This document shows positions 1-64,000 of a stretch of 64,000 bases of DNA, piece after piece. Position numbers and translations under genes: made by a program. The notes under the pieces are model-generated. The model was not told the DNA's origin and ran no database searches. It was given only the letters and a program-made list of their open reading frames with translations. The stretch lies in assembly GCA_965204535.1 (NCBI GenBank), contig OZ241996.1, forward strand, positions 192,001 to 256,000, written 5' to 3'. The DNA comes from a bacterium (lineage in GTDB: Bacteria > UBA8248). The stretch's first letter is position 1; each line of letters starts with the position of its first letter.

Positions 1-258
1 AAGGCAGGCCGCAGAAGGAAACGCGTGACCGCCTCGCGCCGTACGGTCCGCGAGATGCGGCCCGCGCGCGACGAACTCATCGTCTGCACCGGGCTCCGGG
101 TCCCCGGCAGCGGGCTGCAGTTGTGGGGCGAGCACCTCGTGTGGGCCCGGATGCTCACCCGGTGAGGAAATCCCCCCGGGGAGGACTTCCGCCCGCAAGA
201 CGTCTCGCCGGCCCGGCGCCGGCCGCACGATTCCATCCACCCCAGGGAGGGAGGCGGG

Positions 259-1065
259 ATGCCCTACAAGGACCCGGAGATGAGGCGCAAGTTCGATCGC
301 GAACGCCACCGCAAACGCACCGCCGACCGACTCGCGCGTGGTCTGTGTCCCCGGTGCGGAAAGATTCCTCCCGCGCCGGGGCGCAGTCTGTGCGAGCCCT
401 GCCTCGAGAGGGACCGGGAGACCCGACGCGCCCGATACGCCGAAGCCCGAGCGGGGGGAGCCCCATATGGCGGCCGCGACCCCGAGAGCCGCCGGCGCAT
501 GGCGCGCGAGAGGGCGAGGAAGCGCAGGCGCGAGCGGGTGGAGGCCGGCTTGTGCCCGCGCTGCGGACGCGAGCCCGTCGAGGACGGCGCCGTCTGCGAA
601 CCCTGCCGGGAGGCGAGGCGGGCTGAAGAGCGAAAGCTCTACGCCGCCAGGAGAGCGAAAGGGCTTTGCGGACGGTGCGGGGAGCCGACGTTCGCAGGCG
701 CCGCGCTATGCGGTCCGTGCGCCGCGCTCGCGGAGGGACGCGCTCCAAAGAAGAACGCCGCGAGCAGGAAACGCTATCGCGACAGGCGGGCCCGGGGGCT
801 TTGCGTCGACTGCGGCGCCCATGCGGACGCAGGGGTGAGATGTACTCCCTGCGCGCGGCGTTCGTATCACTCCTCGGCAGAGCACAAGGGGATGCCCATC
901 CATCCGCCGAGCTACACCGTGGTCGAACTCGCCACGGGCATCGAGCACGGACCCCTCGACTCCTGGGAGGAGGTTGCCATGTGCCTCGCGTTCAGCAAAC
1001 TCTCACGGGATGAGGTCGAGGTGGTTACGGACAGCCCGGTGATGGCAACTCTCACCGGCTACTGA
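259..1065 (+). CDS. Arg-rich protein with four tandem C4 zinc-ribbon repeats
   Basis: Four GLC-x2-CG-x(8-10)-C-x2-C units separated by basic helices; GGAGG RBS upstream. Confidence 0.75.
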   Translation: MPYKDPEMRRKFDRERHRKRTADRLARGLCPRCGKIPPAPGRSLCEPCLERDRETRRARYAEARAGGAPYGGRDPESRRRMARERARKRRRERVEAGLCPRCGREPVEDGAVCEPCREARRAEERKLYAARRAKGLCGRCGEPTFAGAALCGPCAALAEGRAPKKNAASRKRYRDRRARGLCVDCGAHADAGVRCTPCARRSYHSSAEHKGMPIHPPSYTVVELATGIEHGPLDSWEEVAMCLAFSKLSRDEVEVVTDSPVMATLTGY

Positions 1066-1217
1066 GCGCCGGCTCACGGCCGGGTCTGCACTTGCAGCCG
1101 GCCTGCCGTCCGCCGGGGCACGTGCCGCCGTCCGCCCGCCGGCGGGTTACTTGCAGCCGTCCGGCCGGGGCGGAGGGAAGGACAGCGCCGCCCTGCTGCG
1201 CAGCCGCCGGACCGCCG

Positions 1218-1592
1218 TCACCGGCCCCGGACGCACCACCTCGCGAGCCACCACCAGGCCACCCAGGCCGGCAGGCTGAGAAGGACCGTACAGGCGGCTA
1301 TCGCGAGCGGACCGGAGAGTCCCGCCACCAGCGGCGCCGTCACACCACCCAGCACCGCACCCATCGCCCAGGCGCCGCCGCGCCATCCCAGCCGCCACAT
1401 CCGTCGGCACGCCAGGGCGAGCGGCAGGCCGCACGGCGCAAGCGTTGCCGCCGAGGAGGGCAGCATCGGCGTCCAGCCCTCGGGATCCGCCCAGAAGCGC
1501 ACGGCGGCGGTCACGACTGCCCCGACAGGCAGCCACAAGAGCGCGAGCGGCCAGAAGCCGCGCCGTCTGTGCTGCTCCCCTTCGATGAGCAT
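1218..1592 (-). CDS. Small hydrophobic membrane protein, hypothetical
   Basis: Three to four hydrophobic Trp/Leu-rich segments; start uncertain (ORF track extends to 1655). Confidence 0.45.
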   Translation of the reverse strand: MLIEGEQHRRRGFWPLALLWLPVGAVVTAAVRFWADPEGWTPMLPSSAATLAPCGLPLALACRRMWRLGWRGGAWAMGAVLGGVTAPLVAGLSGPLAIAACTVLLSLPAWVAWWWLARWCVRGR

Positions 1593-1776
1593 GTCCCATC
1601 TGACCCGAATCCCAAGGCGGGCGCAAGTCCGGCATGGCCGGCGGGCGGTCCCCATCGGCTATGAACCTCCCTGGGAGAGGTGAAGCGAAGCTCGGGGCCG
1701 GGCAAAGGCCCGGCAGGCGAGAGGGAGACGGTCTCCAGCTCCCGCCGCCGGCGACAACCCGATAGGAGGCTTGGCC

Positions 1777-1908
1777 ATGTACGAGAACGACTTCGACGTC
1801 GACGTTCCCACCACGGACGAACTGCTCGCAGAACTCGGACTCGACGCGTACACGATCCGCAAGATCCGCGACGAGGCGGGGGGCGAGGAGGAGTTCAGGA
1901 GGGAATAG
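1777..1908 (+). CDS. 43-aa acidic peptide (MYENDFDVDVPTTDELLAELGLDAYTIRKIRDEAGGEEEFRRE)
   Basis: AGGAGG RBS before ATG at 1777, GC3-rich codons, TAG at 1906-1908; below the ORF-track size cutoff. Confidence 0.55.
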   Translation: MYENDFDVDVPTTDELLAELGLDAYTIRKIRDEAGGEEEFRRE

Positions 1909-1989
1909 GGCAGATCGGGGGATCGGGGAGAGAGGCTCCCCGGCCCCTTCCACTTCATCATCCACACCACACCATGAAGGAGTACTACA

Positions 1990-2424
1990 ATGGCATTCGG
2001 ACTTAACCGCGCGGAACTGATCGGGCGTCTCGGCGCCGACGTCACCATCAACCACCTCGCGAGCGGCGGCCGCGTCGCCAACCTCTCGATCGCCACGGAT
2101 GAGGGCTACGTCGACAAGCAGTCCGGCGAGCGGGTGGACAAGACCGAATGGCACCGGGTCGTCACCTTCCAGCCCGGGCTGGTGGACATGTTCGAGAAGC
2201 ACGCGAAGAAGGGCCGCCTGGTCTACGTCGCGGGCAAGCTCCAGACCCGCCGCTGGAAGAAGGACGATGAGGACTCGGACCGGTTCTCGACCGAGATCCT
2301 CATCGCGCCGGGCGGGCGCGTCCAGTTCCTCGACAAGGTGAACGGGAACGGCAATGGTAACGGCGCGCACCCCGAGACGACGGCGGTGGCGGCTGGCGTA
2401 GCCGGGGACGACATCCCGTTCTAG
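1990..2424 (+). CDS. ssb: Single-stranded DNA-binding protein (plasmid/ICE type)
   Basis: NRAELIGRLGAD, TEWHRVV and GKLQTRRW motifs; C-terminal DDIPF. Confidence 0.95.
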   Translation: MAFGLNRAELIGRLGADVTINHLASGGRVANLSIATDEGYVDKQSGERVDKTEWHRVVTFQPGLVDMFEKHAKKGRLVYVAGKLQTRRWKKDDEDSDRFSTEILIAPGGRVQFLDKVNGNGNGNGAHPETTAVAAGVAGDDIPF

Positions 2425-2432
2425 GCTCACCA

Positions 2433-2465
2433 GGGGTCGGCGCTTCGGCGTCGGCCCCTTTTTTT
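2433..2465 (+). terminator. Rho-independent terminator after ssb
   Basis: GGGGTCGGCGC-TTCG-GCGTCGGCCCC followed by a T tract. Confidence 0.85.
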
Positions 2466-2764
2466 CTGCTCCTTATCCAGAGGAAGTCCGCCCTGCCTGC
2501 TCTCTCATCTACCGGGAGCACCCGGTAAATCTCCGGTTCCGTGAACGATAAACCGTGTTCCCGGAAGATCGGCATGCTCCTGCCAATCATCCCATAATTC
2601 CAGATAGTGGCTCGGTCCACCCCCCGCTGCGGGAATTTCGGGCCGGAAAAAACGGCCCGAAATGACCCTTTCCGCAGCATGAGAGACTGTTTCCCGATGA
2701 GCTTCGCCTTCATCGTGAAACACCAAAGGCTCTTGTGTCCCGGTGGCGGTACTACCCTCTCTCT

Positions 2765-2993
2765 CTTAGCGTCCTCATTTTAGCACGAACGCCGAGCGAA
2801 TAAAGGGTGGCCGCAGGCGGCCATCATTTGCCGGTGCCCCCCAAAAAACGTCGAGCGACGAAAAACAGGAGCGCCGCTCTATGAAGCGTGTTTTTCGGGA
2901 ACCCCCCGGAAAATGACAAGCCCTTGATTCGCCCGCCTACGGGCATCGGTAACACCGTCCGATGCCCTTACGTGCTGAAAATGGGGCGCTAAG
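2765..2993. promoter_or_regulatory. Long imperfect inverted repeat, Frpo/ssi-like ssDNA promoter structure
   Basis: 2765-2787 pairs with 2971-2993 and 2796-2807 pairs with 2921-2932; inner hairpins; the arms carry -35/-10-like hexamers. Confidence 0.6.
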
Positions 2994-3029
2994 AAGCGCA
3001 TCCGTTAACTCTCTACGAAGGAGAAAGGC

Positions 3030-3404
3030 ATGGAAACCACCGTGGTGAACCTGAACGACTACGTTGCGCCTCAATTCGGCGGCGGATTGCTGGTCAGGAT
3101 CGACCGCATGACCAAGTGGGGAAACCCCTTCCGCATCGGCCAGGACGGCGAGCGCGCCGAGGTCATCGAGAAATACCGGCGATGGCTCTGGGAAAGAATC
3201 CGGCGCGAGGAGCAGGACCTCTACGAACTCGCCGACCTGCAAGGCTGCGAGCTCGGCTGCCACTGCCATCCCCTCCCGTGCCACGGCGACGTACTCGCAC
3301 GCGCCGCCGAGTGGGCCGCCAGGTATCTCGACGGGATGCCGAAAGAAGTGGGGCGCAACGAGCGTGGCTACGCTCTTCCCGAATTCAATCATCCCCTCGC
3401 CTGA
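3030..3404 (+). CDS. DUF4326 family protein
   Basis: IDRxTKWGNPF and LGCHCHPLPCHGDVL motifs; AAGGAG RBS. Confidence 0.85.
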   Translation: METTVVNLNDYVAPQFGGGLLVRIDRMTKWGNPFRIGQDGERAEVIEKYRRWLWERIRREEQDLYELADLQGCELGCHCHPLPCHGDVLARAAEWAARYLDGMPKEVGRNERGYALPEFNHPLA

Positions 3405-3425
3405 GGACAACGAAAGGAGTGAACG

Positions 3426-4385
3426 ATGACTGCCACCGCGACACACGACCACAAGGAGAGCATCATGCACGAGGTTGACAACATCGAAGCGCAGAACGAA
3501 TCCTTCACCGCCATGGTCTGCGAGCAGGCCGCCCTCTTCGGCGCGACCCCCGGCCCTGACGAGTTCGACAACCGCCCCGTGTGGGGCGAGGCGGAGTCCA
3601 CCGCCGCCGTCCTCAAGGCATTCCACCTGCTCGCCGAGGCCGCGCCCGACGGCACGCAACTGGCCGACGAGCGGGCGAGTCTCCTCTGGGGCTTCGTCAA
3701 CACCCTCGACGCCCAGACACAGCGGCTCGACCGCGCCGCCGACAAGCTCATCCCCGGCATCCGTGAACTGCAGCGCGAGCAGGACGGCTCCGAGATCAGG
3801 TCGCGCGAACTCGAACTCGCCACCGACCGGGCCGAGAATCTCACCGCCCGCCGCGACGCCTTCGAAGGATTGCGCGACACGGCCGCAGAGGCCTACCGCG
3901 TCGAGACCGGCGAGGTATGGCGGCCCAGGCGAGGGTCGCACGTCTCTCAGACCGGCAAGCTGACCTCTGCGGTGATCGAGGCGCGTGACTTCCAGCGCGC
4001 GAAAAAGGACCGCGAGAACACGGCCCACCTCCCCCAGGGAACCCTCGTCGCCGTCGCGGGAGGCAAGGAAGCCACCGACGCGGGCAAGATCATCGGCCAG
4101 CTCGACAAGCTGAAAGCCAAGTACGCCGACGTCGTCCTCGTCCACGGCGGCGGCCCCGGCGCCGAGAAGGTCGCGGCGGGATGGGCCGAACGTAACGGCG
4201 TCCACCAGATCGTCTGCAAGCCCGACTGGGACGCCCACGGCAGGGCCGCTCCCTTCAGGCGCAACGACGAGCTGCTCTCCCTCCTTCCCAAGGGCGTGAT
4301 CGCGTTCCCGGGTTCGGGCATCACGGACAACCTCGTCGACAAGGCCAGAGCGCTCGGCATCCCCGTCCAGAAAATCGCCGCCTGA
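3426..4385 (+). CDS. DUF2493 (SLOG/YspA-like) protein typical of conjugative elements
   Basis: C-terminal VAVAGG, LVHGGGPGAE, AAPFRRND and IAFPGSGIT motifs. Confidence 0.85.
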   Translation: MTATATHDHKESIMHEVDNIEAQNESFTAMVCEQAALFGATPGPDEFDNRPVWGEAESTAAVLKAFHLLAEAAPDGTQLADERASLLWGFVNTLDAQTQRLDRAADKLIPGIRELQREQDGSEIRSRELELATDRAENLTARRDAFEGLRDTAAEAYRVETGEVWRPRRGSHVSQTGKLTSAVIEARDFQRAKKDRENTAHLPQGTLVAVAGGKEATDAGKIIGQLDKLKAKYADVVLVHGGGPGAEKVAAGWAERNGVHQIVCKPDWDAHGRAAPFRRNDELLSLLPKGVIAFPGSGITDNLVDKARALGIPVQKIAA

Positions 4386-4777
4386 CGTGAACGATCAACG
4401 GGCCGCGTCGCCATCCCCGCACCACCGGCGGCGCGGCTCGTTGCTTCCCGTGTCGTTCGCCTGCTTGTGATGTAAAGCGCAAGCTGCAGCGCCCCGTGCG
4501 TCCGCCGCTTGTGAATCCAGGCGCAAGCTCCGGCGCCCTCACTCCCTCTTGCCACTCGCTCTGTCCGCTCAATCGCCGCTACGGCTCCCGCTCGCCATTC
4601 TCTCCGGCGAAAGTTCCCCCGACTCGTGTTCCATAAAATCCCTCCACCTGACGCCCTGCGGCGTTTCGGGTTGTACACCGGACGCATCGCTGATGCGGGT
4701 GTCGCGTTGGTGCGACTGCCCGCGATATGCTGTGAAAATTCGCATCCCCGGGTAGCCCTGTCGTGTCGGAAAAAGCA

Positions 4778-4932
4778 ATACCATTCTGGTATCATGCTAT
4801 CTCCTTGAAATCCGTGCACTTAAAAATGGCGCAGGCTCATTGTAATACGATGTAATACGGAGATTCTATGCAAGATACCAGATTGGTAGCACCCGGAGGT
4901 GCGCTGCGCTATGATGGCTACCATTTTGGTAG
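4778..4932. promoter_or_regulatory. Putative oriT/operator region with repeated palindromes
   Basis: Three TACCA-N3-TGGTA palindromes (4779-4791, 4876-4888, 4919-4931), a TGTAATACG direct repeat (4841, 4851) and a GCACC-N4-GGTGC hairpin (4889-4902), upstream of an RHH gene. Confidence 0.4.
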
Positions 4933-5063
4933 TTCATGAAACGGCGTCACGGGTATCATTTTGGGACCCGATGCGGGTGTGTTTGGTGCAGAAAATGAGA
5001 ATTTTTGCGGTCGTTTTGCGACCGGAAGGGATGAAAATTTTCTCGAAATGAGAGACGAAACGG

Positions 5064-5414
5064 ATGGTTCAGACGATACAGAAGAACATCAGGGTCACGC
5101 CGGAACAGTGGAAACGAATTGAAAGTGAGGCCGAAAAACGCGAAATGTCGCCCAACCGACTGGTGGTAGAGCTCGTGATGGAAGCCCTGGAGCGCCGCGA
5201 ATGGCCCCGTACGGAAGCGGAAATCCATCTCCTGCGATCGGCAATGTACGTTGCGCAGGCCATCATCCGCGAAATGGAAAGGACCGGGCGAGAAGAGGAA
5301 ATCCAGCAAATCAGTCGAACCATCTCCGAAGTCGCACCGGAATTGCCGGGCAAATCGACGAACAAAGGATCAGCTCAGTCTAAGCCCTCAAGCTCCACGG
5401 ACGACAATATGTAA
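5064..5414 (+). CDS. Ribbon-helix-helix DNA-binding protein (possible relaxosome accessory factor)
   Basis: N-terminal KNIRVTPEQWKRIESEAEKREMSPNRLVVELV RHH pattern. Confidence 0.6.
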   Translation: MVQTIQKNIRVTPEQWKRIESEAEKREMSPNRLVVELVMEALERREWPRTEAEIHLLRSAMYVAQAIIREMERTGREEEIQQISRTISEVAPELPGKSTNKGSAQSKPSSSTDDNM

Positions 5415-5453
5415 GATATTGGCTCGAATTACCGCTAGTAAGAAGCAAAAAAT

Positions 5454-6867
5454 GGTTAAGTCCTAAACTTGCTGGAAACTTTGGAGGGGTGCATCCTCGG
5501 CAGAGGCATCACAAAACCGTGCCGGTAAGCGCCGGCACCAAACCGAGGAGGCACCCCATGAAGAAGAGATTACAGGCATCGACGCACACTCGCCAAGCCC
5601 TGTCCGCCCTGATCGAAGGCCGCCTGTCGAGTCCCGATGCGCGGGCCGACCTGGTGAAGCTCGCCACGCGGCTCATCGTGGAAGAAGCGCTGGAGGCGGA
5701 GAGCCGCGACGCTCTGGGCCGGGAATACTACGAGCACGGAGCGAAGCCCGGCCAGGGCTACCGCAACGGCCATCGTGCAGGTCGTCTCAAGACGGCGGAA
5801 GGGTTCGTCGAGTTCGCGGCGCCTCAGATTGCCGGGCGCGAGGAAGCGTTCCGCTCAGCGATTAGAGACAACCTCAAGGGGCGCACCGAGGGGCTCGAGG
5901 AGTTGGCGGTGGAGCTATTGGCGCGCGGTCTCTCGGTACGGGACATCGAGGACGTCTTCAGCGACGAGAGCGGCCGTTTGCTGCTCTCTCGCACGGCGGT
6001 CTCGGAGCTCGGCGAACGGTTGTGGTCAGAATACCAGGAGTTCGCTTTGCGGGATTTGGGCGAGTACGAGGTTGTCTATCTGTTCATCGACGGGATCGCC
6101 GAGCGGATCCGCCCGGGGAGCAAGCGCGAGCCGGTGCTGGCGGCCTGGGGAATCACGGCGAACGGCGCCAAGGTGCTGCTGCACCTGATGGCGGGTTCGA
6201 AAGAAGACGCCGAAACGGTGAGCGCGTTCTTCCAGGACATGCGCACCCGCGGCCTGGGCGACCCGCTGGTGGTGGTGAGCGACGGGGCGCCGGGCATCAT
6301 CAAGGCGATCGAGACGTGCTTCCCGCGATCGGAGCGGCAGCGCTGTCTGGCGCACCGCATGCGGAACCTCGCGGCGAAGGCGCCCGAGGACCTCTGGCCG
6401 GAGTTCAGGGAGCGGGCAGCGGCGGCCTACCAGGCCCCCTCGCGCGCCATCGCCCGGGAGTTAGCCGATGGACTCGCCAGGGACTACGAGTCGAGGCTGC
6501 CGAGCGCCGTGGCTTGCTTCCGCGATGACTTCGAAGCCTGCATTGCGCACCTGCGTGCGCCGGTCAACCATCGCCGGGCCGTGCGCACCACGAACCAGCT
6601 GGAGCGTTTGTTCGTCGAGGAGCGCCGAAGGCTCAAGATCATCCCGAATGCCTTCGGTGAGAAGCCGGTGCTCAAGCTCATGTTCAGCGCCATGATCCGG
6701 GCCGCCGAAAGGTGGCGCGCGCTCAAGATTACCGGCTTCGAGCGACGCCAGATGGAAGCCCTGAGACGGGAACTGGACCAGAACTACGAGGAGGAAAACG
6801 AACTCAATCGCAGGCCCTCAGCCGATATGCGCCAAAAGAAAGTTTCCAGCAATTCTCGGACTTGACC
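5454..6867 (+). mobile_element. Complete IS256-family element
   Basis: Imperfect 29-bp TIRs (GGTTAAGTCCTAAACTTGCTGGAAACTTT / GGTCAAGTCCGAGAATTGCTGGAAACTTT); 8-bp target duplication CAAAAAAT at 5446-5453 and 6868-6875. Confidence 0.93.
5558..6865 (+). CDS. IS256-family DDE transposase
   Basis: YLFIDG, VVSDGAPG, QRCLAHRMRN and RTTNQLER motifs; GAGGAGG RBS before ATG 5558. Confidence 0.95.
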   Translation: MKKRLQASTHTRQALSALIEGRLSSPDARADLVKLATRLIVEEALEAESRDALGREYYEHGAKPGQGYRNGHRAGRLKTAEGFVEFAAPQIAGREEAFRSAIRDNLKGRTEGLEELAVELLARGLSVRDIEDVFSDESGRLLLSRTAVSELGERLWSEYQEFALRDLGEYEVVYLFIDGIAERIRPGSKREPVLAAWGITANGAKVLLHLMAGSKEDAETVSAFFQDMRTRGLGDPLVVVSDGAPGIIKAIETCFPRSERQRCLAHRMRNLAAKAPEDLWPEFRERAAAAYQAPSRAIARELADGLARDYESRLPSAVACFRDDFEACIAHLRAPVNHRRAVRTTNQLERLFVEERRRLKIIPNAFGEKPVLKLMFSAMIRAAERWRALKITGFERRQMEALRRELDQNYEEENELNRRPSADMRQKKVSSNSRT

Positions 6868-7084
6868 CAAAAAATTGTTGCTCAATCTTAAATCCTCAAC
6901 TATTGGTGCGCTCCGAGAGCATGTTCACTCACAAACTTCACGTAGTTATTTAAACGGCTTTGTATGAAAAGCAACCAGGCATCGATCAGCTATAGTTTGC
7001 TATTCTTATACATTATCAATATCCCCCAACACGCTCAGGGGACGAAAGTGTCCGTCGATCCCCTGGGGAAACTGGAGGCCGCCC

Positions 7085-7978
7085 ATGATTAAACGAATCG
7101 TCGAAATCGGAAGTCCCGCCCGTCTCTCTCTCAGCCGCAAGCAACTGAAAGTGGAACGGGAGGAATACGCCGCAGAGTCTCTCCCCGTGGAGGATCTGGG
7201 CGTCCTGATTCTGGATCACCCGGCCATCCGCCCCTCTCAAGGGTTGTTGTCCGAGTGCATGAAGAACAACGTCGCCGTCGTGATGTGCGACGAGAAGCAC
7301 CTGCCCGCCTCCGTCCTGCTCCCGCTGGACGGACACACCCTGCACAGCAAGATCGTGAAGGAACAGGCCGCCGCCACTCCCGGCAGGCTGAGCCGCCTCT
7401 GGCGGGCGGTCGTGCGCGAGAAGATTCTCGCCCAGGCCGACGCGCTCGACGCCTTCGACGAATACGGCGAGCCGCTCCGAGCCGTCGCCGGGCGCGCGGC
7501 CCGGAAAAACCCCGCCCAGGCCGAGGCCCGCGCCGCGAGAACGTACTGGCCGAGAATGTTCGGACCGGATTTCCGGCGAAACCGCGCGCTTCCGGGGGTG
7601 AACCGCCTGTTGAACTACGGCTATTCGCTCATCCGCGCGGCCACGGCGCGAGCCATCGTCGCGGCGGGCCTGCACCCCGCTTTCGGCCTGCACCATCACA
7701 ACCAGTACGACGGCTTCTGTCTGGCGGACGACCTGATGGAGCCGCTTCGCCCGCTGGTGGACCGCCGGGTGCGCCGGATGCGTGATGAGCCGGAGTTTTG
7801 GGGAGAGGAACTCGAACTGGAGAAGGAGGAGAAGCGCGAGCTTCTGGGCGTGCTGGCCGAAGAGGTCCGGTTCGGCGGAAAGACCTACCCCCTTCTCACC
7901 GCCCTGCAATACTACGCCGCGGGCGTTCGCCGCGTCCTTTGCGGGGAAGAGAAGGAGACGGAAATCCCCCGGCCATGA
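7085..7978 (+). CDS. cas1: CRISPR-associated integrase Cas1, type II
   Basis: EARAARTYW, NRLLNYGYSLIR, GLHHHN and LADDLMEPLRP motifs. Confidence 0.96.
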   Translation: MIKRIVEIGSPARLSLSRKQLKVEREEYAAESLPVEDLGVLILDHPAIRPSQGLLSECMKNNVAVVMCDEKHLPASVLLPLDGHTLHSKIVKEQAAATPGRLSRLWRAVVREKILAQADALDAFDEYGEPLRAVAGRAARKNPAQAEARAARTYWPRMFGPDFRRNRALPGVNRLLNYGYSLIRAATARAIVAAGLHPAFGLHHHNQYDGFCLADDLMEPLRPLVDRRVRRMRDEPEFWGEELELEKEEKRELLGVLAEEVRFGGKTYPLLTALQYYAAGVRRVLCGEEKETEIPRP

Positions 7979-8304
7979 GCTTCGGGAGGTGGCGCAGCAT
8001 GTGGCTCATGGTGATGTTCGATCTGCCGACGGATACGAAGGCGGCGCGCAAAGCCTACCAGGAGTTTCGCGGCTTTTTGCTCGAAGACGGCTTCACCATG
8101 CTCCAATACTCGGTGTACGCCCGGCATTGCCCGAGTTCCGAGAACGCGGAGGTGCACGAGAAGCGCATCAACGCCGCGCTTCCCCCGGACGGGGAGGTGC
8201 GGCTTTTACTCTTCACGGACAAGCAGTTCTCGCGGATGAAGATTTTTTATGGAAAAACCCGCAAGGCGACGGAAAAGGCTCCCGAGCAGATCACGCTGTT
8301 CTGA
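7975..8304 (+). CDS. cas2: CRISPR-associated Cas2
   Basis: MWLMVMFDLPT, FLLEDGFTMLQYSVYAR, TDKQF and C-terminal QITLF; ATGA overlap with the cas1 stop. Confidence 0.96.
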   Translation: MSFGRWRSMWLMVMFDLPTDTKAARKAYQEFRGFLLEDGFTMLQYSVYARHCPSSENAEVHEKRINAALPPDGEVRLLLFTDKQFSRMKIFYGKTRKATEKAPEQITLF

Positions 8305-8350
8305 CCCGTCCCGGGAGCCTTGAGCAGATCGGTTACAGCAGGTTGGAATA

Positions 8351-8468
8351 CAAAAAGCCCCCGTCCTGAAACGGGGGCCTCTGCCGGTAGTGCCCTTGGG
8401 TTACCGAGCCCGCGCGAAGGGGCGATTGCTGTGATAAGCGAATCGGCCACTCCTCGACTTGCTATGAA
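8351..8468 (-). ncRNA. tracrRNA
   Basis: The minus strand reads AGCAAGTCGAGGAGTGGCCG-bulge-CACAG (anti-repeat, about 8428-8465), followed by hairpins and terminator GCCCCCGT-TTCAGG-ACGGGGGC-TTTT; exact ends approximate. Confidence 0.88.
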
Positions 8469-8515
8469 ACGTATGCTAACACTTGGCGATTGCAAACGCA
8501 ATGGAGGACCCACTC

Positions 8516-11500
8516 TTGGAGCGTATTTTTGGATTCGACATCGGGACGACCTCGATAGGCTTCGCCGTGATTGACCACGATCCGGATGCGGCGACGGGCG
8601 AGATTAAGCGTATGGGCGTCCGCATTTTTCCCGAAGCGCGCGATCCGAAGGGCGCGCCGCTCAATCAGGAACGGCGAGCGGCGCGTATGCGCCGTCGCCA
8701 GTTGCGCCGCCGTCGCGAAAGAAGGCGTTCGCTCGGCAAATTGTTGTCCGAAGCCGGTCTACTCCCCACTTACGGATCCCCCGAATGGGACAAGGCAATG
8801 AAGTACGACCCCTACGATCTCAGAAGGCGGGCTTTCGATGGCGCGCCTATCTCCCCGCATGAGTTCGGGAGGGCGATCTACCACCTTGCCCAGCGTCGTC
8901 ACTTCAAGGGGCGGGACGTCGACGAGATTTCCGATGATACCCAGACGGAGGATCGGAAAGAGGAAAAAGCGGACGCCGATGAAAAGAAAGCCAAGGGCAA
9001 GCGCGAATCAACCATAGCAATACTGAAAGACGAGAATAAGACGCTCGGCGCGTGGCTGGCGGAGCGCGGGCCGCATGAACGCAAGCGAGACGAGCATGCA
9101 ACGCGAAAAATCGTCGAGGATGAGTTCGAGAAAATTTGGGAAAAGCAGAAGAAGCATTTGTCTGTGCTTCAGGACGAGGAATTGAGGGACTCCATCCGCG
9201 AGGCGATTTTCGCTCAACGCCCCGTGTTTTGGCGCAAAAATACGTTGGGGGAATGCCGTTTCGTCCCCGAAGCGCCCTTGTGTCCGAGGGGCGCATGGCT
9301 CTCTCAACAGAAGCGGATGCTGGAGAAGGTCAACAACCTCTCGGTGGGCGGCAGCGCCCGCTGCCTCGACGCAGAAGAACGCCGGGCGATTCTCGACAAA
9401 CTGCAAACGCAGGCGTCCATGACCTGGAGCAGAGTTCGGGGCGCGCTCAAGCCGCTTTATGAACAGCGCGGTATGCCGGGCGAGGAGAAGCGCCTCAAGT
9501 TCAATTTGGAAGACAGTGAGAAAAAGCTCATTGGCAACCCGCTCGAAAAGAAACTCGCGGACATTTTCGGTAAAGATTGGCCAGCGCATTCGCGCAAGCA
9601 GGAAATCCGCGACGCCGTGCATGACAGACTTTGGCATGCGGATTACGGGGAAACCGGCTCACAGCGCGTAGTCATTCTCCCAGCGAAAGAACGCAAGAGG
9701 AGGCGCGCAAAGGCGGCGCATGGTTTTGTGGATGATTTCGGCGTCACCGAAGCTCAGGCCGAAAAGCTCAAAGACCTCAAGCTACCCACGGGATGGGAGC
9801 CTTATTCGGTCGCGGCGTTAAAAGCATTTTTGCCCCATCTCGAAGAGGGCGTGCGGTTCGGTACGCTGGTGAGCAGTCCTGAGCCCAAATGGGAAAATTG
9901 GCGAGAAAAAACCTTTCCGCGAATGGAGCAGCCGACGGGCGAAATTCGGGATCGTTTGCCCAGTCCGGCGGATCCGGAGGAAAGGGCGCGCGTCGCTAAA
10001 TTGCGCAATCCCACGGTCGCGCGGGCGCGCAACGAATTGCGCAAGGTCGTCAACAACCTCATCGACAAGTTCGGAAAACCGGACCTGATCCGCGTGGAGT
10101 TGGCACGCGAGGTCGGCATGTCGAAGCGCCAACGCGAGGATATGTCGATCGGTATGAGGCGACAGGAAGGACGACGGAAAAAGGCGAAGGAAGCTCTCGA
10201 AGAAAGAGGGATACCCAACCCTTCGCGCGATGACGTCGAAAAATGGATGCTCTGGGAAGAGTGCGGGCATTTCTGTCCTTACACCGGAAAGGGTATCGGT
10301 TTCGAGGCCCTGTTTCACGAAAACGAATTTCAGGTCGAACACATCTGGCCGCGTTCCCGCTCTTTCGACAACAGTTTCAGAAACAAGACTCTGTGCCATA
10401 AGGACGAAAATCTCAGGAAAGGCAATCACATTCCATTTGAATATCTGAGTAGCGATGAAGAGAGTTGGGATCGGTTGGTGAAGCGACTGGAAGGAATGAA
10501 GGCGACCAAGAGCGGGGTCGGCATGTCGCCGGGCAAGGTCAGACGATTTCTCGCGACTGAGATACCGGAGGACTTCGCCGCGCGCCAACTCAACGACACC
10601 GGATACGCCGCGCGCGAGGCCGTGTCTTTCCTCAGGCAATTGTGGCCGGACGCGGGACCTGAAGCACCCATGACGGTGCAGGCCGTATCCGGCCGCGTTA
10701 CTGCGCAGCTTCGCTGGCTCTGGGGTTTGAACGACATTCTTGGCGAGAGCGGCAAGAAGACGCGATCCGATCATCGCCATCACGCGATTGACGCGCTGGC
10801 AGTCGCCTGTACGCATCTCGGCATGACGCAGAAGCTCTCTCGCTATTGGCAGGTCAGGGACTTACGGATCAAAGAAACCTCACACGCCCGAAAGCCGCGT
10901 CTGGAGCGGCCTTGGGAGACGATTCGCGCCGACGCGGAAAAGGCCGTCGCTGATATCGTCGTGTCGCATCGTGTTCGCAAGAAAATATCCGGGCCGCTGC
11001 ATTTGGGGACAATTTACGGCGATACCCGTAAAGACGCAGTTACCAAATCTGGAACCCACCGCTATTTCGTTACGCGCAAGAAGGTCGAAGAACTAAGCAA
11101 GAGTGATTTGGCGGATAAGAACGAAGACATGTGGCCGGATAAGAGAGTGCGTAAAATCGTCAAAGAGTGGGTGAACACTAATGGCGGAGACTCGAAAAAA
11201 GCATTTTCCTCCGGTTTTCCGCTATGCGGGCGGAACGGTCCTGAAATCCGCAAGGTGCGCTTACGAAAGAAACAGCAGTTGAAACTGATGGCGAAAGCCG
11301 GGACCGGCTACGCCGACCCAGGCGAGAATCACCACATGGCGATTTACCGCCTGCCCGACGGCGAGATCGATTTCGAGGTCGTTTCTTTGTTCGATGCGGC
11401 GCAGCGTCTGGCAAGACGCGAAGACATTGTGCGGCGCAAGCGCGAGGACGGTGCGTGCCTCATCATGTCGCTTTCAAAAGGCGACGCATTGCGGTTTCCT

Positions 11501-11686
11501 GACAACGACCAAGCCAAGGTGCGAATTGTCGAGAGCATTTGGGCGGCTGGCCCGGTAGTAATGGCTGACCACAACGACGCTACTGGAACGACTCGATTTC
11601 GACCTAGTCCCAATCCTATTATAAACAGCGGCGCGAAAAAAATTTCTATCGATCCCATCGGTCGCATACGTCCAGCCAAAGATTGA
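8516..11686 (+). CDS. cas9: Type II-C Cas9 (about 1056 aa), Parvibaculum-like
   Basis: RuvC-I FGFDIG, Arg-rich bridge helix, RuvC-II VELAR, HNH EHIWPRS...NKTLC...N, RuvC-III HHAIDA; TTG start after GGAGG gives MERIFGFDIGTTSIG (alternative start 8501). Confidence 0.97.
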   Translation: MERIFGFDIGTTSIGFAVIDHDPDAATGEIKRMGVRIFPEARDPKGAPLNQERRAARMRRRQLRRRRERRRSLGKLLSEAGLLPTYGSPEWDKAMKYDPYDLRRRAFDGAPISPHEFGRAIYHLAQRRHFKGRDVDEISDDTQTEDRKEEKADADEKKAKGKRESTIAILKDENKTLGAWLAERGPHERKRDEHATRKIVEDEFEKIWEKQKKHLSVLQDEELRDSIREAIFAQRPVFWRKNTLGECRFVPEAPLCPRGAWLSQQKRMLEKVNNLSVGGSARCLDAEERRAILDKLQTQASMTWSRVRGALKPLYEQRGMPGEEKRLKFNLEDSEKKLIGNPLEKKLADIFGKDWPAHSRKQEIRDAVHDRLWHADYGETGSQRVVILPAKERKRRRAKAAHGFVDDFGVTEAQAEKLKDLKLPTGWEPYSVAALKAFLPHLEEGVRFGTLVSSPEPKWENWREKTFPRMEQPTGEIRDRLPSPADPEERARVAKLRNPTVARARNELRKVVNNLIDKFGKPDLIRVELAREVGMSKRQREDMSIGMRRQEGRRKKAKEALEERGIPNPSRDDVEKWMLWEECGHFCPYTGKGIGFEALFHENEFQVEHIWPRSRSFDNSFRNKTLCHKDENLRKGNHIPFEYLSSDEESWDRLVKRLEGMKATKSGVGMSPGKVRRFLATEIPEDFAARQLNDTGYAAREAVSFLRQLWPDAGPEAPMTVQAVSGRVTAQLRWLWGLNDILGESGKKTRSDHRHHAIDALAVACTHLGMTQKLSRYWQVRDLRIKETSHARKPRLERPWETIRADAEKAVADIVVSHRVRKKISGPLHLGTIYGDTRKDAVTKSGTHRYFVTRKKVEELSKSDLADKNEDMWPDKRVRKIVKEWVNTNGGDSKKAFSSGFPLCGRNGPEIRKVRLRKKQQLKLMAKAGTGYADPGENHHMAIYRLPDGEIDFEVVSLFDAAQRLARREDIVRRKREDGACLIMSLSKGDALRFPDNDQAKVRIVESIWAAGPVVMADHNDATGTTRFRPSPNPIINSGAKKISIDPIGRIRPAKD

Positions 11687-11728
11687 ACCAGTTATAAGAT
11701 ATCCGCGAGATTGTAAGGAAATGGTTTC

Positions 11729-11772
11729 TTCCGCCCGATCGGCTGGATTTTTTTGTCGCCGATCAGGCGGAA
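11729..11772. terminator. Hairpin between cas9 and the array (terminator or leader structure)
   Basis: TTCCGCCCGATCGGC ... GCCGATCAGGCGGAA inverted repeat. Confidence 0.55.
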
Positions 11773-11804
11773 ATGGCCTTTTTTCAGTACCTTACGAAAA
11801 AGCG

Positions 11805-13290
11805 ATTGTAGCAAGTCGAGGGGTGGCCGCAAACCACAGTCTGCGAGCTTGCCGATTGATTCCGCGCATTATTGTAGCAAGTCGAGGGGTGGCCGCAAAC
11901 CACAGTCTACCATCACTCCGGGCTTTGCTACAAAAGATTGTAGCAAGTCGAGGGGTGGCCGCAAACCACAGTAAGATCGTGAAAAAGCATCGTGAAAACT
12001 CGATTGTAGCAAGTCGAGGGGTGGCCGCAAACCACAGTTTAGGACGGGAAGCGTAGACAACCCGATCCATTGTAGCAAGTCGAGGGGTGGCCGCAAACCA
12101 CAGTGAATGAAGTTGCGCCTTCAAGCCGTCACCGATTGTAGCAAGTCGAGGGGTGGCCGCAAACCACAGTGCTCCTCGTCTTGTGGACCGCAAAGAGCCC
12201 ATTGTAGCAAGTCGAGGGGTGGCCGCAAACCACAGTACGCGGCATCGAGGCTCACCTGCACCCGGTATTGTAGCAAGTCGAGGGGTGGCCGCAAACCACA
12301 GTCCAGCGTGGTGCTTCCTCATGCTCGCATCGATTGTAGCAAGTCGAGGGGTGGCCGCAAACCACAGTTGGTGCAGGTTCTTCACGCTCACGCGTCCGAT
12401 TGTAGCAAGTCGAGGGGTGGCCGCAAACCACAGTTAGAATGCGTGCAGATCCACCTGCTTCTTGATTGTAGCAAGTCGAGGGGTGGCCGCAAACCACAGT
12501 GTGTCTCGAAGGATGTGGACGACAGGAATATTGTAGCAAGTCGAGGGGTGGCCGCAAACCACAGTAAGAGTCAGGGGATTACGGAACTCAAGCAAATTGT
12601 AGCAAGTCGAGGGGTGGCCGCAAACCACAGTCATGGGCCTCTGTTGGTTATTCTTGGCCTGATTGTAGCAAGTCGAGGGGTGGCCGCAAACCACAGTCGT
12701 TTCTTCACCGAATCACTGCCGAAAATATTGTAGCAAGTCGAGGGGTGGCCGCAAACCACAGTCCTGATCATCGAGGAGCGCTACGCCCACCGATTGTAGC
12801 AAGTCGAGGGGTGGCCGCAAACCACAGTGCTTCATTTACAGGAGCAACAACCGGATTTATTGTAGCAAGTCGAGGGGTGGCCACAAACCACAGTGAAGGA
12901 GGCGCGATGTCATGGCCAGACGAAATTGTAGCAAGTCGAGGGGTGGCCGCAAACCACAGTATCTAAAGTATCGGCATCTACATCAAGATCATTGTAGCAA
13001 GTCGAGGGGTGGCCGCAAACCACAGTTACTAGGCGTTTTCGTATAGAATGCCTTTAATTGTAGCAAGTCGAGGGGTGGCCGCAAACCACAGTGAGCACCG
13101 CAGCGTAAGCCCGAGCTTCGCGATTGTAGCAAGTCGAGGGGTGGCCGCAAACCACAGTTCATAGGTGGATTCGCCTATAATGCCTCTAATTGTAGCAAGT
13201 CGAGGGGTGGCCGCAAACCACAGTAGCTAGACGTTTTCGCGTATGCTCTTCTCAATTGTAGCAATTCAAGGGGTGGCAGCAAACCACTCG
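11805..13290 (-). CRISPR. CRISPR array, 23 repeats of 36 bp and 22 spacers of 29-30 bp
   Basis: Plus-strand repeat ATTGTAGCAAGTCGAGGGGTGGCCGCAAACCACAGT with about 66-bp period; one variant at 12859; degenerate last repeat 13255-13290; minus orientation from tracrRNA complementarity and terminal TGCTACAAT. Confidence 0.98.
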
Positions 13291-13854
13291 TTGCGAAAGG
13301 CTGGATTCATAAAGGGAATCGTCATATCTTTGTGCATGGTGGCGCATCTCTTATTTACTGAATGATCGGGCTTCTGACAACCCTATTTCAGCAGGAATGC
13401 GCCGTCTTCTTCAATTCAGCCCACACACAAGATCTGAGGGTAACTCTGCATAAAGTTTATGCAGGACAATGACTTATTGCTCTCATAATCATTGTCAAGT
13501 GAAGTGGAACGTAGCCGGGGAATGGTCTGTATCTGTGGATAGTTCAAGTGTGTGCGATTCATCGGCAACTTTTTTCCGAGTCCTAAGTCAGGTTGCGATC
13601 GGGTGATGCTGGGCATGAATCTGTAAATTGAGCGGTGTGGTCAGTTCCCAGATGTGTCGGTACGGAAGCTGAAGGTGAATAAGTTGCTGGATCGGACTTG
13701 CGCCTAAGAGCACCCAACGGTTTCCTCGTTGCGGGGTAGACTTGCTGGAAGCCACACAACCGAAGGCACCAGTAGTCGCAGGCGGCTCGGCGGTTCTTGT
13801 GCCAGGTCCGAACTGGTCGGGGACACGAGCAAATCAATGCTTCTGATTTGGCAC

Positions 13855-13884
13855 TTGACACTGTAGTGTGAAGTGCACTACATT
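13855..13884 (+). promoter_or_regulatory. TA operon promoter with overlapping operator palindrome
   Basis: TTGACA (13855-13860), TACATT (13879-13884) and TGTAGTG-N7-CACTACA (13862-13882). Confidence 0.7.
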
Positions 13885-13905
13885 AGCCTTGTGAAAGGGG
13901 CGGCC

Positions 13906-14214
13906 ATGTTAGACTTTGACATATCATCAAGTTCTTCTACCAAACACACTAGAACCACGCAGGTGCGTCACGATGATCGACTAGCGACCCTGATTGAGCG
14001 TGCTGCACTGTCGCTAGCTGTGCATAAATCGGTCTTCCTGCGCGCAGTGATTGAGCGCGAGGCAATACATGTGCTTGAAGCGCAATCCCGACATGTTCTG
14101 ACACCGGAGGACGCCGAGCAGTTCGCTGCGGCCCTTGATTCCCCCCCCGCTCTGACTCCACGCGCTCGGGAGGCGGCACGAAACTATCGCGCGCGCGTGG
14201 TTCATGCCGACTGA
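13906..14214 (+). CDS. DUF1778 (TacA/AtaR-like) antitoxin
   Basis: LIERAAL...LTPEDAEQFAAALDSPP pattern; overlaps the downstream GNAT gene. Confidence 0.88.
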   Translation: MLDFDISSSSSTKHTRTTQVRHDDRLATLIERAALSLAVHKSVFLRAVIEREAIHVLEAQSRHVLTPEDAEQFAAALDSPPALTPRAREAARNYRARVVHAD

Positions 14215-14749
14215 AACACCTGCCCTTAGAATCGAATCTTTTGATCCAGCACGGCATGACCGCGTCGGTTTCGATTGCGGTGTTGATCGCCTGAACAACT
14301 ACCTCAAGCTGAGCGCAAAGAAGCAACAGAAAGACGACATGACCCGCGTCTATGTTGTTGTCGAAGAGGGGAGCACGCGCATCCTCGGCTACCATGCGAT
14401 CAACGTGGGCAAGATGAACGTGGACGAGCTCGAGCATCGACCGCGCGGGACACCGAAGCATGGAGAGATCCCGGTGCTGTTCCTGGGACAGGTCGCAGTG
14501 GACAAGCCGTCGCAAGATACAGGTCTTGGCGGCATCCTCATGTACCATGTCTTCGAAAAAGCATGCAAGATTTCCGAAATGGCCGGTTGCCATGCAATCA
14601 TCCTTGATGTCATCTCGGATGGAGGGGAAGAAGCACTTGCGCGTCGTAGAGCGTGGTACGAAAACTTTGGTTTCACTTCCTTCTCCAGCAATCCTGCACG
14701 CATGTTCCTTGTGATGAAACAGGTCCGCGCGGTGACTCGGGCAAAGTGA
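14204..14749 (+). CDS. GNAT-family toxin (TacT/AtaT-like acetyltransferase)
   Basis: HDRVGFDCGVDRLNNYLK, IPVLFLGQVAVD...QDTGLG and WYENFGF motifs. Confidence 0.9.
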   Translation: MPTETPALRIESFDPARHDRVGFDCGVDRLNNYLKLSAKKQQKDDMTRVYVVVEEGSTRILGYHAINVGKMNVDELEHRPRGTPKHGEIPVLFLGQVAVDKPSQDTGLGGILMYHVFEKACKISEMAGCHAIILDVISDGGEEALARRRAWYENFGFTSFSSNPARMFLVMKQVRAVTRAK

Positions 14750-14965
14750 CGAGAAGCGACCGCTTCGTCTTTCGTTGGTTCGGCTAGTCTGAATCGGGGA
14801 CGTAAGTTGCCAAGGAGTTGAAACCCGAGAGAATCGGCATCAAGATGAGCAAAAGAAAGCTCAATAAAATCCTCATCCCCTTCAACTTCCATGGATTTCA
14901 GGACAATAGCCTTCGAAATCAATTCACGATGAGGAGGCAGGGCTTGGAGCGTTCCAAGACCGGCA

Positions 14966-15730
14966 ATGAGGAGCACGATGTTGACAGGGTTACTTGAACT
15001 TGATCGGCCCAAGGCATGGCCACCAGAATTGTGTGCATATCTTGGTGAGTATTACGATTTGTTCCTGGGGTGGGAGACCAAACAAGATAAGCCCTCCGCT
15101 TCCGCGTATGATTGTGCCCTGCAAGGATTGATGGGTATCTTACAGCCGTATGTGATCTTGGGTTGGCATTGCACGCGGATCACAGCTGCAGAAGCAGACG
15201 ATATCCTACGTAGCGGCATACAAATGCCCGATGCCGCCATGCTGGAACGCCGCATCGATGCTCTTGTGGAATCCAATGAAATCGCCCCTGATCTCGCATG
15301 TCTACTCAAGAGTAAGAATCAATCGGATGAGAAGAACCGTGCTGGAAAGGTCTGGTTCTGCTTTTTTCCGCCGAGGAAGGCGGGAGAGGGGGGAATCGAA
15401 CGGTTCTTCCGCCACTGGGGAGGTGAGGCTCTTTACAATTCTCACGAGGATGATCCTGTTACGTCACCCGCTATCCGCGATGTAGGGACACCTTGCATCG
15501 TCGAGGTTGATGTGCCGGTTTCGTCACTTGCGAGACACGAACCTCTTGCTCTCAATATCGTCCGTCGATTCCTGGCCAGCCGAGACCACCGCATGACAGA
15601 GTCAACTGACTACGAAGATCGAATAGTGCAACCGTTATCGGCTACGAATGTTCGTCGCGTAATTCGCTTTCCTGATCCGGATTTCTTTGCCCTCACGGGT
15701 TGTGCAGAATGGCGTAGGCCGATCGTATAA
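14966..15730 (+). CDS. Hypothetical protein, possible ADP-ribosyltransferase-like fold
   Basis: Long ORF; GWHCTR...ILRSGI and VWFCF resemble ART strand motifs (inference). Confidence 0.6.
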   Translation: MRSTMLTGLLELDRPKAWPPELCAYLGEYYDLFLGWETKQDKPSASAYDCALQGLMGILQPYVILGWHCTRITAAEADDILRSGIQMPDAAMLERRIDALVESNEIAPDLACLLKSKNQSDEKNRAGKVWFCFFPPRKAGEGGIERFFRHWGGEALYNSHEDDPVTSPAIRDVGTPCIVEVDVPVSSLARHEPLALNIVRRFLASRDHRMTESTDYEDRIVQPLSATNVRRVIRFPDPDFFALTGCAEWRRPIV

Positions 15731-16057
15731 GCCGAGGTACCTTCATGCTAGAAGGGTTTGCGTCCCGCATCGCCCTGTTTTGAATATGATTTTACTACAG
15801 GTCGACTACACTCAAGTCGCGCTCAGAAGTCGTCTTTAGGCGCGGATCGGAGCTTTTGGTATAAGTTGCGGTGTGCCGACGCATAACTCTGAACGAGCCA
15901 TTGCAGGTTGAACTATAGAGTACGACTGCTCAATAGTAGCGGTAGTGTCATGGAGTGATAATGCCGCAAGACTCAGAAGCAGTTATTAGTATGGCACTGC
16001 GTATCCGATTGGGTCGACGAATTTTTGATGCTCATAACCCTGCGACCGAACGGATAC

Positions 16058-16200
16058 TTGATCGCTTACGACCGTAGCTCGCAGGGCTGCGCTGGAGTTA
16101 TAATTCATCCGCTTTCGATTTGATTACAAGTTGCGGAAAGCAAGCCCCCAACAAAACTCGCAAAAAACAAATACCCACAACAGTTTCAACAAACTATATA
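16058..16200 (+). repeat. Dispersed intergenic repeat Y, copy 1
   Basis: TGCGCTGGAGTTATAATTCATCCGCTTTCGATTTGATTAC matches copies at about 19428, 29171 and 37415/41861. Confidence 0.75.
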
Positions 16201-16368
16201 GACCTCATAGCTATTGGCTCAACCCTAACGTTTGAACCACGCGACACGGTGAATCTAGCTAGATGAAGTCAATATAAAAGATAGATCGGTGGCTCTTAGG
16301 CAAAATACAATAGGAGTCTGTCGACTGCTTTTCTGTTACAATTCGATACATTAAACAGGAGGATAGAC

Positions 16369-17214
16369 ATGGCACTTGGAGATGGAATACGAAGAAATAT
16401 CGCTCATGTTTCAACAGTAGAGCGAGTACGCTTCAGAGATGCGATTATTGAGCTCAACAGTAGATATTATCCTGACAATGTTTCGAAGTGGGTCAAGCAA
16501 GACCAAATCCATCAGGATACTTATGTTCACCACAAGCCGTCGTTCTTGCCTTGGCACCGAGAGCTCTGTAACCGTTTCGAACAGCTACTGCGAGAAGGCG
16601 ATGAGGAGCTATCGCTACACTATTGGGACTGGACAGAAGATCCACGACGGGCGGGCGATGGAGCTGGTGGCACGATAGATCTGTTTACGGCGGAGTTCAT
16701 GGGAGCGGCGTTCAGAAGCGTCGGGTCGCCTTTCACCGATTTTCCTGCATTTGCTCGAAAGGTGGCAGGGGGAAAAAACGCCCCTGCCCCGACTGGCACA
16801 GACACTGATTCGTCAATCATCAATTCGACGAACGGAGTTGCTCGAGGCGATCAGTGGAAGACATTCCGGCAAAAGATTGAAAGTCCTCCAAACCATGATT
16901 CGATTCACGCGTACATAGGCGGCTCAATCGGCAATGAACACACGGCCTTCGAGGATCCGTTCGTCTTCCTGCTCCACTCCAACGTGGATCGTCTCTGGGC
17001 AATGTGGCAAACAGTGAGCGGAGAGGAATGGCGCCTCGATCCCCAAAAAATCTATGGGAACGAAGGCTCTGACTCTAACATCTTAGAGAACCTTGAACCT
17101 TGGGCAGGCGGACGCGGTTTACGCCCTTGGGGACCGCCAGAAAATCAGCAGGTTGTCAAGAACTCCAAGCATACGACAATCGTGATACCGCCACGTTACG
17201 ACACGTTGCCTTAG
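16369..17214 (+). CDS. Tyrosinase-family type-3 copper protein
   Basis: CuA HQ...HH...FLPWHR, YWDW, CuB HDSIH...GG and DPFVFLLHSNVDRLW; AGGAGG RBS. Confidence 0.92.
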   Translation: MALGDGIRRNIAHVSTVERVRFRDAIIELNSRYYPDNVSKWVKQDQIHQDTYVHHKPSFLPWHRELCNRFEQLLREGDEELSLHYWDWTEDPRRAGDGAGGTIDLFTAEFMGAAFRSVGSPFTDFPAFARKVAGGKNAPAPTGTDTDSSIINSTNGVARGDQWKTFRQKIESPPNHDSIHAYIGGSIGNEHTAFEDPFVFLLHSNVDRLWAMWQTVSGEEWRLDPQKIYGNEGSDSNILENLEPWAGGRGLRPWGPPENQQVVKNSKHTTIVIPPRYDTLP

Positions 17215-17280
17215 CTGATCGCAACTGTATGACAGAATTGGATATTTTGCCGACCAATAAGGGGTCGCAAAGGCTGTCGG

Positions 17281-17506
17281 GAGTTACCCTCAGATCTTGT
17301 GTATGGGCGGAATTGAAGAAGGCAGCGCTGAGCCTCGTGCATTACTCACCATGAGCGCCGAGAAGCGATGGCGCCGCCTACGAGGCTTCCGTCATCTGGC
17401 CGATGTGATCGCCGACGTGAGGTTCATCAATGGTGTGGGCGAAAAAGAAACGGGCAGGAGGGCCGCTGAATTCAGGACGGCCATACACAAGATTTGACAG
17501 TAACTC
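17281..17506 (+). mobile_element. Internally deleted IS256-family derivative (MITE-like)
   Basis: TIRs GAGTTACCCTCAGATCTTGTGTATGG / GAGTTACTGTCAAATCTTGTGTATGG enclose only the transposase C-terminus (SAEKRWRRLRGFRHLADVI); no target duplication seen. Confidence 0.8.
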
Positions 17507-17532
17507 AAAGATTCATTTTGACATAGAATAAT

Positions 17533-17991
17533 TTATTTGCTTCTCATCTTACCTGGAACTTCAATACAACCCGTTTTGTCTTGATCACAATTTGCTAAAG
17601 ACAAATTTTCAACCTTAAGACATCGACGAAGATCAGTTATAAAAAAATCCGAATAATGAGGTATTGTTCTATCTTGATTTCCCAATTCATAAAATCTAGT
17701 AGCTTCTAATACACAACGATCAATGGCTTTTTGTTTGCTCTTAGAACAAGTCTCTTTTAAACATTCAGATACAATTACCCCTGGATGTACAGGTGCATAT
17801 TTATATGAAAGAAAAATATGTAACTGCGAGTAAATTACCAGAGCACTTAAAAGTACACATATTATCCAAAACCATCTCCCCTCCTTGAAAATAAATTTGA
17901 ATCCTGAAATTATCTTATCTTTATAATTCCAAACTGTCATGACAATAAGACCTACAAAAATCCAATAAAGAAACTCAAGTATTGTTTTCAT
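17533..17991 (-). CDS. AT-rich hypothetical membrane protein with Cys-rich C-terminal domain
   Basis: Two N-terminal hydrophobic segments and six later Cys; markedly AT-rich DNA. Confidence 0.6.
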   Translation of the reverse strand: MKTILEFLYWIFVGLIVMTVWNYKDKIISGFKFIFKEGRWFWIICVLLSALVIYSQLHIFLSYKYAPVHPGVIVSECLKETCSKSKQKAIDRCVLEATRFYELGNQDRTIPHYSDFFITDLRRCLKVENLSLANCDQDKTGCIEVPGKMRSK

Positions 17992-18154
17992 TTTCTTCTC
18001 TTTTAACGTAGAAAAATTAAATCACGAATAAATATGATGGATAATAATATTATTCAGATTCTCAAATATATTAAGAAATTGCCACCTCAAAAATAAGTGA
18101 ATTTTGTTAACTTTGCTTAATTAATCCCTTTATGATTCGCAGTCGAAGAGAAGA

Positions 18155-19042
18155 ATGAAGACAACCGAGGAAGCTACCAAGGGCCTTTTTGTACTGGCTG
18201 GACGGGTGCCATTGAATATTGCGCCTGAGAAAGCCGAAGAACTAGTAAAGGAGGTGTTCGGCAACGATGAATGGGAACTGCGACCAAGCCGGACTAAAGC
18301 CAATTTCTACGCTGTAGTCGAAGAGCGGGCAGTATATCTGTCGTTCGCTGGGTTAGCGAGTCTGTGGTGTCTAACATTCACTGCATATTGTGTAATGGAT
18401 ATTGCCTCTCGAAGTACACGTGACAATGACTTTCAGGGGTCTCAAATCGATATCAGCAATCAGTGGAACGAACTGAAGCTTGATGCTTACCTGAACTATG
18501 CCCGCCGCCTTTTCCGCGCTGATGAGCAGTGGCCGGAAGGACTCAGAGCGCCAGTAAGTGATGCAGAATTTGACTCTGTTGATGGGCGAATCAACAATCT
18601 TTTTTATGGCTCTCTAAGTTGGATTCTGCTTCACGAAATTGCTCATATTTATCACGGAGATTTGCGGTTACTGCCGGCTTCGATGAAAGTTGTGCAAGAG
18701 TTTCGAGCGGATGAATTCGCTACGAATTGGATTTTAGATAATGCTGGTTCTGGCCGTCAGCGAGAGTTTCGAGCACTTGCGATCACAGTTGCCCATGCTT
18801 GGCTCTTGTTGCATGAGGCAACGATAGGCCGAGGCTATGACCATCCGTTGGCGTTACAACGATTTTTAGGAGCTGTAAATCAGTTGGAATTGAAAAATCG
18901 AAGCACCGCGCTGGAAAATGCCGCCTATATGCTAAAGGCGATCTTCGATCCCGAATCAGTGATGCCGACGGCGTTGTTGGCGCATGAAGCATTCGAGTGG
19001 GTGAGTAAACGGATTGCCGAGCAGTTCAGAGAGACACATTAG
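18155..19042 (+). CDS. lit: Lit-family (peptidase U49) phage-exclusion protease
   Basis: WILLHEIAHI HExxH motif, then EFRADEFAT and DHP. Confidence 0.8.
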   Translation: MKTTEEATKGLFVLAGRVPLNIAPEKAEELVKEVFGNDEWELRPSRTKANFYAVVEERAVYLSFAGLASLWCLTFTAYCVMDIASRSTRDNDFQGSQIDISNQWNELKLDAYLNYARRLFRADEQWPEGLRAPVSDAEFDSVDGRINNLFYGSLSWILLHEIAHIYHGDLRLLPASMKVVQEFRADEFATNWILDNAGSGRQREFRALAITVAHAWLLLHEATIGRGYDHPLALQRFLGAVNQLELKNRSTALENAAYMLKAIFDPESVMPTALLAHEAFEWVSKRIAEQFRETH

Positions 19043-19194
19043 AAGAGTCCAATCTCTTCTATATGTACCGCTCGGTAGCCAACCGACGGGAGATTCAGTT
19101 TACTTTATTCATGAATAGTACCGCAATCAATCGTGCATTCCGAGAGTCTCGTGGCATTGAAGTCTACCTTTGGACGCATCATGTTCTGCGCGTT

Positions 19195-19422
19195 AAACTT
19201 GGCACCGCAGCAGCGACTCCAGAAAGCCCAATACCTTCCCCCGCGTCAGCTTCTTGCGGAACGCGACAGACCCGTCCGGGCGCGCCCCGTCGATTTGAAA
19301 ACCCGTTTCGCCAGAGCGATCCCGAAGATGTGTAACTGTTCATGAATTCCCTTCCTGCAGGGCGGTAAACTATGTCGCCTTACCACAGTGTGATATTGCG
19401 AGGAGGGCACGTCCACCCCATC
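19195..19422 (-). pseudogene. 5' remnant of an IS110/IS1111-family element
   Basis: Frameshifted N-terminus resembling IFGIALAKRVF...ARPDGSVAFRKKLTRG after ATG 19343; left-end-like GATGGGGTGGACG. Confidence 0.65.
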
Positions 19423-19427
19423 GGATA

Positions 19428-19620
19428 CGGACAGGAACCCTCCGAGATGCGCAGGAGTTTGAATTCATCCGCTTCCGATTTGATTACTTCTTACAGAGAG
19501 CTAATTCCGATCAAGATCAAGAACCACACATATTTCTCAATAATATCAACGGAATAGCGGAATTCCCTACCTGCCGAAAATCCCCCACCCTCTCTAACCA
19601 CGCGGGAGAGCGGGATTCGC
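19428..19620 (+). repeat. Dispersed repeat Y, copy 2 (includes 45-bp unit Z at 19576-19620)
   Basis: CTCCGAGATGCGCAGGAGTTTGAATTCATCCGCTTCCGATTTGATTAC. Confidence 0.75.
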
Positions 19621-19764
19621 CGAAGGTCTCGCGCCGTGATTTCGCTTGGACGGTACGCTTGATTCGGGGACCGGGCCGGTCTATGATGGAGGCCACGTTC
19701 ACGAGCAGTCTGTGGACCGGAACCGTGCAGGGGATACCAGACCACCCGCCCGCAAGGCGAACGA

Positions 19765-20682
19765 ATGACCGGAGAGCTTCCCTTCGACACTTCCGATCTG
19801 GAATCGTCGGCGATTTCCCCCTTCAGGGAGCTGGGCGCCTACGAGGCGCTCTGGAACGAGGAGGGGATGTCTTTCCGGAAACTCGCGGAAAGGCGCCGCC
19901 GGCGGCCCGGTTCCATGCTGTCCGATTTCGTGTCGAGGTCGGACGCCCGCGACTTCGCCCACCGCGTTCGCGACATGCTGTCCGAGGCCGGAATCGAGGG
20001 GTTCGGCATACGCGTGCACGGCGCGGGAGAATACCCCCTCAAGCTCAGGGATGCCGCGAACCCCGTGGAGTTGCTCTATTACCGGGGCTGGTGGGACCTG
20101 GTTCATACGCGCTGCGTGGCGGTGGTCGGCGCGAGGAAAGCCTCACCGGAAGGGATCGCGCGCACGCGCCGTCTGGTCGGGAAGCTCGTCGCCGACGATT
20201 TCACGGTTGTTTCGGGACTGGCCGGAGGGGTCGATGCGGCCGCGCACGCCGCGGCGATCGACTCGGGCGGCAGGACGATAGGGGTGATGGGAACGCCGAT
20301 ATCCCGGGCCTACCCGCAAGCGAATGCGGAACTCCAGGAGCGGATCGCCGCCGGGCATCTGCTGATCAGCCAGGTTCCCGTCTGGCGTCATTCCCGGCAG
20401 GGCCCGAAGAGAAACAGGCTTTTCTTCCCGGAGCGCAACATCACGATGTCGGCCCTCACCGAGGCGACCGTCATCGTCGAGGCCGGCGAGACGTCGGGGA
20501 CGCTGATCCAGGCGCGCGCCGCGCTGCAACAGGGGCGGAAGCTGTTCATTCTCGACAACTGCTTCCAGAATCCGAAACTCGCGTGGCCCGCGAAATTCGC
20601 CGGGAAAGGCGCCGTCCGGGTCCGGGAATACAGCGACATCGGGCGGCATCTTGACGACGCTCAGACTCTCCAGGATCGATGA
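19765..20682 (+). CDS. DprA/Smf (SLOG) protein, defence-associated type
   Basis: VAVVGARKAS, VVSGLAGGVDAAAH, FPERNITMS and EAGETSGTLIQA motifs. Confidence 0.9.
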   Translation: MTGELPFDTSDLESSAISPFRELGAYEALWNEEGMSFRKLAERRRRRPGSMLSDFVSRSDARDFAHRVRDMLSEAGIEGFGIRVHGAGEYPLKLRDAANPVELLYYRGWWDLVHTRCVAVVGARKASPEGIARTRRLVGKLVADDFTVVSGLAGGVDAAAHAAAIDSGGRTIGVMGTPISRAYPQANAELQERIAAGHLLISQVPVWRHSRQGPKRNRLFFPERNITMSALTEATVIVEAGETSGTLIQARAALQQGRKLFILDNCFQNPKLAWPAKFAGKGAVRVREYSDIGRHLDDAQTLQDR

Positions 20683-21274
20683 CCTGACGCGCGGGGACCA
20701 CTCGCGCCTCGAGCGTGAAGACCGGTGTTATTTCCTCGGGGAGTACACGCCGCGGGAGGGGTTTTCCTTCAGCGATACGAACGGCCTCGTATCGGATTTC
20801 AAGAAGCCGGTGACGAAAAAAGGGAAACCCGAATGGAAATGGAAAGAGCGCGCGATCCGCGAGGTGGCGGCGCTGTTTCGGAAATCGATTCCCCTGAACC
20901 CTCTCCGGAACATGACCCTGGTTCCCATCCCGCCGTCAAGGGCGAGAGACGATCCGGAACACGACGACCGGATGCTGCGCGCGCTCCGTCAACTCGGAAG
21001 AGGAGAGGAGTTCGACGTTCGTGAGTTGATCCTGCAGCACGAAAGCACGGAGGCGGCCCACACGAGCGCGCGCCGGCCCGGCGTGGGGGATCTCGTCGGC
21101 AACTACCGCATCGACGAGAGCCTGGCGGAACCGCCTCCCCGAGACGTCGCGCTGTTCGATGACGTGCTTACCAGCGGCGCCCATTTCAAGGCGGCGCAAA
21201 GCGTTCTCCGTGACCGGTACCCGGATGTTTTCGTCGTCGGGATTTTCATCGCCCGGCGCGTGATAAACAGATGA
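20651..21274 (+). CDS. Phosphoribosyltransferase-fold protein (DprA-PRTase/ShosT-like partner)
   Basis: LVPIPPS and PRPP loop LFDDVLTSGAHF; overlaps the dprA-like gene. Confidence 0.85.
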   Translation: MTTLRLSRIDDLTRGDHSRLEREDRCYFLGEYTPREGFSFSDTNGLVSDFKKPVTKKGKPEWKWKERAIREVAALFRKSIPLNPLRNMTLVPIPPSRARDDPEHDDRMLRALRQLGRGEEFDVRELILQHESTEAAHTSARRPGVGDLVGNYRIDESLAEPPPRDVALFDDVLTSGAHFKAAQSVLRDRYPDVFVVGIFIARRVINR

Positions 21275-21334
21275 TACGCCGCAGGACGACTCCGGGATGA
21301 ACGCGGCGTTGCGCGCAAGGATGCCGCGCCCGCT

Positions 21335-21379
21335 GAAAATCCCCCACCCTCTATAAACACGCGGAAGAGCCGGATGCGC
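21335..21379 (+). repeat. 45-bp unit Z, second copy
   Basis: 40/45 identical to 19576-19620, direct orientation. Confidence 0.8.
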
Positions 21380-21454
21380 GCCCCCTCCCGCCGGGAGGGG
21401 GGCCGCGATGAAGCGGGGCGGGAGGAACGGCCCGCGCTTCCCCCGGGTCCGCCC

Positions 21455-24400
21455 CTACCACCGCATCGAGCCCCTGAGCGCCACGCCGTGGACGGAAGCG
21501 CCCCCGTCCCTCTCGCGCAGGTCGCCCTCGAGGCTCATGGTGAGGGACTCGGCGAGCCGGAAGCGCCCGCCGGCGCGGTACGTCTCCCCGCTCCCGGTGA
21601 GGGTGAAGCCGGTGTAGGGCGTCAGGAGTCCGCCCCAGGCGTCGAGGCCCCAGCCCGCCTCGGCGTCGAAGCCCGCCACGGGGTCGAACGCTCCTCCCGC
21701 GAAGCTCCCCCCGGCCCGGGACCAGAGCCGCTCGGCGCCGCCCGCGGCCGCGCCCCAGGAAGAACCCGCCCGGAGCGTGAGGCCCCGTCCGTCCGAACCC
21801 GGCGCGTACCCCACCGAGGCGCTCACGCCCCATTCCTCATAACCGCCCTCGTTGTGGGAGATGAGGCCGCGCGCTCTCACCTCCGCCGTCAGGGCGCCCG
21901 AGGACCAGCGCAGGCCGCCGCCCGCCTCGACGCCCCCGCCCGTCTCCGCGTCGCCCGAATCGTTCCGGAACCCTATCTCCACCGAGGGCGTCAGCACCGC
22001 ATCGCCCATCTTGTACGAGCGCGAACCCTCGAGGGCGAGCCGCACCCGGCTCGTCCCCGCTTCGGTCTCCGCCAGGCCCGCCGCGGCGTCCGAGCGCGTG
22101 TCCGTCACGAGGACGTCCGCGCGGAGCGCGAGCTCGAACCCGCCCGGCGCCCGCGCGGGCAGGAGGACGCCGCGCGCCCCTCCCGCCGCCACCCCCATAT
22201 CGAGGTCGGCGTCCATCGACTCAGCCCCCCCGGGCGTGAGCGTCATCCCGCCCGAACCCAGGCCCACCACGCCCCAGAGCGAGAACGACCCGCTCACCCG
22301 GTAGCGCGCGTAGGGCCAGACGCCCGTGAGGGTGCTCTCCACCTCGCCCGCGCAGCCCGTATCGCACGCGCCGCCCATTTTGTACGAGCCGTCGCCCGAA
22401 CTCCGCGAGAGCGCCACGCCCACCAGCCAGCGCGACCGCTCGTAGTCGAAGCCCACGGTCGCCGTCGTCACGTCGCCCTCGAGCGAGAGACCGCCCCCGG
22501 CGCCCTCGAACGAGGAGCGCGCCCCGCGGCCCCACAGCGACCAGCGCGAGCCGGCGTCCATATTCTCCGCCGAGGCCATGTGAAACGAACTCGCGAGCAG
22601 GAGGTCGCTCATCGAGACCTCGCGCACCGAAGGCGCCGGCATCTCCTCGCCGCGCCCGAGACGGGCGTCCCTCTCCTTCAAGAGGGCCTCGGCGAGGCGC
22701 GACTCGATGGCCTCGCGCTCCGCCTTGCCGCCCGTGAGGCTGTGGCCGCCCAGCACGACGCCCGCGGCGGCGCCGCCCCCGATGCGCGCGCCCACCGCTT
22801 CCACCACGTTCTCCGCCGCCGTGCGCCCGAACCGCGACAGCCACATCGCCTGCAGCGGGTCGTCGTTCCTGATGACCCCCTTCGCCTCGCGGTGCATCTT
22901 GCGCAGATACGCCCCCTGCGGGTTCGAGAGCGTGAGACTGAACGTCTCCTTGCCCTCGTCATGCGAGTCGTCGAGCAGCGCCACCGAGACCGTCTTCGCC
23001 GTCTCGCCCGGCGCGAAGGTCAGCGTGCCGGACGCGGCCGTGTAGTCCGCCCCCGCCGCCGCCGTGCCGTCCTTCGTCGCGTAGTCCACCGAGACCTCGT
23101 GCGACGCCGCGCGGCTCAGCGTCACCGCGAAGTCGAGCGAGGCGTCCTTGCCCTCCTTCGCCCGCGCGTCCGCGACCCGGATGCGCGCCGGGCCCCGGAC
23201 CTTCGCCGACGCCTCGCCGAGCGCGATCTTCACGTCCTTCCAGGAACTCGGCGCGACGCGCACCCGCCACAGCACCGGGTCCAGCGGCTCCACGCCCGTG
23301 ACCGTCCCGGCCGTCACCGTGAACGCCTCCGGGGCCGGCTTCGAGCCCGACTGCACGTCCAGCGCGAACGCCGTCCGCCCGTCATGCTCCGCCGGGACCT
23401 TGCCGAACGCCACCGTCACGGTCTGGGCCTCTTCTTCCGGCGGGGTCTGTTCCTCGGGCACCTGCGCCTGCACCTGCGCCTCGGTCACCTCGATGCGGTA
23501 GTCCGTGGTCGTCAACCCCGGTTGGAGCACCGTCACCTCCAGCCTGGTCGGGCCGTCCGGCGACAGCGGCAGCGCCGCCGCCGTGCCGGAGCCATGGACC
23601 CGCTGCCGCGACAGAAGCGTCAGATGCGGCGCCGGCCGGCGCGAGCGCGCCCACACGGTCGGCGCGGCCGCCGCGCCCCACGACGGTTCCAGCGACACCT
23701 CACGGGTCCCCGCCGGGACCTCCGCCCGGTACGACGTCACCCCCGGCGAGAAGGCCGGAACCAGCGCCACCGCCTCCGAGCCCGCCGTGAGCGCAAGACC
23801 GCTCAGCGGACCGCCCGCCGCCGCCGTCTGCGGCGCCGCCGCCCCGGCCACCTCGATGCGGTACGTCGTGGTCGTCCCCTGCCGCGGCTTCCCCGAACCG
23901 TCCGGCTCGATCACCGTCACCTCCAGCCCGGTCGGGCCGGACGGCGACAGCGCCAGCGCCGCCGCCGTGCCGGAGGCATGGACCTGCGTCTGCGCCAGAA
24001 TCGTCGCCCCCCCGCTCGAAAGCAAGACCACGCTCGGCGAGCCGCCCAGCGCGGCCTCCGCGCCCCACGACGGCGCCAGCGACACGCCCGCCGTCCCCGC
24101 CGGGACCTCCGCCCGGTAGGACAGCACATTCGGCGAGAAGGCCGGGACCAGCGCCACCGCCTGCGAGCCGGCCGAGAGCGCAAGACCGCTCAGCGGACCG
24201 CCAGCCGCCGCGCGCGCCGCCGCCAGCCGCTGCTTCTCCGCCTCCGCGGCCGCCTCCGCCGCGAGCCGCGCCGCCTCCGTCTCCGCGTCCTCGTGGTTCG
24301 TAATCCGCAGGGTGAGCTCGGCAGCGCCCATGTAGGTCAGCAGGCTTGTCCGCCTGCTGCACGTCGGGCAGTTCTCTACTTGCCCGCCGGTGTACTGAAT

Positions 24401-25909
24401 ACCCGCATGGTCCGCCCTGACGCCGATGTCGATCGTCTCGCCGGAGTCCTCGTGCGGGTCGTCGACGACGTGAATCTCGAAGCTCGCGCTCCGGCTCCCC
24501 GAAGGGATGTGCAGCAGGTTCGCGGCCTGGACGGTCTCGGAAGACGTCCTTCCGAACCAGCCTTTGCCCTCGTTGCGCACCGGCCTCCTGTAATCGTCAT
24601 ATTCCGGGCCGGCCGGTACCGGCGTGCGGTAGTCCTCCCCCCAGGTCGCCGTGCCGCCGAGGTTGACGGTCACATTCACGCCGCCGTCAAGCGCCGGCTC
24701 GGGCAGCGTGACCGTCACCGTGACCGGCGCGGCGCCCTCGCGCGGCGCGCCGCTCGCGCTCAGGGCCGGACCGCTGGCGCTCAGGGCCGGCGAGGGGTCC
24801 GGCGCCGTCAGCCTCAACCCGACCTGCTGGCCGTCGCTCCATTGCGCGTTGACATTGTCCCATCGGAAAGTTCCTGCGGGGGCTGAACCAACGGTTAGCC
24901 GGGTTCCACCGAGATGCAACTCCAGCCCGGCAAGTCTCGACTGTGCTGCCGGGGTGGTTCTCAGAAATATCCTTTTAGTATTAGAGGCGTAATATAGTGC
25001 TTGGACTCGATAGGTCAGGCCCTCGTACACGAAGTCATCGTCCGTGAGCGCCACGGAGCAGTTTTCTTGCGTAGCGGTTCTATCGCAGCCAAGAAACACG
25101 CCGTCCTCATCGGCTGTCAGCGTCGAGCTCCAGACGGTGTTCCGCCCCGCGCCCGGGTCGACGTAGGGCACGCTGGGGGCGGGCATCTCCAGACTCACGC
25201 GAACCCGGCCCGACGCGGGCAGCGAGCCCAACCAAGAGTAGCCGTTTTCGCTTGGAGAGGCGTCTTCGACGCCATTCCGGTAGACGGAGAAACCGCCCAC
25301 AGCGCCGTCCGCCAGCGACCAGCGCGTGCTGCCGACAACCAGCGTCGCGCGCTGCGCGAAGGCAGCGGGGATGTTCCGATCCAACGCGATGTCGATCTGG
25401 TTTCGTCGAGTACCCGAGAAGAGATAGCTAGTAGACTGGAGAACCGCGACCCGGTAGGTCTGGCCGCCATAGCTGAAGCTGTCGTCCGTCAGCGCACCCC
25501 GGCAGCGATAGGTTGTTGAGACGAATCTCGGCTCCGTGCAACCGCGACCGACAATGTGACCGAAATGAGCCCGTGTGTAGTCGTAGTTCTGCACGTCCAG
25601 CATGGCGGACCAGAGGGTGACGGTATTCTGCGCCTGGGCCGGCGCGGCCGCGAACAGGCCGAGCGCGCCGAGCAGCAGCGCCAGCGCGGGGAGGAGGGCG
25701 AGGCGGCGCCACGGGGACGCTGACCGGCGCGCCGGGACCCTGCCGCCCCGGACTCGACGAAGCAGCCGCCGGATGGGGGAAGAGGGAGAGGAGCTTGCGT
25801 GCGCGCCCGCGAGGGCGGCGGCAGGCTCAGGCGGGAGGGAGCCCCTCGACAAACCCGGGACGGGCTCCGCCGGGGTTCGGGAAGCCGGCTTGCGGCGCCC
25901 GGGGCTCAT
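21455..25909 (-). CDS. Large secreted adhesin, autotransporter-like (two Cys-containing repeats, two cadherin-like beta-sandwich repeats, Calx-beta, C-terminal beta-barrel)
   Basis: Signal-like LALLPALALLLGALGLFAAAPAQAQ; repeated LSGLAL...PAFSP.V.SYRAEV; VSVDYATKDGTA...DY...SGTLTFAPGET; WLSRFGRT linker; terminal W. Confidence 0.85.
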   Translation of the reverse strand: MSPGRRKPASRTPAEPVPGLSRGSLPPEPAAALAGAHASSSPSSPIRRLLRRVRGGRVPARRSASPWRRLALLPALALLLGALGLFAAAPAQAQNTVTLWSAMLDVQNYDYTRAHFGHIVGRGCTEPRFVSTTYRCRGALTDDSFSYGGQTYRVAVLQSTSYLFSGTRRNQIDIALDRNIPAAFAQRATLVVGSTRWSLADGAVGGFSVYRNGVEDASPSENGYSWLGSLPASGRVRVSLEMPAPSVPYVDPGAGRNTVWSSTLTADEDGVFLGCDRTATQENCSVALTDDDFVYEGLTYRVQALYYASNTKRIFLRTTPAAQSRLAGLELHLGGTRLTVGSAPAGTFRWDNVNAQWSDGQQVGLRLTAPDPSPALSASGPALSASGAPREGAAPVTVTVTLPEPALDGGVNVTVNLGGTATWGEDYRTPVPAGPEYDDYRRPVRNEGKGWFGRTSSETVQAANLLHIPSGSRSASFEIHVVDDPHEDSGETIDIGVRADHAGIQYTGGQVENCPTCSRRTSLLTYMGAAELTLRITNHEDAETEAARLAAEAAAEAEKQRLAAARAAAGGPLSGLALSAGSQAVALVPAFSPNVLSYRAEVPAGTAGVSLAPSWGAEAALGGSPSVVLLSSGGATILAQTQVHASGTAAALALSPSGPTGLEVTVIEPDGSGKPRQGTTTTYRIEVAGAAAPQTAAAGGPLSGLALTAGSEAVALVPAFSPGVTSYRAEVPAGTREVSLEPSWGAAAAPTVWARSRRPAPHLTLLSRQRVHGSGTAAALPLSPDGPTRLEVTVLQPGLTTTDYRIEVTEAQVQAQVPEEQTPPEEEAQTVTVAFGKVPAEHDGRTAFALDVQSGSKPAPEAFTVTAGTVTGVEPLDPVLWRVRVAPSSWKDVKIALGEASAKVRGPARIRVADARAKEGKDASLDFAVTLSRAASHEVSVDYATKDGTAAAGADYTAASGTLTFAPGETAKTVSVALLDDSHDEGKETFSLTLSNPQGAYLRKMHREAKGVIRNDDPLQAMWLSRFGRTAAENVVEAVGARIGGGAAAGVVLGGHSLTGGKAEREAIESRLAEALLKERDARLGRGEEMPAPSVREVSMSDLLLASSFHMASAENMDAGSRWSLWGRGARSSFEGAGGGLSLEGDVTTATVGFDYERSRWLVGVALSRSSGDGSYKMGGACDTGCAGEVESTLTGVWPYARYRVSGSFSLWGVVGLGSGGMTLTPGGAESMDADLDMGVAAGGARGVLLPARAPGGFELALRADVLVTDTRSDAAAGLAETEAGTSRVRLALEGSRSYKMGDAVLTPSVEIGFRNDSGDAETGGGVEAGGGLRWSSGALTAEVRARGLISHNEGGYEEWGVSASVGYAPGSDGRGLTLRAGSSWGAAAGGAERLWSRAGGSFAGGAFDPVAGFDAEAGWGLDAWGGLLTPYTGFTLTGSGETYRAGGRFRLAESLTMSLEGDLRERDGGASVHGVALRGSMRW

Positions 25910-25920
25910 GCCGTTCTCTT

Positions 25921-26008
25921 CGGATGACGGATGACGGATGACGGATGACGGATGACGGATGACGGATGACGGATGACGGATGACGGATGACGGATGACGG
26001 ATGACGGA
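25921..26008. repeat. Heptamer tandem repeat (CGGATGA)12 plus CGGA
   Basis: Directly visible perfect tandem repeat 11 bp upstream of the adhesin start codon. Confidence 0.97.
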
Positions 26009-26036
26009 CTGTAGCCGATGCCGACTCCGCTTGCAA
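26008..26036 (-). promoter_or_regulatory. Putative sigma70 promoter of the adhesin gene
   Basis: Minus strand TTGCAA-N17-TACAGT immediately upstream of the repeat tract. Confidence 0.5.
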
Positions 26037-26265
26037 GTCCCGGTTGGCTTCCCTAGAGCGCTGTCTCATTTTCCTGCTCCTCCCTCTTTCCCGGTATTGT
26101 GATTTCTCGCGATGAGGACACCCGGCTCCCTTCAGTCGGAAGGAAAGCATCCCCCAGACACCATAACCACCCGATATATCTGCCTGCACGTGCATGGAAT
26201 TATACAAGTGTGATATGTATTTAATGTGAGGTTTTGGGCTTCAGTCGTGTTATTTTCATGAGAAA

Positions 26266-27597
26266 ATGCGGTTGGATGCGTCGCCGCTCCCGAATTCGGC
26301 AGAAATGCTCCAGTTCTTCCGCATCATCAACGAGCAGGCCGACCACATGCGGGACCTGATCAGCAACCTGCTGGACGCGGGGCGCATCGACGCGGGCACG
26401 TTGTCGGTCGCGCCCGAGTCCTCGGAGGTGGCGGCGCTGGTGGACCAGGCAAGAAACACGTTCCTGAGCAGCGGCGGCCGACACCCCCTCCTCATCGACC
26501 TTCCGCCGGATTTGCCCCGGGTGATGGCGGACCGCCAGCGCATGGTCCAGGTTCTGAACAACCTCTTGTCCAACGCGGCGAGGCATTCTACGGAATCCTC
26601 CCCGATTCGGATCGCCGCGGAACACAAGGAAGAGTACGTCGCGGTCTCGGTCTCCGACGAAGGCCGGGGCGTAGCGCCCGAACTGCTGCCCCGCCTGTTC
26701 GAGAAGCACGCCGGCGTCGCCAACGCAGACGAGGCAGGCGGGTTTGGCCGGAGCGGCTTGGGCCTTGCCATCTGCAAGGGTCTGGTCGAGGCCCACGGGG
26801 GCCGCATCCGGGCGGAGAGCGGCGGTCCGGGCCAGGGAACCTGCTTCACCTTCACCATCGCGACGGCAGGGGAGGCGGGCGAGGGCGCTGACGAGCGGCC
26901 GCCCCGGGAAGCGCGTGAGCCGACGCGCATTCTCGTGGTGGACGACGACCCGCAGACGCTGCGTTTCGTTCGCGACACGCTTACGGAGGCGGGTTACGCC
27001 CCGCTCGTCACGGGCGAGGCGCGGGAGCTCTCCCGGCTCATCCGGGCCGAGAATCCCCAGCTGGTCCTGCTGGATCTGGTGCTGCCGGGGGCCGACGGGA
27101 TCGAACTGATGGAAAGCGTCCCGGAACTCGCCGACCTGCCTGTGATCTTCATCTCGGGCTACGGACGGGACGAGACCATCGCCAAGGCCCTGAAGAGCGG
27201 AGCCGCCGACTATATCGTCAAGCCCTTCTCGGGGACCGAGCTGACGGCGAGGGTCGGGGCAGCCCTGCGCCACAGGGTCGAGCCCGAACCCTTCCTCATG
27301 GGGGAGCTGGCCATCCACTACGATCTGCGCCGGGTGACCATGGCTGGGCGCCGGTTGGAACTGACGGCGACCGAATACGAACTGTTGCGCCTGCTCTCAC
27401 TCCGCGCGGGGCGGGTATTGACCTGCGATTCGTTGCTGCGCCAGATATGGGGCATACACGACCCGGACGACCCAAAGCTGGTGCGCACGTTCGTGAAGCA
27501 GCTCCGCCGGAAGCTCGGCGATGACGCGGCCCGGCCCACCTGGATCCTGACCGAGCGCGGGGTCGGCTACCGCATGGCCGCACCCGAAAACCCCTGA
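26266..27597 (+). pseudogene. 5'-truncated hybrid kinase/regulator (HATPase_c-REC-OmpR wHTH fusion)
   Basis: Starts mid-HisKA without an H-box or sensor; has N/G boxes, ILVVDDD...LLD...KPF and TERGVGY. Confidence 0.75.
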
Positions 27598-27716
27598 GAG
27601 CCCTGCGCTTCGGGCCAGGGCGGGCAGCCCCGCTCTGTTCCGGATGTCCGAAGTCGCAGCCTTTGACGCACAGGATGTGAATCCGCTGCGGCAAGACGGA
27701 TCAGGAGGGTAGGGGC

Positions 27717-28079
27717 GTGGTGCAGTTTCTGGGCGAGCCGACGGTGGCGCGCGTCCGGGCCTGGCTTCTGGAGGCAGGCCTGACGAAGGGGCCGCTGTTC
27801 CGGCCGCTGTTCAAGTCGGGCCGGCTGCGGGAAGGGCGCCTGACGGAGAGGAGCATCCGCCGCATCATCATCCAGCGCGCCCGGGACGCGGGCGTGGAGG
27901 GGCGCATCAGCGGGCACAGCCTGCGCGTGGGCAGCGCATTGAGTCTGGCGAGCGCCGGGGCTTCCCTGGCCGGGATGCAGGTCGCAGGCCGCCAGCGATC
28001 GCCGGCCATGCCGGGGCGCTACGCCCAGGGACAACTCGCGAAACAGGGCCCGATGGCGAGGCTGCGCTACGGGCGGTGA
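27717..28079 (+). pseudogene. C-terminal fragment of a Cre-like tyrosine recombinase
   Basis: GPLFR, ISGHSLRVG and terminal MPGRY motifs; N-terminal part missing. Confidence 0.75.
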
Positions 28080-28108
28080 GGTCCGCCCGTCTTCTCCCGA
28101 ATATCTCC

Positions 28109-28828
28109 CTACCGCCTCTTCTTTCTCCGGGCGGCTCTCTCCTCCGGCGCGAAAGTCCACCTCCGGGCGGAGGCCCACTTCTCGAGGTCTTCGAGCAGGT
28201 AGCGCACCCGGTATCCGGTGCGAAGAAAATCCGGCCCCTCGCCGCTCACGCGGTAGCGCTCGAGCGTCCTGGGCGAGAGGCCGAGCCAGGCGGCCGCCTC
28301 CCGCGTGTCCAGGCGGTTCTCCCCCGTGCGCTCATCGACGCCTCCCGCGGCCCCGGGTTCCACCGCGGCGTCCCACGTCCCGTCGAACGGATCGGGCAAG
28401 TCCGCGAGCCTCTCGCGTATGGCGCGGACCTCCTCTCGGGTCGCGCCCGCCGCCATCCAGGCGCGCACCCGGTCGAAGGTCCTGAGATACGGCGAGGCGC
28501 CCCGGCGCAGCCTTCCCACGAAGGAGGGGTTCCCCACGGCCTCCTCGCCCAGGATCGAGACCTTGGTCCCGCTCACCGCGAGAAACGCCTCGACCTCGGC
28601 CCGCAGGAGCGGTCCCAGGGACGGGTACCCCATGAACGCGAGCACCCGGTCCGCCGTGTCGACCCGCAGGGGCCGCCCCCGGGCCTGCAGTCCCACGAAG
28701 CCGGGAACCCCCGGCGCGCCCACCCCGAAGCGCCTCGCGCTCATCCCGCGGCGCGCGCGCCAGAGCGCAATGCTCCGGCGCAGCCGCTCGTCCAGCGGGG
28801 CGCCGGTATCGTCGTCGAACGCGGTCAT
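28109..28828 (-). CDS. DNA-binding protein with two HTH-like repeats plus an excisionase/AlpA-like HTH
   Basis: Duplicated G..A.G.P.FV..LR.G...TxDRV unit; LDTREAAAWLGLSPRTLERYR...GP.F...VRY. Confidence 0.75.
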   Translation of the reverse strand: MTAFDDDTGAPLDERLRRSIALWRARRGMSARRFGVGAPGVPGFVGLQARGRPLRVDTADRVLAFMGYPSLGPLLRAEVEAFLAVSGTKVSILGEEAVGNPSFVGRLRRGASPYLRTFDRVRAWMAAGATREEVRAIRERLADLPDPFDGTWDAAVEPGAAGGVDERTGENRLDTREAAAWLGLSPRTLERYRVSGEGPDFLRTGYRVRYLLEDLEKWASARRWTFAPEERAARRKKRR

Positions 28829-29170
28829 GGCGCGCGAACATAAGGAAAGGACGAGCGCCCGTTCAATCGTTGTTTCCAGCGCGGAAGGTACACCCGGGAA
28901 GAGTCCGCGCCTGCGTCCGTGCGCGGGTCGCTCATCGGTTCAGCCTGAAATCAAGGGCGTTTCCCGGAAAACGAGGGTCGCCGGAGAACGCGCAGCGAGA
29001 CGCTACGGAAAAAAAGGAAGGACGCCGCCTCCCGGGCGAGAGCTCGAAAGCCTCTTTCGTTCACGCCGCAGTGGGCTGTTTCGCGAGTCGTCCCTGCGAA
29101 TGGCGGTGAACGGTATCTCGAACTGCCGCTGTTCGGGAACTTGCTGTTACGGCCTGGCTGAATGATTGGC

Positions 29171-29325
29171 TCGAGCGCTCACGGACGATAGCCCGCAGGG
29201 ATGCGCAGGGGTTATAATGAATCCGCTTGCGGCTTGATTACAGGCTCTGCGGGGCCGGTTCGGAATCGGTTCGGGATCAGGTCGGAAAATGAGTAAACTG
29301 AAATAATATCAATACGATAAAGGAA
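29171..29325 (+). repeat. Dispersed repeat Y, copy 3
   Basis: TAGCCCGCAGGGATGCGCAGGGGTTATAATGAATCCGCTT...TTGATTAC...AATAATATCAA. Confidence 0.7.
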
Positions 29326-29399
29326 TCCTGCACATGACGGAAAACGCCTAGCATTTCCAAATTCCTAGATAATACGATAAATTCACGGGGTTTTTCGAT

Positions 29400-29525
29400 A
29401 AATTCCCGAAAATTTCTGACTATGCAAATGATTGTAATAAAAGGAGTTACCATATAAATCTGAGCGTTCCGCACTCAGATATGGCGCAAAAAAAAGTTTT
29501 TGGAACCCGCGCATTTGCCCGCAAG
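29400..29525 (-). repeat. Intergenic element X, copy 1 (inverted relative to 37137-37260)
   Basis: Shares GCAAATGCGCG, a T tract, the ATCTGAG-N9-CTCA palindrome, GGTAAC and TATTACAATC with copy 2. Confidence 0.75.
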
Positions 29526-29735
29526 CGCCCGCATTTCCTCCCGCACCGCATCACGCCGGCAAAGCCTCATTCATCAATCGGCCTTGACCCCCGCATTCGC
29601 GCGCGATTGCCCGCCGTTGCGCACTCGCTCAGGGTATGCGCCGGGGGCGCAGGCGCAAGCGCCCGTCCATAGAGGATGTCATCCTTTTTCGGGCGCGCCG
29701 CTCCGGGGTGTGGCGCCATGAGCGGTTGAAACCGC

Positions 29736-30512
<777 letters not shown>

Positions 30513-30747
30513 TTGGTCGAACTCCTTTTGCGTTGCGTATGTGAGATTCCCCGTCCTGGGGAGAGGTACGTAAGCCCTGATTCGGCGAGAAGATAGCCTA
30601 TGGCGCGGCGTTCGTCATCCGGCGATGCGGCAGGCGGGATGATCGCCGGGGATCTCAGAACATTTTCTCGCGCCGGGTTCCCCGCCCGATCGATAGCGCA
30701 TCCCTAAATAAAGAAGAATCAGCGATTTGGAAGGCGGATCCGTGCTG

Positions 30748-30809
30748 TTAGCAGCCGAGCGGCTTGAGTGCTAGTAGCGCTTGACAAACATTCTCGTTTT
30801 CCATATACA
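30748..30809 (+). promoter_or_regulatory. CIRCE (HrcA operator) and sigma70 promoter of groESL
   Basis: TTAGCAGCC-N9-GAGTGCTAG (30748-30774); TTGACA at 30781 with TATACA 17 bp downstream. Confidence 0.8.
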
Positions 30810-30923
30810 CTCGCTCAGATATATGGGGCTGTGTGTTCGGGTAGCGCTTTTCCCCGAAGACGACCCCGTAGTTCCAAGTTTTTGGTTCGCATGGCAACAA
30901 TTACAATCCATAAGGAGGAAGTG

Positions 30924-31226
30924 ATGGCAAAGACCAAAACCAGGATACAGCCTCTTCAGGATCGCATTTTGGTGAAGCGTCTGGATGAGGAAGAGGAACA
31001 GATCGGCGGGATCATCATCCCCGATTCCGCGAAAGAAAAACCCCAGGAGGGGGAAGTAATCGCCGTCGGCCCCGGCAAGGTGACCGATGACGGGAAACGG
31101 CAGGCGCCCGAAGTGGGCGAGGGCGACAAAATTCTTTTCGCCAAGTATGCGGGCACCGAGGTGAAGTCCGATGGCGAAGAGTATCTGATCATGCGCGAAG
31201 ACGATGTGCTGGCGGTCATCAACTAG
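30924..31226 (+). CDS. groES: Co-chaperonin GroES
   Basis: [27 protein letters not shown] and [11 protein letters not shown]; AAGGAGG RBS. Confidence 0.98.
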
Positions 31227-32897
<1,671 letters not shown>

Positions 32898-32915
32898 GTT
32901 GTCGTCTCGATGTTC

Positions 32916-32946
32916 AAAGGGGGCCTCACGGAGGCCCCCTTTTTTT
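32916..32946 (+). terminator. Rho-independent terminator of groESL
   Basis: AAAGGGGGCCTC-ACG-GAGGCCCCCTTTTTTT. Confidence 0.9.
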
Positions 32947-33025
32947 GTGGAGGTTTATTCTGATCCGCTGGTTTGCCTTCTCTCACGTATTCAAGCGATG
33001 ATGAAGATTGAGCAGAGAGGGACGT

Positions 33026-34717
33026 ATGGCGAAAGATAAACCGAACAAACTTCCTTTCACCCTTTTCCTGATATCGTTATCGTTGCACCTGATCGTATTC
33101 GCGGCATCGAGTCATGAATACGTTTGGAGCAAACCCGTCAAGCCAAGCCAGCCTATCAAGTTTCGGGTCGTGTCCGTCGAGAAACCCGAGGAAAAACTTC
33201 CCCCGAACCGCCAAAGTCGAAATCTGTCGAATGCCAACCGGAAAGAAAGTGGCGCCGGCAAACCCGGCAAGACACCACGCTTAAGGCGCGAAGACAGAGA
33301 CCGGCTTCCTTCTCGCAGGGGTATCGTTAGCCCTGAGATAGCGTCTTTGGCGCCAGCCCCAAAACCGAAGGTCCCACCTCCAGCCGCCCTGCCGGTGAGC
33401 CCCAAGCCCCCGGCGGTCGTAACACCGAAGCCTGAACCGAAGAAGGTGGAAAAACCACAGGAAAGGAAATCTCCTGAAACTTCGGAGATAACAGAAACGC
33501 CCCAGCCGACAGAGACGGCGAGCCTTGCGCCGCCACCAGCGCCTTCACCCAAGACCCCGTCGCCCGCGATTCAAGAAAAGATAAAACCAAAGCCAACGGC
33601 AGATGAAACGCCGGGAAAAAAGAAAATAGAATCCCAAACGATTTCCAATATCAAGCCCAAGCCGGTGGTCAAGCAGAAACCGGTAAAACAGGTCGTCAAG
33701 AAAGAACCTCGTAAGGGGGACCAGAAGATCGAGGCGAAGGGGGAAAATACCAAAAAGCCGGAAATGGCCGCATCCTCCCCGGCTCCAAAACCGAAGGCCC
33801 AAGTTCCCGCCGCCCTGCCGGTGAGCCCCAAGCCCCCTGCGGTCGTAACGCCGAAGCCTGAACCGAAGAAGGTGGAAAAACCACAGGAAAGAAAAGCTCC
33901 TGAAACTTCGGAGATAGCAGAAACGCCAAAGCCGACAGAGACGGCGAGCCTTGCGCCGGCGCCCAAGCCTTCACCCAAGACCCCGCCGCCGGAAATTCAA
34001 GAAAAGATAAAACCGAAACCAAAAGCAAAGCCGAAGACAGAAGACAATCCGGAAAAGAAGAAAAGAGAGGTCAAAACGCTTCCCCAAAAGAAGCTTGCGC
34101 CAAAGCCGGTGGTCAAAGAAAAAGCGGTAAAGAAGGTTGTCAAGGAAAAGCCTCGAAAGGAGAACAAGAAAGTCGAGGCGAGGAAACAGACGAAGGAGAA
34201 GGTTGAACTGGCCGCGTTGAAACCGGTTTCTCGACCTGTCCGACCGCGGCCTCCAGCCCCCAAGCGGCCTCAATCCAAAGACCCTTTGGCGCTGTTTCGA
34301 GTGAAGCCCCAGCCCAAAGGCAAGCCCAGGCTCCCGAAGTTCGATCTCTCGGATGAGGCGGCGGACAGAATCGCAAAAAAAAGCTTGTCGGATAAAGAGC
34401 TGGAAAGAGAAGAGGGCGAAACCATTTCGCTTGACACCCGTGATTTCCGATACGCTTCTTATTTCGCTCACATCAAGAGAAGGATCCAAAACGCCTGGAT
34501 ATGGCCGGCGGAGGCGCAAAAAAACAGGGGCAAGCTGTTGTTGCGCTTTAAGCTGCGGAAAAACGGCACTTTGGAAGATGTGCGTTTAATCAGGTCCGCA
34601 GGGGTTCGGATTCTCGATGATTTGGCGATGGCCGCCGTCGCCAAGGCGGCGCCGTTCGAGCCGTTTCCTGAAGGCCTCGAACGCAAGGCGATCACCGCCA
34701 CGTTCGTGTATGAGTGA
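33026..34717 (+). CDS. TonB/TolA-like energy transducer with duplicated Pro/Lys-rich linker
   Basis: N-terminal TM helix with SLSLH, Pro/Lys spacer with an internal repeat of about 426 bp, TonB_C-like YFAHIKRRIQNAW...APFEPFP. Confidence 0.85.
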   Translation: MAKDKPNKLPFTLFLISLSLHLIVFAASSHEYVWSKPVKPSQPIKFRVVSVEKPEEKLPPNRQSRNLSNANRKESGAGKPGKTPRLRREDRDRLPSRRGIVSPEIASLAPAPKPKVPPPAALPVSPKPPAVVTPKPEPKKVEKPQERKSPETSEITETPQPTETASLAPPPAPSPKTPSPAIQEKIKPKPTADETPGKKKIESQTISNIKPKPVVKQKPVKQVVKKEPRKGDQKIEAKGENTKKPEMAASSPAPKPKAQVPAALPVSPKPPAVVTPKPEPKKVEKPQERKAPETSEIAETPKPTETASLAPAPKPSPKTPPPEIQEKIKPKPKAKPKTEDNPEKKKREVKTLPQKKLAPKPVVKEKAVKKVVKEKPRKENKKVEARKQTKEKVELAALKPVSRPVRPRPPAPKRPQSKDPLALFRVKPQPKGKPRLPKFDLSDEAADRIAKKSLSDKELEREEGETISLDTRDFRYASYFAHIKRRIQNAWIWPAEAQKNRGKLLLRFKLRKNGTLEDVRLIRSAGVRILDDLAMAAVAKAAPFEPFPEGLERKAITATFVYE

Positions 34718-34826
34718 GCCGGGAGCGTTGCTCCCGCCTTTGGGGGCGATATATTCGGTTGACACCCGCCGGTGCTGAATTTAGGATGATTTTTTAGCGA
34801 TTCACCGCTAATCAGAGGATTCCCCC

Positions 34827-35498
34827 TTGCCCGAATCATCGCCGCGTTTGAGCAAGCAAATCGAAGATTATCTGAAGAACATCTTCAAGCTTCAACAGGA
34901 AGCATCTCCGGTCACCACGAGCGCGATTGCCGATTGCATGGAAATATCGGCGGCGTCGGTGACGAGCATGGTCAAGAAACTCGACCAGCAGGGCTTGCTC
35001 ACATATACGCCGTATAAAGGGGTCGTCTTGAGCGCAAAGGGCGAGAAAGTGGCCCTGGAGATCATTCGGCATCACCGGTTGCTCGAACTGTATCTCAACC
35101 AGAAGATGGGAATCGAGTGGGACAAGGTGGATGTCGAGGCGGAAGAACTGGAGCATGTCTTGAGCGAAGAGCTGGAAGCCGTTTTGGACAAGGAGCTCGG
35201 CTATCCCACCCTGGATCCCCACGGGGACCCGATTCCCGCCAAAGACGGCACCATGATCGATACGAAGGAAATCGGTCTCCTCTCGCTGGAGGCCGGGCGA
35301 GCCACGAAGATTACCCGTGTGCTACAGGACGACCCGAACATATTGCGCTACCTGGGAGAGCTGGGTTTTTTCCCCGAAATCCCCATCGAGGTCATCGAGC
35401 AATCGCCTCTCGCCGGCACGGTAACGCTGTTGGTCAACGGAAGCCGGCATACGCTGGGCCGTGATATCGCCTCTCGAATTTTCGCCCTGAACGAATAA
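34827..35498 (+). CDS. DtxR/MntR-family metal-dependent regulator
   Basis: EDYLKNI, RHHRLLELYL, EELEH, DPHGDPIP and FeoA-like C-terminus. Confidence 0.93.
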   Translation: MPESSPRLSKQIEDYLKNIFKLQQEASPVTTSAIADCMEISAASVTSMVKKLDQQGLLTYTPYKGVVLSAKGEKVALEIIRHHRLLELYLNQKMGIEWDKVDVEAEELEHVLSEELEAVLDKELGYPTLDPHGDPIPAKDGTMIDTKEIGLLSLEAGRATKITRVLQDDPNILRYLGELGFFPEIPIEVIEQSPLAGTVTLLVNGSRHTLGRDIASRIFALNE

Positions 35499-35542
35499 AT
35501 CCGCCATCGTTGGGTTATCGATCATTTTCATGAGGAGAAGAC

Positions 35543-36106
35543 ATGCCCCCCAGGAAACAGACGACCAAAAAGAAGCCCGCCCAAAAAGATTTTGATCACC
35601 GCTTCCGCGCCACCTACGACAAGGACGTCGAGTGGCAAGAAGACGTGAGCAACGAACTGCTGACCCTACCGCCGGGAGTGAAGGTGAAGATTTTCGCGCA
35701 CGACCCGGTGATGAAGCGCATCGACATGAAGGTGAAGTTCCCGAAAGGCTATGTGGAGCCTCGCCATACGCACAAGAGCTGGCATTCCATTTTGGTAACC
35801 CGGGGCAGGATGTGCGTGGCGGGCAAGGATTTAAGGCCGGGCGATTACGTTTTCGGTTGGGATTTGCCGCACGGCCCGTATGAATATCCCGACGGCTGCG
35901 AGGTTTTCGTCGTCTTCATGGGCGACGGCACGCAGCACGTCTGGGAAGAGGAAAAACACCTCAAGCACAAGCTGAAGTGGGAAGCCAGAAGCGCCGCCGG
36001 CAAAAAAGCCGTCGCCAAAGGCGATGCGGCCAGGAAGCAGACGTTGGCCGAGAAAAGGGCGGCCGCGAAATCCGGGGCGAAGAGAAAGACGCGTCGCTCG
36101 GGATGA
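35543..36106 (+). CDS. Cupin-domain protein with basic tails
   Basis: PRHTH...H and PHGP cupin motifs; Lys/Ala-rich termini. Confidence 0.75.
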   Translation: MPPRKQTTKKKPAQKDFDHRFRATYDKDVEWQEDVSNELLTLPPGVKVKIFAHDPVMKRIDMKVKFPKGYVEPRHTHKSWHSILVTRGRMCVAGKDLRPGDYVFGWDLPHGPYEYPDGCEVFVVFMGDGTQHVWEEEKHLKHKLKWEARSAAGKKAVAKGDAARKQTLAEKRAAAKSGAKRKTRRSG

Positions 36107-36110
36107 CGTG

Positions 36111-37130
36111 ATGACGCCGCAGCGAATCGCCGTGATCGGCGCCGGCGCCTGGGGGACGGCGCTGGCGGATTTGTTCTCTGAAACCGGCCACGAGGTGATG
36201 CTCTGGGTGTTCGAGGCCGACCTTTGCGCCCGCATGGCCGCCCAGCATGAAAACGACCTGTACCTGCCCGGCGTCGCCCTGCATGAAAACCTGCGCTTCA
36301 CGCCCGATCTGGCCGAAGCCGCCTCGGCGGGCCAGGACGTCCTCGTGAGCGTGATGCCGAGCCACGTCGTCCGGGCGGTGTGGACGAAGCTCGCGCCTTC
36401 GGTTCACGAGGAAACGCTCGTCGCAAGCGCCACGAAGGGCGTGGAAGAGAAAACGCTGCTCCTGCCCACCCAGGTTATCTCCGGGTGTCTCGCCGAGGCG
36501 GGCGGCGCCGAGCGTGCCCTCGCATGTCTCTCGGGGCCGACGTTCGCCCGCGAACTCGCGGAGAGAAAACCCACGGCCGTCACGGCGGCGTCGGACGATT
36601 CCGGTGCCGCGAAAGCGATTCAGGAAACCCTCTCGACACCCAGTTTCAGGATATACACGGGCGAAGACCCGGTCGGCGCGCAGCTCGGTGGAGCGCTCAA
36701 GAACGTCGTCGCCCTGGCGGCGGGCATCGCCGACGGCATGGAACTTGGGCTGAACGCGCGCGCGGCGCTCATCGTGCGCGGGCTGGCCGAGATCGCGCGC
36801 CTGGGCGCCGCGATGGGCGGCCGGGCGGAGACCTTCGCGGGTCTGGCGGGCATGGGCGATCTGGTGCTCACGTGCACGGGCGACCTGAGCCGGAACAGGA
36901 CGGTGGGCGTGCGGCTGGGCGGGGGAGAGCCCCTGCAGAAGATACTCGAATCCATGACGGCCGTGGCCGAGGGCGTATCCACCGCGCCGGCGGCGGTGGG
37001 GCTCGCGGATGAGTACGGCGTGGAGATGCCCATATGCCGCGAGGTGCACGCCGTGTTGTTCGAGGGCAGAAGTCCCAAGGACGCCGTGTGCGACCTCATG
37101 GCGCGTCCGCTCAGGGCCGAACTCCCCTAG
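36111..37130 (+). CDS. gpsA: NAD(P)H-dependent glycerol-3-phosphate dehydrogenase
   Basis: GAGAWGTALA, SGPTFA, GGALKNVVA and GDLVLTCTGDLSRN. Confidence 0.97.
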   Translation: MTPQRIAVIGAGAWGTALADLFSETGHEVMLWVFEADLCARMAAQHENDLYLPGVALHENLRFTPDLAEAASAGQDVLVSVMPSHVVRAVWTKLAPSVHEETLVASATKGVEEKTLLLPTQVISGCLAEAGGAERALACLSGPTFARELAERKPTAVTAASDDSGAAKAIQETLSTPSFRIYTGEDPVGAQLGGALKNVVALAAGIADGMELGLNARAALIVRGLAEIARLGAAMGGRAETFAGLAGMGDLVLTCTGDLSRNRTVGVRLGGGEPLQKILESMTAVAEGVSTAPAAVGLADEYGVEMPICREVHAVLFEGRSPKDAVCDLMARPLRAELP

Positions 37131-37136
37131 GCGGCC

Positions 37137-37260
37137 GCGCGCAAATGCGCGCGAGGCGAAAATTTTTTTTGCCGCTGAATCTGAGTACGCGACGCTCATA
37201 TTTGTACGGTAACCTTTTGTATTACAATCGGTTAAACGGAAAGTAAATTTCAGGAATATA
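37137..37260 (+). repeat. Intergenic element X, copy 2
   Basis: Similar over about 120 bp to the reverse complement of 29400-29525. Confidence 0.75.
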
Positions 37261-37580
37261 CTGAATGGTAACCCTATACTGCGAACCACCACTGAAAACC
37301 TTCAGCGGCGGCTCGGCTAGGTGAGTATTTATGTCTACGACAACGATACTATCGGGCGAACAGAATGCCAGACTGTATGAGTTGACAAGCACTTGCGGGG
37401 CGGACTCAGGAAGACGCCCCGACAGGAGCGCTCCGAGATACGCAGGAAATGGTATGGACGCCTACCCGATAACCGAGTGCCGCGGTTCGAGAAGGTTGAT
37501 ACTGGACCTCGAGGGTCTGTGGCACTCTGAGATGCTCAAGGGGAATACATGGTGTCTCCCCGGGTCAACCGGAGGGTCCA

Positions 37581-38160
37581 ATGATGAAGGATGGCAGAAC
37601 GGTCGTCGGTGTGGATACGGCGAAAAGCGTGTTTCAGTTGTACTGGGTCGAGTTGGAGACGGGAAAGAGCATGGCCGCAGCCCTCGGCCGGGTCTCGAAG
37701 CGGCTGCCGACGATGGTCGTGGACGCCCTGCGAGAGCAATGGGCGCGCGTGGCTCGGCTCGACGAGGAGGTTCGCGGTATCGAGCGCCGCCTGAAGCTGT
37801 GGCACCGGGACAACGCCGCGAGCCGCAGGGTGGCGGAGATCCCCGGAGTCGGTTTGCTGTGCGCGACCGCTTCGGTGGCCGCGATGGGCGATCCCGCCAC
37901 GTCGGGACCGGCGGCAGGATGCGCGTGCTCGGAATCTCCAAGCGGGGCGACAGGTATTTGCGCACCTTGTTGATACACGGCGCCCGCGCCGCAATCGTTC
38001 ACGGCAAGGCGTCGCGCGAATGGGTATTGCGCCTGGCCGGACGGCGGCCCCCGAACGTGGTCGTTGTCGCTCTGGCGAACAAGATGGCGCGCACGATCCG
38101 GGCCCTGCTGGCCCATAACCCGGGAATACCAGCGAAACTTTGTCGGCCATCCTGCGTGAG
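37581..38160 (+). pseudogene. IS110-family recombinase with internal deletions and a frameshift
   Basis: VVGVDTAKSVFQ, EIPGVG, then a shifted frame GISKRGDRYLRTLLIHGARA...VALANKMAR. Confidence 0.88.
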
Positions 38161-38237
38161 CCCGGATGGCGAGAGAAAACACGAAACCGGAAAGGAGATG
38201 ACACACCAAAGGATTGCGCAAGGCAGGATGAAGTGAG

Positions 38238-38419
38238 ATGGCGAACAGGTCAGACCGCGGCCCGCAAAGTCTGTATGGCAACGAAGGCGAAAACCTTGAA
38301 GAGGAAATGAGGCGCGGGTCGGCTGATTCCATCAGGGCCGGCAGGCATGGTGTCCTGTAACGACAGGCCGAATATAAAGCTGCAACCTGATCGTCAGACG
38401 CACTGAATCGGTCCTTGTC
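38238..38419 (+). ncRNA. Putative IS1111 right-end bridge/seek RNA region
   Basis: Non-coding segment between the transposase and the right IR; contains ATATAAA matching the predicted circle junction; boundaries inferred. Confidence 0.5.
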
Positions 38420-38531
38420 GTAAGCGTTCGGGCGGGCCGTGATGGACCCGGCGCCGGGCGCATCGCCTCCATCGGATAGAATTTTCCCGGGCGACTGGTA
38501 ACGCGATTCGACATGTGCTAATGATGTCGGC

Positions 38532-40886
38532 ATGAAGATTCGCGCAGAAGCTGTCGAGACGGAGTTGGCGTTGGCCGAGAGGCCGGATGAGCCATGGCCT
38601 CATTCCCCCGGGTTGTCCACAACCGCAGAGGCGTACTGGCGTTCGCTGTACGAGCGCGAGCGTGCGCGCGCGGAGGCGGCGGAGGCGCGCTGCGAGGAGT
38701 TGCGTTGGGCGGAAGTGGATTCCCGCTCCCGTGCGGGCAAGCTGAAGCGGCATCTCGACGCCAGCCGGAAGAAGCTCGAGGCGGCCGCCGGGGAGGCGAA
38801 GGAAGCCCGCCGCGCGGCGAAGGACGCGCTGTCGCTCAAGGCGGAAGTGGCGCGGCTGGAGAAGCTGCTTGCGGAGGCGGGGGTCGATCCGCGCAAGCGC
38901 AGCCCGCTCATGTCGCTGCGCATGGAGGTCGTCCGGCTTCGCAAGGAGCTCTCGGGCGTGCCGTCGCCGGGGGAGGCGGGGCGGCTGCGCAAGGCCCTGG
39001 AGGAGCGCAAGGAGACGATTCATGCCCTGCGCAAGGAGGTCGGCCGGCGGGAGAAGGAAGTTGCCCGGCTCGAAGATCGTCTGGCCCTGGAGAAGCAGAA
39101 GTCGGCGACCGACAAGGAGACCATTCGGAGCCTGGACGAGGAGGCCATCGGGCTCTACAGGAAGTTGAGGCGATTGCGCGACCAGGCGGAGGTGGTCGAG
39201 TCGCTGTCTGCGGAGGTCTACCGTCTTGAAGTCTCCCTGGGGGCCGTAGGCATTGCGACCGAACGGCTGAAGGCGCGGTTGCTGCGCGCTCTCGAGGCGG
39301 CGCGCTCGAAGTCGCCGTCTCGTGCAGATGAGGAACTGCGCAAGGCCCTGGGGAGGTCGCGGCGCCAGAAGACGGCGCTCAGGTCGCTGTCGAGGGAGAA
39401 CGGGCGTCTTCGCAGGGCGCTCCGCAAGTCAGAGACCATCCGGGCGCGGCTGGAGGCCGATCTCGCGAAGCTTCGCGCCACCGGAGCGGTGCTGGCGAGA
39501 AGACTGTTCGGGCGCAAGAGCGAACGGCAGGAGAGGCCGCGCTCGGAGCGCAGGCGCGGCCGGCAACCCGGCGCCGCCGGTCATGGCCGCACCCCGCGGC
39601 CCGCGCTCGATGAGAGGACCGAAGTTCGCAACCCGCCGGCCGGTGCGCGCGTCTGCGCCGGTTGCGGGAAGCCCTACGTGGCCAATGGCGCCGAGGTCTC
39701 CTCCATCTTCGAGATCGAAGTCTCGGCCCACAAGCGCGTCATCCGCCGTCCGAGATGGCGCAGGAGATGCGCGTGCGCGTCGTCTCCGGTGGAAGTGTCG
39801 GCGCCCGCCGCGCCGCGCCTGTTCGCGGGCACGCCTTACGGGACGAGCGTGTGGGCGCGCTTCCTGTTCGAGCGCTACGCCTGCTTCCGCCCGCTGCGCC
39901 GGGTCGCCGCGTGGCTCTCCGACCAGGGGCTTCCGGTCTCTGCAGGCACACTGGGCGACAGCACGCACCGCTTCACGCCGCTCTTCGAGCCGCTGGCTGC
40001 GGCGATCCTCGACCGCCAGAACGAAGCGGCGGTGCGTCACGGGGACGAGACGACGTGGCGCGTTCAGTCGCTTCGCGAACAAGGACGCTCGAGCCGCGCC
40101 TGGCTGTGGACCTCGGTCAGCGCAGACTCCGTCTACTTCCACGTCGACCCCTCGCGGAGTGCTGAGGTCGCGATGAAGCTGTTCGGCGCGGCCGGCTCCC
40201 ATACGGTCATCGTCTGCGACCGCTACAGCGCCTACAAGAAGCTGGCGCGCATTCCCGGGGGTCTGGTGACTCTCGCATGGTGCTGGAGTCACGTCCGGCG
40301 CGATTATATCCACTGCGCCGCCGGCGATGAGCGGCTGACGCCGTGGTGCGAGAGATGGATCGAGCGGATTGCCTTGCTTTACCGCCTGAACGAGGCGCGC
40401 CTGGCCAGTTACGACCCGGGCGTCGAACGCCAGGATGCGGCGTTCGACGCGGCGCACGACGAATTGAAGAAGGCGCTCAAGGACCTGTTCGCGCAGGCCC
40501 GACGGGAGATGGCCGCTCTGCCCGCGCAGGCGCGCGAGGGCAAGGCGCTTCGCTCGCTGCTGAACCACCGCGAGGGGCTGAGCGTCTTCATCGAACGCCC
40601 CTCGGTGCCGATGGATAACAACGCCAGCGAACGTGCGCTTCGGGGCCCTGTGATCGGCAGGCGGCTCTCGTTCGGCTCCGACAGCGAGGCCGGCGCCAGG
40701 TTTACGGCGATGATGTACTCGGTCCTCGGAACCCTCGCGTCGAACGGGGTCGACCCGCTCCGCTGGCTGGAGGCATGGCTCACGGCCTGCGCGGAGAACG
40801 GCGGCCGGGCGCCCGGGGACCTCTCCGCGTGGCTGCCCTGGTCGATGAGCACGGAGCGCAGGCGCGCCCTCACGGCGCCGGGATGA
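38532..40886 (+). CDS. IS66-family transposase TnpC with long N-terminal coiled coil
   Basis: LFGRKSE, zinc finger CAGCG...CAC, HGDETTW, CDRYSAY, CWSHVRR and DNNASERALR. Confidence 0.93.
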   Translation: MKIRAEAVETELALAERPDEPWPHSPGLSTTAEAYWRSLYERERARAEAAEARCEELRWAEVDSRSRAGKLKRHLDASRKKLEAAAGEAKEARRAAKDALSLKAEVARLEKLLAEAGVDPRKRSPLMSLRMEVVRLRKELSGVPSPGEAGRLRKALEERKETIHALRKEVGRREKEVARLEDRLALEKQKSATDKETIRSLDEEAIGLYRKLRRLRDQAEVVESLSAEVYRLEVSLGAVGIATERLKARLLRALEAARSKSPSRADEELRKALGRSRRQKTALRSLSRENGRLRRALRKSETIRARLEADLAKLRATGAVLARRLFGRKSERQERPRSERRRGRQPGAAGHGRTPRPALDERTEVRNPPAGARVCAGCGKPYVANGAEVSSIFEIEVSAHKRVIRRPRWRRRCACASSPVEVSAPAAPRLFAGTPYGTSVWARFLFERYACFRPLRRVAAWLSDQGLPVSAGTLGDSTHRFTPLFEPLAAAILDRQNEAAVRHGDETTWRVQSLREQGRSSRAWLWTSVSADSVYFHVDPSRSAEVAMKLFGAAGSHTVIVCDRYSAYKKLARIPGGLVTLAWCWSHVRRDYIHCAAGDERLTPWCERWIERIALLYRLNEARLASYDPGVERQDAAFDAAHDELKKALKDLFAQARREMAALPAQAREGKALRSLLNHREGLSVFIERPSVPMDNNASERALRGPVIGRRLSFGSDSEAGARFTAMMYSVLGTLASNGVDPLRWLEAWLTACAENGGRAPGDLSAWLPWSMSTERRRALTAPG

Positions 40887-40890
40887 CGCC

Positions 40891-41763
40891 GTGACCGAGT
40901 GCCGCTACCACGGACGCGACTTCACGACGGAAGAGATGGCGCTGCTGCGCGAACTGATCGCAGGTCCACCTGCGCTCAACCGCCATGCGCTATCGAAGGA
41001 GTTCTGCCGCCGAATCGGCTGGTACAAGCCCGACGGCGGACTCAAGGACATGATGGCCCGGGTGACTATGCTGGCCATGCACAAGGACGGCCTGATCACG
41101 CTGCCCCCACCGAAGTGGCGCCAGAACCGGCCCGGGCCGATCGTCTTCGGACCCGACACCGAACCTCCCCTCATCCCGGCGCCTGAGACCCTCGACGAAG
41201 TCCGCCCCCTCGATATGCGCGTCGCCGTGCGCGGAACCCGCGAGGGCAGGCTCTGGAACGAGTTCGTCGCCCGCTACCACTACCTCGGCTACAAGACCCT
41301 CGTCGGCGCGCAGATGCGCTACGCCGTCCACGACCGGGGCGGCAGGCCCCTCGCCATGCTCGGCTTCTCCACCGCCGCGTGGAAGCTCGCCCCGCGCGAC
41401 AGCTTCATCGGCTGGACGCCGCAGCTGCGCGAGAAGAACCTCCCCCTCGTGGTCGACAACCCGAGGTTCCTCATCCTGCCATGGATCAGGATCCTCAACC
41501 TCGGCTCACACCTCCTCGCCATCATCCGCAGGCGCCTGCCCGAGGACTGGACCGAGCGCTATGGCACGACACCCGTCCTCGTCGAGACCTTCGTCGAGAC
41601 GCCGCGCTACACCGGCGCCGTCTACAGGGCATCGGGGTGGATTCACGTCGGTATGACCCAGGGGCGTGGACGCTACGACAGATACACGAAACGAGACCAA
41701 CCGAAAAAGGACATCTGGCTACGACCGTTGCGCAGAAACTGGAAGCAAGTCCTCAACCGGTAA
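40891..41763 (+). CDS. DUF4338 (DruA/Mom-like GNAT fold) protein
   Basis: ARYHYLG, RDSFIGW, NPRFLILPW, NLGSHLL and ETFVE...GAVYRASGWIHVG.T.GRGR. Confidence 0.88.
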   Translation: MTECRYHGRDFTTEEMALLRELIAGPPALNRHALSKEFCRRIGWYKPDGGLKDMMARVTMLAMHKDGLITLPPPKWRQNRPGPIVFGPDTEPPLIPAPETLDEVRPLDMRVAVRGTREGRLWNEFVARYHYLGYKTLVGAQMRYAVHDRGGRPLAMLGFSTAAWKLAPRDSFIGWTPQLREKNLPLVVDNPRFLILPWIRILNLGSHLLAIIRRRLPEDWTERYGTTPVLVETFVETPRYTGAVYRASGWIHVGMTQGRGRYDRYTKRDQPKKDIWLRPLRRNWKQVLNR

Positions 41764-41860
41764 AATCATCCCCCATTCCGGCCCGAACTACTGCTTCAAG
41801 GCACTACCATCACGGCCCGCCCGAACGCTTACTCCTTGTCGCCGGGTAGGTGTCCATATA

Positions 41861-42000
41861 AGTTTGAATCAGCCTGCTTTCGATTTGCTTACTTATTACA
41901 GAAAGCGAATCTCAATCGAAATTCCCAAATACAAATACCCGCAATACTTTTAATAAACTACAAGCATTTCACGCTCGCGGGAGATTCCCCAGCCTCTCTA
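41861..42000 (+). repeat. Dispersed repeat Y, copy 4 (right part; left part at about 37415-37446)
   Basis: AGTTTGAATCAGCCTGCTTTCGATTTGCTTACTTATTACAGA...ACAAATACCC matches copies 1 and 2. Confidence 0.75.
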
Positions 42001-42233
42001 AACGGACGAAACATCGGTTCGAAATTGTCCGCTCCTTGATTGGAACAGGTTCCACTGTCGTGACTCCGGACTTCTGGAAAGTGTTCTCGACGTTTTCTTT
42101 GTAGAAAATGTATATAGCCCTCGACCGGCTTAGGCTCCCTCCCAAAACCTGCTAAGATAACGCCAAACACTTCATGGAAAAGGGAATCGCCGAAAACCCG
42201 GGATTCTCCCTCGAATCAGGTGGAGTCTTTGCA

Positions 42234-43421
42234 GTGTCCGAACCATTCTTGCCGCTCGCGCGCTTCAAGGTGCTCGACCTCACGCAGGCCCGCTCGGGGC
42301 CAACGGCGGTGCGCCAACTCGCTGACTGGGGAGCAGAGGTGGTCAAGATCGAGCTTCCCGCCTCGATGGGAGTGGACGTGATGGGCGGGCGCAGGCACGG
42401 GTTCGATTTCCAGAATCTGCACCGCAACAAGAAAAGTCTCACGCTCAACCTCAAGACCGAAAAGGGCAAGGAGATTTTCTTCGAACTGGCGAAGAACGCT
42501 GACGTCATCGTCGAGAACTACCGTCCCCGCGTGAAGAAGCGCTTGGGCGTCGATTATGAGACCGTGCGGCGGGTGAACCCCGGAATCGTCTACGGAAGCA
42601 TTTCGGGTTTCGGGCAAGCGGGTCCCTACGCCGAGAGGCCGGGGCTGGACCAGATAGCCCAGGGAATGAGCGGGCTGATGTCGGTCACCGGCGCGCCGGG
42701 GGGCGGGCCGATGCGCGCCGGCGTTCCGGTTTCTGACTTGTCCGCGGGCATAATTCTCGCTCAGGGGATACTGATGGCTCTGCTCGATCGTGAGAAGACG
42801 GGCAAGGGGCGGTGGGTGCACACCTCCCTGCTCGAAGCGCAGATCCAGATGATGGACTTCCAAATGGCGCGCTACCTGATGGCGGGGGAGGTCCCCGGCC
42901 AGGCGGGCAACAATCACCCCACGTTCATTCCCACCGGCGTGTTCGAGACGGCGGACGGCCGTATCAACATCCAAGCGGGCGGGCAGCGTTTGTGGGAGCG
43001 CTTGACAGTGGCGCTCGGCGCGCCGGCGTTGGCGGAAAATCCCGACTACGCGGATAGAGAGAGCCGCCTAAGGAACCGAGACGCCCTGAATGCGCGCATC
43101 AACGCCCTGACGTCTCAGAAAAAAACCGGAGAATGGGTGGCGCTCCTGAACGAGGCGGGGATTCCATGTGGCCCCATCTATTCGGTGGATCAGACGATGG
43201 CGGACCCTCAGGTCGAGACGCTGGGCATGGCGCCTGAAGTCCATCATCCCGCACTCGGGCGGATGCGCGTCGTCGGCCAAGCCCTCAAGATGAACAATAG
43301 CCCCCAGCCCATGCGCTCCGCAGCGCCCGAGCCGGGCGAGCACACCGGAGAATTGCTGAAGGAACTCTTGGGCTATGACGCGGCCCAAATCGAGGCGTTG
43401 CGCGAGGAGGGCGTGGTGTGA
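42234..43421 (+). CDS. CaiB/BaiF family III CoA-transferase
   Basis: VLDLTQARSGP, LADWGAEVVKIE, NKKSLTLNLK and DVIVENYRP. Confidence 0.95.
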   Translation: MSEPFLPLARFKVLDLTQARSGPTAVRQLADWGAEVVKIELPASMGVDVMGGRRHGFDFQNLHRNKKSLTLNLKTEKGKEIFFELAKNADVIVENYRPRVKKRLGVDYETVRRVNPGIVYGSISGFGQAGPYAERPGLDQIAQGMSGLMSVTGAPGGGPMRAGVPVSDLSAGIILAQGILMALLDREKTGKGRWVHTSLLEAQIQMMDFQMARYLMAGEVPGQAGNNHPTFIPTGVFETADGRINIQAGGQRLWERLTVALGAPALAENPDYADRESRLRNRDALNARINALTSQKKTGEWVALLNEAGIPCGPIYSVDQTMADPQVETLGMAPEVHHPALGRMRVVGQALKMNNSPQPMRSAAPEPGEHTGELLKELLGYDAAQIEALREEGVV

Positions 43422-44212
43422 AGCCGGGCACGGAGAAGATGATCGCGAAGGTTGAGGACGAAATCGGCTGGATGGTCTTCAACAACCCCGAGAAGAGAAA
43501 CGCCGTGAGCCTCGATATGTGGGAGGCGATTCCGGGGATCATCGAATCCTTCGAGGCGGACGATGCGGTACGCGTCGTCGTCATGCGCGGGGCGGGGGAG
43601 AAGGCCTTCGTCTCGGGAGCCGACATTTCCGAGTTCGAGAAGAGGCGAAACGACCCCGGGAAGGTGAAACATTATTCGAGCGTGTTGTGGCGCGCCAAGC
43701 GCAGCCTGACGGGTCTGCGAAAGCCCCTGATCGCCATGATCCACGGCTACTGTCTGGGCGGCGGCCTGACGCTCGCCCTGAGCGCGGACATTCGCATCGC
43801 TTCCGAAGACGCCCTCTTCGGGGTTCCGGCGGCCCGGCTCGGCATGGCCTACGGGCACGAGAGCATGCGCGAACTCATCGCGCTGGTGGGACCCGCGCGC
43901 GCCAAGGAGATGACCTTTTCCGCAGAGCGGTTTTCCGCCCGGGAGGCGCTCGATTTCGGCCTCGTGAACCGCGTGGCGCCGGCGGAAGAACTCGAAGCAA
44001 GTGTCCGCGCCCTGGCCGCTAAAATCGCGGCGAACGCCCCCTTGTCCGTCCGGGCGTACAAGACGGCCATTGCGGAAGCCCAGAAAGACGAGGCGAAACG
44101 CGACCTGGAAGCGGTTCAGGCGGCCGTGCAGGCGTGTTTCGAGAGCGCGGACTACATTGAGGGAAGAAAGGCCTTCATGGAGAAGAGACCGCCCCACTTC
44201 ACGGGGCGCTAA
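43418..44212 (+). CDS. Enoyl-CoA hydratase/isomerase
   Basis: FNNPEKRNA, AFVSGADISEF and GYCLGGG. Confidence 0.93.
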   Translation: MKPGTEKMIAKVEDEIGWMVFNNPEKRNAVSLDMWEAIPGIIESFEADDAVRVVVMRGAGEKAFVSGADISEFEKRRNDPGKVKHYSSVLWRAKRSLTGLRKPLIAMIHGYCLGGGLTLALSADIRIASEDALFGVPAARLGMAYGHESMRELIALVGPARAKEMTFSAERFSAREALDFGLVNRVAPAEELEASVRALAAKIAANAPLSVRAYKTAIAEAQKDEAKRDLEAVQAAVQACFESADYIEGRKAFMEKRPPHFTGR

Positions 44213-44249
44213 GAGGTTGTCTGTTTGTATGTTTTTTAGGAGATAAGAA

Positions 44250-44582
44250 ATGGGCGGTTTTTACGATCTGCAGGAAGTGGACTACAAACAGCTCGAGGGC
44301 TACAAACGCCGGGTGATCGTGGGTGAGAACCTGATGCTCGTCTATGTCGAGCGCGAGGCCGGCTCCACCACGGAGCACAGCCACCCCAACGAGCAGATGA
44401 TCTATCTCTTGGAAGGCCGGGCGCGCTTCCGCCTCGGGGATGAGGAGCGCGAGATAAAGGCGGGCCAGGCGATACACGTCGAACCCGGTCTCGTGCATCA
44501 GGTCGATGCGCTCACGCCCATCCGCTACATCGGAATCTACAGTCCGCCACGCGAGGCGCTCATTCCGGGGAACGAGGGGTAG
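44250..44582 (+). CDS. Cupin-domain protein
   Basis: HSHPNEQ...H motif. Confidence 0.88.
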   Translation: MGGFYDLQEVDYKQLEGYKRRVIVGENLMLVYVEREAGSTTEHSHPNEQMIYLLEGRARFRLGDEEREIKAGQAIHVEPGLVHQVDALTPIRYIGIYSPPREALIPGNEG

Positions 44583-44639
44583 GGTTTCGGGCCGCGTTGT
44601 CAGGTAGCGCGGTCTTTTTCTATCGAAAGGAGAAAGAAG

Positions 44640-45815
44640 GTGGCCAAAGCCATAGGACGCGCCGATTGGTTCGCGTATTTCCCGGAAGACTACCGCTGGT
44701 CGGCGGCGGTGAGCATGGCGTGTTCCGTCTCCTACTGGGGCGGGGCGGCGATGGGGGAGATCGATCAGGTCGGAAAGCGCTTAAAAGACAAGGTGGGAGA
44801 CGATGAAGCCTGGTTCGATGAGTGGAGCGGGATGGGAGATCGGGTGCGGAGGCTGGGACTGGCCGCGGAGCGCAAAGGAAACGACTTGACCGCCGCGGCG
44901 CTCCTGAAGCGCGCCTGCACCTACTACCAGCTCGGCGAGCGTTTCCGCACGCCCAAGGACAGGAAGGCGCTCGCGGCGTACAGGAAATCGCTTGATTGCT
45001 TCGAGCGTTTCGCCCGCCTGACGGATTCACCCCGAATCGAGCGCGTCGAGATTCCCTTCGAAGGAGATGCCGCACTGCCCGCCTGGCTGGTTCACGCCGA
45101 GAACACGAAAAAGGCGAAGCCCCCCGTCGTGGTGTATTTCGACGGCTTGGACGTCACCAAGGAAATCCAGTACATGCTCGGCGTCGAGGACATCGTCCGC
45201 CGGGGGATGAGCGTGCTCATCGTGGACGCGCCCGGCAACGGCGAGTCCATCCGCTTCCGAAAGCTCTATCTCCGCTACGACCACGAGGCGGCGGGCGGGG
45301 CCGCGCTCGATTATCTCGAAACGCGCGACGACGTGAACGCGAAGCGCGCAGGCGTGATGGGCATCAGCCTGGGCGGGTACTACGCTCCCAGAAACGCGAG
45401 CATGGAGAGGCGCTTCAAGGCGTGTGTGGGCTGGGGGGCGGAGCCTGATTATCACGAGCGCTGGAAGCGGCGCATCGAGGCGCAGTACAAGAGCGCGCTC
45501 TCGGTGCCTCCGCACCACATCCTCTGGATACTGAACGCCAAGACGGTGGAAGAGGCGCTCGAAAAACTGGAGGACTTCCGGCTCGACGGCGTCGTGCAGA
45601 AGATGCGCTGCCCCTATCTTCTCGTGCACGGCGAGGACGATCAGCAGGTTTCCTTGGAAGCGGCCCGCGCGCTGTTCCGCCTGGTGGGTTCCAAGGACAA
45701 GACCCTGCGCGTGTTCAGGAACGAGGAGGGCGGCGCGCAGCACTGCCAGATGGACAACGTGCCCATCGCCGTTCCCTACATGTGCGACTGGCTCGCGGAG
45801 AAGCTGAAGGCCTGA
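44640..45815 (+). CDS. Alpha/beta hydrolase (2,6-dihydroxypseudooxynicotine hydrolase/FrsA-like)
   Basis: GLDVTKE, GISLGGYYAPR and GGAQHCQ. Confidence 0.88.
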   Translation: MAKAIGRADWFAYFPEDYRWSAAVSMACSVSYWGGAAMGEIDQVGKRLKDKVGDDEAWFDEWSGMGDRVRRLGLAAERKGNDLTAAALLKRACTYYQLGERFRTPKDRKALAAYRKSLDCFERFARLTDSPRIERVEIPFEGDAALPAWLVHAENTKKAKPPVVVYFDGLDVTKEIQYMLGVEDIVRRGMSVLIVDAPGNGESIRFRKLYLRYDHEAAGGAALDYLETRDDVNAKRAGVMGISLGGYYAPRNASMERRFKACVGWGAEPDYHERWKRRIEAQYKSALSVPPHHILWILNAKTVEEALEKLEDFRLDGVVQKMRCPYLLVHGEDDQQVSLEAARALFRLVGSKDKTLRVFRNEEGGAQHCQMDNVPIAVPYMCDWLAEKLKA

Positions 45816-45825
45816 CCGCCCTGAA

Positions 45826-47187
45826 TCATGAGGCGGCGAAGCGCTCGCAGATGGCCGCCATGTATTTCGCGCCCTCGATCAGGTGCTCGATCTTGAGGTT
45901 CTCGTTCACGCTGTGCGTGCGCGCGGTGATGTAGCCCACGCCCGTCGAGCACAGCGGAATCCCCAGGTGGCGGATGATCGTCCAGGTCGGCGTGCTCCCG
46001 CTGCCGAAGGGGTTGATGATCGCCTCCTTGCCGTAGACATCCTGTGAGGCCGCTTGGCACGCCTTGACGACCGTGCTTTCGGGGTCGCTTTTGGCGGGGA
46101 AGGAGCCCGGCCCCAGCATCTCGACCTCGATGTCCGCAAAGCCGTGCTCCTCCAGATGGCGGCGCACGCAGTTGTAGATGTGCTCGGGCGTCTGGGCCAC
46201 CACGAGGCGGCAGTCGATCTTCGCGCTCGCGCGTCCCGCGACGATGGTCTTTCGCCCTTGGCCGGTGTAGCCCGCGTTGAGGCCTGCGATGTTGAAGGTG
46301 GGATTCGTCAGATGCCGTCTCGGCAACTCCTCTCCCGGCAGATCGAGAAGAAAACGCCTGAGTTCGAATTTTTCCATCCGCGCCTCGGCGTCATAGGATT
46401 TTATCTTCTCGATCAGCGCCTCTTCGGTCTCGTTCAGGGGGACGACCTCATCGTAGTATCCATCGATCAGGATGTTCTCGTTCTCGTCTTTCATCGTGCC
46501 CAGCGCCCAGGTGAGCCGCCAGCCGGCGTTCTCGTAAATCTGGGCGTGGCTGCTGTGAAAATCCACGTTCGCCGTCTGGCAACTGAGCTCGATATAGCAC
46601 ATCCCCTTGTTGCCGAGTGAGAGGACGGGGGCGTCCTCGCGGAAGGTGTCCTCCCAGACGCAGCCGTCGGCAGCCAGGAGTTCCTTGTTCTCGGGCACGA
46701 AGTGGCGCAGCGAGGGGCTGCTCATCTCCTCGTTGCCCTCGATCAGGTACTTCACGTTGCAGGGAAGCTCACCGCGCACCGCCAGGAAGGCCTCAAAGGC
46801 GGCCAGACGGCTCATGATGTTGCCCTTGTTGTCCGTCGCCCCACGGGCGAAGACGTGGCCGTCCCGAATCGCGGGCTCGAAAGGCGGGCTTATCCATTCA
46901 TCCACCGGATCGGGCGGCTGGACGTCGTAGTGGTTGTAGAAGAGAAGCGTCTTGTCGGAGCGCCCCGGCAGAAAGCCTGTGAAGATGGGGTTGTGCGAGG
47001 TTTCATGCCGGGTGACGTCGAAGCCGGTTCTTTCCAGGCGCTCCTGGGTGAGTGCGGCCATGCCCTCTATCCCGATGTGGGTGGTGGAGATACTCGGCTG
47101 GCGGCAGAGCTCGCACAGATCCTCCACCGTCTGCTCTGCGTGCGCGTCGATGTAGGCGAATACGTCGGAAAGCGCTCCAGTCGTCAT
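45826..47187 (-). CDS. M20/M25/M40 metallo-hydrolase
   Basis: YNHYDVQPP, ARGATDNKG, EGNEE and THSVNEN. Confidence 0.92.
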   Translation of the reverse strand: MTTGALSDVFAYIDAHAEQTVEDLCELCRQPSISTTHIGIEGMAALTQERLERTGFDVTRHETSHNPIFTGFLPGRSDKTLLFYNHYDVQPPDPVDEWISPPFEPAIRDGHVFARGATDNKGNIMSRLAAFEAFLAVRGELPCNVKYLIEGNEEMSSPSLRHFVPENKELLAADGCVWEDTFREDAPVLSLGNKGMCYIELSCQTANVDFHSSHAQIYENAGWRLTWALGTMKDENENILIDGYYDEVVPLNETEEALIEKIKSYDAEARMEKFELRRFLLDLPGEELPRRHLTNPTFNIAGLNAGYTGQGRKTIVAGRASAKIDCRLVVAQTPEHIYNCVRRHLEEHGFADIEVEMLGPGSFPAKSDPESTVVKACQAASQDVYGKEAIINPFGSGSTPTWTIIRHLGIPLCSTGVGYITARTHSVNENLKIEHLIEGAKYMAAICERFAAS

Positions 47188-47317
47188 GGTTTCTCCTCAC
47201 GGCGTCATCGAGTGGATTCATGTTATAGGTGGATATATCATAGCCTGAATCTTCATCAACATTCACTTGGCCGGAGCGAAGCGGCCATCTGGCGCGGGAG
47301 GCGGGATTTTGGCGGAT

Positions 47318-48484
47318 ATGCCGGTGGAGGCGAACTGGTTCACGTATTTTCCGGGAGAGTACCGCTGGTCCTCGGCGGTTTGTTTCATGATTTCATGCGC
47401 CAGATGGGGCGCTTCGGAGATTGGCGAGATCGACCGGGTGGGGCGTCGGCTCGCCCAGGAGCCGGGAGATGACGAGGCCTGGTTCCGCGAATGGGTGCGC
47501 ATGGGCGACCGCGTTCGCAAGCTCGGTCTGGCGGCGGAGAATGAGGCTTCGAGCTTCACCGCGGCCGCCCATCATCTCCGGGCGTGCGTCTATTACCAGA
47601 TGGGCGAGCGCTTCCGCACGCCCAAGGACAGGCGTGGCCACACCGTCTTCAGGAAATCGCTCGATTGTTTTCAACGCTTCGCCAGCCTGACGAACAGGCC
47701 GCGAATCGAGCGCGTCGAGATTCCCTACGAGAGAGGCGCGTCGCTGCCCGCCTGGTTCGTCCACGCCGAGAACACGAGAAGAAGAAAGCCGCCTGTCGTG
47801 GTCTTTTTCGACGGTCTCGATAACACCAAGGAACTCGTCTACGTCCGGGGGGTGGAGAGCCTGGTCGCGCGCGGGATGAGCTGCCTCGTCGTGGACGGGC
47901 CGGGTTCGGGCGAGGCGGCGCGTTTCAGAAACCTCTACCTCCGCCATGACTATGAGGTCGTGGGCTCGGCCGCGCTCGATTATCTCGAAACGAGAGGGGA
48001 CGTGAACGCGAGGCGCGCAGGGATCATCGCGTTAAGCGCGGGGGGATACTACGCGCCCCGGGCGGCGAGCATGGACCATCGCTACAAGGCCTGCGTCGCT
48101 TGGGGAGCGATCTGGGACTACCACGCCACCTGGAAAAAGCGCCTCGCGGCCTGGGGGACGTCGCTGCACGCGGTGCCCGACCACCACATCCTGTGGATCA
48201 TGGATGCGAAGACGCCGGCAGAAGCGCTCGAAAAGCTCGAGGGCTTTCGCCTCGACGGCGTGGTGCAGAAGATGCGCTGCCCCTTCCTGCTGGTCCACGG
48301 ATCGGAGGACAAGCAGATACCCATGCGCGATGCCAGGAAGCTCTTTAACGCCGTGGGCTCCAAAGACAAGACCTTCAAGGTATTCAAGGCGAAAGAAGGC
48401 GGCGCGCAGCATTGCCAGCGCGACAACATGACGCTGGGGACGACCTACATCTATGACTGGTTGCAGCAGAAACTGGGGGTTTGA
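47318..48484 (+). CDS. Alpha/beta hydrolase, close paralogue of 44640-45815
   Basis: Same motifs; nucleophile elbow reads ALSAGG. Confidence 0.88.
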   Translation: MPVEANWFTYFPGEYRWSSAVCFMISCARWGASEIGEIDRVGRRLAQEPGDDEAWFREWVRMGDRVRKLGLAAENEASSFTAAAHHLRACVYYQMGERFRTPKDRRGHTVFRKSLDCFQRFASLTNRPRIERVEIPYERGASLPAWFVHAENTRRRKPPVVVFFDGLDNTKELVYVRGVESLVARGMSCLVVDGPGSGEAARFRNLYLRHDYEVVGSAALDYLETRGDVNARRAGIIALSAGGYYAPRAASMDHRYKACVAWGAIWDYHATWKKRLAAWGTSLHAVPDHHILWIMDAKTPAEALEKLEGFRLDGVVQKMRCPFLLVHGSEDKQIPMRDARKLFNAVGSKDKTFKVFKAKEGGAQHCQRDNMTLGTTYIYDWLQQKLGV

Positions 48485-48487
48485 GAG

Positions 48488-49417
48488 CTATTCCGTCAGC
48501 CGCTTCATCTTGGGGTCGAGCGTGTCCCGGAGCCAGTCGCCCAGCAGGTTCACGCTCAGCACCGTCAGCATGAGGATCATGCCCGGGAAAAACGCTATCC
48601 ACCACGCCGTGTCGATGTATTCGCGCCCACGGGATAGCATCCCGCCCCAGGTAGGCGTCGGCGGCGGAACGCCCACGCCGAGGAAAGAGAGCGCCGCCTC
48701 GATGATGATCATCCGCCCGAGATAGAGCGTGGCGATGACGATGGCGGGCGAGAGCACGTTCGGCAGCACGTGCATGAACAGGACGCGGAAGGTCGAGCAC
48801 CCCGAGGCCTTCGCCCCCGTGATGTATTCGACTTCCTTCACCGACAAGACGGTGCCGCGTATCACGCGCGCATAGACGATCCACGTTCTGATGGCGATGG
48901 CGAGGATGACGTTCCTCAGGCTCGGCCCTAGGATGGCGACGATGCTCATGGCCAGGAGGATGAAGGGTATCGAGAGCGCCGAGTCGATGATGCGGCTGAT
49001 GATCGAGTCGATAATTCCGCCGAAGTAGCCGGCCACGATACCGAGCGTGATACCGATAAAGCCGCTCACCACGACGGCGGCGAATCCCACGATGAGCGAT
49101 ATGCGCGCGCCCCAGATGATGCGGCTCAGCATGTCGCGCCCCTGCTGGTCGGTTCCGAGCAGGTAATAGTTGCCCGCCGCGTCGGTGAATCCCGGGGGCT
49201 TCAGGAAGATTCTCAGGTTCTGATCGTAGGGGTCGAGCGGCGCGAAGAACTCGGGCACGACGGCCCAGAGGAACACGATGACGAGGGTGATCAGACCGAA
49301 CAGCGCGGGCGGGCGGCGCCTCAGGTCCCGCATGGCCAACTGGAAGTTTGATGGCCCGCGCGGTTCTTCGGCTTCCTCCGCGAATTCGCCTATCGTCGCT
49401 TGCTGTTCCTGAGCCAA
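48488..49417 (-). CDS. Peptide/nickel ABC permease (DppC/OppC-like)
   Basis: LGTDQQGRDMLSRIIWGARISL, EAA loop and PTWGGML. Confidence 0.93.
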   Translation of the reverse strand: MAQEQQATIGEFAEEAEEPRGPSNFQLAMRDLRRRPPALFGLITLVIVFLWAVVPEFFAPLDPYDQNLRIFLKPPGFTDAAGNYYLLGTDQQGRDMLSRIIWGARISLIVGFAAVVVSGFIGITLGIVAGYFGGIIDSIISRIIDSALSIPFILLAMSIVAILGPSLRNVILAIAIRTWIVYARVIRGTVLSVKEVEYITGAKASGCSTFRVLFMHVLPNVLSPAIVIATLYLGRMIIIEAALSFLGVGVPPPTPTWGGMLSRGREYIDTAWWIAFFPGMILMLTVLSVNLLGDWLRDTLDPKMKRLTE

Positions 49418-49429
49418 AACCCTCTCCCC

Positions 49430-50365
49430 TTAGCTGTAGACGATGCGCGGGTCGAGCCACGCGTAGATGATGTCCACGATCAGGTTGATGATGACGAAAA
49501 TGAGCGCGAGCAGCGTCACCGCCGCCTGGACGACGGGATAATCCTGGTTGTTGATGGCGTCGATGACCAGAAAGCCCACGCCCGGCCACGCGAAGACGGC
49601 TTCGGTCACGACGGTGCCGCCGAGCAGCACGCCGAGTTCGAGCCCTATCAGCGTGACGACGGGGATGGAGGCGTTCTTGAGCGCGTGGCGCACGACGACC
49701 AGATACTCCGAGACGCCCTTCGAGCGCGCCGTCTGGATGTAGTCGCTGCCCAGCACCTCAAGCATGCCCGAGCGCACCACCCGCATGATGCGCGCCGTCT
49801 GGTAGAGCCCCGCCGTCAGCGCGGGGAGGATGATGTACTCCCATCCCTCGTATCCCGATGTGGGCAGCAGGTCGAGGGCGACGGCGAAGACGAGGATGAA
49901 CATGAGGCCGAGCCAGAAGTTCGGCATCGACTGGCCGAACATCGAGCCGACGGAGCTGACGTGGTCGATCCAGGTGTTGCGGAACGTGGCCGACAGGATG
50001 CCGGTGGGCAGGGCGACCACGATCGAGATGATGACGGCGACGATGGCCAGGTCAATGGTCGCCGGAAAATGCTCCAGCACCAGGTCCACGGCGGGGAGCT
50101 CGTGGCGGAACGAATAGCCGAAATCCGCCCGGAGAACGCCCTTGCTCTTCCCGAAGCCGAAGAGGAAGTTGTAGTACTGCACGTGGAGCGGCTTGTCGAA
50201 GCCCATCGCCTTTCGGAACTCGGCCACGTCCTCGAGGGTGGAATCCTCGGGCATCAGCACGTCGGCGGGGTCGCCCGTCAAGTGCAGCATCACGAAGACG
50301 ACGACCAGCACCACCTTGATGACGATCAGGCTTTGGAGCAGCCTGCGGATGACGTATGCCCGCAT
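49430..50365 (-). CDS. Peptide/nickel ABC permease (DppB/OppB-like)
   Basis: DKPLHVQY, DYIQTARSKG, HALKNA and LDPRI. Confidence 0.93.
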   Translation of the reverse strand: MRAYVIRRLLQSLIVIKVVLVVVFVMLHLTGDPADVLMPEDSTLEDVAEFRKAMGFDKPLHVQYYNFLFGFGKSKGVLRADFGYSFRHELPAVDLVLEHFPATIDLAIVAVIISIVVALPTGILSATFRNTWIDHVSSVGSMFGQSMPNFWLGLMFILVFAVALDLLPTSGYEGWEYIILPALTAGLYQTARIMRVVRSGMLEVLGSDYIQTARSKGVSEYLVVVRHALKNASIPVVTLIGLELGVLLGGTVVTEAVFAWPGVGFLVIDAINNQDYPVVQAAVTLLALIFVIINLIVDIIYAWLDPRIVYS

Positions 50366-50734
50366 GTTTCGACCTTTCCTGACGCGCTCTCTCGTGAGCC
50401 GGGCAACCGACCACGCGAGGCGGGGTCTCCAATATCTTCCTGGATGCGCTCTGCTCCGGTGCGGAAAATGAGGAAGACGCCGCTTGTGCGATAAAGACGT
50501 ATTTCTCTATAATGCCGTTCAATCATTATAAGTCGAAGGGATTGATGCTTGTCAAATTGAATGCCCGTCCCGCTTGAATTGCGCCTGTCCGAGCGGTGAA
50601 GGCGTTCCCGGGCGGGGCCGATTACCGGGGCGCGGATCATGCGCCGCGTTAGCTGTTTTTGCAGCAGGGTATTGGAAGGAAGTTTTCGTCTGTTTTCGGA
50701 TTCTCGTTACGACACGAAAGGGAGGATGATTCAC

Positions 50735-52279
50735 ATGCGTAAATGGATGGTTGTTCTGCTGGCGGTTCTCATCGTCGGCGCAGGCCTCATGAACGCGCCG
50801 AAGGCGCATTCGATGACCTCGGGCAAACTGGTGATCGCGCTTCCGGGCGTCACGCCCACGATGGACCCGCATCCCAAGTCGAACTTCATCGGCACGATGC
50901 TCTGGCGCTGGTCGTATGACACGCTGGTCTCCGCCGAAGCGGGCACGGGCAAACGCCAGCCCTGGCTCGCCACCAAATGGAAGATCCACAGCCCCAAAAA
51001 GGTGGAGTTCTGGCTGCGCAAGGGCGTGAAATTCGCCGACGGCTCCGAACTCACGTCGGAGAACGTGAAGTTCTCGATGACGCGCATCATGAACAAGAAA
51101 AGCCGTCAGCGGGTCTTCTTCAAGGCGTTCGACCGCATCGAGATTATCGACTCGCACCGCTTCATCTGGCACAGCAAGGTGCCCGACAACGGTCTGTTGA
51201 ACCGCCTGGGACGCTTCGGCCACATCATGTCCTTAAAGGCGAAGGGCTTGGAATGGTCCGTTATTTCCAGAAAAACCTTCGGTTCGGGCCCCTACATCCT
51301 CAAGGAATGGACCAAGGGCCGCAAGATGGTGTTCGAGGCGAACCCCAACTGGTGGGGCAACTCGCAATATCCCAACCGGGCGAAGACCGTCATCGTGCGC
51401 GGCATTAAAGAGGCCACCACCCGCGTGAAGGCGCTCCAGAAGGGCGAGGTAGACATGGTCATGAAGGTCAAGCCCCAGTTCATCCCACAGCTTGAAAAGG
51501 ACAAGAAGCTGGCCGTGGCCGACGTGCCCGCCGTGCGGATGATGTTCGTCTCCATGGTGACGCGCCAGGGCGGCCCCTTCGCGAACCAGAAGGTGCGCCT
51601 CGCCGTCAATTACGCCATCGACGCCGAGCTTCTGCGCACGACCTTCCTGGCCGGAAAGGCCAAGATTTGGGGTTCGCTCTACCATCCGTGGAACTTCGCG
51701 GGCTACAACCCCAAGGACAAATGGTACGGCTTCGACCTCGACAAGGCGAAAGCCCTCATGAAGGAAGCGGGCCACGAAAAAGGCTTCAAGGCGACCATCT
51801 ACGGCACCATCGGGCGTTATCCGGGTGACGTGAAGACCTGTGAGGCCATCGCCGGCTTCCTGAAGCGCATCAAGATCGACACCACCTGCCGTTCGATGCC
51901 CTTCCCGCTCTGGAAGAAGACGCGCAAGGCGTTCCAGAAGAACAAAAAGGGCGTGGCGCTCTTCCTGCAAGGTTACGGAAACGCGGGCGGCGACCCGGGC
52001 GGCATCACGCGGGCGACCTCCACCTGCCGGGGTCACTCCAGCGTTCACTGCATGAAGGACGTGGATGCGGCCGTCGACAAGGCGGCGGCCACCGCCGACC
52101 TCAAGGCGCAGCACCTCGAGTTCCAGAAGGTGACCGCGCTCATCAAGAAGAAGGCGATGTTCAAGATTCTCTACAAGACGAACGACATCTTCGCCTACAA
52201 GAAGGCGCTGGGCTTCAATCCCAGGCACGATGAGACGTTCCTCGCGTGGGAAATCGACATGAAGAAGTTCAAGAACTAG
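50735..52279 (+). CDS. ABC substrate-binding protein, family 5
   Basis: Signal peptide, PWLAT.W, LRKGVKFADG, GSGPY and VRLAVNYAID. Confidence 0.92.
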   Translation: MRKWMVVLLAVLIVGAGLMNAPKAHSMTSGKLVIALPGVTPTMDPHPKSNFIGTMLWRWSYDTLVSAEAGTGKRQPWLATKWKIHSPKKVEFWLRKGVKFADGSELTSENVKFSMTRIMNKKSRQRVFFKAFDRIEIIDSHRFIWHSKVPDNGLLNRLGRFGHIMSLKAKGLEWSVISRKTFGSGPYILKEWTKGRKMVFEANPNWWGNSQYPNRAKTVIVRGIKEATTRVKALQKGEVDMVMKVKPQFIPQLEKDKKLAVADVPAVRMMFVSMVTRQGGPFANQKVRLAVNYAIDAELLRTTFLAGKAKIWGSLYHPWNFAGYNPKDKWYGFDLDKAKALMKEAGHEKGFKATIYGTIGRYPGDVKTCEAIAGFLKRIKIDTTCRSMPFPLWKKTRKAFQKNKKGVALFLQGYGNAGGDPGGITRATSTCRGHSSVHCMKDVDAAVDKAAATADLKAQHLEFQKVTALIKKKAMFKILYKTNDIFAYKKALGFNPRHDETFLAWEIDMKKFKN

Positions 52280-52292
52280 CGCGAGCGGCTTC

Positions 52293-52332
52293 AAACCGCG
52301 GGGGAGCGGCATGCTCCCTCGCGGTTTTTTTT
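52293..52332 (+). terminator. Rho-independent terminator
   Basis: AAACCGCGGGGGAGC...GCTCCCTCGCGGTTTTTTTT. Confidence 0.8.
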
Positions 52333-52356
52333 GAACGCACACCGGAGGGCCACGCC

Positions 52357-53406
52357 ATGCAATTCGGCCTCATGCTCAGGGGCAACTTCGCCCGGGAAGA
52401 CGACATGCGCGCGCGTCTCGAGGAACATTTGGAACAGGTGCGCCTCGCGCGCGATCTGGGCTTCGCCTCCATCACCAAGGGTTCGCACTACAGCACCCAT
52501 CCCTTTCAGGGTTTTCAGCAGCTTCCCTTCCTGACGCGCGTATCCGCCGAGGCGCCCGAGATGCGCCTCGTCGCAGGAATAATTCTCCTCCCGCTGCACA
52601 AGCCGATCGATCTGGCCGAACAACTCGCGACCATCGACATCATCTCCGGCGGCAAGCTCACCGTGGGCGTGGGACTCGGCTACCGCGACGTGGAGTTCAA
52701 GGCATTCGGAACCGGCAAAAAGGAGAGTCTCAGGCGCTTCAACGAGAACTTAGAGGCCATCCGCCGCCTCTGGACGGAAGAGAAGGTCTGGATGCGGGGC
52801 TCGCACTTCGAACTCGACGGCGCGTCGTGCTCGGCCAGGCCGCTCCAGAAGCCGCATCCCCCCGTCTGGATCGGCGCGAACGCGGATGCGGGGATTAGGC
52901 GCGCGGGTCGCCTGGGTCTTCCCTGGTACATCAACCCCCACAACCGGATGGACACCATCGAGCGGCAGATGGACGTCTTCCGCGAGGCATTGGAAGAAGC
53001 GGGCAACCCGTTGCCTCAGGAAATCCCCATGCGGCGTGAGGTGTTCGTGGCCGAAAGCAGGGAAGAGGCGCTCCGCCTGTGCGGACCGTACTTAAAGAAA
53101 AAATACGACTCCTACCATGAATGGGGGCAGGACAAGGCCATGCCGGAAGGGGACAACGATTTCGGCGTCTCCCTCGACAGCCTGCTCGACAACCGCTTCA
53201 TCCTGGGCGCGCCCGACGACGTGGCCGATCAAATCGCCCATCTCGCAAAGCGCCTGGGCGTGAACCACCTCATCATCAGCCTCCAGTGGCCCGGCATGCC
53301 CCACGCCATGGCGCTCGACACCATGCGCCTGATGGCGGAGGAGGTGTTTCCGAAGGTGTGGCGGGAGGTGGGGGTGAGTGAGTCCACCGAAAAGGAAACG
53401 GGATAA
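52357..53406 (+). CDS. LLM-class flavin-dependent oxidoreductase
   Basis: LAEQLATIDIISGG.L..GVGLGYR..EF and PLQKPHPPVWIG. Confidence 0.9.
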   Translation: MQFGLMLRGNFAREDDMRARLEEHLEQVRLARDLGFASITKGSHYSTHPFQGFQQLPFLTRVSAEAPEMRLVAGIILLPLHKPIDLAEQLATIDIISGGKLTVGVGLGYRDVEFKAFGTGKKESLRRFNENLEAIRRLWTEEKVWMRGSHFELDGASCSARPLQKPHPPVWIGANADAGIRRAGRLGLPWYINPHNRMDTIERQMDVFREALEEAGNPLPQEIPMRREVFVAESREEALRLCGPYLKKKYDSYHEWGQDKAMPEGDNDFGVSLDSLLDNRFILGAPDDVADQIAHLAKRLGVNHLIISLQWPGMPHAMALDTMRLMAEEVFPKVWREVGVSESTEKETG

Positions 53407-54395
53407 TGGCATCTGGAAAGATAGTTTGCGAGGATCACTACATCGACGCTTTCGACAATGGCATCAGGCTCCACGTTCGAGAGAAACGTCCCGGGGGCAA
53501 GCGCCGCTTCACGCCCGCCGAGACGCTCCTGATGGTGCACGGGCGCGGACCGGCGGCCCCCGTGGTGTTCGACCTGCCCGTGCCGGGGTATTCGTGGATG
53601 GATCGCTTGGCCGGGCGCGGCTACGACGTATTCGCCCTCTCGGTGCGCGGGTTCGGCTGGTCGAGCGACCCGCCCGAGATGATCGAAGACCCGGTCGGCA
53701 AGCCGCCCGCCATTCGCGGCCATACCGCGGCGCGCGACATCGGGGCGGCGGTGCGCTTCATCCGAAACCTGCGCGAGGTGGAGCGGGTGAACATCCTGGG
53801 CCGCTCGTGGGGCTCGACCACGGTTCCCACGTTCGCCTCGGCCCACAACCCCCAGGTGCGCAGGGTGGTGCTCTACGCCCCCTACTACGCGGGCGTGAAC
53901 CCCGAGCGCGCCGCGCAGTTCGAGGACCCGGAACGACCCGGCCACTTCAACGAGAAACTCGGCGCGTGGTTCTGGACGAGCGAAGCCGACCTCCACAGGC
54001 GCTGGTGGGGCCATATTCCGGGGACGCGGCATCACCGCTGGCGTGAGCGCCATGTGGTGCGGGCGGTATGGGAGACGCGCCTTAGCTTCAGCCCCGAGGG
54101 GGCGAAGCGGCGGCCCTCGGCGGTGAAATCGCCCAACGGCTCTTATGCCGATCTGTTCGATCGCGCGCGGGGAATTCCCGCCTACGACGCGGCGAAACTG
54201 CGCTGCCCGGCGCTCTTGATTTTCGGCGACCACGACGGATCGGCGAACGAGGCCGAGGCGTGGGATCTGTTCGAAAAGCTCGTGAACAGCCGGGGCAAGC
54301 GCTTCGTCGTCATCGGCGACGGCACGCACTACATGGAATGGGAAAAGCGCCGCGAGGAGTTATACCGCGAGGTGGAGAACTTTCTGGAGAGTTGA
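53406..54395 (+). CDS. Alpha/beta hydrolase
   Basis: MVHG, GRSWG elbow and GDGTH. Confidence 0.85.
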   Translation: MASGKIVCEDHYIDAFDNGIRLHVREKRPGGKRRFTPAETLLMVHGRGPAAPVVFDLPVPGYSWMDRLAGRGYDVFALSVRGFGWSSDPPEMIEDPVGKPPAIRGHTAARDIGAAVRFIRNLREVERVNILGRSWGSTTVPTFASAHNPQVRRVVLYAPYYAGVNPERAAQFEDPERPGHFNEKLGAWFWTSEADLHRRWWGHIPGTRHHRWRERHVVRAVWETRLSFSPEGAKRRPSAVKSPNGSYADLFDRARGIPAYDAAKLRCPALLIFGDHDGSANEAEAWDLFEKLVNSRGKRFVVIGDGTHYMEWEKRREELYREVENFLES

Positions 54396-54434
54396 GGGGG
54401 GGTGGCTCGCGGTGACTCCCACAGGAGACGGCCC

Positions 54435-55409
54435 ATGAAGGCGATGCGCGTGCAGGCATTCGGTCTGGATACTCCGATGCGGCTGGACGAGGTGGATGAG
54501 CCTGCGCCCGCGCGGGATGAGTTATTAGTGCGGCTCCGCGCCGCGGGTGTGAACCCGAGCGACGTCGCCACCCGATCGGGCAAGAGCCACCACTCAGGCC
54601 ACCATACGCCGCCTTATATACCCGGTCTGGAAGCCTCGGGCGAGGTGATCGGGGTCGGCGAGGGTGTCCAGGGCTTCGAGGTAGGCCTGCGCGTGTTCGG
54701 CGCCTGTGCGGGCGGGGCTTACGCGGAGGTGGTGCGTCTGCGCGCTCCTGCAGCGGCGGTGGTTCCCGATAACATGACGCATGAAGAGGCGGCGGGCGTA
54801 ACGCTTGGCCTCAGGACGGCATGGAACGCGCTCGTCATCAAAGCCAAAGCCGGGCCGGGGGAGAGCGTACTGGTGCAGGGCGGCGCGGGCGGCGTGGGTT
54901 CTGCGGCGATACAACTCGCGCGGCGCATGGGCTGCCGCGTGTTCGCCACGGTGAGTTCTGAGGAGAAGGCGGCGTTCTGCCGGGAGCTGGGCGCGGAGGA
55001 GACGATAAACTACCGCCGGGAGGATTTCGCCGAGCGTTGCCTCGCGCTGACGGACGGGCGCGGTGTGGACGTGATCATCGAGAGCGCCGGCTTCGATAAT
55101 TTCGACAAGGACCTCGACGCGGTCTGCGTGGACGGGCGAATCGTCCTGATGGGGGCGGGACTCGGGAAGGATCAGTGTGCGGGTTTCCGCGTCCCCGCCG
55201 TGATGACGAAGGACGCGCGGGTCTTCGGCGTCACCGGCGTCAACCTCGCACGTAAGATGCCGGAAGTGGTGCCGCGCTTCCTCCCGATGCTGCGGGACGG
55301 GAGTTTCAAGGTGCACGTGGGGGCTGCCTTCCCGCTCGCCGAGGCCAACGCGGCGCATGAGTTGATGCTGAGCGGGAAATTCCTCGGGAAAATCGTCCTC
55401 ACGCCTTGA
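54435..55409 (+). CDS. NADPH:quinone reductase (MDR family)
   Basis: AGVNPSD, PGLEASG, QGGAGGVG and GKIVL. Confidence 0.9.
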   Translation: MKAMRVQAFGLDTPMRLDEVDEPAPARDELLVRLRAAGVNPSDVATRSGKSHHSGHHTPPYIPGLEASGEVIGVGEGVQGFEVGLRVFGACAGGAYAEVVRLRAPAAAVVPDNMTHEEAAGVTLGLRTAWNALVIKAKAGPGESVLVQGGAGGVGSAAIQLARRMGCRVFATVSSEEKAAFCRELGAEETINYRREDFAERCLALTDGRGVDVIIESAGFDNFDKDLDAVCVDGRIVLMGAGLGKDQCAGFRVPAVMTKDARVFGVTGVNLARKMPEVVPRFLPMLRDGSFKVHVGAAFPLAEANAAHELMLSGKFLGKIVLTP

Positions 55410-55430
55410 GGGGAAAAACTTGTCTTCTCC

Positions 55431-56564
55431 CTAGAGTTTCTCCACAAACCAGTCCAGTATAAAACTTCTGCCCAGTTCGATGTTGTCGAAGTGGCAGTGC
55501 TCGGCCCCGCCCTCCTCGTGCGTGAAGATGCGGATGGTTTTGTCCTCAGCACCCACGGCGTCATAGAGCTTTTGCGCTTCCGAGGCGGGCGTCTGGCGGT
55601 CGCCCTCCCCGTGGGTGATGAGGAACGGGCACTGAATCTGCGCCGCCTCTTTCTCGATGGTGAACTTCTTCATCTCTTCCAGCACTTCATCGGCGGTCTC
55701 CACCCCCAGCACCCAGAGGATCTGGAACTTGGGACTGGGCCGGAACTGTCCGATGCCGGTGGGGACTCTCAGGCGCTCGTACCAGATGGGGTAGTAATCC
55801 CCGTGTCCCGCCCAGGCGGCGCAGGCTTTGATCCGCTTCTCGAACGCGGCGATTCTCGGCGCGTAGTACCCACCCATGCTCAAGCCCACCAGGCCGATGC
55901 GGCTTGCGTCCACGTCGTCTCTGGTTTCCAGATAATCGACCAGCGCGGCACCTGGAACCTCATAGTCGTGCCGGGTGCGGATGTTTCTCAAGCGAAGCGC
56001 CTCGCCGATGCCCGGCGTATCGACGATGAGACACGCCATCCCCCGCGCGATGATGTCGGCCGCCGCCATGAAGTACTGGCTCTCCTTCGTGCTGTCGAGA
56101 CCGCCCACGAAGATGACGACGGGGTAGTCCTTCCCGTCGCGCTCAGGCTTCATGAAAAACCCCGGCAGGGTCCGACCCTCGTAGGGAACCTCGATTTTCT
56201 CCAGATTGAGGGCGTTGTCGTTCGCGATTGCCTTATCGAAGCACGCGAGCGCCTTCTTGTAGCTCGGTATCTTCTTCCCGTTCGTGGGCGGCAGGAAGCG
56301 CTCGCCGTAGAGATAGTAGTTGCAGGCGCGGAAAAAGGCGCGGGAGGCCGTGAGGCGGTTTCCTCTCTCCTGGGCTTCCGCGCCGATGCGTTCCACACGC
56401 GCCGCCATGGCCGTCCATTCGCGGTGCCACGCCTCGTTGTCGGCAGGGTCGGTGCCCTCCAGGTTTTTGGCGATGCGGTCTATCTCGTCCACGCTCCCCC
56501 CGCAACTCAGCGAGATGTTAGTGACGAACGAGCGCATGTAGTTTCCCGGAAAAAATTCGTGCAT
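55431..56564 (-). CDS. Alpha/beta hydrolase, third paralogue of the DHPON-hydrolase-like family
   Basis: GGLDSTKE, GLSMGGYYAPR and GGAEHCH. Confidence 0.88.
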   Translation of the reverse strand: MHEFFPGNYMRSFVTNISLSCGGSVDEIDRIAKNLEGTDPADNEAWHREWTAMAARVERIGAEAQERGNRLTASRAFFRACNYYLYGERFLPPTNGKKIPSYKKALACFDKAIANDNALNLEKIEVPYEGRTLPGFFMKPERDGKDYPVVIFVGGLDSTKESQYFMAAADIIARGMACLIVDTPGIGEALRLRNIRTRHDYEVPGAALVDYLETRDDVDASRIGLVGLSMGGYYAPRIAAFEKRIKACAAWAGHGDYYPIWYERLRVPTGIGQFRPSPKFQILWVLGVETADEVLEEMKKFTIEKEAAQIQCPFLITHGEGDRQTPASEAQKLYDAVGAEDKTIRIFTHEEGGAEHCHFDNIELGRSFILDWFVEKL

Positions 56565-56581
56565 GGGGTCTTCCTCTTGAT

Positions 56582-56962
56582 TTAGAAGGGGTCGTCTTCG
56601 GGCGGCGCTTCGGGGGCCTGCTCGCCCGCGGGCACGCCCTTGAGACTCCAGGAGGTGTCCTTGACGTAGATGGTCTCCATGTCTTCGAGAGCGATGGTCG
56701 AGTGCACGGCGTTCGGCGGTATATGGACCACGTCGCCGGGACCCGCCAGGTGTTCTTCTCCATCGACCGTGATCTTCTGGTGTCCTTTGAGCACGTAGAT
56801 GAACTGCTCGCAGGGGTGATAGTGCGGCTCCGCCCGCGTGCCCCTGGGCCGCCTCCTGTGGCAGAAATACATGCGCTCGCCCTTGATAGACTTCCCCCGG
56901 TTGCTGGAGAGGTTCGGGTTGTGCTGCACGATGGGTAGATCCTCGAAGCGATAGACGGGCAT
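56582..56962 (-). CDS. Cupin-domain protein
   Basis: PHYHPCEQ...IPPNAVH. Confidence 0.88.
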   Translation of the reverse strand: MPVYRFEDLPIVQHNPNLSSNRGKSIKGERMYFCHRRRPRGTRAEPHYHPCEQFIYVLKGHQKITVDGEEHLAGPGDVVHIPPNAVHSTIALEDMETIYVKDTSWSLKGVPAGEQAPEAPPEDDPF

Positions 56963-57168
56963 GGCGCTCCTCTCGGGATAAGGCCGGTGATTTCGCCGCC
57001 GCCCGGGATTTCCATCTCCGTAGAGACGGGCGTCTCGGCGGGACGCGGCATATTCGTGACGATTCCCGGCAACCTAGCGAGGGGCATTATTCGTGTCAAG
57101 GAGAGCGTTTCGCCTGGTCCCCGTATTCATGAAAACCGGGGTATTCTTTCCCCGCGTCCAGCAATCCA

Positions 57169-59262
57169 TCATTGAATCCGCATGGTGATGTTGTCGAACG
57201 CATCCCTGGCGATGGTGAAATCGGGAGGAACGAGAATGGTGGCGTCGAACTCCTGGAGAATGAACGGTCCCTTTTTTATGGATTCATCGAGCATGGTGCG
57301 GTTGATGAGTTGCGCGGCGACCCAGCCCATCTCCGCGCCGAAATAGGCTCGCTGCTCGCCCGTCCTGGTGTTCAGGTTTTCAGGGAAGAGGAGCGAGTCG
57401 GGGAAACGCGGCGTTTCGGGTACGCCCGTGGCGACGAGATGGAGATTCACCAACTCCACAAGTCCGTCACCTCCCCGGTGACCGTAAGTGCGTTCATGCT
57501 CGTTTTCGAAGGCCGCTGAGGCCTGGGCGAGCGCTTCGCCCGGCGAGCCGTTCTCGGGCCATGGAACCGATAACTCATGCGTTTGCCCATAGTAGCGGAG
57601 TTCACCGCGTCTGCGGAGATGGCATCTCTCGCCAGGATATCCCTCTTTGGAGAGCAGGTCGCGCGCTTCGGCCTCAAGGCGCTCCCAATGGGACTCGACC
57701 GACCCGGGGTCGAGTTCGTCGGTTCTTCCCAATAGGGTCTGGGTGAAGTGGTGCTCCAGGTCGGAATAGAGAAGCCCGAATGCGGAGAAAATACCCGAAG
57801 ATGGGGGGATGACGACTTGGGGGAGTTCCAGTTCTCGTGCGACGGAGGCCGCGAAGAGTCCCCCGTTTCCTCCGAAGGCGAACAGGCTGAAATCCCGAGG
57901 GTCCTTCCCTCGCTCGGTGGAGACCGAACGAATCGCCCGCGTCATGTTCGTGGTTGCGATCTGAACGACGCCGTGGGCGAGCGCCGTGATGTCGAGGCCC
58001 AGCGGCTTCGCCACCTTCTCCCCCAGGGCGCGCTCTGCGGCGGAGAGATCGAGCTTCACCGAACCGCCTGCGATGCCCTCAGAATCGAGATAGCCCAGCA
58101 ACAGGCAGCTATCCGTCAGGGTGGGCTCTACACCCCCGAGGCCGTAGCATGCAGGACCCGGGTTCGCGCCCGCGCTCTTTGGTCCCACCTGAAGAGCGCC
58201 GCCTTTGTCTATCCAGACGATGCTGCCGCCGCCCGCACCGATCTCCGCGATATCGAGCGTGGGAGCGCGCAGGAGGTAGCCCCCACCGCGCGCGAGGCGA
58301 TTCGACTGGGAGAATCCGCCACCGACTTCGTATTCGGGGGAGAAGGTCGTCTCGCCGTTTTCGATGAGGCTCGCCTTGGCCGTGGTGCCTCCGATGTCCA
58401 TGGTGATGGCGTTGTTCACCTCAATGCGCCTCGCGAGGTGGTGCGCCGCGACGACCCCTGCTGCGGGTCCTGACTCGATGATGTGAATGGGCTGTGCGCG
58501 CGCCACTTCCGCAGTCATGATTCCACCGTTTGACTGCATCATCAAGAGCGGAGCCGTGAACTCTCTCTCGCGCAAGCCTGTTTCGAGCGATTCGAGATAT
58601 CGCTTGACGACGGGCATCACGAAAGCGTTGATGACGGTCGTGCTTGTGCGTTCGTATTCCCTCATTTCGGGCAGGATGTCCGAGGAGATGGAAACGTCGA
58701 CACCCGGGTTTTGAGCGCGGATGATGTCGTACACAGCACGCTCGTGCCCAGGGTTGGCATAGGAATTCAAAAGACAGACTGCTATGGATTCCACACCCTG
58801 CCCGGTGAGTTCGGCGATAGCGCTTCGCACCGATTCCGCATCCAGGGCTTCGAGCGTCTCGCCTGTATGGCTCATTCGCTCGCGCACTTCCACGCGGAGG
58901 AATCGCTCCACCAGGGGGGGAGGCTTCGCCCAGCCCAGGTCATACTGGGTGGGTATGCGTATTCGCCTCAGCTCGAGGACGTCCCGGAAGCCCAGGGTAG
59001 TGATGAGGCCGGTGAGCGCGCCTTCGCGTTCGATGATGGCGTTGGTGGCCACGGTGGTCCCGTGGGCCACTTCGGTGCAATCTGCGGCGGATAAATGGTT
59101 TTCTCGAAGCAGATTTTCAAGTGTTTCCAGGATGCCGCGTTCATAGGCGTCCGTCGTGGAGATGGCCTTCGCCGTATGGACGCATCCATCCTCGTCGATG
59201 AGGACGATGTCGGTGAACGTACCTCCGATGTCCACCCCGATTCGAAAAGTTCGCTTGCTCAT
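57169..59262 (-). CDS. Hydantoinase/oxoprolinase subunit A
   Basis: IGVDIGGTFTD, HGTTVATNA, ESGPAAG and DIGGTT; true start MSKRTF at 59262. Confidence 0.93.
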   Translation of the reverse strand: MSKRTFRIGVDIGGTFTDIVLIDEDGCVHTAKAISTTDAYERGILETLENLLRENHLSAADCTEVAHGTTVATNAIIEREGALTGLITTLGFRDVLELRRIRIPTQYDLGWAKPPPLVERFLRVEVRERMSHTGETLEALDAESVRSAIAELTGQGVESIAVCLLNSYANPGHERAVYDIIRAQNPGVDVSISSDILPEMREYERTSTTVINAFVMPVVKRYLESLETGLREREFTAPLLMMQSNGGIMTAEVARAQPIHIIESGPAAGVVAAHHLARRIEVNNAITMDIGGTTAKASLIENGETTFSPEYEVGGGFSQSNRLARGGGYLLRAPTLDIAEIGAGGGSIVWIDKGGALQVGPKSAGANPGPACYGLGGVEPTLTDSCLLLGYLDSEGIAGGSVKLDLSAAERALGEKVAKPLGLDITALAHGVVQIATTNMTRAIRSVSTERGKDPRDFSLFAFGGNGGLFAASVARELELPQVVIPPSSGIFSAFGLLYSDLEHHFTQTLLGRTDELDPGSVESHWERLEAEARDLLSKEGYPGERCHLRRRGELRYYGQTHELSVPWPENGSPGEALAQASAAFENEHERTYGHRGGDGLVELVNLHLVATGVPETPRFPDSLLFPENLNTRTGEQRAYFGAEMGWVAAQLINRTMLDESIKKGPFILQEFDATILVPPDFTIARDAFDNITMRIQ

Positions 59263-59370
59263 GGTCTCGGTTTCTGAAGGTGGAAGCGCCCGGGAATGGC
59301 GTCCCACCGTGATGTTATGGTAGCTTCCGACTCCAATTTCATGATGCAGCCATCTTGACACGGAGAACGC

Positions 59371-61089
59371 ATGCTTGAAAAGCGTCTGGACCCTGTGACG
59401 ACCTCCGTCGTAGAGCGCGGATTGTTCAGCGTGGCCGATGAAATGGCCGCCGTCATCGTTCGTACGGCCTATTCCCCCCTGGTTCGCGACCTGCTCGATT
59501 TCACCGTAGCACTGTGCAATCCCAGAGGGGAGATGGTCGTTCAGGGCGTGGGCATGGCGATTCACCTGGGCGCGCTGCCGACCGCTGTGGCCGCCATGCT
59601 CAACAGGTTCGAGGGAAACCTGCGCCCGGGCGACGCTCTCATCATGAACGACCCCTACGAAGGCGGCATGCACCTGCCTAACATCGTGCTCGTCACGCCG
59701 ATATTCTGCGGCGATGAATTGATGGGACATGCTGTCGCCATGGCTCACATGACGGATGTAGGCGGCCATGTGCCGGGGAGTGTTCCGGTGAACAGCCGGG
59801 AGGTTTTCGCCGAGGGATTGAGGATTCCGCCTCTCCTGCTGGAGCGCGACGGAAAGCGCGATGAGACGCTCATGGCGTTGATCGAGAAAAACTCCCGCCT
59901 TCCGAGAGATTTTTTCGGCGACCTGGAAGCGCAGCTCACAGCCTGCCGTTTGGGGGAAAGGCGTCTCTCCGCTCTGGCGCGGCGCTACAGCAACGAAGTG
60001 ATGCGCGCCGCCATGGCGGGCTTGCTCGACCGCAGCGAGAAGATGGCCCGCGCCGAAATAGCCGCGATGCCCGATGGCGTCTATCCTTTTGAGGACTGGC
60101 TCGATAACGACGGCATGGATGGCGAGCCGCAGCGTCTTTTCGTCACCCTCACGGTAGACGGGGATAACCTGACCGCTGATTTCACCGGCACCTATTTGCA
60201 GGCGCCCACCGCCATCAACTCCCCTCTCGCATATTCGCGTTCGGCGTTCTATCTGGCGGTGCGCTCCATCATGAGCCAGGAAATTCCCAATACGGCGGGT
60301 TTTTTCAGGCCGCTTCGGCTCATAGCGCCAGAGGGAACGCTCGTACACCCCAGTTTTCCCGCGGCCGTGGGTGCGATGGGTGTTGTGGGTTACCGGGTGG
60401 CCGATTGCATATTCGGCGCCCTGGGTCAGGCGGCTCCGCACCTGGTGCGGGCGGCGAGTGAGGGAGGCACCACGCGTTATACGGTAGGCGCTACGAAAAA
60501 CGGCGTACCCAGCATACTCAGCGAAGCGCTTGTGGGCGCGTGGGGCGGTCATCCTTCGATGGACGGCATCGACGGCGTGGCGAACGTCGCCGCTAACATG
60601 GCGAACTCCCCCGTCGAGATGGTGGAGAGTACCTATCCGGTATTGGTGGAGGAATACGGCTATGAGCCTGATTCCGAGGGCGCCGGCAAGTTCCGGGGCG
60701 GCCTTGGCGTGCGGCGAAAAATTCGCATACTCGCGCCCGAGGGTGGAATGCTCCAGGTTCGCTCAGGCAGGGCGGAACATGCTCCATGGGGGCTGCATGG
60801 CGGTCTCGACGGCACCGTTTGCCAGAATGTCCTGAACCCCGATACGCACGAAGAGCAGCGCCTCAAGGGAAACGAGACGATTCACGTGCCTGAGGGGACG
60901 GTGTATGTCCATGTCACCCCTGGAGCGGGGGGGTACGGCCCGCCGCAGGAGCGCGAACCGTCCCAGGTGGCTCTCGACGTCCGTGACGGAAAAATCTCCG
61001 CCCGGCGCGCAAAGGAAATCTACAGGGTCGTGGTCGATGAATCGGGCGTGCTCGATGAAGCCGCAACGAGGAAGTTGCGCGAAGCGTAG
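59371..61089 (+). CDS. Hydantoinase/oxoprolinase subunit B
   Basis: RTAYSP, NDPYEGGMHLP, H.TDVGG, GAGKFRGG and PGAGGYG. Confidence 0.93.
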   Translation: MLEKRLDPVTTSVVERGLFSVADEMAAVIVRTAYSPLVRDLLDFTVALCNPRGEMVVQGVGMAIHLGALPTAVAAMLNRFEGNLRPGDALIMNDPYEGGMHLPNIVLVTPIFCGDELMGHAVAMAHMTDVGGHVPGSVPVNSREVFAEGLRIPPLLLERDGKRDETLMALIEKNSRLPRDFFGDLEAQLTACRLGERRLSALARRYSNEVMRAAMAGLLDRSEKMARAEIAAMPDGVYPFEDWLDNDGMDGEPQRLFVTLTVDGDNLTADFTGTYLQAPTAINSPLAYSRSAFYLAVRSIMSQEIPNTAGFFRPLRLIAPEGTLVHPSFPAAVGAMGVVGYRVADCIFGALGQAAPHLVRAASEGGTTRYTVGATKNGVPSILSEALVGAWGGHPSMDGIDGVANVAANMANSPVEMVESTYPVLVEEYGYEPDSEGAGKFRGGLGVRRKIRILAPEGGMLQVRSGRAEHAPWGLHGGLDGTVCQNVLNPDTHEEQRLKGNETIHVPEGTVYVHVTPGAGGYGPPQEREPSQVALDVRDGKISARRAKEIYRVVVDESGVLDEAATRKLREA

Positions 61090-61104
61090 GGCAAAGAAGC
61101 GCAG

Positions 61105-63240
61105 CTAGCGAGGGTCTCGCTTCGTTTTGCCTGTTTTCTTGCGCGTCATCACGAGCCGGCCGAGTGAATCCACCTCCACGCGGAACGAAGGGGGGATGAG
61201 CACCGTGGAATCGGGTTGTTCGATAACCGCAGGGCCTGGAACCCGGTTTCCGCCTTTGAGGAGTTCGCGTTCATAGATGGGACAGTGGATAAAGTTTCCG
61301 GTTTCCTGAAAATGCACCTTCCGCTCGGATTTGAACGCCGCTTTTGGGCTTCGTGAGCCTGATGCGATTTTTTTCGGGCGAATCCGGTCCGTGAGACCGA
61401 TGGCCGAGACGCGAAGGTTCACGGCCTGAACCCTTTCCGCCTCATCGGAGTAGCTGTACTGGCGCAAGTGCGCGTCGTGAAACGCCCTTCGCGCCTTTCC
61501 GAGCCACCTGGTGTTCACCTTGCCTCCGGGCAGCGGCACGTTGATCTCGTAGTTTTGAAGCGGGTAGCGCAGATCGGCCGAGCGCGCGAGGGTGCGCTTT
61601 GTCCGGGGCGCCTTCTCGGCCTTGAGCCATTCGTCCGCCTCAGCTTCGAGGTCGGCCATGAGCGCGGCGATGGCTCCTGCGTTTTCCCCGTCGAGGCTCA
61701 GGCGGGTCGTGGCCGTGAAGTCCGCTCTCAAGTCCGCCCGGAGCAGGCCGAGTGCGGAGAATACGCCCGGCGCCTCGGGGATGACGATGCGTGGGACCCC
61801 GAGTTCGTTCGCCAGATCGGCCGCGTGCAGGGGACCCGCCCCGCCGAAACTGATGAGCGCAAAATTACGCGGGTCATAGCCTCTGGCGACCGAAACTACG
61901 CGGAGGGTGCGGACCATATGCGCGTTCACGACTTCGATGATTCCCGAAGCGGCTTGCATGGTAGACAGACCGAGCGGCCCGGCTATCTTCTCCTCAATGG
62001 CTTTTTCCGCAAATTCGAGGTTGAGGCGGGATTCTCCCCCGACGAAATAATCCGGATTCAGGCGGCCCAGTACGAGGTTGGCGTCCGTAACGGTGGGTTC
62101 CTCGCCCCCGCGCCCATAGCAGACCGGGCCGGGTTCGGAACCCGCGCTGTGAGGGCCGACTTTCAGAACGCCCACGCCGTCTACCGAAGCGATGGAGCCG
62201 CCGCCTGCGCCGCATTCGGTCAGGTCGATCACGGGCGTCTTGACGGGATATCCCGTGAAGCGCACCGCCAGGGACTGGTGCATGCCCATCCCGATCTCGT
62301 ATTCGGTGGTGGTCTTGTAGGCTCCTCCTTCTATGAGGCTCGCCTTGGCCGTGGTGCCGCCCATGTCGAACGAGATGATGTCGGCCTCTTCGATCTCCCT
62401 CGCGAGAACGGTGGCGGCGATGACGCCCGCCGCGGGACCCGATTCGATGAGCGTGTGGGGGCGCTCGCGCGCAGAAGCCGGCGACATCAGCCCGCCGGCG
62501 GAATTCATGATGAGGAGCTTCTCGGGGCGGTGGCCGAGCCGGGATACCTCCTCGTGCAGTTTTTCGGTGTAGCGCGCGAATATGGGCTTCAGGTAGCCGA
62601 CGAGTGAGGCCGTGCTGGTTCGTTCGAATTCGCGGAATTCGGGCGTGATGTCAGAAGAAGCAACGATATGACGGCCCGGGAGCGCGCGAATGAGATGTTC
62701 TTTCACCCGATGCTCGTGGGCGGGATTCACATGGGAGAAGAGCAGCGCGACCACCACAGACTCGGCGCCCGAGGCATCGAGCGCATGCGCGAGCCGGTCG
62801 AGTTCTGTTTTCGTCGGTTTGGTGACGACGTCTCCGTCCCATCCCAGCCGCTCGTTCACCTCGAAACAGAGCCGCCGGGGGATGAGGGGCCTGGCCTTTA
62901 CTTCCTGTAAGTTATACAGGCTCGGCCTGCGCTGGCGGGCGATCTCGAGGATGTCCCGGAACCCCTTGGTTGCGACCAGGGCGGTGCGCGCCCCTTTTGA
63001 TTCCAAAACGGTGTTGGTGGCCACGGTGGTGGCGTGGAGGATGCGCCCCACCTCTTCGGGGGATATGTTTTGCGTCGCCCTCAGGAGTCCGTTTACGAAA
63101 CAACCCTCCAGATTCACCGGCGTGGTGTCCACCTTATAGGAGGCAATGAGTCCCTCTTGCTCTCCCATGAGGACGACGTCGGTGAACGTGCCGCCGATGT
63201 CCACGCCAACGCGGTATTTTTCTTTCTTCCTGGGAACCAT
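61105..63240 (-). CDS. Hydantoinase/oxoprolinase subunit A (second copy)
   Basis: VGVDIGGTFTD, ESGPAAG, DMGGTT and FGGAGPLH. Confidence 0.93.
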   Translation of the reverse strand: MVPRKKEKYRVGVDIGGTFTDVVLMGEQEGLIASYKVDTTPVNLEGCFVNGLLRATQNISPEEVGRILHATTVATNTVLESKGARTALVATKGFRDILEIARQRRPSLYNLQEVKARPLIPRRLCFEVNERLGWDGDVVTKPTKTELDRLAHALDASGAESVVVALLFSHVNPAHEHRVKEHLIRALPGRHIVASSDITPEFREFERTSTASLVGYLKPIFARYTEKLHEEVSRLGHRPEKLLIMNSAGGLMSPASARERPHTLIESGPAAGVIAATVLAREIEEADIISFDMGGTTAKASLIEGGAYKTTTEYEIGMGMHQSLAVRFTGYPVKTPVIDLTECGAGGGSIASVDGVGVLKVGPHSAGSEPGPVCYGRGGEEPTVTDANLVLGRLNPDYFVGGESRLNLEFAEKAIEEKIAGPLGLSTMQAASGIIEVVNAHMVRTLRVVSVARGYDPRNFALISFGGAGPLHAADLANELGVPRIVIPEAPGVFSALGLLRADLRADFTATTRLSLDGENAGAIAALMADLEAEADEWLKAEKAPRTKRTLARSADLRYPLQNYEINVPLPGGKVNTRWLGKARRAFHDAHLRQYSYSDEAERVQAVNLRVSAIGLTDRIRPKKIASGSRSPKAAFKSERKVHFQETGNFIHCPIYERELLKGGNRVPGPAVIEQPDSTVLIPPSFRVEVDSLGRLVMTRKKTGKTKRDPR

Positions 63241-63241
63241 G

Positions 63242-64000
63242 CTAAAGGGCCTCCTTGCGTATCAGCGCTTCTTTCACCAGAGCCGCGGGGTAGGACGCCC
63301 TGGCGTATTCGAGCGTAATTTTCCCGTCCGCGAGGTCGGCCGCCAACTCTTCCGGGGAGTGCCCGGCCGGGTCGCCGTATCCGCCGGCTCCGGCCGACTG
63401 GCACCTGAGCACCTCTCCCTTTCTCACCTCGTGGGGGCCGCCCTTGCTCGGTAGTTTCGTTTCATTCGGCTCCCCGGGATTTTTCAGATGGACTCCGCGG
63501 GCCCCCTCTTTGCCGCCGTACAGAGGCCAGGGAGAAAAGTCGTGCCTGTCGGCGTGGGCGATGAAGCCCGTGTCGCTGAGCATCAGAAAGTCTTTTCTCG
63601 TGGCGAGTCCGCCCCGGCGGCGTCCCGCGCCGCCGCTGTCGGGAACGAGTTCGAAGCGCTCCACGCGGATGGGGTATTCACTCTCCAATATCTCGACGGG
63701 TAGGTTCGGTATGTTGTTCGTGTGAATCTGGACGGCGTCCATGCCGTTGCTGGTGTCGCGGCCGCCCATGCCGCCGCCGATGCCGTCGATGCAGATGAAC
63801 GGCCTGCCCCGGATGTCGTCGAAGCCGTGGATGTTGATGGAGGTGGTGCCGTGGCCGCAGGCGCAAACACGCTCGGGCGCCACCTTCGACATGACGCCGA
63901 TGAGCAGATCGGCCAGCCGCTGGCAGGTGGTGCCGCGTCCGCCCACCGGTGCGGGCGGGCTCGGGTTTACGACGCTCTCCTCGGGTGCTACGAGCCTCAC
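63242..64000 (-). CDS. Hydantoinase/oxoprolinase subunit B, C-terminal part (runs off the window)
   Basis: NLPVEILESEYP, DSGGAGRRRGG and GAGGYGDP. Confidence 0.9.
   Translation of the reverse strand: MRLVAPEESVVNPSPPAPVGGRGTTCQRLADLLIGVMSKVAPERVCACGHGTTSINIHGFDDIRGRPFICIDGIGGGMGGRDTSNGMDAVQIHTNNIPNLPVEILESEYPIRVERFELVPDSGGAGRRRGGLATRKDFLMLSDTGFIAHADRHDFSPWPLYGGKEGARGVHLKNPGEPNETKLPSKGGPHEVRKGEVLRCQSAGAGGYGDPAGHSPEELAADLADGKITLEYARASYPAALVKEALIRKEAL

Follow-up and report, generated by a model that had tools for sequence, protein, structure and literature searches.

Old spacers of a type II-C CRISPR array resemble repressor-controlled promoters of temperate phages

Within a stretch of bacterial DNA of 64,000 nucleotides (the window) we identified a type II-C CRISPR-Cas locus, the components of which are arranged as follows:

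5489-6865: IS256
7085-7978, plus strand: Cas1 (NMENI type; TIGR03639), 96.6% identical to the Cas1 of the genome's second II-C system
7975-8304, plus strand: Cas2 (PF09827)
8352-8466, minus strand: predicted tracrRNA, with an anti-repeat at 8444-8464 (20/21 match) followed by stem-loops and a U-run (z -3.3)
8516-11686, plus strand: Cas9 (II-C; TIGR01865), 61% identical to the Cas9 of Parvibaculum sp. P0152, RuvC and HNH catalytic motifs present
11805-13290, minus strand: CRISPR array of 23 repeats (36 nt) and 22 spacers, the 3′ end of the repeat reading TACAAT on the minus strand
13255-13290: degenerate repeat of the array

All three profile matches are above their cut-offs, and the RuvC and HNH motifs of the window Cas9 presumably have their usual roles. 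The type II-C assignment follows from the presence of cas9, cas1 and cas2, with neither csn2 nor cas4 between them and the array and no room for either within 7085-11805, and from a predicted tracrRNA with its anti-repeat, 36-nt repeats, spacers of ~30 nt and a -10 box at the repeat end. Both the Cas9 and the repeat are close to the Parvibaculum lavamentivorans type, as judged against Parvibaculum sp. P0152 and not the P. lavamentivorans DS-1 protein, and the 30-nt spacers are likewise shared. However the repeat differs from that of the Parvibaculum sp. array at 9 of 36 positions, Cas9 here abuts the array, and cas1-cas2 derive from another II-C system. The window Cas1 is only ~40% identical to the Cas1 of Parvibaculum-like loci, in which cas1-cas2 sit between cas9 and the array. 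The locus is a hybrid at 6963-8321, where the cas1-cas2 DNA shares 92.7% identity with the corresponding module in the second II-C system of the genome, and where a piece upstream of cas1-cas2 (6963-7014) resembles the anti-repeat of that system. The second system itself (G000:C2:2097880-2103070) has a different repeat, present four times, and a Cas9 31-35% identical to that of the window. A 99.6% copy of C1:200713-215427, array included, is found at G000:C2:1-14714 with its cas9 frameshifted near residue 630, and is probably an assembly overlap. Defence-island neighbours include a TacA-like antitoxin with a GNAT partner (13873-14749), a Lit / peptidase U49 protein (18155-19042) and a DprA-like protein (19765-20682). 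Cluster mates of two window proteins are named Nitrospinota, positions 11600-11840 are matched, but for a single substitution and a single gap, by a contig from a run recorded as sponge metagenome, and several of the related Cas9 loci are listed under the names of sponge symbionts.

Because the anti-repeat at 8444-8464 lies on the minus strand, the crRNAs and the tracrRNA are minus-strand, as had been supposed in the original prediction, and the PAM is therefore expected upstream of each plus-strand spacer with plus-strand position 1 as the PAM-proximal base. By the II-C rule, which we take to apply here, the degenerate repeat at 13255 marks the old end of the array. Contigs of three sequencing runs join 11804 to 13189 across one repeat, keeping spacer 22 alone, and this junction may be an assembly collapse or a short variant of the array. 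Just past the array an element of 50-60 bp (13385-13446) recurs in several other contigs in all four sequencing runs, with an inverted copy on the same contig in two of them.

The oldest four spacers, three of which form the subject of this analysis (spacers 19, 21 and 22, the trio), are as follows, the boxes being given in the plus-strand reading and the scores being those against a matrix of phage promoter-operators described below:

13027-13056, minus strand: spacer 19, palindrome 13030-13045, -10-like TAGAAT 13044-13049, 19.1 bits
13093-13122, minus strand: spacer 20, between trio members 19 and 21/22 and unrelated to the trio, 70% GC
13159-13188, minus strand: spacer 21, palindrome 13162-13177, TATAAT 13176-13181, 20.0 bits
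13225-13254, minus strand: spacer 22 (oldest), weaker palindrome 13228-13243, TATGCT 13242-13247, 8.0 bits

We confirmed that the trio are mutually similar in one ungapped register with their sequences as quoted in the original prediction, the identities being 21/30 (19 vs 21), 17/30 (19 vs 22) and 14/30 (21 vs 22) against a mean of 7.7 (sd 2.8) over all 231 spacer pairs of the array. The lowest of these is not exceptional alone, since pairs 5/8 and 10/20 reach 15 and 14. Jointly the three spacers agree at 12 of 30 columns (4, 5, 6, 9, 12, 13, 14, 15, 18, 19, 23 and 30), while letter shuffles gave a best pair of at least 21 in 1 of 2000 trials and 11 three-way columns (over the first 29 positions) in 0 of 300. 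The shared columns form an imperfect 6-4-6 palindrome at positions 4-19, TAG(G/A)(C/T)G-N4-CG..TA, the final TA of which is the start of the -10-like box. The earlier reading of the trio as sigma70 promoters stands as regards this box, which lies in register in each spacer, but was incomplete in overlooking the palindrome, and a promoter combined with a repressor operator describes the trio better. The -35 box is absent from the window and is a predicted feature of the unseen targets.

No reading frame is open in all three spacers (table 11), which rules out coding homology as the cause of their likeness. By eye we also set aside integron attC sites, REP elements, dif sites and IncP operators as identities of the motif. 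The Aca1 operator IR2 of phage JBD30 (PMC8633003) has the same outer arms, TAGGC/GCCTA, and also lies in a mobile-element promoter, but has seven bases between the arms where the trio have six and a core half-site GGCAC where the trio have GGCG; it was ruled out as the identity of the motif on these two counts.

Read in the PAM slot, a -35 box of TTGACA becomes TGTCAA, and we predict that the PAM of this Cas9 is about NNNCAA. The PAM reported for P. lavamentivorans is NNNCAT (PMC6859307), in agreement with the form given in the original prediction, or NNNMAT (PMC8990532); in contrast to both, the predicted PAM ends in CAA, a mismatch at position 6. The PAM-binding end of Cas9 varies among relatives, and the C-terminal loop of the window Cas9 resembles that of Parvibaculum sp. 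P0152.

Intergenic targets flanked by TTG had been named as the support to look for in spacer searches of viral, plasmid and host DNA. Our searches of IMG/VR, cultured phages, plasmids and 43 related genomes uncovered no true protospacer, and the numerically best match (24/30; L016) falls in an open frame, as read by eye, and lacks a TTG. The whole array returned two chance-level records from cultured phages and one from plasmids, and spacers 19, 21 and 22 searched singly against phages, or spacer 21 against plasmids, gave E values of 2-8 only. Five IMG/VR patterns built on the trio yielded nothing real: one gave a single coding match, one 8 matches of at most 23/30, one 11 matches of which 7 came from one capsid-region family, one none, and the remaining pattern 65 matches of at most 20/30 with TTGAC in 4, which is chance level. 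Among 22 genus genomes searched with two mismatches allowed there was one weak match only; BLAST against the 43 relatives found no protospacer, the 1233 spacers of related arrays gave no usable protospacer in the DNA searched, and four sequencing runs provided neither cover over most of the array (11856-13135) nor a protospacer piece.

At the level of the motif family the outcome was different. We scanned IMG/VR with the palindrome alone (TAGGCG-NN-TT-CGCCTA, no TTG in the query), which matched at least 123 stretches, and examined the 200 flanks of 100 distinct sites with full flanks among the matches listed. TTGAC stands exactly 9 nt before the palindrome, which is the PAM slot, in 15 of these 200 flanks against 0.23 expected, and at any other offset at most 2 times, whereas a control (permuted) palindrome has TTGAC in the slot in 0 of 162 flanks, again among the matches listed. 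A TTG six bases upstream of the spacer start, as originally predicted, is thus borne out in viral DNA for the family of sites. TTG alone is a weaker signal (18 at the predicted offset vs 14 and 12 at two others, among the matches listed) and only TTGAC is sharp. With the TT centre found in the spacers, TTG lies on the far side in 12 of 104 contexts and on the PAM side in 6 of 104; we favour a PAM-side -35 box because the spacers have no far-side GTCAA and all carry T at position 23.

Sixteen viral loci, chosen for TTG, were inspected for context. Four of the 12 neighbouring proteins scanned are repressors combining HTH_3 and Peptidase_S24 domains and five more have small HTH domains, Cro-like proteins among them, while the named homologues come from Mesorhizobium, Phyllobacteriaceae and Agrobacterium. 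Of 33 loci found by repressor, the 8 closest CI relatives each have 2-5 palindromes around cI, although four of these are the query proteins, two lie on contigs already matched and only two are new; among the 25 more distant loci 24 have no palindrome and one a single site. The promoter-operator pattern matched 70 times in 14 phage records vs 6 times for a reversed control, and each of five complete phage records contains 4-8 TTG-operator promoters, in keeping with the earlier suggestion of repeated phage promoters of this layout; many further operators have no TTG on either side. A promoter-operator matrix built from 27 phage sites, partly circular and drawn from sites that are related to each other and hence not independent, gives the trio the in-register scores listed above and the array's other 19 spacers at most -0.4 bits; the best of 1212 spacers from related arrays reaches -1.0 in register and 7.5 in any register. 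Temperate phages of ~64 kb (L560-L579; G059-G062, G065) have 4-8 operator-bearing promoters, several of them far from cI, forming a dispersed CI regulon with the sharp half-site (T/A)A(G/T)GCG. One viral locus (L506), which is among the 65 matches of the IMG/VR scan otherwise at chance level, has TTGCAT and an operator with the right half of spacer 19 (CGTATA) directly before Cro-like and replication-like genes (labels by eye).

The trio share with this Mesorhizobium-type CI clade the 6-4-6 layout, the AT-rich centre, the ending in the -10 TA and the offset from TTGAC, but depart from its half-site consensus, (T/A)A(G/T)GCG with invariant G4. Across 57 phage operators G4 is present in 114 of 114 half-sites, C5 in 112 of 114, and position 3 is always G or T, whereas four of the six trio half-sites (TATACG, TAGGTG, TAGACG and TACGCG) break an invariant or nearly invariant position. 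The flanks do not match either, the phage operator sites match the spacers at only 19-22/30, and no cognate CI is in hand. The trio would therefore work like the CI operators of this clade without being members of it, and on the half-sites reflect either a related repressor or mutated operators.

In lambda and P22 the CI operators sit in the PL, PR and PRM promoters, and the trio would likewise place a palindrome between -35 and -10; the nearest operators of this design found here are those of the Mesorhizobium-type CI clade. The likeliest reading of the motif is that of a sigma70 promoter from temperate phages with a repressor operator inside it. We consider it somewhat better than even (a probability of roughly 0.55) that the trio are the immune memory of three different repressor-controlled promoters from one or more lambda-like temperate phages, with the promoter -35 box serving as the Cas9 PAM. 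The real targets would then resemble the viral promoter-operators described here, and Cas9 would cut at promoter-operators as ordinary interference, with one guide per promoter.

It had been suggested to look for the same pattern in arrays with this repeat. From 79 genomic and 4 metagenomic Cas9 loci we collected 63 related arrays with 1233 spacers, 1212 of them distinct, among which no trio-like spacer was found; TAnnnT at position 18 occurs in 1 of 1212, and -10 motifs show no excess at this offset. The trio pattern thus belongs to a single array and is no trait of this group of Cas9 proteins. Of 24672 within-array pairs in the related arrays, 3 are near-duplicates that share one register. 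Three related arrays (L128, L132 and L164) have near-duplicate pairs of 25-26/30 and a fourth (L153) an inverted near-duplicate pair.

We estimated the chance of such a trio under a model in which all 22 spacers are assumed to come from phage like the five examined. With a PAM of TTG only, operator promoters make up 0.15-0.33% of sites and the probability of at least 3 of 22 spacers falling on them is 6e-6 to 5e-5; with TTGAC, they make up 2.2-3.6% of sites in the five phage genomes and this probability is 0.012-0.042. Three operator-aimed spacers therefore need an extra filter, unless the PAM is long. A longer PAM (e.g. NGTCAA) could give the same targets with no selection, as -35 boxes would then be a few percent of sites and the trio a moderately lucky draw, and near-duplicates at one register also occur in related arrays. 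Such a draw nevertheless assumes that the whole array derives from such phage, leaves three of the four oldest spacers at P ~1e-4 even with a long PAM, and runs against the three specified bases of the PAMs reported in the clade, and we hold it to be unlikely. A distinctly smaller chance attaches to the idea, put forward originally, that spacers aimed at promoters persist since a phage escaping by mutation of PAM or seed would impair its own transcription. The PAM slot is the -35 box, seed positions 4-9 are an operator half-site, and escape from type II systems runs through PAM and seed SNPs (PMC13575424), but the argument is weak as seed positions 1-3, the three PAM-adjacent bases, vary freely among natural promoters of the family, offering a cheap escape, and the pattern is absent from the 1212 related spacers. 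A PAM other than the -35 box, with the Parvibaculum NNNMAT kept and the register set by another conserved flank of an operator palindrome, is rather improbable: the listed NNNMAT, the P0152-like C-terminal loop and the many operators lacking TTG on both sides all speak for it, yet all three spacers have the T at position 23 that is needed for a -10 box placed 17 nt from the PAM slot, and a reverse -35 at positions 23-28 is seen in no member of the trio.

Promoter-operators of a non-phage mobile element (a plasmid, ICE, transposon or acr-aca-like operon) would explain why the trio depart from the CI-clade consensus, and find parallels in the outer arms of the Aca1 operator and in a multi-copy transposon with TTGACT-N3-TAGG..CGCCTA in two genomes with related Cas9. 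Against this, identity between the transposon sites and the spacers is no more than 10-15/30 and the AT-rich centre is missing from those sites, the Aca1 site exceeds the motif by one base, and the plasmid searches, with the whole array and with spacer 21 alone, gave matches at chance level only; we regard such a source as quite unlikely. The transposon (L550-L558; G073, G089) is an element of 2.3-2.5 kb, present in 12 and ~20 copies, that carries a transposase labelled by eye as IS66-like and a passenger labelled likewise as adenine-methyltransferase-like, and its TTGACT and TAGG..CGCCTA palindrome stand just before the passenger gene. Duplication of one spacer followed by decay might be suspected from the position of the three as neighbours at the old end, but differences at 30-53% of positions separate the spacers from one another, with no change at all in the repeats between them, and what the three have kept in common is a symmetric motif, so that this origin is scarcely credible. 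Hardly more probable is a natural CRISPRi mode, in which partly paired guides would bring Cas9 to promoters of the host or of the cas genes. Guides that repress host or cas promoters through Cas9 or Cascade, from non-canonical RNAs, are known in tracr-L, scaRNA and CreR; the trio resemble these in being aimed at promoter DNA next to a PAM, and differ in that they belong to an ordinary array and lack a host target. Pairing over 12 nt suffices for repression by wild-type Cas9 (PMC3753641), but in the host genome, which is 95.7% complete, whole spacers match at best 20-21/30, seeds next to TTG or ATG extend to 9 nt at most, and no PAM-flanked pairing of at least ~12 nt with a host promoter was found, other PAMs being covered through exact 10- and 12-nt seeds. 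Repression of the host by the trio, which had also been suggested, is accordingly not supported; autoregulation of the cas genes is ruled out, since the cas intergenic regions reach at most 9/12 seed matches, and the catalytic motifs of Cas9 are intact.

Returning to the memory of repressor-controlled phage promoters, the concentration of such spacers at the old end calls for comment. In S. thermophilus the spacers of type II systems track PAM abundance and show no bias toward promoters (PMC13575424). Against that background, three of the four oldest spacers falling on promoter-operators would point to a filter of a kind absent from the papers our searches returned. Cross-reaction among guides is a weak explanation, as spacers 19 and 21 share only 7 of their first 12 bases. 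A filter acting in a lysogen would be strong enough to account for the trio, and could work as follows: spacers against a resident prophage would kill the cell, with exceptions surviving where the target is covered by bound repressor or where the guide is weakened by its own hairpin, for example spacer 21, for which a fold of the guide onto its seed is predicted at -6.2 kcal/mol (z only -1.5). Operator-aimed spacers would be the survivors, firing when the repressor comes off. If the -35 box is the PAM, the guide target would be the repressor footprint, and CI would hide the resident prophage from Cas9, which would fire on induced, heteroimmune or operator-mutant (virulent) phage. On this view virulent operator mutants of the past would have left their fossil record in the half-site breaks. 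We offer the lysogen filter, through repressor cover or guide hairpin, as a tentative and on balance doubtful account of the pile-up; that the array has been filtered toward prophage operators and so represents conditional prophage tolerance by a DNA-cutting type II system is a shade more doubtful.

Conditional tolerance of prophages is described for type III-A systems, in which immunity is silent toward the repressed prophage and active in the lytic state (PMC5754349). The proposed lysogen filter would share both properties, but type III-A tolerance arises from transcription-dependent targeting, whereas here it would come from a repressor covering the Cas9 target. In a search of the literature mostly outside subscription papers we found no paper on point concerning operator-aimed spacers, this motif, -35 boxes as PAMs or repressor shielding of Cas9 targets, and a filter toward promoter-operators is not described in the literature found. 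Should the filter be repressor shielding, prophages and a DNA-cutting CRISPR system could live together in one cell with no need of anti-CRISPRs; should the PAM just be a long one, the array is ordinary and the trio a lucky draw. Two further results are the prediction that a compact Cas9 uses NNNCAA as its PAM and an operator motif that characterises a clade of temperate phages not in culture.

In the present genome we found no prophage of this operator kind, no CI homologue with four queries and no TTG-operator promoter of the phage kind, and in 51 genomes from its class the promoter-operator pattern is no commoner than its control (23 matches vs 35). The host does use TTGACA-17-TAnnnT promoters, e.g. 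upstream of the 16S gene. One perfect operator-type palindrome, with no TTG in the PAM slot, is present in the host genome (G000:C2:2516591-2516606), at 100 bp from the start of a transposase labelled by eye as IS1595-like.
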